Shown here: positions 1-41,741 of the stretch, in pieces
How the letters are laid out: each line of letters begins with the position of its first letter
How positions within the stretch are numbered: position 1 is the stretch's first letter
Assembly (NCBI GenBank): GCA_964593805.1
Contig: CAZQHP010000002.1
Span: 1 to 41,741 of the forward strand
Direction: 5' to 3'
Source: an uncultured Candidatus Saccharibacteria bacterium
GTDB taxonomy: Bacteria; Patescibacteriota; Saccharimonadia; Saccharimonadales; JBBQAJ01
DNA: 41,741 nt
Made by a program: the position numbers and the translations under genes
The notes under the pieces: generated by a model
What the model was told of the DNA's origin: nothing
The model's input: the letters and a program-made list of their open reading frames with translations, nothing else
Databases searched by the model: none

Positions 1-628
<628 letters not shown>

Positions 629-797
629 AGTAGAATATGATCATGAAACAGTCGAACATGTAGCCTCCGAAGAGGTTACACTGACTTAATTTTCAAAAAA
701 CAATTCAAATGAACTGACGTTGATTTGCACTATATAAGTTTTTAACGTTCGCCGCTTTGAAGACACCACACAGGCGATCCCACAAAGCGAGAAGTAC

Positions 798-826
798 ATC
801 TTATCTGTTATAAGCTATTGTGTCAA
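798..826 (-). promoter_or_regulatory. Candidate sigma70-type promoter of the rRNA operon
   Basis: On the minus strand this reads TTGACA (826-821), a 17-nt spacer, then TAAGAT (803-798). It lies about 170 nt upstream of the 16S 5' end and downstream of the stop of the preceding ORF. Confidence 0.5.
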
Positions 827-889
827 CTATATAATTGGCAACTTAAGCAGTAGCATTTACAACAGTATACGTGGTAGTTATTTGTTGTT

Positions 890-1285
890 TTATAGCGACA
901 TCAGAAAGTTTGACAGCATATTCTGTAGAGGTTTTTTCACATCTTTGGGGATAACTAAATCTGAAGTTCCATGCCGTATAAACTTATTCGCGCCGGGGTG
1001 GCTAGACAAAACAGCTCGGGGCGTTCCATGGGCGTCGGACAAATCTATAAGGAGTTGTCCTGGGAACCGCCAACATCCTGAGCGCGACGAAAACTCCATT
1101 ATCCCCAAGGCCGTGACCAGCGCCCCCACACGTTCATCAAAATGCCCTAGCGCATCGTGGGGGTTTTTAAACGCCAGCGAATCCCAGCCAGCCTGGTCGG
1201 CACTTTCAGTGGCAATTTTACGAAATGTGTCATTGTGATAATCATCAAATATCAGTACCCGACTCAAGCTCTCACCTGCTGCCAT
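890..1285 (-). CDS. Small CheY/receiver-like single-domain protein (131 aa), apparently atypical
   Basis: The ORF lies 61 nt downstream of gyrA on the same strand. It has a receiver-like pattern: RVLIFDDY (acidic pair), AVLSSH (Thr/Ser position) and DLVIPKD (Lys position). No Asp is evident at the expected phospho-acceptor position (ALVTALGIME). Confidence 0.35.
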   Translation of the reverse strand: MAAGESLSRVLIFDDYHNDTFRKIATESADQAGWDSLAFKNPHDALGHFDERVGALVTALGIMEFSSRSGCWRFPGQLLIDLSDAHGTPRAVLSSHPGANKFIRHGTSDLVIPKDVKKPLQNMLSNFLMSL

Positions 1286-1346
1286 TCCAACTCCTTTGTT
1301 GCAATAGATATAAACCCGTTAGCTGGAATTTGCAAGCAGCAGCAGT

Positions 1347-5916
<4,570 letters not shown>

Positions 5917-6055
5917 TTACTTGTTAGTTTCGCCTCACTTATCCACCATTATAGACGAATTTGGGGTCCAAAACAACTGTTTGGGCTTGTTTGAACACAT
6001 GGTTTTATGGTTCAATAAGCATGAGCCTTTATATAAGAAAAATATACAAAAAATT

Positions 6056-7642
6056 ATGTTCAAAAAACTGCTCGGCAACCTCCCCTTCAACCCAAGCCTA
6101 ATAGGCCAAGTTTCATTTTATGCTCGGCGTATGAAGCGCGAATCCAGCGTACGCCGCATAGGCCTGGTTTTCATGGTTTTGGCCATGGGCGTGCAGCTTT
6201 TGGCCGCCGCGTCACCAGCGGAGGCTACACTAAGATGTTCAACCAACGATATTATTGATTGCGGCTTTACCACCAAAGAACAGGCGGTATTGCACTGTCT
6301 GAATGGCAGCCTGGATTTCTTTGAGATTCTGACTTATTACGGACTCGGCTGCGATAGCGTAAACGGCGCGGAAGATACGTATATATACTCAAACGCCGAT
6401 AACTATTATTCGCTTGGCCGCAATCCGGTATCGAACCCCAGTCCAAGAAACGGCAAAAACTGGGATATGGACACCGTAACCATTCCTGGCGTTACCCAAA
6501 CACTATATGTGAAAGATTTGCAGTATTGGGACAGCGGAGCTTACTCCAAATACCACGTATTAAAAATCACCAAAAAAGACGGTACGGTTATAATGATCAT
6601 GTACGACTGCGGCAACATCGTTACCATTGGGAAATATTCCCCGCCACAGCTGCCGCCACCGGTGTCTCCGCCTCCCGTTGTACTCCCCAAAGCTATAAGC
6701 TGCACAAATCTGGTAATGAATGTGGCCGACGGCTCCAAGATAAAACTTGGCGGCAAAGTAACTGTTCGCGGGCAAGCGGCCGGCCAAAACATACCAGCCG
6801 GCCAAAAAGTAGATATGCAATATGACTTTGTAAACAGTGCTGGGAAAGTTCTAGCAACCAATAAATCAATAGGTGTTCCTTTCCAGGGCACGGTGGCTAA
6901 TGATTCGAAAACATACACCTATTCCAGCGACACTGCTGGCCAGTACACAATACGCTTGACCGTAAAATACGATTCAACCAAAACGGCTGCTGGTAGCGCC
7001 AGCGGCAACTGCGTAAAACGTATAACTATTGAAAGGCCGTGTGAAGACGTCAAAACTACCGGCGACCTGGAGCTTTGCTTGGTACTACACAAAGCCGCTA
7101 AAAACACTACCGCGAATATCGCGAACGCCAATGGCACAACTGCCAAGGCAGATGACGTTGTTGAATACACATTGTCCGTTACTAATTCTGGCAAGGTAAC
7201 CGTGCCGAAATTTGTTATCAAAGAAAACATGAGCGACGTACTGGAGTATGCTAACATCACTGATTTGCACGGAGGCCAGTTAGACAAAGACAACTATATT
7301 TTCTGGCCAGCCGTAGATGTGAAACCTAGCCAGACTATCCAAAAACTCATCACAGTGCGCGTGAAAAACCCAGTCCCAGCTACACCCGTTTCCACGTCAG
7401 ATCCAGGGTCATTCAACCTGATTATGACGAACGTATATGGCGACAGCGTCAACATCAATTTACCCGGAAGCATTATAAAGCAGGTTGAACTTACAACGAC
7501 TCTGCCGAATACCGGGCCGGGAGAAAACTTGGCAATTGGCTTTACGTTGACAGCAGTTATTGGTTACTTCTTTGCCAGAAGCAGATTATTCGCAACAGAA
7601 CTGGACATTGTCCGCCAAGATTTTAGCAATGGAGGATCGTAA
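6056..7642 (+). CDS. LPXTG-anchored cell-surface protein with a proline-rich linker and a DUF11/CARDB-like repeat region
   Basis: The C-terminus is LPNTGPGENLAIGFTLTAVIGYFFARSRL, i.e. LPXTG, a hydrophobic helix and a basic tail. An N-terminal signal/anchor (RRIGLVFMVLAMGVQLLAAASPAEA) is present. VEYTLSVTNSGKVTV is typical of DUF11-type repeats. The start is set at ATG 6056, because the ORF-track start at 5894 would overlap the gyrB start. An alternative start is at the MKRESS position. Confidence 0.7.
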   Translation: MFKKLLGNLPFNPSLIGQVSFYARRMKRESSVRRIGLVFMVLAMGVQLLAAASPAEATLRCSTNDIIDCGFTTKEQAVLHCLNGSLDFFEILTYYGLGCDSVNGAEDTYIYSNADNYYSLGRNPVSNPSPRNGKNWDMDTVTIPGVTQTLYVKDLQYWDSGAYSKYHVLKITKKDGTVIMIMYDCGNIVTIGKYSPPQLPPPVSPPPVVLPKAISCTNLVMNVADGSKIKLGGKVTVRGQAAGQNIPAGQKVDMQYDFVNSAGKVLATNKSIGVPFQGTVANDSKTYTYSSDTAGQYTIRLTVKYDSTKTAAGSASGNCVKRITIERPCEDVKTTGDLELCLVLHKAAKNTTANIANANGTTAKADDVVEYTLSVTNSGKVTVPKFVIKENMSDVLEYANITDLHGGQLDKDNYIFWPAVDVKPSQTIQKLITVRVKNPVPATPVSTSDPGSFNLIMTNVYGDSVNINLPGSIIKQVELTTTLPNTGPGENLAIGFTLTAVIGYFFARSRLFATELDIVRQDFSNGGS

Positions 7643-7646
7643 AACT

Positions 7647-8222
7647 ATGAGCGAAAAACATATACCCCGGCTTGAGCATGGTGAAGCTCATGAAAAAGTC
7701 GTCACCAATGAACACCAAAAACGAGCGCAAGAACTTATAGCAGAACACGCCGACCGTGCACGCCAGGAAAAGTCTGCCGAAAACCTAGTAAAGATACAGG
7801 AAATGGCAAAAATAGAGGCGCAGGAAGCCAAGAAAATTGTCGCCGAAGAACAGCCCGACAACGAAACAGATTCAATGCTTGGCATGCAGCATTCTTTGAA
7901 GTCCACGGCTTATAAACGCACTTTGGCTAACACCCGGCAAAAGCTATCCAAACCGGTGCGGGTTTTTAGCCGCATCGCGCATAGTCCTATGGTAGATAAA
8001 ATTAGTTCAGTCGGCGCCGAAACGGTTGCCCGGCCATCTGGTATTTTGGGGGGCAGTATTTGTGCTTTCCTGGGAAGCCTGACCGTTTATTATTTCGCTA
8101 AGCACTATGGGTTTAGATACAATTACTTGCTCGTGTTTATTCTGTTTATTGGCGGCTATATAATTGGCGCATTACTGGAACTAGCCGTATGGTTTGCTTA
8201 CACCCGGAAGCAGCGCTACTAG
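7647..8222 (+). CDS. Hypothetical membrane protein with a charged coiled N-terminal half and two C-terminal TM helices
   Basis: ATG 7647 is preceded by GGAGG (7631-7635). C-terminal hydrophobic segments are GILGGSICAFLGSLTVYYF and LLVFILFIGGYIIGALLELAVWF. No recognisable family. Confidence 0.5.
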   Translation: MSEKHIPRLEHGEAHEKVVTNEHQKRAQELIAEHADRARQEKSAENLVKIQEMAKIEAQEAKKIVAEEQPDNETDSMLGMQHSLKSTAYKRTLANTRQKLSKPVRVFSRIAHSPMVDKISSVGAETVARPSGILGGSICAFLGSLTVYYFAKHYGFRYNYLLVFILFIGGYIIGALLELAVWFAYTRKQRY

Positions 8223-11050
8223 TTAGAGTCTGGCGGGCGTAAGTTGCCTTCTCTGTCAATGTAAATAGTGTCCTCTGATTTATCGTCGTTCGCGCCGCTC
8301 TTCCGCACGTTGAGTTCCCCGTCAACTTTAGTCGTACTGGCAACCGGAGGGCTGGAGGGCTGGGCAGGTTTTGCCTCAGTCATGGTTGCAGCCTGTGGGA
8401 CGGCGTTGACTGAAGTCTGAGATGTACTACCGGGCTGGGCTGCAGGAACAGACACCCGCCGTTTGGCAAGCCATTCATCAAGAAAAGATGAGCCGCTTCC
8501 TGCGGTTTTGGGCGCCGGAGTACCAAAAGCTGGGGCAGATGAATTGGCTCCGAAAGCTCCTGGACTAGACCCTGCGTTACTCCCAAAGCTAGGTTTGGCC
8601 ATGATGGTTTTCATACGCTCGCTAATCTCTTGGTCGACTATAGCTCGTGGGCGTCCAAATTTTGCCGCCGACAGCTGCATAAGAGCTTGCGATAGCTTAG
8701 CATTCGGCGTGCCCAGCGACGGCAGAGCGGCCATGCTAAAGGGTTGGGTTGGAACGCCATTTATAAGTGTACGTACAATTGCGTTGTAGTTGGGAACCCT
8801 CAGCAGGTCGTCCGGCTCAAATATAGGCCTAAAGTACCTGGAAAGTGCCTCTACGTCATTCTGGCCTACGCGGAAAGATATGATAGTACCCATGTTGCCG
8901 AACACAGCATCGCGGATTTCTTCACTCAGCTGGGTGGTGAACTGGTTGGCGACTATTAGGTTTAGCCGGTACTTGCGCGCTTCGGACATGATGGTAGCAA
9001 AAGAATCGGTAGAAAAGTTCTGAAACTCATCCACATACAGGCAAAAATCAGGCCGCTCAGATTCTTCCACATTGGCTCGGCTCATAGCTGCCGCCTGGAA
9101 TTTCATCACAAAAATCATGCCAAGTAGCCGAGCATTTAGTTCTCCGGTACGGCCTTTACTCAGATTAACCAATAGAATTTTTTTGTTATCCATGATGTCG
9201 CGCAAATCAAAAGCACTCTTTGTCTGGCCGATTATATTGCGCATCATGCTGTTGGATAAAAACGCGCCAAACTTGCTCACGAACCAGCTGACTACTTCGC
9301 CAAACTCGTTTGAACGCTGCGATTGGGGCATTTCTTTTTGCCAGAATTCCAAAACGGTTGGGTCAGTCACATACTGCAGTTTTTGCTTTACAAATTCCGG
9401 ATCGCGAAAGAGCTTGGGTATGTCTATGAATGTGCCGCCGGCCGGATCCGCCATGACTGTCAGGGCGGCATTTCTAAACAAGTGTTCGTAGCGCGGACCA
9501 ATAATTCCCTGGTGCTGCGGGTCATAGAGCTTATAGAGCATGTTTATGGCTTCCTGTATCAAAAAGTCCTTTTGATCGCTTGTATCGGCCTCAAAAAGGT
9601 TAAGTCCCAGCGGGTAGTCCGTTTCTGCTGGACAGAAGTAAATCACATCTTCCGTACGCTCGCGCGGCACCATGGCAAGCAGGCGTTCGGCTGTATCGCC
9701 GTGCGGATCTATAAACGCGAAGCCATCGCCGTTTAACATATCTTGAAGCGCCAGATTTTCCAGAAAGACCGATTTACCCACGCCGGTTTGTCCAACTACG
9801 TACATGTGCCGGCGGCGATCTTCCAAATCCAACCGGATGGCTTTTTTGGCTCCACGGAAGATGTTGTAGCCGAGCAAAAGCCCGTCGTCCGGCATGTTGC
9901 GAGGACCATCAACTTGCTTACTGGCCTGGCGTTCCAGCTGGCTGGTCGGTATGTTCTTTTGGTCGGGAAAATGGAACATGGTGGCAAGCTCTACTGTGTT
10001 TAAGATGTTCTGGTTATTTTCCTGTGGGAAAAATCTTAATATATAAGCCGTTACAAACCGCTCTATATCTTTAGCAGATGTGTATTTAAAACCGTTCCTG
10101 CCAGGGGCATCAAACAATGCGAATGTTGCCACAACATTGTTCAAGATTGCCTGCGCCCGTTGCGATATATTAGAAGACGCCACCACGCGAATCAGCACTT
10201 CGTAGCCCGCGTGTCTGGTTTTGTCATCAATAGCATCAAGCGTGTTTTGGTCTAATGAGGACAAATCGTGTTTATCACCCCCGCTATCGCCACTTTTGTC
10301 TTCTGGCGGCTTAACCGCAGCCACAAACAACTGCCTTATCCACCAAAATGCTAGTTCGCTGCCTTTTTTGCTTTCGCTGCCTTTGCGCTTTTTGCTCGCA
10401 ATTGCCTGCGCGTGCTTACGCCAGCCAGATGCCGCCGGCCGCAGCATGATTTGTATGCCTGCCCCATCGTCTTTTTCAAGAGTAGATAGGGCGTTTAGCA
10501 TAGATTGTATCGCGTCTCGCTTGAGATCTTGGAAGGTGGCAATCGGGTAAGCAAATGGCTCTTTAAGAGTGAGTTCACCGCCCATGGTGCCGCTAATTTT
10601 GCCTACGGGGCTAAAGATATTGTGTTCAGGAACCTCTTCTAGCCGAGCGGTTGGATAGGCGCTGACAATTGCTTGGCGAACTACGTCAACCAAGGCCACA
10701 GGTACTGCTGCATAGAAGCTAACGAAACCTTTTGAACCTACAATCTCAAACGCAATATGCCGCTGGCCGTAAAAACGGCTCTTGAAGCCCTTTTGCAAGG
10801 TGCTAGCAATAATGTCATACATAATCTGAGCTTTACTAATATTCTCTTCGTTTACGTCTCTGGCATCACGATTGCTTCCTTCCACATCTTCGCTCAGTGG
10901 CGGCAAGTGTATCAGTAGCGGTACCATTTTGAGCCCGCGTTCAAAATTTTTCTGTTCGCGGAATATTTTGCGCACCTGGAAAAAAACAATCGGTCCGCCA
11001 ACAACCAAAAGCAGTGCTATAACACCTAGCGAAGTCATAATAATGCTCAT
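8219..11050 (-). CDS. Membrane-anchored VirD4/TraG/TraD-like (type IV coupling protein family) P-loop ATPase with a low-complexity C-terminal tail
   Basis: 943-aa ORF with an N-terminal TM helix, Walker A VVGQTGVGKS, Walker B YVDEFQNF and a TraD/VirD4-like core (FIDPHGD, LVNLSKG). The C-terminus is Gly/Ser/Ala/Pro-rich with FG dipeptides (SFGSNAGSSPGAFGANSSAPAFGTPAP). Confidence 0.6.
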   Translation of the reverse strand: MSIIMTSLGVIALLLVVGGPIVFFQVRKIFREQKNFERGLKMVPLLIHLPPLSEDVEGSNRDARDVNEENISKAQIMYDIIASTLQKGFKSRFYGQRHIAFEIVGSKGFVSFYAAVPVALVDVVRQAIVSAYPTARLEEVPEHNIFSPVGKISGTMGGELTLKEPFAYPIATFQDLKRDAIQSMLNALSTLEKDDGAGIQIMLRPAASGWRKHAQAIASKKRKGSESKKGSELAFWWIRQLFVAAVKPPEDKSGDSGGDKHDLSSLDQNTLDAIDDKTRHAGYEVLIRVVASSNISQRAQAILNNVVATFALFDAPGRNGFKYTSAKDIERFVTAYILRFFPQENNQNILNTVELATMFHFPDQKNIPTSQLERQASKQVDGPRNMPDDGLLLGYNIFRGAKKAIRLDLEDRRRHMYVVGQTGVGKSVFLENLALQDMLNGDGFAFIDPHGDTAERLLAMVPRERTEDVIYFCPAETDYPLGLNLFEADTSDQKDFLIQEAINMLYKLYDPQHQGIIGPRYEHLFRNAALTVMADPAGGTFIDIPKLFRDPEFVKQKLQYVTDPTVLEFWQKEMPQSQRSNEFGEVVSWFVSKFGAFLSNSMMRNIIGQTKSAFDLRDIMDNKKILLVNLSKGRTGELNARLLGMIFVMKFQAAAMSRANVEESERPDFCLYVDEFQNFSTDSFATIMSEARKYRLNLIVANQFTTQLSEEIRDAVFGNMGTIISFRVGQNDVEALSRYFRPIFEPDDLLRVPNYNAIVRTLINGVPTQPFSMAALPSLGTPNAKLSQALMQLSAAKFGRPRAIVDQEISERMKTIMAKPSFGSNAGSSPGAFGANSSAPAFGTPAPKTAGSGSSFLDEWLAKRRVSVPAAQPGSTSQTSVNAVPQAATMTEAKPAQPSSPPVASTTKVDGELNVRKSGANDDKSEDTIYIDREGNLRPPDSN

Positions 11051-11063
11051 TCCAGCCGCCTAC

Positions 11064-11477
11064 TTAACTTTCGCTTGTTTTAAGGTCTTTGTTGTAGCGT
11101 TTTTTTAAATAATCCGCTTTAACTTTATTCATCTCGCTGTTTTGAGTATGGGGGTCGTCTTTGGTCTGAGCCACGATAGCCTTGGCTCTTACCACCCATT
11201 CCTTCTCTATTAGGTCGGCATCATCAGCAATCAAGGCAGTTGTTTGAGGATTTATTTGAGTAGCTGGCGTTCCCGTTGCCCCAACCGGCTGCAAAGCTAG
11301 CGGATCGGTTATGGCGGCTGTTTTAGACTGCTGCGCCGGTGGCGAGGTTTTGGGCATTCGCATTCCGCGCGCCTCTGGTTGGACGGCGGGGTTATTTTCA
11401 GGGATGGCTTGATTACTTACCTCTTGTGGTTGAGGCAACTCCGCAAACGACCCAGAATTGTTAGACTCGTGTTCCAT
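11064..11477 (-). CDS. Hypothetical protein (137 aa) with a Pro/Gln-rich N-terminal half and a charged helical C-terminal half
   Basis: The ORF sits immediately upstream of the coupling-ATPase gene on the same strand. An extended -10 (TGgTATAAT, reverse complement of 11486-11494) lies 8 nt from the ATG. Confidence 0.45.
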   Translation of the reverse strand: MEHESNNSGSFAELPQPQEVSNQAIPENNPAVQPEARGMRMPKTSPPAQQSKTAAITDPLALQPVGATGTPATQINPQTTALIADDADLIEKEWVVRAKAIVAQTKDDPHTQNSEMNKVKADYLKKRYNKDLKTSES

Positions 11478-11531
11478 TGAAGACCATTATACCAATAATA
11501 TCCCTGTTAGCACTAGTAGAATAGTAATTGT

Positions 11532-11891
11532 TTATTTATGCAGGAAATCAGCCCGCCATATATACAGCCAGAACAAGACCGCAAAGATACCGGTTAGCAG
11601 ACTATCTCTCCATGTAAGCTGATTTAACGATTGGAGTAGCAGCAATACAACCCCAAAAGAAGCAATACTAAGAGCTATTATTTTACTTAAATAGCTATTT
11701 TTTTGTTTTTTACCCAAAATAAGCACTGCGGCAACCAGCTGGTAAAAGATAAGGCCCAGCAACATAAATGGCACGATTAAAAGTGGTAGAGCTACTGTAT
11801 TGGGATCTGTCACTAAAACAAAACCCATAAAACACCCCGTTACAGAGGTTATTACAAAAAGTTTGTTCAGAAATAGATTTTTTGCACTCAT
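11532..11891 (-). CDS. Hypothetical small integral membrane protein (119 aa, about 4 TM helices)
   Basis: Four hydrophobic segments are visible in the translation. No CrcB or SMR signature residues were seen. Confidence 0.45.
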   Translation of the reverse strand: MSAKNLFLNKLFVITSVTGCFMGFVLVTDPNTVALPLLIVPFMLLGLIFYQLVAAVLILGKKQKNSYLSKIIALSIASFGVVLLLLQSLNQLTWRDSLLTGIFAVLFWLYIWRADFLHK

Positions 11892-11899
11892 ATTAATAT

Positions 11900-11931
11900 A
11901 AAAATTGCACTACATATCTATTGTAGTGCAA
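11900..11931 (-). terminator. Terminator-like hairpin with a U-run, directly upstream of the 11891 start codon
   Basis: A perfect 10-bp stem (TTGCACTACA / TGTAGTGCAA, 11905-11914 / 11922-11931) with a 7-nt loop. On the minus strand it is followed by TTTTT (11904-11900), 9 nt before the ATG. Confidence 0.45.
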
Positions 11932-12964
11932 CCAGAGCTTTTTTTGGAGCCCGGACGGTAAATGCGCTCTTGTTAGTAAACTATGTAGCGCTTACCGTCC
12001 ATGGCTTTGACTGACCGTTCTCATTCTACCGGTAAGGTAGCGAGAGCGTTATCGGTTGCTACACCGTAGTTTGTAAGTTTTTGTGTTGGCTTACTGGACC
12101 TAATACTACTACTTTTGCTTTATTTGGTCAAGCATTAATTGTAGTTATATAAACTACATTACTTCTTTTATTTCGATTTAAGTGTTCATTAATCTATCAA
12201 AATATTAGTTGTCATTATAACATCTAATATTTTGCGCTAATGTTTCTGTTTTTTAAGTACTTTTAGCGGAGTGTGCGGGGCAAAATAGCAATGAAAAAAT
12301 ATCACTTTCATTATTTAAAACTGAACAATAATTTACGCCCTAACCCTTACTGGCCAAACCATCCAGTAAAGCTGCAAACATGTTGTTTTGGGGAGTAAAC
12401 CCCGCATATTTAGTGAAGTTTGAACAAATAATTGAATTTACTTCGGTAGTGTTAACCATATAGATACTGTGGCCGTTATTGCCCCGGCAAGACATACTAA
12501 CAAGCTTAGCGCCAATATTTTGCGCAAAGATTGCTAATATAATGTATTCTTCGTAATACAGCTATGGACTCTTAGCTAAGGTTACTAGACAAAACTAGCC
12601 ATATAATACTACTTACTCTTTGTGCCTGTACCAACTATGCTTCAAACAGCCCGTATTGTTATGTTAAGTGGCTCTATTTAATACCAGACGGCCCATAAAT
12701 CACAAATAATCCAGCTAGTACGTTAATGTATGCAGGCTGTAATGTGCCTAAAGACTTTATTTTCAGCCGATTCAACGCAAATGGATTAATTTTAGGCAGG
12801 CAAAAAGGTTTTTTAATTTTTACTACGGAGATGCCGTTCAAATGAACGCCTCACGGGTTAATTAATCTGAATTTTGGCACTGCCTAGGCTGCTGCGGAGC
12901 CCGCACGAATGATAAATTTGCGCCTCGAGTTATACACAGCCGCAATTTTCTAACCACAAACGTG

Positions 12965-12993
12965 TTGACATACTAAAACTGACTCGTTACTAT
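12965..12993 (+). promoter_or_regulatory. Candidate sigma70-type promoter inside the ORF-free gap
   Basis: TTGACA (12965-12970), a 17-nt spacer, then TACTAT (12988-12993). Confidence 0.4.
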
Positions 12994-13133
12994 TAGCTTG
13001 GCACTTGAATAAAAAAAGTGCTCAAAAACAAAAACGTATCTGTAACAACGGCTTCTCGCAAGCCGTTGTTCCATGAAAACCATCATGGAGCACAGAACGT
13101 TTGATCGACACAAAAAGCTAAAACAACAAATGC

Positions 13134-13161
13134 AAAACGGTCCGCCCAGGCGGGCCGTTTT
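13134..13161. terminator. GC-rich hairpin, a possible bidirectional terminator upstream of comM
   Basis: AAAACGGTCCGCC...GGCGGGCCGTTTT forms a stem of about 12 bp. T-rich sequence follows on both strands (GGAATTTT on plus; GCATTTGTTGTTTT on minus). Confidence 0.5.
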
Positions 13162-13212
13162 GGAATTTTAGACATAAGAAAACGTAAGAATTAGCTTACA
13201 ATAATTGCATAT

Positions 13213-14733
13213 ATGGGAAACGTCCGAAGCATTGCTGAATCCGGCGGGGTTGCGACTGTGATTACTATTGAGTGCCACATAACCCGGGGTCTTCCGAACG
13301 TAATTATTGTTGGCTTTGCTAATCGCGCGGTAGACGAAGCCAAAGAGCGTTTGCGTGGCGCCTTCCACGCATCCAAGATTGATTTCCCCAAACAACGTGT
13401 AACCATCAACCTTGCCCCGGCTGATATACCGAAAGAAAGCAGTGGTTTTGATTTAGGTATAGCCGTTGCCGTCATGCGTGCGGCCGGAGTCATACCAGAT
13501 AAACTGCCGGCAAAAACTATGTTTGTAGGAGAACTGGGTCTTGGAGGCGAGGTACGTCCTATCAGAGGTATGATTGGCAAACTGCTTGCCGCCAAAACCA
13601 AAGGCTTCAATACGTTCTACTTGCCGCTAGAAAACGTCAAGCAAGCACTGCTAGTACCAGATATAACCGTTATGCCGGTTGCCAGCCTGGGTAGCCTGTA
13701 CCAATCTTTGACCAAAACTATCCCTATAACACCTCTGGAATCGGGTTTGGGACAAAAACCGGACGTGGAAGCAGCGGCCCTAGCTATTGACATGCAAGAC
13801 ATCAGCGGGCAGGCGCGTGCCAAGCGCGTACTAGAGATAGCTGCCGCTGGCGGGCACAATGCCCTGCTGAGCGGGCCGCCGGGGACCGGCAAAAGTATGC
13901 TGGCCAAAGCTATGCCCGGCATCTTGCCGCCGATGGAGTTGTCAGAAGTGTTAGAAGTAACCCATTTGCATAGTCTGGCCAGCCACAATTTTGACCAAAT
14001 TATTAGTGAACGCCCCTTTCGCTCACCACACCACGGTGCCAGCGAAACGGCAATCATAGGTGGTGGCTCCTCTGCCCGACCAGGGGAAATCAGCTTGGCG
14101 CACCGCGGCATATTATTTCTGGATGAATTCCCCGAATACGGCCGCTCTACTATAGAAGCCTTGCGGCAGCCATTGGAAGATAAAATCATTACCATCGCTC
14201 GCGCCAAGCTGAATGCCCAGTATCCGGCTGATTTTATGCTGATTGCCACCAGCAACCCCTGCCCTTGCGGTTTTTATGGCACGCATAAGCCGTGTGTTTG
14301 CCCGCCGCACCAGATCATGGCTTACCAGCGCAAACTTTCTGGCCCCATAATTGACCGAATAGATCTGTACACCGATGTAGACAACGTCCAACATGATACG
14401 CTCCTCAAGAGCAACAACACCAGTGAGTCTACTAAATCCGTTCAAAAGCGAGTCCTTGCGGCTCGCAAGCGCCAGCAAAAGCGCTACGAATCGCCCAGCA
14501 AGACAAATGCCCAGATGAGCAATCGGGACATCAAAAAACTTGCCAACCTCGAGACGGAAGCAGAAGAACTACTAAACCAGGCAGCAGAAAAACTAGAAAT
14601 CTCCGCCCGCGCCTATATGCGATTAATAAAGGTAGCCCGCACCATCGCAGATCTGGGAGATAACGAGACAATCACCCCCGCCCACATAAGCGAAGCCATC
14701 CAATACCGCAAAAGCACAAACGTTTTATCTTAG
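13213..14733 (+). CDS. comM: YifB/ComM family Mg-chelatase-like AAA+ ATPase
   Basis: 506-aa ORF with an N-terminal Lon-protease-like domain (INLAPADIPKESSGFDLGIAVAV), Walker A LSGPPGTGKSM, Walker B ILFLDEF, a Cys cluster (NPCPCGFYGTHKPCVC) and a C-terminal ARAYMRLIKVARTIADL. Confidence 0.9.
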   Translation: MGNVRSIAESGGVATVITIECHITRGLPNVIIVGFANRAVDEAKERLRGAFHASKIDFPKQRVTINLAPADIPKESSGFDLGIAVAVMRAAGVIPDKLPAKTMFVGELGLGGEVRPIRGMIGKLLAAKTKGFNTFYLPLENVKQALLVPDITVMPVASLGSLYQSLTKTIPITPLESGLGQKPDVEAAALAIDMQDISGQARAKRVLEIAAAGGHNALLSGPPGTGKSMLAKAMPGILPPMELSEVLEVTHLHSLASHNFDQIISERPFRSPHHGASETAIIGGGSSARPGEISLAHRGILFLDEFPEYGRSTIEALRQPLEDKIITIARAKLNAQYPADFMLIATSNPCPCGFYGTHKPCVCPPHQIMAYQRKLSGPIIDRIDLYTDVDNVQHDTLLKSNNTSESTKSVQKRVLAARKRQQKRYESPSKTNAQMSNRDIKKLANLETEAEELLNQAAEKLEISARAYMRLIKVARTIADLGDNETITPAHISEAIQYRKSTNVLS

Positions 14734-15336
14734 TACTGTTTCTAGCAGTATTTGTCTGCAGGTACAGTAAGTACCTAGGTGGCACAGGGCTAATCGTTCC
14801 GCAGAAAAATGAAGTTGCGTATTTAATTTTTCAACCGTTCCTACCCCAAGCGTAATATGGGGTTTGTAATCGGCTGGCCCTTGTTTATCGTAATAGTGTT
14901 TAACCCAATAGGTGCTGATTTCTGCTACTAACGGGGGTGCAACAAACATACCTGTCCGTACATCCTTGTGGCTCAAAAATAAACGAAAAGCATCCGTAGC
15001 CTCTTGATGGAGTTGTAATAGCTCTTCACTTCGAACAACTAATAATTCCCTCATTTCAACTCCATCAGGCGTGGTGTGTGTACTCGACTCAGTTACAGTA
15101 ATCGAAAATGCCTTTTGGCTATCAGCTAGGCTACTCAAAGCAAACTTTGCTTTCTTCAAATCAGTTTTTGAAAGCACGCCCATTGCTAAAGAGATATGGG
15201 GTAAACAATCATGGCTATTTAGTTGTATTGGGGAATCTGAGGAGTACTTTATTAGGCTTATAATTTTATCTAGCACGTCTTTTGGTGGTAGCAAGACAAT
15301 GTCTACGGCTAGCAAATCATTCATAGCTTTAATCAT
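14725..15336 (-). CDS. 2H phosphoesterase superfamily protein (LigT / 2'-5' RNA ligase-like)
   Basis: Two H-x-T/S-x motifs at the expected spacing: LPHISLAMG and KPHITLGVG. Confidence 0.6.
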   Translation of the reverse strand: MIKAMNDLLAVDIVLLPPKDVLDKIISLIKYSSDSPIQLNSHDCLPHISLAMGVLSKTDLKKAKFALSSLADSQKAFSITVTESSTHTTPDGVEMRELLVVRSEELLQLHQEATDAFRLFLSHKDVRTGMFVAPPLVAEISTYWVKHYYDKQGPADYKPHITLGVGTVEKLNTQLHFSAERLALCHLGTYCTCRQILLETVLR

Positions 15337-15372
15337 AGCAAACAGAGAAAAATATATGATTTCATTTAATCG

Positions 15373-15401
15373 TTGACCTCTGTTGTAACTTCTGTTAAAC
15401 T
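15373..15401 (+). promoter_or_regulatory. Candidate promoter for infC-rpmI-rplT
   Basis: TTGACC (15373-15378), a 17-nt spacer, then TAAACT (15396-15401). Confidence 0.35.
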
Positions 15402-15439
15402 GGTTTCAATCAGCTAACGTTCTTCTAAGGAGCAGATAA

Positions 15440-15973
15440 ATCAGCAATTCAGTTCGCCTGAATCACCAGATTCGGGCACCACAGTTACGCGTCATTGACG
15501 AAGACGGTACCCAGATGGGCGTCCTGTCAAAACAAGAAGCTTTGGAACATGCACAAATGCGCGAACTTGATTTGGTTGAAATCTCTCCAAACGCTGATCC
15601 ACCCGTTGCCAAGATAGTTGACTGGGGTAAATACAATTACCAAAAAACCAAGCAGCTGCAGAAGCAAAAGCGCGGGGCCAAAAATCCAGAGATGAAGCAA
15701 ATGCGCTTTGGGCTTAAGATTGGCGATCATGATTTGGACGTTAAACTGAAAAAAGTAACTGGTTTTCTAGAAACTGGCCACAAGGTTAAAATTACCATAT
15801 TCTATCGCGGACGTGAGATGGCTCACCGTGACATTGGCTTTCAGCTTGCCGATAGAGTAATCAGTATGCTTGGGGAATCAATCGCAGTTGACCAGCAACC
15901 GCAGTTGGCCGGCAAACAACTAAGCTTTACCATAAGGAGTACAGGACATCATGCCAAAACTGAAGACGCATAG
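15440..15973 (+). CDS. infC: Translation initiation factor IF-3, probably using a non-AUG start
   Basis: The IF-3 N-terminal consensus (LNHQIRAPQLRVIDEDGTQMGV) is encoded in frame upstream of the first ATG (15515). The frame is open from 15419. AAGGAG at 15427-15432 is followed by ATA (15437) and ATC (15440). The exact start is uncertain by one codon. Confidence 0.85.
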   Translation: MSNSVRLNHQIRAPQLRVIDEDGTQMGVLSKQEALEHAQMRELDLVEISPNADPPVAKIVDWGKYNYQKTKQLQKQKRGAKNPEMKQMRFGLKIGDHDLDVKLKKVTGFLETGHKVKITIFYRGREMAHRDIGFQLADRVISMLGESIAVDQQPQLAGKQLSFTIRSTGHHAKTEDA

Positions 15974-16148
15974 CGGTACCAAAGACCGTGTTAAAATTAC
16001 CAAAACTGGCAAGGTTTTGCGCCGCCGTGCCGGACGCAGCCACTTTATGGAGCATAAAAGCGCCGCCCGCAAGCGTACCCAGGCCGGCACAGAGACGGTA
16101 ACTGGAAAAGCTGCCAAAAGTATCAAACTGAATTTAGGAGTCAAATAA
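15951..16148 (+). CDS. rpmI: 50S ribosomal protein L35
   Basis: MPKLKTHSGTKDRVKITKTGKVLRRRAGRSH matches L35. It sits in the conserved position between infC and rplT. Confidence 0.9.
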   Translation: MPKLKTHSGTKDRVKITKTGKVLRRRAGRSHFMEHKSAARKRTQAGTETVTGKAAKSIKLNLGVK

Positions 16149-16489
16149 TGCGCGTCAAAAGAGGTGTGGCCAGCCACGCCAAACACAAGAAAATCCGTCT
16201 TGCCACTCGCGGCATGACTAAATCAAACCGCAGCAGCGTTAAACGCGGCAAACAAGCTTTGACCAAAGCTATGGAAAACGCCACCCGTGACCGCAAAGAG
16301 CGCAAGCGAACTTTTCGCCAGCTCTGGAACGCTCGTATTAACGCTGGCGCCCGCGTGAACGGCACCACATACAGCCGCCTGATTGCCGGCCTTAAAAAAG
16401 CCAACATAACCCTGGACCGCAAAATCCTAGCCGAACTGGCCGTTAACGAGACCAAGGCTTTCGAAGCAATAGTCAAAGCCGCCAAATAG
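16148..16489 (+). CDS. rplT: 50S ribosomal protein L20
   Basis: MRVKRGVASHAKHKKIRLATRG and RQLWNARINAGAR match L20. The ATG overlaps the rpmI stop. Confidence 0.92.
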   Translation: MRVKRGVASHAKHKKIRLATRGMTKSNRSSVKRGKQALTKAMENATRDRKERKRTFRQLWNARINAGARVNGTTYSRLIAGLKKANITLDRKILAELAVNETKAFEAIVKAAK

Positions 16490-16524
16490 AGTAGCTATTT
16501 CTTTCTTGGGGTATAATTATAAAC

Positions 16525-16870
16525 GTCAGATTATCGGCTAATCGCGGCTCGTGTAAAAGCGGGGCGAGGAAAGTCCGGGCAGCATAGGGAGAGGTAGTTG
16601 TTAACGGCAACCAAGGGTAACCTTAGGGAAAGTGCCACAGAAACTATACCGCCCTAGTCTTAAAAAACTGGAGTAAGGGTGAAATGAGTGGGGTAAGAGC
16701 CCACAGTTCTGTGCGGTGACGCATGGAAGTGGTAAACCCTACCTGCTGCAAGGTGGTGGCTCGTATAGGTTTCCCGCCTGAGTCATCGTTTGTCCGCTTG
16801 ATCCGTCGAGCAATTGGCGGGCTAGATAGATGATTAGCTAGAACAGAACCCGGCTTACGGATAGTCTGAC
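16525..16870 (+). ncRNA. rnpB: RNase P RNA, bacterial type A
   Basis: Contains GAGGAAAGTCCGGGC (CR-I), AGTGCCACAGAAA, GGTAAGAGCCCA and ACAGAACCCGGCTTA (CR-V). The P1 helix pairs GTCAGATTATC (16525-16535) with GATAGTCTGAC (16860-16870). TATAAT at 16512-16517 is well placed as a -10. A hairpin with a T-run follows at about 16875-16905. Confidence 0.92.
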
Positions 16871-16902
16871 ATAAAAGGCCACTTGAGATTTGGGTGGTCT
16901 TT

Positions 16903-17574
16903 TTATTTCGCAGCTTCCGCATCTAGGGCTTTGTTCACTTCTGCGTCGGCCAGTTTGTTTAGTTCTCTTGGCACGTGCGTAAAATTGACTTTTTTTAACT
17001 GTTTTATTATGTCCTGGATGGCAACATGGATGGGCCAGAGATCCCTGTTTTTAATCTTAAACACGCCCTTCATCTGGTTCACCACAAGTAAGCTATCCAG
17101 ATACACCGCTACTTCACGGGCGCCGTTTTTCAAGGCGTCTTCCAGCCCAAATTTAACAGCTTGGTACTCGGCTTGGTTGTTGGTAGTAATGCCTAAGTAA
17201 ATTCCCTTTTCGGTTAGTACATTATTGTCCATATCCATTAGCACATAGCCAGATGCCGATGGTCCGGGGTTGCCGCGCGAGCCGCCGTCTGCAAACATTT
17301 TAATTTCTTTGGGAAAGCTGGGCTTTGCAGGTTTTTTTGTTGTTTGGAATACTACATCCACCCGCTCAGCAAATGCTCTATCTTTGTCTGTAACCATATC
17401 TCCAGCTTCATGCGTACTCAACCACAGCTCAACTGTGCTGTAGGTGTTGTGGATAGTTGGGTGATGGTTTAGTTCGTTAGCGATCTCGGCAACACGATTG
17501 ATGAAATCTGTTGCTTCCTGGAAGTCTTTGAAGATAAATTTTTGATACAGTTTATCATTTTTTTCTTGCCACAT
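16903..17574 (-). CDS. Fusion protein: N-terminal pterin-4a-carbinolamine dehydratase (PCD/DCoH)-like domain plus C-terminal RNase HI
   Basis: The N-terminal ~90 aa (FKDFQEATDFINRVAEIANELNHHPTIHNTYSTVELWLSTHEAGDMVTDKD) match the PCD signature. The C-terminal ~135 aa (FADGGSRGNPGPSASGYVL, NNQAEYQAVKFGL, YLDSLLVVNQM, ELNKLADAEVNKA) match RNase H type 1. Confidence 0.75.
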   Translation of the reverse strand: MWQEKNDKLYQKFIFKDFQEATDFINRVAEIANELNHHPTIHNTYSTVELWLSTHEAGDMVTDKDRAFAERVDVVFQTTKKPAKPSFPKEIKMFADGGSRGNPGPSASGYVLMDMDNNVLTEKGIYLGITTNNQAEYQAVKFGLEDALKNGAREVAVYLDSLLVVNQMKGVFKIKNRDLWPIHVAIQDIIKQLKKVNFTHVPRELNKLADAEVNKALDAEAAK

Positions 17575-17687
17575 CTGTATATCTTACCACCTCATAGTTC
17601 CCGCAAACATCAAAACTGCACCTTACTCTCATAAGGCGACCCTATGCTGATTGTCTAGTTTAGGCTAGAATATCTCCGTTAAGTTGA

Positions 17688-17763
17688 CGGGGTGTGGCGC
17701 AGTTGGTAGCGCGTACGGCTGGGGGCCGTGAGGTCGCAGGTTCAAGTCCTGTCACCCCGACCA
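17688..17763 (+). tRNA. tRNA-Pro (anticodon GGG), CCA encoded
   Basis: A 76-nt cloverleaf was folded by hand: acceptor CGGGGTG/CACCCCG, anticodon loop CTGGGGG, T-loop TTCAAGT. Confidence 0.9.
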
Positions 17764-17770
17764 TCAAAAA

Positions 17771-17794
17771 AGACCGAGTGTTTCGGTCTTTTTT
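17771..17794 (+). terminator. Intrinsic terminator after tRNA-Pro
   Basis: AGACCGA / TCGGTCT forms a 7-bp stem, preceded by an A-run and followed by TTTTTT. Confidence 0.7.
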
Positions 17795-17854
17795 GTTAGG
17801 CGAGCAGCCAACTATGACAACCTGGTTAATAATCCCCAGGTGGGTCTCCGCACG

Positions 17855-17945
17855 ATCCCGCCATGGCGGGATACGAATATTGGAATCCCTAATGATAAGT
17901 ATTCAGATTATCATTATTGTTGGCCTTGTCCCGCATATGCGGGAC
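17855..17945. repeat. Cluster of three perfect palindromes, two of them related GC-rich 18-mers
   Basis: ATCCCGCCATGGCGGGAT (17855-17872), TAATGATAA...TTATCATTA (17890-17916) and GTCCCGCATATGCGGGAC (17928-17945). All lie in the spacer between tRNA-Pro and the 3' end of the M50 protease gene. Confidence 0.6.
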
Positions 17946-17969
17946 TGCTCAGCCTACGTACATTATAAC

Positions 17970-18593
17970 TCAGAAAAGGAGCCTGAGTAAGGATTGGTTC
18001 ACGTTTATAAGCACGTTGGTAAATGCTGGTACGGCTATGATTAGACCAAAGACTAGCACTATACCGAACTGCTCTAGCTGAGCCATGACTGCCTGCACCG
18101 ACTCCGGCGCAAACGCATACAGCAGGCGCGAACCGTCCAAAGGAGGTATAGGAATCATATTAAACACAAACAGGCCAATGTTTATTTGCACAAAAATCAA
18201 CAGCACCTCTAGCATGCCCACGCTAAACGCTCCTTCAAAAAGATGAATTACCCCTGCCCCGGCTAGGGCTAGCAGAGCGTTGGTAAGCGGTCCGGCTATG
18301 CCAACCAGCCCGGCGCCGTACTCTTCAAATCTAACCCGGTTTGGGTTAAATGGTACCGGTTTGGCGGCGAGTAGTGGTACTCTAAACAACACTAGCGTTA
18401 TGAGCGGGAGAAGTATGGTAGCGAACGGATCAACATGTTTGAGCGGATTTAGCGATATCCGCCCCTGTTTTTCGGCAGTGTCATCACCCAGCCAATGTGC
18501 AGTGAAAGCGTGCATGGCTTCGTGCAGGCTTATAGAAATCACCAGCGACACAAACACCACAACAAGCGTTGAAAACCCTAGGTCATTTAGCAT
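17970..18593 (-). CDS. Site-2 protease family (M50) membrane zinc metalloprotease
   Basis: An HEAMH zinc motif sits in a TM helix, with multiple TM segments and NMIPIPPLDGSRLL (the LDG motif). The start is set at MLNDLGF (18593). The longer ORF-track version (to 18971) would run through rpmB on the opposite strand. Confidence 0.8.
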   Translation of the reverse strand: MLNDLGFSTLVVVFVSLVISISLHEAMHAFTAHWLGDDTAEKQGRISLNPLKHVDPFATILLPLITLVLFRVPLLAAKPVPFNPNRVRFEEYGAGLVGIAGPLTNALLALAGAGVIHLFEGAFSVGMLEVLLIFVQINIGLFVFNMIPIPPLDGSRLLYAFAPESVQAVMAQLEQFGIVLVFGLIIAVPAFTNVLINVNQSLLRLLF

Positions 18594-18752
18594 ACGTTTA
18601 GTATAGCAGTCGTATTCACCTCTCAATAAACTAAGAACTTTGTGGTTGAGTGCAGTTTGGTTCAAAAGCGAGCACCGTAAACGAGCCGTACTTTGCGGTA
18701 CGGTGAGTGCGGAGCGCAGGTTTTGGAGCAAAATGTGCCAAACACATAGTTC

Positions 18753-18781
18753 TTGACCAATGAGCCGAAAACAGATACAAT
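18753..18781 (+). promoter_or_regulatory. Candidate rpmB promoter with a leaderless geometry
   Basis: TTGACC (18753-18758), a 17-nt spacer, then TACAAT (18776-18781). The ATG at 18790 is only 8 nt downstream and there is no SD. Confidence 0.5.
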
Positions 18782-18789
18782 AGCGCTCT

Positions 18790-18999
18790 ATGCAAGTATG
18801 TGATCTCACCGGCAAAGGCAAACAATACGGCAGCAATGTCAGTTTTTCGCAACGCCATACCAAAAAAGTCTGGAAGCCAAACCTCCAGACCAAAACCTTC
18901 ATGTTAGATGGCAAAAAAGTCACCATGAAACTCAGCACGGGGGCCATTCGCACCCTCAAGAAAAAAGGCATCCTAACAGCCTATTCGGCTGTAAAGTAA
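18790..18999 (+). CDS. rpmB: 50S ribosomal protein L28
   Basis: MQVCDLTGKGKQYGSNVSFSQRHTKKVWKPNLQ matches the L28 pattern (C-x-x-TGK ... N-VSHS-x-x-TKR-x-x-PNLQ). Confidence 0.88.
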   Translation: MQVCDLTGKGKQYGSNVSFSQRHTKKVWKPNLQTKTFMLDGKKVTMKLSTGAIRTLKKKGILTAYSAVK

Positions 19000-19059
19000 A
19001 CAGTATACAGTCGACAGCTTACAGTTGAAAAAGAAAACAAACTGTTAGCTGTATACTGT
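19000..19059. terminator. Long imperfect hairpin between convergent rpmB and the MBL-fold gene, a likely bidirectional terminator
   Basis: ACAGTATACAG...AGCTTACAGT pairs with ACTGTTAGCT GTATACTGT, about 20 bp with one bulge and one mismatch. Confidence 0.5.
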
Positions 19060-19074
19060 TGACCGTAAACTACT

Positions 19075-19689
19075 CTACTGGCGCTCTAGAATAATCAGTT
19101 GGTTGCTTTCGCCAAGCAGTTCGCTGGCTTTCAGTTTGAGTTTGGGTACTGTTTCTTTGGGCTCCATGGACAGCTCTTTGAGCGCGTCTTCTAGGCTGGC
19201 CTGTGGTACTTCGTATTTAACTGCTTTGTCTGCGTAGTGGGTTGGGATGATGATTTTTGGCTCAATTTTTTTGATTAGCTTCAGAGCACCAATTGCGTCC
19301 AGAGTGTAACCGCTGCCGCCAACTGGGATAATCAAAACGTCTATTGTTCCTAAAGCCTCAAGTTGTTCGTCGCTAAGTTCTGGATACACATGGCCCAGTA
19401 CCGCCACGCGAACGTCTTCGCCAATCACTTTAAACATGGTTGCTGACTGGTCATCCGCTTCCCCCATGTGCCCGCGAGCCGCAATGCCTTGAATTGAAGC
19501 ATCTGATACTTCGTATTCGCCCGGCTGATCAATCACAATTTTCACGTCCGCTTTTGGCGAAGTGTGCTGGCCAGTAAATAACGCAATGTCGCCATTTTTT
19601 GCAACAGTCGCGGTTAAGTCGTCAATAACAATAGCTGCCTTTTTGGTGCTCAGACGCATACAATTAGCCCCGTAAAACTGAATCTCCAT
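19075..19689 (-). CDS. MBL-fold (UPF0173-like) putative metal-dependent hydrolase
   Basis: MEIQFYGANCMRLSTKKAAIVIDD, VLIIPVGGSGYTLD and IIIPTHY resemble the beta-lactamase-fold hydrolase family. No clean HxHxDH motif was seen. Confidence 0.45.
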   Translation of the reverse strand: MEIQFYGANCMRLSTKKAAIVIDDLTATVAKNGDIALFTGQHTSPKADVKIVIDQPGEYEVSDASIQGIAARGHMGEADDQSATMFKVIGEDVRVAVLGHVYPELSDEQLEALGTIDVLIIPVGGSGYTLDAIGALKLIKKIEPKIIIPTHYADKAVKYEVPQASLEDALKELSMEPKETVPKLKLKASELLGESNQLIILERQ

Positions 19690-19695
19690 AAACCG

Positions 19696-20355
19696 CTACT
19701 CCTTTTCTTTCTTTTCTGTTTTTTCTGTCTCTTTATCCTCAGCTTGCTGAACGGATTTCTTGTCTGGCTTGGGAGTAATAAGATGGTTTTTATCTATCAA
19801 AACTTGCATCTTGGATTGCAGAACAAGATTCAAAAACCGATCGTTTACTTCTTGCCTGTAGCTGAATTCATCATTGTTCATCACAGCGTAGCGGAGTTCT
19901 TTGGCTTCTTTGGCTTCTAGATCCGAGATGTATTTTGATACCTGTGTTTGGTTGAGATCTCCAACCAGCAATACGTCTATGCCGCTGCGCTCATCGCGGG
20001 TAAGCTGGCCAGTTAGAAGTGCTAGATCAACGTTTCCAAGCGCTTTTAGAGTTTGTTTCTCGCCCTCCGCCGAAGGCGCTTTTTCTGTGGTAGGCATAGA
20101 GCCGCTGCCAAAAATTGCCGCCAGCGGCGTGTAGTGTTCGTAGTTTTGGTCAACTTCGTAGTACAGACGGTTATTGTTGGTATCCGAAGATATGATGCCA
20201 ATGCTCAGCATGTTGGCCAATTCGCGGCGCACGGAATTAATCTGCTCGTCAATTTTGCGCGTAATCTCCCGGACGTAGAACGAGCGGTTAGGATTACTAT
20301 AAAAAAGCTGCAGCAGTTTGACCCTTGTCTTACTCCCAAAAAGTTGCTCAATCAC
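19696..20355 (-). CDS. Winged-helix (ArsR-like) transcriptional regulator with an additional C-terminal domain and a Lys/Glu-rich tail
   Basis: The N-terminus (KTRVKLLQLFYSNPNRSFYVREITRKIDEQINSVRRELANMLSIGII) is a typical wHTH. Confidence 0.55.
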   Translation of the reverse strand: MIEQLFGSKTRVKLLQLFYSNPNRSFYVREITRKIDEQINSVRRELANMLSIGIISSDTNNNRLYYEVDQNYEHYTPLAAIFGSGSMPTTEKAPSAEGEKQTLKALGNVDLALLTGQLTRDERSGIDVLLVGDLNQTQVSKYISDLEAKEAKELRYAVMNNDEFSYRQEVNDRFLNLVLQSKMQVLIDKNHLITPKPDKKSVQQAEDKETEKTEKKEKE

Positions 20356-20386
20356 CCCCTCATTGTACCAGACAGACAGATAGATA

Positions 20387-21172
20387 CTATTGTTTTTTGT
20401 TCAGAAACGTTGTAACCAAATCAACAGCATCACGAGGGTCGTCTAGCCAATGAATACTATTGTTGCGCCTGAACCAAGTGCGCTGGCGTTTGGCGTATAA
20501 AATCGTGTTGCGTTCTACTAAAGCAGCTGTTTCTTCCAGCGTTTGCTCACCCATAAAATATGATTCAAACTCACGATAACCAATAGTATTTAGTCCTGGT
20601 GCCGACCAGCCATACGTTTGTGCAAGACTTTTTACCTCTTCCAAGAGACCTCTGGCAAACATGTCGGCTATGCGTTTAGTGATGCGATCTTTTCGTTTGC
20701 CTTTTGATAAATCTAGGCCAACCACAAGAGTGTTTGGTCTAAGATTGTTTTTATACGCTTTGTGCTCCTGGTATTTTAGATGCCGCAGGTTTTGCAACTT
20801 GCGTCGTGCGCCCGGCGGGCTAAATTGATAGTCAAACAAAACGGCATCAATGTACAATCCGGTGCCCCCAACGAGAATTGGGAGTCTGCCTCTAGACAGC
20901 ACATCATCAATAGTCTGAGTAGCTAGCCGTTTGAATTCCCCGACATTGAAGGTTTCGTCAGGCGCAAGGATGTCCAAAAGATGATGAGTAACCTGTTTTT
21001 GATCCATATCTGAAGGTTTGGCGGTACCTATGTCCATGCCCCTGTAAACTGTACGCGAATCAGCGCAGATAATTTCACCATCAAACCGCTTAGCCAGCTC
21101 CAAAGCCAGCGCACTCTTCCCACTAGCCGTCTCGCCAAGAACTACAACTAATTTATCTGCCAAATTGCGCAC
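20387..21172 (-). CDS. miaA: tRNA dimethylallyltransferase
   Basis: P-loop GETASGKS, DSRTVYRGMDIGTAKPS and ILVGGTGLY. Confidence 0.85.
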   Translation of the reverse strand: MRNLADKLVVVLGETASGKSALALELAKRFDGEIICADSRTVYRGMDIGTAKPSDMDQKQVTHHLLDILAPDETFNVGEFKRLATQTIDDVLSRGRLPILVGGTGLYIDAVLFDYQFSPPGARRKLQNLRHLKYQEHKAYKNNLRPNTLVVGLDLSKGKRKDRITKRIADMFARGLLEEVKSLAQTYGWSAPGLNTIGYREFESYFMGEQTLEETAALVERNTILYAKRQRTWFRRNNSIHWLDDPRDAVDLVTTFLNKKQ

Positions 21173-21911
21173 CGCCGTTGACGTTCAGTATTTCACCGGT
21201 CACAAACCCAGCCCCCTCTGAGGCTAAGTAGAAAGCTGCCTGGGCTATATCTGCCGGCACTCCCAGCCGACGTACGGGAATGGTTTTTAAAGATGCCTCT
21301 TTTCTTTGTGGTGATAGACCGGACTCCCCAAAAAAATCTGTATCACCAATTAGTCCGGGGGCAATGCAATTAATCGTGATACCGTCTGCCGCCAAACTGG
21401 GCATGAGCGTACGGCTGAGGCCATGTATGCCAGCTTTTGAAGCCGCATATACCTGTCCGCCAACACCAGGTCGGCTACTACCCGCTAGAGCTGCCACTGA
21501 AGTTATATTAATAACTCTTCCCCCTGGCCTGCTCATATATTTTTCAAAGGCAAATATCATATAAAAAACGCTGGTCAGATTGGTTTTGATTAACTCGTCC
21601 CAGTTTCCTGCTGCTTCAGAGAGCTCAACATCTGGGCTTATAGTAAAAGTTCCTCCGGCGTTGTTTACCAGTACATCGATTTTTTTATGCTTTTGAATTA
21701 TGGTATCTCGAGCCTTTTCAACCGACTTAGTATCTGCCACATCAGTTGCTACGCATTCAATCCCCGGAAATCCTTTGGCGGTTTCCCGCAGTTTTTCTAA
21801 GCGGCGCCCCAGCACGTATACCCTGTCTCCGGATTCAGCAAACCTACGGGCAATTGCCCTGCCCATCCCGCTGCCGCCGCCTGTTACAATCACTACTCGT
21901 TGCTTAGCCAT
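21153..21911 (-). CDS. Short-chain dehydrogenase/reductase (FabG-like)
   Basis: TGGGSGMGRAIA (the TGxxxGxG cofactor motif), NNAG and YAASKAG (the YxxxK catalytic motif). The start is set at MAKQRV (21911), which is preceded by AAGGAG. The ORF-track start at 21953 would overlap the upstream gene. Confidence 0.85.
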   Translation of the reverse strand: MAKQRVVIVTGGGSGMGRAIARRFAESGDRVYVLGRRLEKLRETAKGFPGIECVATDVADTKSVEKARDTIIQKHKKIDVLVNNAGGTFTISPDVELSEAAGNWDELIKTNLTSVFYMIFAFEKYMSRPGGRVINITSVAALAGSSRPGVGGQVYAASKAGIHGLSRTLMPSLAADGITINCIAPGLIGDTDFFGESGLSPQRKEASLKTIPVRRLGVPADIAQAAFYLASEGAGFVTGEILNVNGGAQFGR

Positions 21912-21940
21912 ATTTCTCCTTGCCCCCGAGTATACACACC

Positions 21941-22255
21941 TTATGGCGTCCACAGAAGTTCATTCACATTTATTTTTAAATCCTCGCCAACCCGCACGCC
22001 CTCGGCCTCCAGGTGTTGTTTGTGTCCTTGCACGCCGCCGGGATAACCTTCGGCCAGACTGCCGTCTTTCTTTACGACGCGCTGCCAGGGTAGATCCGGG
22101 TTGCCAAAATGCGCCACTCCGCCCACAATCCGCGCCGCCCGCGGGCTGCCGCACAGCGCCGCAATCTGCCCGTAAGTCATCACTCTTCCCTCTGGTATCT
22201 GCCGTACAAGCTCTTCTACGCGCTTGGCAAATCCAGCATCAACTTCAGAATCCAT
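21941..22255 (-). CDS. Alkyltransferase-like (ATL) protein: MGMT-fold DNA-binding domain without the acceptor cysteine
   Basis: This 104-aa protein matches the MGMT C-terminal domain (TYGQIAALCG...RIVG). PWQRVV replaces the catalytic PCHRV motif. Confidence 0.7.
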   Translation of the reverse strand: MDSEVDAGFAKRVEELVRQIPEGRVMTYGQIAALCGSPRAARIVGGVAHFGNPDLPWQRVVKKDGSLAEGYPGGVQGHKQHLEAEGVRVGEDLKINVNELLWTP

Positions 22256-22263
22256 AGTAACTC

Positions 22264-24144
22264 CTAGGATTTGTGCGGCACGCCTTGCAACGATGTCTTA
22301 TGTACGCGAGCTTTGGCTTCGTGAGCCACTGTTTTTAGAAATTCTTCAGCGCCAATGGCTTCAGAAGCTTCCTGAACTTCCATGTCTTTACGAATACGCG
22401 GTATCAATTGACCAGATGATATTTCTTTTTCACCAATCACCACCGTGTATGGCACTTTTAGCATTTCTGCGTCTCGAATCTTCTTGCCAACCGATTCATT
22501 GCCACTGTCTACCTCTGCCCTGAGCCCAAGTTTTTTGACCTGCTCCAGCAGATTGGCGGCAAACTTAACTGTCACGTCTTCCTGGTTGACCGTTATAATC
22601 CTAATCTGCTCTGGAGCCAGCCAGACAGGAAACCTACCAGCGGTATGTTCTATATACACCCCTAGGAAACGCTCTATTGACCCAAGCAATGCACAATGGA
22701 TCATGACCGGTGTTTCGGTGTTGCCGGAGTCTGTAGTGTATTCCAGTTTAAAGCGAGTCGGTTGTACGAAGTCCAGTTGGACTGTCGCCAGTTGATGCTC
22801 TCGGCCAATGGCGTCGGTAGCCATAAAATCAATCTTTGGCCCGTAAAAGGCCGCTTCGCCGTCTTCTTCAAAATAATCCAGTTTGTTGGCTACAACGGCG
22901 CTTTTAAGCTGTTTTTGAGCGCTCTCCCATAATTTTTTATCGCCCAGATAGGCGTCGCTGTCGTCGCGATAAGACAAGCGTACGCGCAGTTTCATGTCTA
23001 CTGTCGCATAGAGGTCGTTGGCAGCCGCCATGAGATTATTGATTTCGTCTTCAATCTGATCAGGGCGGCAAAAGACATGGCTGTCATCTTGGGTCACTGC
23101 TCGCACACGAGACAAACCACCCAATTCACCGCTCTTTTCATCACGATAAATTGTGGCTGTTTCCAGATAGCGAACCGGTAAATCACGATAGCTGCGCGGT
23201 TGCGAGGCATAAATCCGCGTCTGGTGCGGACAGTTCATCGGTTTCATGACCAGCTCGTCTTTGGTCTCCTGGCTTTTGACCAAAAACAATTCGTCACCAA
23301 ATTTCGCCCAATGACCAGACGCTTCATAAAGTTCTTTTTTGGTAATATGCGGCGTCCAGACCTTCTGGAATCCGTAGCTCTCTCGCAATTCATTGGAGTA
23401 ACTGGTTAGCGCCTCGCGAAGAATTGTTCCCCGCGGCGTAAACATTGGCAGTCCGGAGCCCACCATGTCAGATACTACAAACAAATCCAACTCTTTGCCC
23501 AAGCGGCGGTGGTCGCGTTTTTTAGCTTCCGCCAGCATCTCCATGTGTTTGTTGAGTTCTTCTTTGGTATCAAACGCCACTCCGTAAATACGCTGCATTT
23601 GAGCGTTTTTTTCATTGCCACGCCAGTAGGCGCCGCTAACGCGCATGAGCTTAAACGCGCCTACTTTGCCCGTAGATTCCACATGCGGACCGCGGCACAG
23701 GTCTGTAAACTCGCCATTTTTGTAAAAAGACACCTTGCCCAGAGCACTATCGCCCTTTGTAATCGTACCCAGTTCTTCAGCATCCAGGTCTTTGGCCACA
23801 GTGGTGCCGGCTCGCTTAAGGTCGTTCAGCAATTCTGCTTTGTAAGTTTGTTTTGCATCCTTTGCCCATTTGATAGCTTCATCTATTGGCAGCTCAAATC
23901 GCTCAAACGGCTGATTGGCGTTTATAACTTTGCGCATTTCTTCTGTAATGCGCTTAAAATCTTCCTCTGACAGCTTTTGGTCGCCCAAATCCACATCATA
24001 GTAAAAGCCGTTTTCTACTACAGGTCCCACTCCAAGCTTAACCTCTGGCCAAAGCGTAGTTATGGCTGTAGCCATAATGTGCGCCAAACTGTGCCTCATG
24101 GCATGTAAATGATTGCCGTCTTTTTCTCCCATTGCACTCATCAT
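22264..24144 (-). CDS. thrS: Threonine-tRNA ligase, short form lacking the N-terminal TGS domain
   Basis: RHSLAHIMA (editing-domain His pair), HRRLGKELDLF, class II core motifs and a C-terminal anticodon-binding domain. GAGGTG lies 4-5 nt upstream of the tandem ATG ATG start. Confidence 0.93.
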   Translation of the reverse strand: MMSAMGEKDGNHLHAMRHSLAHIMATAITTLWPEVKLGVGPVVENGFYYDVDLGDQKLSEEDFKRITEEMRKVINANQPFERFELPIDEAIKWAKDAKQTYKAELLNDLKRAGTTVAKDLDAEELGTITKGDSALGKVSFYKNGEFTDLCRGPHVESTGKVGAFKLMRVSGAYWRGNEKNAQMQRIYGVAFDTKEELNKHMEMLAEAKKRDHRRLGKELDLFVVSDMVGSGLPMFTPRGTILREALTSYSNELRESYGFQKVWTPHITKKELYEASGHWAKFGDELFLVKSQETKDELVMKPMNCPHQTRIYASQPRSYRDLPVRYLETATIYRDEKSGELGGLSRVRAVTQDDSHVFCRPDQIEDEINNLMAAANDLYATVDMKLRVRLSYRDDSDAYLGDKKLWESAQKQLKSAVVANKLDYFEEDGEAAFYGPKIDFMATDAIGREHQLATVQLDFVQPTRFKLEYTTDSGNTETPVMIHCALLGSIERFLGVYIEHTAGRFPVWLAPEQIRIITVNQEDVTVKFAANLLEQVKKLGLRAEVDSGNESVGKKIRDAEMLKVPYTVVIGEKEISSGQLIPRIRKDMEVQEASEAIGAEEFLKTVAHEAKARVHKTSLQGVPHKS

Positions 24145-24159
24145 AACACCTCTGTTATA

Positions 24160-24200
24160 AAAAAGAAAAAGGTCAAACGTTCTCGCAAATACGTTTGACC
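24160..24200 (-). promoter_or_regulatory. Terminator-like hairpin with a U-run inside the thrS 5' leader, a candidate attenuator
   Basis: On the minus strand a perfect 10-bp stem, GGTCAAACGT (24200-24191) / ACGTTTGACC (24180-24171), is followed by TTTTTCTTTTTT. It ends about 16 nt before the thrS ATG. Confidence 0.5.
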
Positions 24201-24395
24201 TTGCCCATCCGGAGGGTCACAAAACCGCTCCCAAAACTCCGCACCACACGATCTAAACTTTTTATGTTTCATGATCGTAGATACTAGCATAGCATACTAG
24301 CACTATAGTACCAGTACTTTATTATTGTTATTCTTACATCCTGCCTGTGGATTGCCTTTTCAGCCGCTTTTAGCTATGCTTTACCCTGTTACTAG

Positions 24396-24472
24396 GGGCG
24401 GTTAGCTCATTTGGCTAGAGCGCTACATTGACGTTGTAGAGGTGATAGGTTCGAATCCTATACCGCCCACCA
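24396..24472 (+). tRNA. tRNA-Val (anticodon GAC), CCA encoded
   Basis: A 77-nt cloverleaf was folded by hand: acceptor GGGCGGT/ACCGCCC, anticodon loop TTGACGT, T-loop TTCGAAT. A possible promoter (TTGCCT, 17-nt spacer, TATGCT) lies at 24352-24380. Confidence 0.9.
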
Positions 24473-24517
24473 ATTCAAAAGGACGACAAAGTTGTCCGTT
24501 TGAATTGGTCAAAAGGC

Positions 24518-24546
24518 TGGTTCCGCGAAGCGATACCGCCCACCAG
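24518..24546 (+). repeat. Degenerate second copy of the tRNA-Val 3' end (T-arm remnant plus an exact 13-nt repeat)
   Basis: ATACCGCCCACCA at 24534-24546 is identical to 24460-24472. The preceding GGTTC (24518-24522) mimics the start of the T-arm GGTTCGAATCC. Confidence 0.7.
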
Positions 24547-24560
24547 AAATTGGAAAATAT

Positions 24561-24983
24561 ATGCTTACACACACCTGGCACTCACTGCTAAATATGAAAA
24601 AGTACGATAAGCAGTGGCATGAAGACGACATCAAGGAAGAGTATGAAGAATTACGGGCAGCTAACTCTTTATTAGAAAAATGGAGTGAGTACTCGGACGT
24701 TTGCTATACGTATTCTAGAGCTAAGTGGACAGGTTTTGATATTAACTTACCTATACCCCTTCATATGTATTATGTCGGTTTGTTATATATGTTTCCAAAA
24801 TATAGCTTACGTTTTTTGTTTTTTAGAAGAGTGGGCAGGAAATTTGGCAAAAAGATTCATGAAGTTAGAAATCCGAGAAAGCGAGCGAAACTTCATATAA
24901 TTGCCGAGCGCAACGAAATTCCTTCTAGAGAGTTTATCGCACGATGCGAAAAACAACTGCGATATTGGCCATTACTCAAGTAG
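24561..24983 (+). CDS. Hypothetical protein, possibly a MazG-like all-alpha NTP pyrophosphohydrolase
   Basis: EEYEEL (ExxE) ... EKWSEYSDV (ExxD) has the spacing typical of MazG-type metal-binding helices. The gene is visibly AT-rich. An alternative start is at MKKYDK. The assignment is weak. Confidence 0.3.
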   Translation: MLTHTWHSLLNMKKYDKQWHEDDIKEEYEELRAANSLLEKWSEYSDVCYTYSRAKWTGFDINLPIPLHMYYVGLLYMFPKYSLRFLFFRRVGRKFGKKIHEVRNPRKRAKLHIIAERNEIPSREFIARCEKQLRYWPLLK

Positions 24984-26058
24984 CTCGGTATTCCTCGCAG
25001 ATCCGTTGGAGATAGCGGATATTGTGTATGGAAGTTAGAGTGCCGGCCAGCGGTTCGCCAACTTTGAACTGGTGGCGCAAGAAGCCGCGGCTATAGCCAG
25101 ACATGCAGGTAGTACAGTCGCATTTTGAATCAATTGGCTTGGTGTCTGTGGCATATTTTTCATTTGTTAAATGAATCTGTTTATCGCCAGAAATCCAAGC
25201 TGTTCCATGGCGGGCATTTCGTGTAGGCAGCACGCAGTCCAGCATGTCTATGCCGTGCTCTATGGCGTAGCGCAGATCTACGGGATCGCCTACACCAAGT
25301 AGAAAATGCGGTCGCTTTGAATCATATAATGGCGCTAGGAAGTCCAGCATGTCATGCATATCTGCCCGAGACTCACCCACCGACAGCCCGCCAATAGCAA
25401 CACCATCCACCGGCAAGTTTTGAACCATTTCTAAACTTTTCTGGCGCAGATTTTTGTCCAAACCACCCTGTGCTACGCCGAATAGCAGTGGCCGTTCGTT
25501 TTGCGGCATGGCCTTGGTTAGTCTCTGGAATTCAGCCAATGAACGCTCCAGCCAGCGATGCGTACGCTCAAAAGCCTCTTTTGTACGGCCCCGCCCCGCC
25601 GCGTCAAGCGCTACCACGTCATCAAAAGCCACCATTATATCAGCGCCTAGCTTCATTTGTACTTGGATGGATTTTTCGGGAGAAAGAAACACTACGTCTC
25701 CATTGCGCGGATCCTTAAAAGTTACGCCTTCTTCGGTAATTTTGTTTATGTGGGCCAAAGAAAACACCTGAAAGCCGCCAGAATCTGTAAGCAGAGGCAA
25801 TTTTTGTTTAGTGAAAGCATGCAGCCCGCCCAATTTGGCAATAACGCCTTCGCCAGGCTGCAAGTGCAGATGATAGGTGTTGGCCAGCACCACTTGCACG
25901 CCGGTACTGCAAACCTGCTCGGGAGAAAGCGATTTAACCGCGCCGCGCGTGCCATCCGGCATGAAGGTCGGCGTCAGTATGTTTCCGACCCGTGTTTTCA
26001 GCACGCCGCTCCGCCCGTCATTTTTTAATGACTCATACCTAAACATATCTGAAAGCAT
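24976..26058 (-). CDS. tgt: Queuine tRNA-ribosyltransferase
   Basis: TPTFMPDGTRGAVK, LANTYHL, DSGGFQVFSL, GLSVGE and the zinc site CDCTTC...H. Confidence 0.93.
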   Translation of the reverse strand: MLSDMFRYESLKNDGRSGVLKTRVGNILTPTFMPDGTRGAVKSLSPEQVCSTGVQVVLANTYHLHLQPGEGVIAKLGGLHAFTKQKLPLLTDSGGFQVFSLAHINKITEEGVTFKDPRNGDVVFLSPEKSIQVQMKLGADIMVAFDDVVALDAAGRGRTKEAFERTHRWLERSLAEFQRLTKAMPQNERPLLFGVAQGGLDKNLRQKSLEMVQNLPVDGVAIGGLSVGESRADMHDMLDFLAPLYDSKRPHFLLGVGDPVDLRYAIEHGIDMLDCVLPTRNARHGTAWISGDKQIHLTNEKYATDTKPIDSKCDCTTCMSGYSRGFLRHQFKVGEPLAGTLTSIHNIRYLQRICEEYRAT

Positions 26059-26102
26059 AGCATATGAAGTCGCTTATGTTATGACATATATTTGACAGGG
26101 TA

Positions 26103-26131
26103 TTGACATCATTATGCTTATAACCTACACT
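26103..26131 (+). promoter_or_regulatory. Candidate sigma70-type promoter at the start of the tgt-nrdR gap
   Basis: TTGACA (26103-26108), a 17-nt spacer, then TACACT (26126-26131). A second TTGACA lies at 26092-26097. Confidence 0.4.
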
Positions 26132-26299
26132 GGTACGGTTAATCGGGAGGCGCTCTTTTTTGAGTACCGTTAGCAACGCTCCTTTGGAGGGTTTTAAGCT
26201 GTTCTATGAAGAGCTGAAGCCAATCAAGAGCACAACTAGTCGCATGCGGCGCGTTCGCCCTGCTCTGGCTACCAAGTAGCAATCAGGCTGAACGATAGG

Positions 26300-26325
26300 C
26301 CCCAGGAGCAATCCTGGGGTTTTTT
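26300..26325 (+). terminator. Intrinsic terminator
   Basis: CCCCAGGA / TCCTGGGG forms an 8-bp stem with a GCAA loop, followed by TTTTTT. Confidence 0.7.
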
Positions 26326-26464
26326 GTACGCCAAATGCACTCACATAAACTAACCAGTTGCGACGTCCGCCAATGCGGCCTTTTCGCCCTACTGTTCTTG
26401 TATGAACAAGAAAGTAGGCAAAGAAATCACGCCATGGGCTGCGAAACGTGACTGTCTGCCTAAC

Positions 26465-26553
26465 CAGAGTCTAACCGCGCCAGCAGAATAGCGTGTTCAT
26501 GTTTTTCGGGAATATTCACCGTATGACTGCTGGCTCGACTCGGTTAGACTCTG
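26465..26553. repeat. 89-nt long inverted repeat or hairpin
   Basis: CAGAGTCTAACCG (26465-26477) pairs perfectly with CGGTTAGACTCTG (26541-26553). GCCAGCAG (26479-26486) pairs with CTGCTGGC (26527-26534). Confidence 0.7.
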
Positions 26554-26934
26554 AAGTCAGCCAATCAGTTTCTTGAATGGCGGGAACAAGCAGATGTCCG
26601 CTGAAAGCGGACTGTTATAAATAATCCGCCTGCGGCGGGTGCCATGGAGGTTAGCCAGGCTCTGGAAGTTCCTGATGGTGGAGTTGTCAAAGTTACCTTT
26701 AGAGCGAGGAGTCCGCCGCGGCGGATGACGAGTATGGTGGCTTTGACAATGTAGCCATAAAGAACTGGAAGTGGCTGTCAGCTTTTTTGGTTACTTTTTT
26801 GCTGATGAAAAAAGTAACTCGCAAGCAAGCCGAAGGCGTGCGAAAGGTATTTTATGGCTCTAAAAGCATTCTATCGCGATTTATACATACCTTTTCCACT
26901 AGCATTTTAAACTGCCGTATGACAATATATAGCT

Positions 26935-27345
26935 ATGGTATGTATATATTGCGGTTCAAAAACCAGCGTCGTAAACTCCCGACCCCAGAAGCGGCAGAAC
27001 CATATTTGGCGACGCAGGCAATGCGGCAGTTGCGCGGCCGTATTTACCACTTCTGAAGAGCCTGATTTTTTAAAAAGCCTTTCGGTGGTCCACGGCAACA
27101 ATTTACAGCCGTTTTCACGCGACAAACTGTTCCTAAGTGTTCATGACAGCTTACGTCACCGAAAAAGCGCTACAACTGACGCTTCTGCGCTCACAGATAC
27201 CGTGATAAGCAGGCTATACCCTGCAATTACTTCGGGAAGTGTGGATAGCGCGGAAATTACAAAGTTTGCCCATGCCATTCTAAGAAATTTTGATAAAGCG
27301 GCGGCTACCTATTACGAGGCTTACCACCCCATTGGCGCTAAATAA
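26935..27345 (+). CDS. nrdR: Transcriptional repressor NrdR (short form)
   Basis: The N-terminal zinc ribbon is CIYCGSKTSVVNSR...RRRQCGSCAAVFTTSE, followed by the start of an ATP-cone (FSRDKLFLSV). Confidence 0.85.
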   Translation: MVCIYCGSKTSVVNSRPQKRQNHIWRRRQCGSCAAVFTTSEEPDFLKSLSVVHGNNLQPFSRDKLFLSVHDSLRHRKSATTDASALTDTVISRLYPAITSGSVDSAEITKFAHAILRNFDKAAATYYEAYHPIGAK

Positions 27346-28948
27346 TTTTTTGTTTGTCGTGAGTTATAACGACTTTGTCAGTCACGTCAAACTTGCCTAT
27401 GTATTTGCCTAGCATAAGCCTGGTCTGCGAATAAAGAGCAGCAAATGAGTTATACATGATAGTAGTTACGGGAAGCAAAACCCACTGCAGCATCATGAAT
27501 ACGTTGCGCCGCCGCTTATAGCGTTCGGGTTTAGGGGGCAGCATCTTAAGGCTCAAAAACAGCGTGACCACAATACCGGTCAGGGCAATTTGCTGGATAC
27601 GGCTGGCAATAATGGGCAGCTGGTTGGCGGCAAAATTCTGCGGGTTGAACAGTGCCGGAATAAAGGCGGAAAATGCCAAGATGAGCGGCGCTACTGCCCA
27701 GGTTATATGGCCTTCCAGCAAGCGGCCAAATTTGAATATAAGGTCCAGTTTGGGAACTTTGTTGTCAGTAAAAAAGCCCTTTTCGGCCACATAGGCCACG
27801 TCTGAAGCGCCCCAAGCCCAGCGCCTGAGCTGTACAAACTGGGCTTTTAGAGTTTTCCAGTAGGTGGTGGACAGAACAGCATCTTGATAAATGGGTACAT
27901 ATAGCGGGTAGACTTCGTGCTTGCCTTCGTAGCGAAAGTACGTGCGCCAGAACTGGTGGCCGTCTTCCACAATGGTTCGGACACTCCAGAAATCGGTATC
28001 AATCAGCGTTTGTAGGCTCTGGGCGTGAGCCGAAAAGTTGCGGATCATGTGGTGGCGCATAGAAAGTACGATGTTCCAAAATGAGTTGCCGGTGGCAATA
28101 ACGCGCATCGGAGCCGGGGCATCCCATATATTGTTGGTATAAATCGGTATTGGTTGGTAGGAAACGTATTTGGGGTCAGCGGTGGCGGCATACAGATAAC
28201 TGAGCGCACTCAGATAGTATTTGTGCGGGCGATTGTCCGCGTCAAGCGTGGTAACAATGACATTAAGAGGTTTAATTTTGGTAGTGGCAATATACTTCTC
28301 AAGTTCGCGGCCGGCATAGGTTACGTTGCCGCCTTTGCCAATGATTTCCCCGGGAATGTCTTGAGGGTGCTTAACCGCAAAAGCGTGTTTGAAGTGTTTT
28401 TTATAGTCTTCTACCAATTGCCTAGCTTGAACTTCCGTCTCTGGGCCGCCTCGTTCTTCGTAGGCTAGAATCAAAATAACTTGTTTGTTGTTATAGTCGG
28501 AATCCAGTACTGACTGGATGGTTGGCTCAAGTACTTCCCTGCTTTCGTTGTAGGTAGCAACCATGACGGCGTGGATGATATCATCTGGTTTTATGGGTGT
28601 GGGCTGTTCGGCAACCCGCAGTACGTTTTCATAATGCCAAGAGGGTATGTGGCGATCCGCTTGGTCTGTTTTGCCCGTGCTAAGTTCTTGCAGCATCTGC
28701 GGCCATGGCAATTTTTGGTGCTGATTGAGCATTCTGAAACCCTGGATAGCGCGGATGTTCAAACCGATTGCTTTGGCAAACCAGAGTAGTAAATACGCTA
28801 AGATAAAGAACACGCAAAGGCTCGGGTTTAGTTGGCTGAGCACAAATGGCAAAGCCAAAATAGTCCAGCTTATAAAACCTGGCAGAATTTCAAAAAACCT
28901 ATAGCGCTTGCCGCGTTCTTCAACGTACGGGATTTCAATGTTTCTCAT
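27338..28948 (-). CDS. Membrane-embedded processive family-2 glycosyltransferase (cellulose / poly-GlcNAc synthase-like)
   Basis: VMVATYNE, TLDADN and QLRRWAWG (the D,D,D,QxxRW signature), flanked by multiple TM helices. Confidence 0.8.
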   Translation of the reverse strand: MRNIEIPYVEERGKRYRFFEILPGFISWTILALPFVLSQLNPSLCVFFILAYLLLWFAKAIGLNIRAIQGFRMLNQHQKLPWPQMLQELSTGKTDQADRHIPSWHYENVLRVAEQPTPIKPDDIIHAVMVATYNESREVLEPTIQSVLDSDYNNKQVILILAYEERGGPETEVQARQLVEDYKKHFKHAFAVKHPQDIPGEIIGKGGNVTYAGRELEKYIATTKIKPLNVIVTTLDADNRPHKYYLSALSYLYAATADPKYVSYQPIPIYTNNIWDAPAPMRVIATGNSFWNIVLSMRHHMIRNFSAHAQSLQTLIDTDFWSVRTIVEDGHQFWRTYFRYEGKHEVYPLYVPIYQDAVLSTTYWKTLKAQFVQLRRWAWGASDVAYVAEKGFFTDNKVPKLDLIFKFGRLLEGHITWAVAPLILAFSAFIPALFNPQNFAANQLPIIASRIQQIALTGIVVTLFLSLKMLPPKPERYKRRRNVFMMLQWVLLPVTTIMYNSFAALYSQTRLMLGKYIGKFDVTDKVVITHDKQKII

Positions 28949-29304
28949 CAGCGAAGAAGTAAGAGCGCGTTACTGATAACTAGCGAAAGCAAAATCAGCA
29001 ACAGCCCCATACCCAAAATCACAATTGCAAAGTGGCGGCGCAAATCGTAAACACGAACACTTAGTACGGTGTGAAAAACCAGAACCAGCAGTGCGAATAC
29101 CGCGAAACTCAAAATCCCGGAGTTATCGCCTTTGTAGTAAGCACTCAGTCCAAGACTAGGGCGAAATTGGACTATGTAACCCTCTGCCCTTGAACCATCC
29201 AGTTTAAGCAGAATCAACACGCCGGTCAGCACTGCAAAAAACGTGTTGGCCGTCAGAAGCAGCAAAACAATTCGGTCATGAATATAACGTGTAGGCGTGT
29301 GCAT
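28948..29304 (-). CDS. Small membrane protein (118 aa, about 3 TM helices), translationally coupled to the GT2 gene
   Basis: Hydrophobic segments are visible. Its stop overlaps the GT2 start codon (ATGA-type overlap at 28946-28950). Confidence 0.5.
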   Translation of the reverse strand: MHTPTRYIHDRIVLLLLTANTFFAVLTGVLILLKLDGSRAEGYIVQFRPSLGLSAYYKGDNSGILSFAVFALLVLVFHTVLSVRVYDLRRHFAIVILGMGLLLILLSLVISNALLLLR

Positions 29305-29350
29305 TTCTAAATAGTTTACAGCTTTTAGCAGTCAGCGTACAGAGCTCTAA

Positions 29351-29425
29351 TGGTGCGGGTATCGGGAATCGAACCCGACTCTCAACCTTGGGAAGGTTAT
29401 ATATTAGCCACTATACGATACCCGC
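29351..29425 (-). tRNA. tRNA-Gly (anticodon CCC), CCA encoded
   Basis: A 75-nt cloverleaf: acceptor GCGGGTA/TACCCGC, anticodon loop TTCCCAA, T-loop TTCGATT. Confidence 0.88.
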
Positions 29426-29502
29426 TGGAGCCACCTCGGGGATTCGAACCCCGGACCCCCACTTTACGAAAGTGGTGCTCTAGCCAACTGAGCTAAGGTG
29501 GC
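29426..29502 (-). tRNA. tRNA-Thr (anticodon CGT), CCA encoded
   Basis: A 77-nt cloverleaf: acceptor GCCACCT/AGGTGGC, anticodon loop TTCGTAA, T-loop TTCGAAT. It directly abuts tRNA-Gly with no spacer. Confidence 0.88.
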
Positions 29503-29715
29503 AAAACTTAGACCGTGCCATTATAACAAAGATCCTCGGAGATTGGTTGCTTTTTACCCCTGTAACTGCTATGCTTTTGTCTGTCTTTAATGACACCATC
29601 CCAAAATTTCAAACCAAGGCAAAGCCTGTTTGGGATTTTGAGAGGAGGAACATAGCTACAGACCGAAGCTTTTGCCGCTTTAGGCAAAACGAGGTAGTGG
29701 CGTAGGTTCCAACGA

Positions 29716-29791
29716 GGGCTCGTAGTGAAGTGGTTATCACGCCTCCCTGTCACGGAGGAGATCGCCGGTTCAAATCCGGTCGAGCCCGCCA
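29716..29791 (+). tRNA. tRNA-Asp (anticodon GTC), CCA encoded
   Basis: A 76-nt cloverleaf: acceptor GGGCTCG/CGAGCCC, anticodon loop CTGTCAC, T-loop TTCAAAT. Confidence 0.9.
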
Positions 29792-29793
29792 AG

Positions 29794-29822
29794 TTGACTT
29801 AATACCACTTCTGTGGTATTAT
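29794..29822 (+). promoter_or_regulatory. Near-consensus promoter starting 3 nt after tRNA-Asp, with leaderless geometry
   Basis: TTGACT (29794-29799), a 17-nt spacer, then TATTAT (29817-29822). The ATG at 29830 is 7 nt downstream and there is no SD. Confidence 0.55.
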
Positions 29823-29829
29823 TTATTTT

Positions 29830-30339
29830 ATGCTATTCCTGTTAACTGGCGGCACTATTGATAAAATGCCCGTACACCTCCCTGATGGTACTTTTGATAA
29901 CGACTCGAAGGTCTTTGGAGAAACTCATCTGCCAGAAATGCTTGAGAAAGCGCGCTTTGCTGGCAGGCACACCATAGAAACCTTATTTATGGTCGACAGT
30001 CTAGACATGACTGACGAACACCGGGCACAGATAAATACTGCTCTTGAAGCCACTGACGAAACACAAGTTATTATTACACACGGTACAGATACTATGCCGG
30101 ACACGGCTCGATTTTTGGATCGAAACAAAAAATTGGCAGATAAAACAATTGCGCTTACGGGTGCAATGATACCTTACAGTATGGGCGAAACTTCTGATGC
30201 TCTATTTAACCTAGGTAATGCAATTGCTTATGCTCAAAGCTTGCCATCGGGCATATATGTAGCTATGAACGGTCAAGCTTTTGAAGCAGACAATGTACGC
30301 AAAGACTTAGAGGCTGGTGTCTTCACGACGCTGAAATAG
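29830..30339 (+). CDS. Asparaginase/glutaminase-family protein, N-terminal catalytic domain only (169 aa)
   Basis: LLTGGTIDK (catalytic Thr motif), ITHGTDTM and LTGAMIP motifs are present. The C-terminal domain of classical asparaginases is absent. Confidence 0.6.
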   Translation: MLFLLTGGTIDKMPVHLPDGTFDNDSKVFGETHLPEMLEKARFAGRHTIETLFMVDSLDMTDEHRAQINTALEATDETQVIITHGTDTMPDTARFLDRNKKLADKTIALTGAMIPYSMGETSDALFNLGNAIAYAQSLPSGIYVAMNGQAFEADNVRKDLEAGVFTTLK

Positions 30340-30368
30340 TTCCATACCTGTAAAGTTACGGACCGCCA
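30336..30368 (+). repeat. 33-nt direct repeat, copy 1 (L element), ending in CCGCCA
   Basis: ATAGTTCCATACCTGTAAAGTTACGGACCGCCA matches 31039-31071 at 31 of 33 positions. Confidence 0.8.
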
Positions 30369-30371
30369 TTA

Positions 30372-30400
30372 TTGACATTTATTATGTTATATTATAGTAT
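30372..30400 (+). promoter_or_regulatory. Near-consensus promoter with leaderless geometry
   Basis: TTGACA (30372-30377), a 17-nt spacer, then TAGTAT (30395-30400). The ATG at 30407 is 6 nt downstream. Confidence 0.55.
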
Positions 30401-30406
30401 ATAACT

Positions 30407-31024
30407 ATGTCCTTTTTCCCAGCTAACGAACCTTTTCCAACCCCCGCCAAGAGAACTTCAGATGAGTTATACAATGATGCGCACGCTAACTTTGCAGTTG
30501 GCTATACTGATGTCGCTCCTCGAGATCCCCAAACTGGTAAGTTTCTCTTCCTGAAACGGGTCATTCCACCAACAACAGGTGTACCATGGTTTATTGGCGG
30601 GCGAATCATACCCGGAAAAACTAATGCCGAGAGCGCAGCTGCGCACTTGAAAGATGACACTCACATTGCGGCCTCATCGGACCGCTTTAAAGAAGTATCT
30701 CATTGGACGATTACTCATGTTGAGCCCGCCACGGCAAGTGAAAAAGAACATGTGCGGCACTGTCAGAACACTGTGTTAACTATTGACCTTACGCCAGCAG
30801 AAATAGAGCGTCTTGCACAGGAAGATGCTGCTGGCACATTAAGTGAAGAGTACGAGCCTAACAGCGCTGAATGGTTTGACCCGTCTACTGATGATGCCAG
30901 CCGACTTCAACCTCCTGTTAGGCAGTTCTTGCGTGATTACTTTAGTCACGAAGTTATGATGACAGCCCTTCACACTATGGCACTAGAAGAGAACGAACAG
31001 CGTTCTAATCCTTCTGTAGTGTAA
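30407..31024 (+). CDS. Nudix-fold-like protein with a degenerate Nudix box
   Basis: GGRIIPGKTNAESAAAHLKDDTHI aligns position for position with the Nudix box GGx5Ex7REUxEExGU. The metal-binding Glu/Arg residues are replaced (E to K, RE to AH, EE to DD). Confidence 0.4.
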   Translation: MSFFPANEPFPTPAKRTSDELYNDAHANFAVGYTDVAPRDPQTGKFLFLKRVIPPTTGVPWFIGGRIIPGKTNAESAAAHLKDDTHIAASSDRFKEVSHWTITHVEPATASEKEHVRHCQNTVLTIDLTPAEIERLAQEDAAGTLSEEYEPNSAEWFDPSTDDASRLQPPVRQFLRDYFSHEVMMTALHTMALEENEQRSNPSVV

Positions 31025-31038
31025 TTAAGCTTTTGATA

Positions 31039-31110
31039 ATAGTTCCAAACCTGTAAAGTTATGGACCGCCAAGTTGACTTTATACTACTTTTATGGTAGT
31101 ATTTTTTATT
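31039..31110 (+). repeat. Composite junction repeat: L element copy 2 (31039-31071) fused to a copy of the sequence that follows tRNA-Asp (31072-31110, includes a promoter)
   Basis: CCGCCA AGTTGACTTTATACTACTTTTATGGTAGTAT parallels 29786-29822, CCGCCA AGTTGACTTAATACCACTTCTGTGGTATTAT. I count roughly 27 of 32 identical positions. It contains TTGACT (31074-31079), a 17-nt spacer and TAGTAT (31097-31102), 8 nt before ATG 31111. Confidence 0.75.
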
Positions 31111-31713
31111 ATGTCTCGCGGAGTTGTTATTGGACTTGCCTCCTTACCCGGAGCTGGCAAAGGTGAACTGGCAGTTCAGCTGGAATTGTTAGGAGCGGAG
31201 CATTTTCACGTTGGAGACGTTGTGCGCACCACTGCTCAAGCCAATGATTTTGAGCCCGAAGTAAACGCGCGCGAAGCCTACCTGCCTTTTTGGAGACTAT
31301 ATAGTGCAGAACACGGCGAAAACTGGCTTGCCAGGCTAGCCATGGCTCACGCAGAAGAAAAACAACGCCCGGTTGTAGTTGATGGCGTTAGAATAGCTGC
31401 TGACGCTGAGACTATCGCCTCTGCAGGAACTATGTATTGGCTTCATGGTGATTTGCCTATCCTGGGCAAACGCGTTTTAAAGCGATCTAGAGCCGAGGAT
31501 CATGAAATCGTTTCTGTTGACGAGTATGTTGAAGCTATGAAAAGAGATTTAGCAGACATGGGAAATTTCTCAATGGGAGCTGTCCGGGAATTATGTACCA
31601 TACACCTGCTACCAATTCCGGAAATTCAAGATGAGGTTGAGAGAGCGGAAAATTATCACAAATTAGCTGTCTATGTGTTGGAAACTAGTCTTGGATTAGG
31701 CGTTTCTGCTTGA
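31111..31713 (+). CDS. P-loop nucleotide/nucleoside kinase-like protein
   Basis: GLASLPGAGKGE (Walker A of the adenylate-kinase/dephospho-CoA-kinase-like type) and VVVDGVR. The start is set at MSRGVV (31111), consistent with the promoter position. Confidence 0.45.
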   Translation: MSRGVVIGLASLPGAGKGELAVQLELLGAEHFHVGDVVRTTAQANDFEPEVNAREAYLPFWRLYSAEHGENWLARLAMAHAEEKQRPVVVDGVRIAADAETIASAGTMYWLHGDLPILGKRVLKRSRAEDHEIVSVDEYVEAMKRDLADMGNFSMGAVRELCTIHLLPIPEIQDEVERAENYHKLAVYVLETSLGLGVSA

Positions 31714-32066
31714 CTTTGCGGGGGCTCGGTTGCCGTCATCTCTACTACAGCCGTAATGCCGTATGCGCTCAGGAAACTAGTTATAGCTCGTACATGTTCT
31801 GGTAAAACCCCTAGATCCGGCAAATCTTTTTCTTCCAAGCTTGTCAAATATCTGCCAAAGCTTTCCACGTGGCGAATTCTGATGCCCTCTTCGGCATCTG
31901 TATAGAAAGCTCTGGCAATAGCGCCAAATATAATACGTGGGGTGTCAAACGGTAAATCCTGCCACCACACAAATGCGTCCGATGGGTCAGAATCTACGGC
32001 CGAATGGATAATTTTCTCTGCTGGCATAAACTCATAATCCATCCATATCACAGTATTGGCAATCAT
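31671..32066 (-). CDS. Hypothetical protein (131 aa)
   Basis: An ORF with ordinary composition and no recognisable motif. Its 3' end overlaps the convergent kinase-like gene by 43 nt. Confidence 0.4.
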   Translation of the reverse strand: MIANTVIWMDYEFMPAEKIIHSAVDSDPSDAFVWWQDLPFDTPRIIFGAIARAFYTDAEEGIRIRHVESFGRYLTSLEEKDLPDLGVLPEHVRAITSFLSAYGITAVVEMTATEPPQSQAETPNPRLVSNT

Positions 32067-32121
32067 GAGGTCAACTACGGCTTTGAATAGCCGAAATAGA
32101 TATCACTGCTGGTATAAATGC

Positions 32122-33204
32122 TCAGTTTTTTATCAAAATCTGGGCTTTTTGTTTGTCTTTGAGATCATTCAAATATGACGAGATGTCTTTGAAATTGAAC
32201 AACATATGGGCGGCATGAATTTTGCCATCGCTGGTTGTTTCAATGTTTTTGACTATTTCCAGCGAATAGCCAATGTTTATGACGTCCGAAAACTGGCCCG
32301 GCTGAAGCTTGTATAGCGCGTCTACGGTTTGCGCCGTTAGATCGCGCTTGGTACGCTCTATCGCGCCGATGTCTCCGCCGGTGTCTTTGCTACTTTGATC
32401 GTCTGAGTAATTTTTGGCAACTGCCGCGAAATCCGCTCCGTTTTTTAGTTCTGCCAGAGCCTTATTTGCTCTGTCTGTTGTGGCACTGTCTAGCGTCAAG
32501 ACTACGTTTTGCCTGAGAATTGAATCCCGCAGGCTGCGCTTAAAGTCATCGACCGACCAGCCCCAGTAATCTTTCAAAACGTCTTCAAATACTTTGTCGT
32601 TGTTGCCTAGACGGTTCTGGTTGCGCAAAATTGTAATCTGGTCATTGACTTGCCGTTCGCTGACCGTAACGCTATATTTAGCCGCTAGTTTTTTAACGTA
32701 CATATCGTCCACAACCTTTTCCAGAGCTTGTTTTTTAAAGGCCGCTAATTGTTGTTGGCCCTCGGTAGTCTGAAAATCCAGTTTGAGCTGTGATTCGTAA
32801 TAGTGTGTGTAATGGCGAACTTCAAAAAGATAGCTTTCGTACGAAACAAAGTCGCCGTCAATATAGGCGGCCGGGAATGGGATGACTTGTGACACCCGGT
32901 ACAGAAAACTAGAGGTAGATTGAAACTTATAAATAGCAATGACGCAGTAAGCAAAGAAAGCTATTATACCCGTAATCAACAGAGTGGTGGTGATAAAAAT
33001 GATGCGGTGTTTGGAATGCTGCAAGGGGTAAATGTATTTGCGGGCACTGCCAATAACTTCTTCGCGGTGAGCCGCGATGGTTTCGGTAGTGATGCGCGGC
33101 GCGACTTCTGTTGTGTGAGCTACAACAGGTGTTACTTTGTTTTTTCTTTTAGTTCTTTTAATCCTCAGTTTCGGCAGTTTTGGCTTCTTCAATTTCCTTC
33201 TCAT
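32122..33204 (-). CDS. Membrane-anchored parvulin-type peptidyl-prolyl isomerase (PrsA/SurA-like)
   Basis: Basic N-terminus, one TM helix, a chaperone-like region, then a PPIC rotamase domain (FAAVAKNYSDDQSSKDTGGDIGAI ... GQFSDVINIGYSLEIVK). Confidence 0.7.
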   Translation of the reverse strand: MRRKLKKPKLPKLRIKRTKRKNKVTPVVAHTTEVAPRITTETIAAHREEVIGSARKYIYPLQHSKHRIIFITTTLLITGIIAFFAYCVIAIYKFQSTSSFLYRVSQVIPFPAAYIDGDFVSYESYLFEVRHYTHYYESQLKLDFQTTEGQQQLAAFKKQALEKVVDDMYVKKLAAKYSVTVSERQVNDQITILRNQNRLGNNDKVFEDVLKDYWGWSVDDFKRSLRDSILRQNVVLTLDSATTDRANKALAELKNGADFAAVAKNYSDDQSSKDTGGDIGAIERTKRDLTAQTVDALYKLQPGQFSDVINIGYSLEIVKNIETTSDGKIHAAHMLFNFKDISSYLNDLKDKQKAQILIKN

Positions 33205-33763
33205 TTCTATTAATGGGGTGATTGGTTATAATCACGCCTTGGTCGCGTAGTATGTGCAGCATATTTTTTTGAATTTTGGCTGGGTGATGCACGTCATGTA
33301 TCATCAAGTCGCCCATATATGTCTGCACCATTATTGTACCAAATCCCAGCAGTGTTTCCTGCAGTCCAGCTATCTCATAGTTGACCATTTGGACTTGATT
33401 GAGCCCAATATCCACCACGCTGCGATGGAACAAGCCTTTTTGGGTAATCTGGATAAAACGCTGATCGGTAACAATAAACACGCTGTAGTACCAGGCTATC
33501 CAAGCCGGCATAATACAGATTATCCCCGCTATAAAACCAGCTGCCAGCCCGGCAAAAAACCAGCCAAAGCCAAGTGTTGGCTTGACCGCCGCCGGTATAA
33601 CGCCTAGTAACGGCCCTATGAGTGCCAAAACTAGGCCTTTGCGCATAACAATGGGGTGTTTGCGAAAAACTAATAGTACGTCTTCGTCGTCAAACTGATC
33701 AGCAAAGTACTTTTCTTTTTTTGGAGCTTCTGTTTTTTCTGCCATAAGCGTATTGTACTTCAA
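33158..33763 (-). CDS. Bacterial PH-domain (bPH_2 / YdbS-YdbT-like) membrane protein
   Basis: FRKHPIVM, two TM helices, then YSVFIVTDQRFIQITQKGLFHRSVVDIGLNQV, typical of DUF304/bPH_2. Confidence 0.55.
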   Translation of the reverse strand: MKYNTLMAEKTEAPKKEKYFADQFDDEDVLLVFRKHPIVMRKGLVLALIGPLLGVIPAAVKPTLGFGWFFAGLAAGFIAGIICIMPAWIAWYYSVFIVTDQRFIQITQKGLFHRSVVDIGLNQVQMVNYEIAGLQETLLGFGTIMVQTYMGDLMIHDVHHPAKIQKNMLHILRDQGVIITNHPINRNEKEIEEAKTAETED

Positions 33764-33776
33764 ACTTCAGTAATTT

Positions 33777-33851
33777 TGGTATCCCCACCGCGATTCGAAC
33801 GCAGATCTGCTCCTTAGGACGGAGTTATTCTATCCATTGAACTATGGGGAC
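33777..33851 (-). tRNA. tRNA-Arg (anticodon CCT), CCA encoded
   Basis: A 75-nt cloverleaf: acceptor GTCCCCA/TGGGGAT, anticodon loop GTCCTAA, T-loop TTCGAAT. There is one A-C mismatch at the top of the anticodon stem. Confidence 0.8.
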
Positions 33852-33887
33852 CTGGCAGAGATTATACCTTGGTTTGTTTATTTGAAA

Positions 33888-34352
33888 CTATTCGCGTTCA
33901 AAGTCTTCGTAGACGTGGATGTATTCTGATTTGTCGTAGTCAAATAGTTCGTCTTTGGCAAAAAAGCGAGATATTTCTTCTTCGCCCGAAGCTTTGCTAT
34001 CTGATGCATGAATCAAATTACGGCCCTGGCCAATCGCCAGATCACCGCGAATTGTACCGGCATCCGCCAGCCGAGGGTTTGTGGCGCCGACTAGCGTGCG
34101 CACCGATTCAACGCATTCAAAGCCTTCCCACGCCATAACAATAACAGGGGTGCTTTTCATAAATTTTTCTATACCTAAGTAAAATGGCTTGTCTATTAGG
34201 TGGGCGTAGTGTGCTTGTAATAGGGCGCTATCCAAACTCATCATTTTAATTGCCAGCAGTTTTAAGCCTTTTCGCTCCAAACGACTGGTCACCTCGCCGA
34301 CCAAGCCCCTCTGCAAGGCGTCGGGTTTTAGAATTATCAATGTTCGTTCCAT
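33888..34352 (-). CDS. ndk: Nucleoside diphosphate kinase
   Basis: MERTLIILKPDALQRGLVGEV and NLIHASDS (active-site His). The start is set at 34352. An extended -10 (TGTTATAAT, reverse complement of 34363-34371) lies 10 nt upstream. Confidence 0.9.
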   Translation of the reverse strand: MERTLIILKPDALQRGLVGEVTSRLERKGLKLLAIKMMSLDSALLQAHYAHLIDKPFYLGIEKFMKSTPVIVMAWEGFECVESVRTLVGATNPRLADAGTIRGDLAIGQGRNLIHASDSKASGEEEISRFFAKDELFDYDKSEYIHVYEDFERE

Positions 34353-34425
34353 ATATGTAGGCATTATAACAGATACAATAGCACTGAACAATTTGATTGA
34401 CTGTCATGTGTCGTACAATATGCAT

Positions 34426-35358
34426 ATGCTATTTGCGAAGGCTAAGACTGATTTTTTGGAATACCTGGAGATTGAACAAAACCGTTCCCAGAAAACTATT
34501 GCCAATTATGACCATTACCTAACGCGTTTAATTGATTTTGGCGGTGATATTCAGGTATCGGACATTGAGGCGGAACTTATCCGCAAATGGCGTTTGTGGC
34601 TGAACCGGCTGGGCACAAATACCAGCGATGAACTGCAAAAAACCACGCAGAATTACCACTTAATCGCCCTGCGGAGTTTTTTGAAATTCTGTGCCAAACG
34701 GGACATAAAAGCCCTTAGCGCAGACAAAATTGAGCTGGCGCGAACGGTTCGTAAACAAGTTACTTTTTTGTCGACAGAAGAGGTGGAACGGTTGATGGAA
34801 CAGCCCGATATCAACACCCAAAACGGGCTGCGTGATAGGGCTATATTGGAGTTATTGTTTTGTTCAGGGCTGCGCGTATCGGAACTGGTGGGGCTGGACA
34901 AAGACCACATAAACCTCAAGCGCCGGGAGTTTATGGTGCGCGGGAAAGGCCAAAAAGACCGGCCCATATTTATAAGTACAGATGCCGCCGAGTGGTTGCA
35001 GAAATACATAGATAAACGCACAGATACTACCAGGCCGCTTTTTATAAGATATAGCGGCCAAAAAACGGTAGACCTGTCTGGCAACTTCCACCGGCTGACC
35101 GCCCGCAGTGTCCAGCGCATGGTAGCGCGCTACGCCCTGCTGGCTGGCATAACCAAACACGTCAGCCCCCACACGCTCCGGCACTCTTTTGCCACGGATT
35201 TACTCATGAATGGCGCCGACTTGCGCTCAGTCCAAGCGCTGCTGGGCCACAGCAACGTAGCCACTACGCAAATCTACACCCACGTAACCGACCCCCACCT
35301 AAAGTCAATCCACGAACGGTTCCATAGCAAACACGATGATTTTGATACCGTGAAGTAG
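34426..35358 (+). CDS. Tyrosine recombinase, XerC/XerD family
   Basis: N-terminal SAM-like domain (FLEYLEIEQNRSQKTIANYDHYL) and a catalytic domain with RHSFATDLL ... LLGHSNVATTQIYTHV. The start could be any of three in-frame ATGs (34393, 34420, 34426). I chose 34426 because TACAAT at 34414-34419 sits 6 nt upstream. Confidence 0.85.
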   Translation: MLFAKAKTDFLEYLEIEQNRSQKTIANYDHYLTRLIDFGGDIQVSDIEAELIRKWRLWLNRLGTNTSDELQKTTQNYHLIALRSFLKFCAKRDIKALSADKIELARTVRKQVTFLSTEEVERLMEQPDINTQNGLRDRAILELLFCSGLRVSELVGLDKDHINLKRREFMVRGKGQKDRPIFISTDAAEWLQKYIDKRTDTTRPLFIRYSGQKTVDLSGNFHRLTARSVQRMVARYALLAGITKHVSPHTLRHSFATDLLMNGADLRSVQALLGHSNVATTQIYTHVTDPHLKSIHERFHSKHDDFDTVK

Positions 35359-35387
35359 CGAAATAGCTGCTGGGGTCAGCTGAGAAA

Positions 35388-36449
35388 CTAATCTGGAACG
35401 CCGCCAGTCCAACACAAACCGTCATTTGACGCGCCGGTGCCATAAATACTGAACTTTTTGCAGATTTTGTCTGTTCCCTCCACGCCAAAAAGAGGCACTT
35501 TGGACGATAGCGTGTTTGCGGGTACGCGTACTTGGATGCGCCGCTCCACGTCAGTTGCTTTGCCGGTTGCGTCAATCAATACCTGCGCTCCAGTTAGTTC
35601 TGCCGCGCCGGAATTTGCCGTGATAGTTAGTGCGGCGAGGTCGTAGATGCCTTTGACCCGCAAAAAATACCCGGCGGCGCCTAACCCGTCAATGACAATT
35701 TTGCACCTGTTTGGATTAGGTGGAGTAGGTGGAGCCGGAACGCTACAGTTTCCCTCCGCGGTTTCGCCAGTTGTTGAGCCATAGCTAATTGTGCCGCCAG
35801 TGAAAGCTTTCGGATAAATAAAGAACACTTTGCTAGTAGTCAAATCGTTGGGCGCGGGCGTGGCAGGATCGGCATCCACCAGCTCCACGCGAAGTACTGG
35901 AGCATCACAGTTTGATGGCCATGTGGTGGGATTATTTGAGGGGTCTGGGCAACCCAAAAAGCCGGTGACATTACCATTATCCCAATAAATTTCTATTGTA
36001 CTAATTGCTGCACCATTTTTATCTTTTATGGGCAATACATGCTGTTCGTCTGACTTGGGGTAAATGACTTTGGGGGGCGACGGGTCAACAAACAGGCAGG
36101 TATAGGCCGCCGCACTTGACGCAAAGAGCGACTGGTTAAGCGGGAGCGGCGTAGGAGTTATTGCAGCCGCAAAACTAGTACAGTCAGTCGTGTAGTCTAT
36201 GTCAAATCTGCCATCGTTGACGCTCCATGAAGCAATTGCCGTCTTGGCATCGTTGACACCGCTCTCTGCGGCGTAAAAAGCCTGTGTACTTAGTTGGCGG
36301 TCCAGGGCATTGCGCTGTTCCCGTCGGCTAATTTTGGCAAAACTAAGTACAATCAGCGTAATCACAATCATTAAAATCATGGTAACCACAATAGATACAA
36401 TGCCGCGCTGGTTTAGTTTGTAACGATTGTTTTTCATAGGGACACTCAT
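35388..36449 (-). CDS. PilX-like type IV pilus minor component (N-terminal PilX_N-type TM anchor)
   Basis: NQRGIVSIVVTMILMIVITLIVLSF...RREQRNALDRQLSTQAFYAAESG matches the PilX N-terminal pattern. Last gene of the minor pilin run. Confidence 0.6.
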   Translation of the reverse strand: MSVPMKNNRYKLNQRGIVSIVVTMILMIVITLIVLSFAKISRREQRNALDRQLSTQAFYAAESGVNDAKTAIASWSVNDGRFDIDYTTDCTSFAAAITPTPLPLNQSLFASSAAAYTCLFVDPSPPKVIYPKSDEQHVLPIKDKNGAAISTIEIYWDNGNVTGFLGCPDPSNNPTTWPSNCDAPVLRVELVDADPATPAPNDLTTSKVFFIYPKAFTGGTISYGSTTGETAEGNCSVPAPPTPPNPNRCKIVIDGLGAAGYFLRVKGIYDLAALTITANSGAAELTGAQVLIDATGKATDVERRIQVRVPANTLSSKVPLFGVEGTDKICKKFSIYGTGASNDGLCWTGGVPD

Positions 36450-37168
36450 GATGATTTTACTCTCTTTTGTACGGTTGTAGAAAGTCTAGAAATCGCGCAA
36501 AACTGCTTACCGGCGCCTGTTTTGCAACTGTCATTTACTCCGTCAGGAATAAGCGTTGTGCCATCAATATTTTGAAGCTTATCATCAAACAAATCAAACT
36601 CACCAGAGGCAACTTCTACCGTTACAGTATATGTTTGGTTACCATTATCTATTATATCCAAGGCAGTTAGGCGCATGCCGATTCCCAGTAATTCTTTATA
36701 AGCACCGGGGTATGTACTAGCAACCGATGCAGGCGTAATAACTTGAGCCGGACCGCTAGCATAAACAGTGCAGCCTCCTGGCGGGCGATAACTAGTTAAC
36801 ACGTAAGGATTTTGGTTAGCAGGATCAGGAACTGGAGGAGGCCAGGCAAGTTGTTTATCTATTATGTACGAATAGGCAACGCCGCCAACACAAATACCGT
36901 ATCTTTTTTTAGCAGTAGGATAGGCTGGGTCACCCGTGTACGGCCTTGTCGTAACCACCTCTTCACCGCTGAACTGAATTCCACGGCTGATTTCGTCTAT
37001 TATGCTCCTGGCGGTTTCTTGGGTGCGGGACTGCAGAGCCCCCTTATAATAAGCATTGGTAATTTGTAAAATACCGGTCGTAACCAGCACCAAAATCACC
37101 GAAAACACCATAGTGGCAATCATGAGTTCTATGATGGTAAAAGCCTGTTGGTTGGATTTGAGCTTCAT
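36446..37168 (-). CDS. Type IV minor pilin (PilW-like) with a prepilin-type N-terminal methylation domain
   Basis: MKLKSNQQAFTIIELMIATMVFSVILVL is a class III signal with Glu at +5. Confidence 0.7.
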   Translation of the reverse strand: MKLKSNQQAFTIIELMIATMVFSVILVLVTTGILQITNAYYKGALQSRTQETARSIIDEISRGIQFSGEEVVTTRPYTGDPAYPTAKKRYGICVGGVAYSYIIDKQLAWPPPVPDPANQNPYVLTSYRPPGGCTVYASGPAQVITPASVASTYPGAYKELLGIGMRLTALDIIDNGNQTYTVTVEVASGEFDLFDDKLQNIDGTTLIPDGVNDSCKTGAGKQFCAISRLSTTVQKRVKSS

Positions 37169-37599
37169 TACTGTATCCTGTAGTCCAGCTCTACACTATT
37201 TGCACCACCACCAAGCTTATCCCAAGTAATTTGAGTTGCGTAGGTATCCGGAGCTAGTGGATCTGGTTTAGTGATTGTTATTTGGTAAAGTCCGATCTTG
37301 CAGACCGCTGCGGTTGAGTCTGGAGTTGTTGCACCGCTAATGCAAAACGAAGCTGGTGCGGCCGCCAGGCTGGGTTTGCCCGTTTCTACTGCAATTTTGA
37401 TTTGTTCTACCTGTGATTCTGCAATTTTTAGGGCTTCGCCCTGCTCTTGGGCACTGCGAGTCGCGTTAGCACTGTGCCTAGTTGACGTAAACGCGCCTGC
37501 TAGTACTAGGCTAACTACAGCAATAGCAACCAGCACTTCTACAATTGTGTCACCCCTGTTATTAGTAACTCCCAGTGTATATTTTTTAATCATGGACAT
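37168..37599 (-). CDS. Type IV minor pilin (PilV/FimT-like)
   Basis: NNRGDTIVEVLVAIAVVSLVLAGAF is a prepilin-like N-terminus with Glu at +5. Confidence 0.6.
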   Translation of the reverse strand: MSMIKKYTLGVTNNRGDTIVEVLVAIAVVSLVLAGAFTSTRHSANATRSAQEQGEALKIAESQVEQIKIAVETGKPSLAAAPASFCISGATTPDSTAAVCKIGLYQITITKPDPLAPDTYATQITWDKLGGGANSVELDYRIQ

Positions 37600-38330
37600 G
37601 TGCTCGTTTGGTTTCCTATCGTAACTCGCGTACTGCCGTTATTCAAAAAGATTACTCCTGTACGGACGCCGTCTTTCAGGCAAATTTGGATACCAGATGC
37701 TGGATTCACTATGTTTGCGCCTCCCGGGTCTGCATGTACTTCAACCCTAGATGAGCCAGAATCCAAAGTATTGTTTACGGTATTGTATTGGCTAAATGTA
37801 GTAATGAAAGCTAGAGTGGTGATATTACTGCCGCCAACAATTTTCATTTCTACGGTAGTGCCACTGAGCAAATTATAATCTTCTGCAGTGTCTGTTAGGG
37901 GTGTTGGTTTTGCGCTCGCGAGACTCGTTACTTCTTTGCCGGACGGATCCAACCTCACTCCAGCATAACTTGTAATTTTGAATTTATCATAAGGAGGCCC
38001 GGTGGAAGGCTCTAGAGACAGGTACTGGCCAATGAAAGTACAATCTTGGTTTTGGCCCTGCGTAGACGGGATTGGAGTTATCTTTAGTGTTGGTCCGGGC
38101 TGATCCTCGCAGGTAACTGCTCCTGGATTATTATAGTATCCGGACGCAACGTTGCTGATAACGCTTTGCAGTTTGGTATCAAATTCACGAACTTGAGCCG
38201 AGAATTCAGTTTTTTGTTGCTGGCCGTTCACTAGCAACATGGCACTCAAAAACAATATGCCGCTTACGACAAGAAAAATCATTGTCTCAACAATGGTGTA
38301 GCCAGCACTACTGCTACGCACCCTATTCAT
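37590..38330 (-). CDS. Type IV minor pilin
   Basis: SSAGYTIVETMIFLVVSGILFLSAMLL is a prepilin-like N-terminus with Glu at +5. Confidence 0.6.
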   Translation of the reverse strand: MNRVRSSSAGYTIVETMIFLVVSGILFLSAMLLVNGQQQKTEFSAQVREFDTKLQSVISNVASGYYNNPGAVTCEDQPGPTLKITPIPSTQGQNQDCTFIGQYLSLEPSTGPPYDKFKITSYAGVRLDPSGKEVTSLASAKPTPLTDTAEDYNLLSGTTVEMKIVGGSNITTLAFITTFSQYNTVNNTLDSGSSRVEVHADPGGANIVNPASGIQICLKDGVRTGVIFLNNGSTRVTIGNQTSTCP

Positions 38331-38381
38331 GACTTAAAGTATAAAGCATAACTGGTTTAAGTAACAGGGGTTTTACACAAT

Positions 38382-39209
38382 TTAGATAACCAGAAATTGC
38401 CGCTTATAGGCGGTAATTAAGCTGGTGCCGAATAAGTAGACAATAATTGCCGCGACAATCAGTAGCGGTCCAAACGGCAGCTTGCTCTGCAGCTTAGTTT
38501 TTTTGGCGATTAACAGCGGTATCCCAATCATACTGCCCAACAAAGAAGCAATAAAAAGCATCAGCAGCGCTTCTGCCGCTCCGCCTACCAGCAAACCCAG
38601 TACTACAGCAAGTTTCACATCCCCGCCGCCAATCCATTTGCCATTTGAAATCTGAAACAACACGTAGAAAAGCCCCGCGCTAAAGACCACGCCCAAAAAA
38701 GCTCCAAAAAGCACTTGCCAATCACCTTTTGTTATTACAAAAAACACTAAAACATACGCTATCGCCAGCGCCTGCAGGGGAAAAATAATCCGGTCAGGCA
38801 AAACCATCCAGCGTAAGTCATATACCGTTAGCGCCATGAAACCGGTTAGAAAAATCAGCCAAAAGGCAAAAAGGGCTGAGGGCTGAGGGCTGAGGGCTGA
38901 GGGCCAGAAGACATAAGAAAAGACGAACAGAAAGGCTGTAGCCAGTTCTACCAACGGATATTGCCAGCTAATTGATTTATGGCAGTAACGGCACTTACCT
39001 TTTAGTGAAATCCAACTCACTACCGGCAACAAATCGTACCAAGCCAATGTATGACCGCAGTCCGTACACATTGACCTGCCGTGTAATATTGAATATTCGG
39101 AGGTTTGAGGGGTTTTGCTGGATCTGCTCTGTTTATGCAGACGCCACACCAGTGCGTTCACAAAACTCCCGAAACAAAGCCCCAAAATAATCAGATAAAA
39201 AATAATCAT
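38382..39209 (-). CDS. pilD: Prepilin peptidase / N-methyltransferase (A24 family)
   Basis: CFGSFVNALVWRL, the Cys pairs CTDCGHTL...CRYC, multiple TM helices and GGGDVKL (the active-site Asp region). Confidence 0.88.
   Translation of the reverse strand: MIIFYLIILGLCFGSFVNALVWRLHKQSRSSKTPQTSEYSILHGRSMCTDCGHTLAWYDLLPVVSWISLKGKCRYCHKSISWQYPLVELATAFLFVFSYVFWPSALSPQPSALFAFWLIFLTGFMALTVYDLRWMVLPDRIIFPLQALAIAYVLVFFVITKGDWQVLFGAFLGVVFSAGLFYVLFQISNGKWIGGGDVKLAVVLGLLVGGAAEALLMLFIASLLGSMIGIPLLIAKKTKLQSKLPFGPLLIVAAIIVYLFGTSLITAYKRQFLVI
38873..38905. repeat. Heptanucleotide tandem repeat inside the pilD coding sequence
   Basis: GGGCTGA occurs four times (38873-38900) plus a partial GGGCC. On the coding strand this is CCCTCAG x4, encoding PSALSPQPSA. 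Confidence 0.9.
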
Positions 39210-39276
39210 TGCGCTTATCTTAGCATATGCTGGGCAGAGTTTTTGTTACACTATCCTGCTTAAACTTTATGGCAAT

Positions 39277-39315
39277 AATTAATAATAGGCGGACTTGGGC
39301 CGCCTATTATTAATT
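39277..39315 (-). terminator. Long hairpin downstream of pilA, a likely terminator
   Basis: AATTAATAATAGGCGG / CCGCCTATTATTAATT forms a stem of about 16 bp around a 7-nt loop, 21 nt past the pilA stop. Confidence 0.55.
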
Positions 39316-39335
39316 AGCTTATTATCCCTCTAAGA

Positions 39336-39797
39336 TTAGGATTCAGTGCACTGATCACCAAGCGTAGAAGAGGTTGCTTCTATCTTGAACAGGGCTGCAA
39401 CAGCACGGGGTTTAGCTACTGGCGCATTTCCATTACAACCATAGTTAATCGCAACATTTATAGCGCCAGTTGCCGCAGGCACCCCGTTGGCAAGCGCAAC
39501 AGTTGTGCCGGCTTTTACTTTAGCTTCTGAAGGTGTCGTTCCGGCCGCTCCAGTAAATGTAACTATTCCGTTGGCCACAGCGACCGTTGTTGGGAACGTG
39601 CCATTATTGGCTGTAGAGAAATCATTCACTCCGCCCAAGACTGCTGCGGCGGCGTTTCTTGACTGGGTATTTCGACTGTTACGCTGTAAAGCTGGAACAG
39701 CCAGGAACACAATCAGCAGAATCAGACCGGCGATAGCTAGGACTATTAAGACTTCTATGATGGTGAAGCCTTTTTGGTTCTTTAGTTTAGTTTTCAT
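39336..39797 (-). CDS. pilA: Type IV major pilin
   Basis: MKTKLKNQKGFTIIEVLIVLAIAGLILLIVFL is a canonical G/FTxxE prepilin signal. The start is set at 39797, preceded by GGGGG. The gene has its own terminator. Confidence 0.85.
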   Translation of the reverse strand: MKTKLKNQKGFTIIEVLIVLAIAGLILLIVFLAVPALQRNSRNTQSRNAAAAVLGGVNDFSTANNGTFPTTVAVANGIVTFTGAAGTTPSEAKVKAGTTVALANGVPAATGAINVAINYGCNGNAPVAKPRAVAALFKIEATSSTLGDQCTES

Positions 39798-39921
39798 GTT
39801 ACAAATGCCCCCTTTGAACTTGTATTTAACGCTTATGGTTCTGATATTAGAGGTAAAGCCACGGAAAAGCAAGTATTAAATTTAAGTTTTCCACAGGGAA
39901 CCAGCAGACAGCGGTTAGCTG

Positions 39922-41145
39922 TTAGCCGCCAAAGCCGGATTGGCCAGCCAAACCGTATATAGGCAGCAGTACTGCCGCCACGATTATAAACGCGAACACG
40001 CCCATGATAACCATGAGAACGGGTTCAATTATGGTTGAGACGGTCTTTATTTGGTTATCTACTTCTTTTTCATAGTAATCGGCTGTTTTGGCCAGCATGG
40101 CTTCCATAGACCCAGATTGCTCGCCAATACGCAGCATATCTGGTACCAGCTCCAAAAAGTTCGGGTCGCCTTTCAAACATTCAGACAAAGCTTTGCCCCC
40201 TTTGACTTTGTCTGCCGCTTTGCTCAGCGACGTCTCTATATGTATGTTGTCTATGGCGCTGCCGGTTATTTCCAGCACTTGTAGTAGCGGTACGCCGCTA
40301 GCCACAAGCGTAGTAGCGGTACGGGCAAACCGCGCCATATACAGCTTCATAAACAGCGGACCGATTGGCCAGGCATGCATTTTGAATTTGTCTGCAAAAC
40401 GTTTGCCGCCCAGCGTATTGAACCAGCGGCTGCCAAAGAACGCCAGTAGTCCCAGCATAATCAAGACCAGCCACCAACGATCTATAATAAAATGAGATAA
40501 GCCCAGCAATATGCGCGTTAGCAGAGGCAGGCTGGCGCCTGGCAGACCTTCATAAAGTACTTCAACCTGTGGAAGCACCTTTACAATCATGAAGCCCACA
40601 ACGGCAAACATAACCAGCAGAACAATTGCGGGGTAAACCATGGCTCCCCGGACTTTGCTGAGTATTTCGGCGTCCTTTTCCTGCTGGTTGGCCAGACGCT
40701 CCAGAGCCGCGTCCAGCGTACCAGACGTTTCGCCGGCAGCAATCAGGCTTATGTATATGCGGTTAAAGACAGCCGGATGCCTGCCAAGCGCTACAGAAAA
40801 AGCGCTCCCTCCCTCTACGTCAGAAATAACTTGATTTATAACCACCTGAAGCGGTTTGTTCTGCGTTTGCTTGGCTACGCTGCGCAAACTTTGTACCAGC
40901 GGCAATCCGGCGTTTATAAGCGTGGAAAGCTGGCGGGAAAAAAGAATTTTGTCCTTTGCCTTAATCCTGTGTAGAAACTTGCCCAAGCCCTTTGTGGAGC
41001 CGCCATCCTTTAGATTGATGTCAAGCGGCGAAAGCCCTTGACTGCTGAGTAGCTTTGCGGCAGCTTGTTCGCTTTCGGCTTGGACTTCGGCTTTGATTTT
41101 CTGCCCGGTTTTGGGATCGCGGGCGGTGTAGCTGAAAACTAACAT
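39922..41145 (-). CDS. pilC: Type IV pilus platform protein PilC (GspF/T2SS-F family)
   Basis: A 407-aa protein with two T2SSF-type repeats (LFSRQLSTLINAGLPL ... / FARTATTLVASGVPLL ...) and three TM segments. GGAGG lies upstream of the ATG. Confidence 0.88.
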   Translation of the reverse strand: MLVFSYTARDPKTGQKIKAEVQAESEQAAAKLLSSQGLSPLDINLKDGGSTKGLGKFLHRIKAKDKILFSRQLSTLINAGLPLVQSLRSVAKQTQNKPLQVVINQVISDVEGGSAFSVALGRHPAVFNRIYISLIAAGETSGTLDAALERLANQQEKDAEILSKVRGAMVYPAIVLLVMFAVVGFMIVKVLPQVEVLYEGLPGASLPLLTRILLGLSHFIIDRWWLVLIMLGLLAFFGSRWFNTLGGKRFADKFKMHAWPIGPLFMKLYMARFARTATTLVASGVPLLQVLEITGSAIDNIHIETSLSKAADKVKGGKALSECLKGDPNFLELVPDMLRIGEQSGSMEAMLAKTADYYEKEVDNQIKTVSTIIEPVLMVIMGVFAFIIVAAVLLPIYGLAGQSGFGG

Positions 41146-41156
41146 GCGACCTCCGG

Positions 41157-41182
41157 CCTCAAGGAACAGGTTTCAAGGAACA
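41157..41182. repeat. Direct 12-mer repeat (two copies, 14-nt period) just upstream of the pilC ribosome-binding site
   Basis: TCAAGGAACAGG occurs at 41157-41168 and 41171-41182. Confidence 0.85.
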
Positions 41183-41209
41183 GGGCCCAGGACTTACCCA
41201 GACGATTTT

Positions 41210-41244
41210 TACTTGATACTTGATACTTGACACTTGACACTTGC
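41210..41244. repeat. Five tandem heptamers directly after the pilT stop codon
   Basis: TACTTGA TACTTGA TACTTGA CACTTGA CACTTGC at 41210-41244. Confidence 0.9.
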
Positions 41245-41245
41245 A

Positions 41246-41741
41246 TTAGCCTCTCATTAGCCGATCAATTTCATCCAAATCAACCGCGTAGTTTCGGGCT
41301 TCATCATACGTAATGGTGCCGTTGTGAATCAATGTAACTAGCGTCTTGTCCATGGATTGCATGCCGAATTCGGCGCCAGTTTGAATCACCGCTTCCAGCT
41401 GGTGGCTTTTGCCTTCGCGGATTATATTCCGCACTGCCGGCGTGGCTACCAGGATTTCCGCGGCCGCGATACGCCCGCCGCCAATAGTTGGTATCAGCCG
41501 CTGTGAACAAATTGCCATCAGTATGTTTGCCAACTGGGCGCGAATTTGCGGCTGCTGATGCGGCGGAAATACGTCTATCATACGGTCAATACTCTGGGCG
41601 GCGGAGTTAGTGTGCAGCGTGGCGAATACCAAGTGGCCCGTTTCGGCTATCGTAATAGCCGCGGCAATGGTTTCCAGGTCGCGCATTTCACCAATCAGCA
41701 CCACGTCCGGGTCTTCACGCAAGCTGCTTCTGAGAGCGGCG
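41246..41741 (-). CDS. pilT: Type IV pilus retraction ATPase PilT, C-terminal part only; the gene continues past the right edge
   Basis: REDPDVVLIGEMRDLETI, TGHLVFATLHT, IDRMIDVFP and the rest of the PilT C-terminal domain. The frame is open to the end of the window. Confidence 0.88.
   Translation of the reverse strand, partial: AALRSSLREDPDVVLIGEMRDLETIAAAITIAETGHLVFATLHTNSAAQSIDRMIDVFPPHQQPQIRAQLANILMAICSQRLIPTIGGGRIAAAEILVATPAVRNIIREGKSHQLEAVIQTGAEFGMQSMDKTLVTLIHNGTITYDEARNYAVDLDEIDRLMRG

Follow-up and report, generated by a model that had tools for sequence, protein, structure and literature searches.

An array of single-gene cassettes at the 3′ end of tRNA-Asp in Saccharibacteria, probably built by site-specific recombination

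Described gene-collecting systems and the tRNA-Asp array

Little is understood of the ways in which accessory genes are acquired and exchanged by Saccharibacteria and the rest of the CPR bacteria, whose genomes are tiny and which live on other bacteria. Among the systems that come closest to the locus reported here are the CIMEs of streptococcal accretion-mobilisation, integrase-less, att-flanked units that lie in tandem at the 3′ end of a tRNA or other gene and are served by a recombinase in trans; they are decayed ICEs of many kilobases, mobilised in cis by ICEs, and are not known to form long single-gene arrays or to possess a conserved family of terminal elements. The pdif modules of Acinetobacter plasmids and the IMEX at dif are small modules with no integrase of their own that are moved by the housekeeping Xer, and their boundaries are 28-bp dif-like sites, composed of two inverted arms of ~11 bp around a spacer of 6 bp, or 6–8 bp for dif-like sites in general, and alternating in orientation. 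Integrons hold co-oriented arrays of mostly single-ORF cassettes of ~0.5–1 kb, each with a conserved recombination site next to the stop codon at its end; a single fixed insertion point heads the array, the cassettes come from an enormous pool of mostly unique members with diverse functions, and the same cassette is met at different positions with its boundaries at the site. In the tycheposons of Prochlorococcus, flexible genes pile up directionally beside an intact tRNA, newer insertions displace older material to positions farther from the tRNA, the units are set apart by partial copies of the tRNA and the host genome is streamlined (bioRxiv 10.1101/2020.12.28.424599). A full-text search of the literature found no description of a tRNA-Asp cassette system such as that described below, and a paper on horizontal transfer in Patescibacteria does not mention tRNAs.

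We have analysed a 41.7-kb stretch of a Saccharibacteria genome (the window, to the whole of which all coordinates refer) together with the corresponding loci of relatives. Site-specific recombination at the 3′ end of tRNA-Asp has probably built the small cassette array in the window, which belongs to a system that is widespread in Saccharibacteria. The array is not an integron, because it has no IntI and no folding attC, nor is it a classical integrase-bearing tRNA island. It is like integrons in each of the traits listed above, with a recombination-site-like element, here called L, at the cassette end, and with the same cassette at different positions in loci L152 and L168 and shuffled blocks in L085 and L088. 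It is unlike them in that the IntI gene adjoining the integron insertion site has no counterpart in or beside the arrays, L is 34 nt long without the hairpin of attC sites, which are imperfect palindromes that fold as single strands, the CCA end of a tRNA gene serves as insertion point and most cassettes have a strong promoter of their own, whereas integron cassettes mostly lack one and use the common Pc. Of the traits given for tycheposons, directional accretion beside an intact tRNA, displacement of older material and a streamlined host genome recur here too, and the separators may be partial tRNA copies; tycheposons, however, are several kilobases long and bring their own tyrosine recombinase and replication module (bioRxiv 10.1101/2020.12.28.424599), whereas the units here are single genes without an integrase, and their separators are a dedicated conserved family that has only the last 6–8 nt of the tRNA in common with it. 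The direct repeats of units in tRNA islands typically comprise tens of nucleotides of the tRNA, compared with only (C)CCGCCA in L and 13–18 nt in a further element, X, in the present case. Integrase-less units with att-type repeats in tandem recall the CIMEs, from which the array differs in its single genes and its conserved L family. With pdif modules and IMEX it shares the lack of an element-borne integrase, and an Xer gene is the only recombinase gene near the array, but L is direct-oriented and without inverted arms, and there is no sign of a replication terminus at the locus.

Anatomy of the array in the window

The array is anchored by tRNA-Asp(GTC) with an encoded CCA (29716–29791; ARAGORN; Rfam tRNA, 70 bits), which lies on the plus strand, as do all the array features that follow; tRNA-Gly(CCC) and tRNA-Thr(CGT), on the minus strand at 29351–29502, form the conserved proximal boundary. 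The last 6 nt of tRNA-Asp (29786–29791) are the core CCGCCA and mark the first junction, J1, beyond which come arm R copy 1 (29792–29829), the 5′ arm of cassette 1, and gene 1 (29830–30339, 169 aa). L1 copy a (30335–30368; nhmmer E = 1e-7), which takes in the stop codon of gene 1 and has its terminal CCGCCA at J2, is followed by the 5′ arm of cassette 2 (30369–30406) and gene 2 (30407–31024, 205 aa); L1 copy b (31038–31071; nhmmer E = 2e-8), ending in CCGCCA at J3, is followed by arm R copy 2 (31072–31110), the 5′ arm of cassette 3, and gene 3 (31111–31713, 200 aa). In make-up, J1 is tRNA plus R, J2 is L plus a different arm and J3 is L plus R. These are the mosaics around a shared core that an initial annotation of the sequence had described, and both underlying pairs of direct repeats were recovered where it had placed them: CCGCCA plus arm R (42 nt, 86% identical, starting at 29786 and 31066) and arm L plus CCGCCA (34 nt, 94% identical, starting at 30335 and 31038). 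Genes 1 and 2 together are indeed bracketed by repeats that include the last 6 nt of the tRNA, and gene 2 alone by L. These are the only two copies of L in the window (≤3 mismatches; 0.00 in shuffles), and CCGCCAAGTTGACTT occurs exactly twice, against 0.15 occurrences expected. The bare CCGCCA hexamer is frequent, with 71 copies in the window, and is special by position only. An Rfam scan of the window found no family besides tRNAs, RNase P RNA and 16S. On the distal side lies a 131-aa ORF with no assigned function (31671–32066, minus strand), which is variable, absent from the close relative L177 and part of the flexible region, not of the conserved backbone; the gene for a SurA/PpiC-like PPIase (32122–33204, minus strand), identified by Pfam and synteny, is the conserved distal boundary of the variable region.

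Gene 1 encodes an asparaginase N-terminal domain only, as first proposed, its Pfam match being limited to PF00710 (E = 4e-23), and a homologue with 76% identity is the first gene after tRNA-Asp in L070. Gene 2 has no Pfam match; its AlphaFold model, in which confidence is moderate because the mean pLDDT is 65, has Nudix hydrolases, among them RppH and Ap4A hydrolases, as its Foldseek matches (E = 1e-7), which bears out the earlier call of a degenerate Nudix fold, the Nudix box appearing degenerate on direct reading. Relatives of gene 2 amount to two other protein clusters among 5.8 billion sequences, one in the syntenic array of L007 and the other in an unrelated glycosyltransferase cluster. 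The designation of gene 3 as P-loop kinase-like was retained on the strength of its P-loop and a weak match to AAA_18 (E = 1.7e-6), but its start was moved to 31111, one base earlier. Its orthologue in L177 (87%) likewise adjoins the PPIase gene, and a homologue with 51% identity is the leading cassette of an array anchored by a tRNA-Ser whose 3′ end is CCGCCA. No intact L lies 3′ of gene 3, which is probably the distal and oldest unit of the array.

Each gene was also said to have a near-consensus promoter of its own with the ATG 6–8 nt after the −10, and consensus scores and spacing agree: the sigma-70 scores are 10/12, 10/12 and 9/12, every spacer is 17 nt long, and the ATG lies 7, 6 and 8 nt past the −10 in genes 1, 2 and 3, respectively. 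In arm R copy 1 the −35 is TTGACT (29794–29799) and the extended −10, TGgTATTAT, ends at 29822; cassette 2 has TTGACA-17-TAGTAT at 30372–30400; and in arm R copy 2 TTGACT (31074–31079) is paired with TGgTAGTAT ending at 31102, so that an extended −10 TG is present in two of the three. The pattern TTGAC[AT]-N16-18-TANNNT-N4-10-ATG has three matches in the whole window, all at the cassette genes. With so short a distance from the −10, the gene 1 mRNA would be without a leader, and the cassettes may in general be expressed in leaderless form. Arm R copy 1 also contains a 9-bp hairpin (29800–29821) with a T-run (−12.3 kcal/mol, z = −3.9) and is predicted to be a terminator-like site for the tRNA; copy 2 has an 8-bp hairpin and a T-run. 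Judged from its sequence, arm R is a putative bifunctional terminator/promoter module recurring across species. R-type modules were found in arrays only, directly 3′ of CCGCCA, and L177 has a nearly identical counterpart of arm R copy 2 in front of its gene 3 orthologue. The density of consensus leaderless promoters is 0.197 per kb in arrays against 0.014 per kb outside them, a 14-fold enrichment, and 35 of the 38 in arrays are co-oriented.

Cassette turnover and the L element family

The gene order PilX–Xer–NDK–tRNA-Arg–bPH–PPIase–(variable region)–tRNA-Asp–tRNA-Thr–tRNA-Gly–m118–GT536 is conserved, and across 54 Saccharibacteria species the gap after tRNA-Asp varies in length between 80 and >9,200 nt, with the conserved flanks unmoved and tRNA-Asp intact in all arrays. 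The gaps contain 255 ORFs in 231 families or clusters, 209 of them singletons, and their functions are very diverse; the cassette products include Nudix hydrolases, kinases, methyltransferases, acetyltransferases, parts of toxin–antitoxin systems and a beta-lactamase-like gene. Number and identity of the genes between tRNA-Asp and the PPIase gene, whose variation the initial annotation had made the key comparison, differ in nearly every relative, and the locus is not invariant. Recognisable L copies are confined to ~19 of the 54 species loci, and some of the ‘arrays’ are, after rearrangement, probably no more than ordinary neighbouring genes. Contig breaks often fall at arrays.

Between relatives, homology ends at ...CCGCCA(+2), the core at which breakpoints had been anticipated. 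A 702-nt cassette, 94% identical in the two loci, lies after the tRNA CCA in L152 and after L2 in L168, both copies ending at L1 ...CCGCCAAG, beyond which the sequences diverge. Flank homology stops at the tRNA CCA between L104 and L152 and between L118 and L163. The backbones of L085 and L088 are 95.5% identical and their tRNAs are identical, and their arrays have only three cassette blocks in common (88–97% identical), in different order, with breakpoints that, as read by eye, appear to fall at or near L elements. The order in L177 is tRNA-Asp, a 148-aa cassette with L1, element X, R–gene 3 and PPIase; R–gene 3–PPIase is thus kept and the proximal cassettes differ from those of the window, identity between the two starting 2 nt after the GCCA of L1 copy b, and window positions 31689–32099 have no counterpart in L177. 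The last 13–18 nt of element X are an exact copy of the 3′ end of tRNA-Asp, and the element lies precisely between CCA and trailer of the tRNA. Some cassette left ends start tens of nucleotides past the CCA, for example that of the F19 block. The left flanks of one common cassette, whether tRNA, L1, L2 or X, have only ~6–13 nt in common, and because of this, recombination between duplicated promoter modules, which had been offered as an alternative origin, explains less. The locus was traced in Logan contigs of three groundwater runs only, and a search for RNA runs found none. Joints indicative of circles or deletions were absent from these contigs, assembled contigs being unable to show rare forms.

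The L element is ~34–35 nt long, has two related forms, L1 and L2, ends in CCGCCA and overlaps or abuts the stop codon. Genome contigs and metagenome contigs, 76 of which were added to the census by a metagenome scan, gave 229 matches or 187 unique elements, all on one strand and at a median spacing of 656 nt; CCGCCA forms the end of 161 of the 187, and 164 have a stop codon next to them. Every L copy in the 80 genome loci lies inside such an array. Where these loci carry tRNA-Asp, all 32 L1 copies lie inside the array and on the tRNA strand, arrays making up 15% of the sequence, and the same holds for all significant L2 matches; tRNA-Asp also precedes the array in ~25 contigs that extend far enough upstream. 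In the stretches of arrays delimited by L, the ORFs too are biased in strand (60 plus versus 10 minus). Since L is found only inside arrays and co-oriented with the tRNA, it is not a general promoter or terminator module, and the earlier concern that it might prove an ordinary module of unrelated loci has been answered in the negative. Conservation in the logo stops at CCA(+AG), and with its end at CCA+2 no right arm is conserved; many L copies have a tRNA-type trailer (AGCATAAGC) after them. The stretch common to L and tRNA-Asp is (C)CCGCCA, a core of 6–8 nt, and similarity beyond CCCGCCA was not significant in a shuffle test (p = 0.12–0.22 for L2 and 0.19–0.48 for L1). We considered whether L mimics the tRNA T-arm, a resemblance that is convincing by eye in GTTCG..AATCCG of L2, and dropped this as evidence because the shuffle test failed once CCCGCCA was removed; MAFFT did not recover it. 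A reading of L as structured RNA was also rejected, the fold of the 34-nt element being no stronger than that of shuffled sequences (z = −0.2 to −0.3). L is not spanned by any inverted repeat, and the core has no obvious inverted arms of the type that tyrosine recombinases usually bind.

Proposed mechanism and rival explanations

Hypervariability of the locus, breakpoints at the core and restriction of L to arrays support serial site-specific insertion at the tRNA 3′ end, the first of the two origins that the initial annotation had named. With the same site holding different genes in dozens of related species, the tRNA-Asp array looks, on genomic comparison, like an undescribed and integron-like way of collecting genes. 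Our working model is that a cassette would comprise a 5′ arm beginning 0–2 nt past ...CCGCCA, often an R module, then usually one ORF, and then a ~34-nt 3′ element (L1 or L2) over the stop codon, ending in CCGCCA. The hairpin and T-run of R would terminate upstream transcription, and its −35 and extended −10 would drive a leaderless mRNA. For the exchange itself we infer a circular intermediate, a crossover point and an enzyme: the L end of a cassette may become joined to the 5′ arm of that cassette to close a circle, which would recombine, by way of the short core CCGCCA(AG), with the CCA end of the tRNA or with any resident L, an exchange that would yield hybrid junctions of the kinds seen at J1, J2 and J3. 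In the window, R–gene 3 beside the PPIase gene would be the older, distal unit, and genes 1 and 2 would have been added on the tRNA side.

The enzyme would act in trans and would not be encoded by the array. Searches of ORFs and six-frame translations by BLAST and with an Xer-profile HMM found no integrase in ~130 arrays, although a very divergent or non-tyrosine type would escape them, and there is none among the 25 most frequent of 75 and the 25 most frequent of 66 Pfam families in arrays. This agrees with the initial annotation, which had found no integrase in the array and a housekeeping-like Xer as the nearest tyrosine recombinase; the ORF runs from 34393 to 35358 on the plus strand. On the integron-integrase model TIGR02249, which has a cut-off of 265, the product scores 142.8 bits; the models that it does fit are XerC/XerD/XerA. 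The gene is syntenic and 73–86% identical across species, including species with an empty site, and because it is equally present at empty sites no correlation is usable for a role of Xer. This conserved host Xer, 2.7 kb away, is a candidate for the trans-acting enzyme, as is an unlinked or mobile integrase; no ICE-type helper element was seen within any of the loci. The idea that the locus marks the terminus and a dif site was rejected, as GC skew has no clear switch there. A bolder version, which we find possible but doubtful, is that the locus represents a third, integron-like gene-capture platform, in which the tRNA-Asp CCA would be the fixed insertion site and L1/L2 the cassette sites, cassettes would bring their own terminator/promoter and be read from leaderless mRNAs, and the cell's single, unusually conserved housekeeping Xer would moonlight in trans as the cassette integrase.

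We think it unlikely that L is instead a 3′-end element and R a terminator/promoter, both kept for expression, with turnover due to natural transformation and RecA-type or microhomology recombination and no dedicated enzyme. Saccharibacteria are naturally transformable, type IV pilus genes are present in the window, R does combine terminator and promoter signals, and L plus trailer, or R, provides 35–45 nt of 86–94% identity. However, L was never found outside arrays, which would be odd for a general expression signal, every copy is co-oriented, conservation stops sharply at CCA+2, and where one cassette has the tRNA on its left in one locus and L2 in another, the two flanks agree over fewer than 10 nt, too little for RecA.

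That the array is the debris of repeated insertions at tRNA-Asp by larger integrase-bearing elements (phage, ICE or tycheposon-like), with L as decayed att remnants left after deletions, also strikes us as improbable. The 3′ ends of tRNAs are classic integration sites, element X, between CCA and trailer, has the exact tRNA-Asp copy at its end, and tycheposon islands accrete similarly (bioRxiv 10.1101/2020.12.28.424599). Against this, the six-frame search of ~130 arrays returned not even a fragment of an integrase, no phage or conjugation genes are found among the 25 most frequent of 75 and the 25 most frequent of 66 Pfam families, and the units are uniformly ~0.5–1 kb with a single gene. Moreover, L1 and L2 are conserved families, distinct from tRNA sequence, in many species, which argues for selection and not for decay. 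In IMG/VR neither the L2 pattern nor the tRNA-Asp 3′ end had a match, the 16-mer CCCGCCAAGCATAAGC had 12 matches, all in unrelated contexts, and the window array found nothing by blastn in plasmid and phage collections. It is very improbable that L works mainly at the RNA level, as a tRNA-end-like 3′ processing or stability signal punctuating array transcripts, with its junction position a by-product, for although it ends in RCCA like a tRNA, overlaps stop codons and is often followed by tRNA-type trailers, it has neither significant secondary structure nor significant T-arm similarity, and cassette turnover and breakpoints would be left unexplained; such a role could nevertheless be compatible with assembly by recombination.

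Loci of this type store hundreds of different single-gene cassettes, compactly, in order and with precise junctions, beside one tRNA, and for a search for the recombinase tRNA-Asp/R and L/R are available as testable sites. If serial site-specific insertion at tRNA-Asp is the true mechanism, the site would be a natural landing pad for the engineering of Saccharibacteria, which are hard to manipulate, and a marker of strain-level diversity in metagenomes, and the arrays would represent a new gene-capture system outside the integron family.

Structure of the array behind tRNA-Asp

The window was taken from a 776,748-bp groundwater metagenomic contig of Saccharibacteria (CPR), in which ARAGORN placed a tRNA-Asp(GTC) gene with encoded CCA at 29716-29791. 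A repeat search recovered both of the direct repeats around CCGCCA described in the initial annotation: a 42-nt repeat (86% identity; starts at 29786 and 31066) comprising CCGCCA, the last six tRNA bases, and the module that follows it, arm R, and a 34-nt repeat (94% identity; starts at 30335 and 31038) comprising arm L and CCGCCA. Allowing up to three mismatches, L has no further copy in the window (0.00 in shuffles), and the 15-mer CCGCCAAGTTGACTT is exactly duplicated there, against an expectation of 0.15. The CCGCCA hexamer by itself is abundant (71 window copies) and its significance therefore lies only in its placement. The three genes also bore out their first description, each having its own near-consensus promoter (sigma-70 matches of 10/12, 10/12 and 9/12; 17-nt spacers) with the ATG 7, 6 and 8 nt past the -10; indeed, a strict leaderless-promoter pattern matched three times in 41.7 kb, at exactly these promoters. 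The products of gene 1 (29830-30339) and gene 3 (31111-31713) were again identified as a protein with only the asparaginase N-domain and a P-loop kinase-like protein, respectively. Gene 2 (30407-31024) gave no match in a Pfam search, and the proposed Nudix fold was supported by matches of its model to Nudix hydrolases at E = 1e-7, the model being of only moderate confidence (mean pLDDT 65). Elsewhere in the window lie a partial 16S rRNA gene (its 5' part; 1-628, minus strand) and an RNase P RNA of class A (16526-16873, plus strand).

At J1, the junction of the tRNA with R, a 9-bp hairpin (29800-29821; fold z = -3.9), scored as a terminator-like site and followed by TTTATTTTAT, separates the -35 from the -10. 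The equivalent 8-bp hairpin at J3, where L meets R, is changed on both stem sides (ACCAC/GTGGT to ACTAC/GTAGT). R is therefore predicted to be more than a promoter, ending transcription of the tRNA or preceding cassette and starting that of the next gene. R-type modules precede unrelated genes in other species, always within arrays and directly 3' of CCGCCA.

The locus and the L elements among relatives

Searching with the upstream conserved 536-aa membrane glycosyltransferase-like protein yielded 80 loci from different Saccharibacteria species (designated by L and three digits), with the conserved backbone PilX–Xer–NDK–tRNA-Arg–bPH–PPIase–[gap]–tRNA-Asp–tRNA-Thr–tRNA-Gly–m118–GT536. Past the tRNA-Asp 3' end the gap measures between 80 nt and >9.2 kb (54 species) and varies in gene content; at empty sites tRNA-Asp is followed by an ordinary hairpin terminator, and in loci with an inverted tRNA block the variable DNA is still on the tRNA-Asp 3' side. 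Clustering of the 255 gap ORFs gave 231 clusters (209 singletons) with mutually unrelated functions (Nudix, methyltransferases, GNAT, RRM, VKOR, Crp, enolase, SRAP, DJ-1, a beta-lactamase-like protein, Nramp and CopG antitoxin). Arrays had 14 times the density of leaderless consensus promoters seen outside them, with 35/38 co-oriented. Relative to the backbone, many species carry an inversion of either the tRNA-Asp-plus-array block or all of the tRNA-Gly/Thr/Asp block (compared with the window, in L044, L051, L061, L070, L074, L086 and L087; also L127, L140, L104 and others), and the locus is therefore also an inversion hotspot. Assemblies frequently break at or just past tRNA-Asp (the L002 contig ends inside it, and many loci lie at a contig end), which fits strain-level heterogeneity or array repeats.

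Copies of L (form L1) from the window and L007 were used to seed an nhmmer model, which gave 32 matches in loci with tRNA-Asp, all in the gap and all on the tRNA strand, the gaps being 15% of the searched sequence. A second form, L2 (TAGTTCGGAAATCCGACTCTATGCCCCGCCA), is restricted in the same way and has in common with L1 a AATAGTTC start and a CCCGCCA end (p = 0.016). A metagenome scan with the L1 pattern found 76 contigs; in the approximately 25 that hold upstream sequence, tRNA-Asp is ahead of the array. The combined set comprised 229 matches on one strand, representing 187 unique elements, spaced by a median of 656 nt (interquartile range 484-948). Conservation in the logo ends at CCA plus AG; CCGCCA forms the end of 161 of the 187 elements and a stop codon adjoins 164. 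No more than about 19 of the 54 species loci had recognisable L copies, and some long gaps are probably merely rearranged neighbours. Extra L1 copies between tRNA-Gly(CCC) and m118 (L104:11909, L155:9701, L118:6217, L136:538, L164:534) suggest a second, smaller insertion site beside the main one; in the window this site is empty (29305-29350). A trailer, (AG)CATAAGCA(C/T), lies directly 3' of several tRNA genes (Asp, Gly, Arg) ahead of the terminator, as at L104:10185-10200, at L114:100-115 and past tRNA-Asp in L088 and L047; it may be a tRNA 3'-processing signal, and also occurs 3' of many L elements, at times inverted (GCTTATG).

Cassette boundaries and element X

Four comparisons of relatives, as aligned, place the junction at the core, where breakpoints had been anticipated. 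A 702-nt cassette occurs in L152 and L168 at 94% identity, preceded in L152 by tRNA-Asp (...GGGCCCGCCA) and in L168 by an L2, and ending in both with an L1 (...CCGCCAAG) before the sequences diverge. For L104/L152 and for L118/L163, homology in the flank (about 90%) runs up to the tRNA CCA and ends exactly there. Between L085 and L088 the tRNA-Asp genes are identical and the backbones 95.5% identical, yet their 9-kb arrays have only three blocks in common (97%, 91% and 88% identity), one of them moved in order, with edges that read as at or near L elements. Finally, L177 is close to the window (about 89% backbone identity; gene 3 protein 87%) and is laid out as tRNA-Asp, a 148-aa cassette with L1, element X, R–gene 3 and PPIase. 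No counterparts of window genes 1 and 2 were found in it, and its identity with the window begins 2 nt past GCCA, at TTGACTTTATACTAC...; R–gene 3 would therefore be the older, distal unit and the tRNA-side units those exchanged. A 131-aa ORF in the window (31671-32066, minus strand), overlapping the gene 3 3' end by 43 nt, is missing in L177, in which a truncated L1 start (AATAGTTCC) comes after gene 3; the array thus varies at its distal end too.

Element X, found at L085:9068-9265 (minus strand) and L177:598-786 and in L027, L029, L011, L074 (two copies) and L126/L127, is conserved and non-coding, and joins, within about 190 nt, a terminator hairpin and a segment of about 136 nt. The 5' and 3' ends of the segment pair (MFE -48.6 kcal/mol, z = -2.3), and an internal hairpin has apparent compensatory changes between species. 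Like a cassette, element X is placed directly after the tRNA CCA or after L1, and its last 13-18 nt copy the tRNA-Asp 3' end exactly. A matching family was not found in Rfam, and element X may be a new tRNA-linked small RNA. A gene 2 homologue (63%) stands alone in a glycosyltransferase cluster of another Patescibacterium (L003:7928-8663), with a leaderless-type promoter of its own and AGGTCTAGCT as a 10-nt direct repeat on both flanks; it may represent a cassette inserted at a non-tRNA site.

Formation of the array and relation to known systems

The simplest reading is that the array formed by site-specific recombination through a short CCGCCA(AG) core. One partner would be the tRNA end or any resident L, the other a circularised cassette with its own 5' arm joined to its L end, and the product would be exactly the observed mosaic of tRNA+R at J1, L+other arm at J2 and L+R at J3. 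In one array the anchor is instead a tRNA-Ser, likewise ending in CCGCCA, and the first cassette is a homologue of gene 3. The variable gaps, the restriction of L to arrays and the core breakpoints all favour the serial insertion at a tRNA 3' end originally put forward. Homologous exchange between conserved expression modules would agree with the dual function of R, but L is confined to arrays and the left flanks have <10 nt in common. That the arrays are debris of larger integrase-bearing elements would accord with the exact tRNA 3' copy ending element X; however, no integrase fragment was found in them, their units are uniform and single-gene, and L1 and L2 are conserved. A role of L purely at the RNA level lacks structural support and leaves the turnover unexplained.

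A search for tyrosine recombinases found none in any array. The closest to the window array is, as first annotated, of Xer type, a generic XerC/XerD/XerA-type enzyme (34393-35358), and contigs in the metagenome frequently have the layout Xer(-)–NDK–tRNA-Arg–bPH–PPIase–tRNA-Asp(+)→array. Of the neighbourhood's proteins Xer is the most conserved, at 73-86% identity across species against roughly 40-60% for most neighbours and about 30-60% for NDK, PPIase and PilX (about 70% in a few NDK orthologues), and is equally present at empty sites. Such conservation, seen in the window and in orthologues from about 30 loci, is not usual among recombinases.

In its workings the array resembles an integron, but it does not show the defining integron features: it has neither IntI nor a folding attC, and its cassettes carry promoters. 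tRNA-seeded islands such as tycheposons use the same kind of site, but the array has none of their integrases, and its separators appear to be a dedicated element family and not partial tRNAs; Xer/dif modules have inverted-arm sites, absent here. A full-text search of the open-access literature found no description of the array system. On the sequence comparisons made here, it appears to be a variation on known kinds of gene accretion that is widespread in Saccharibacteria.
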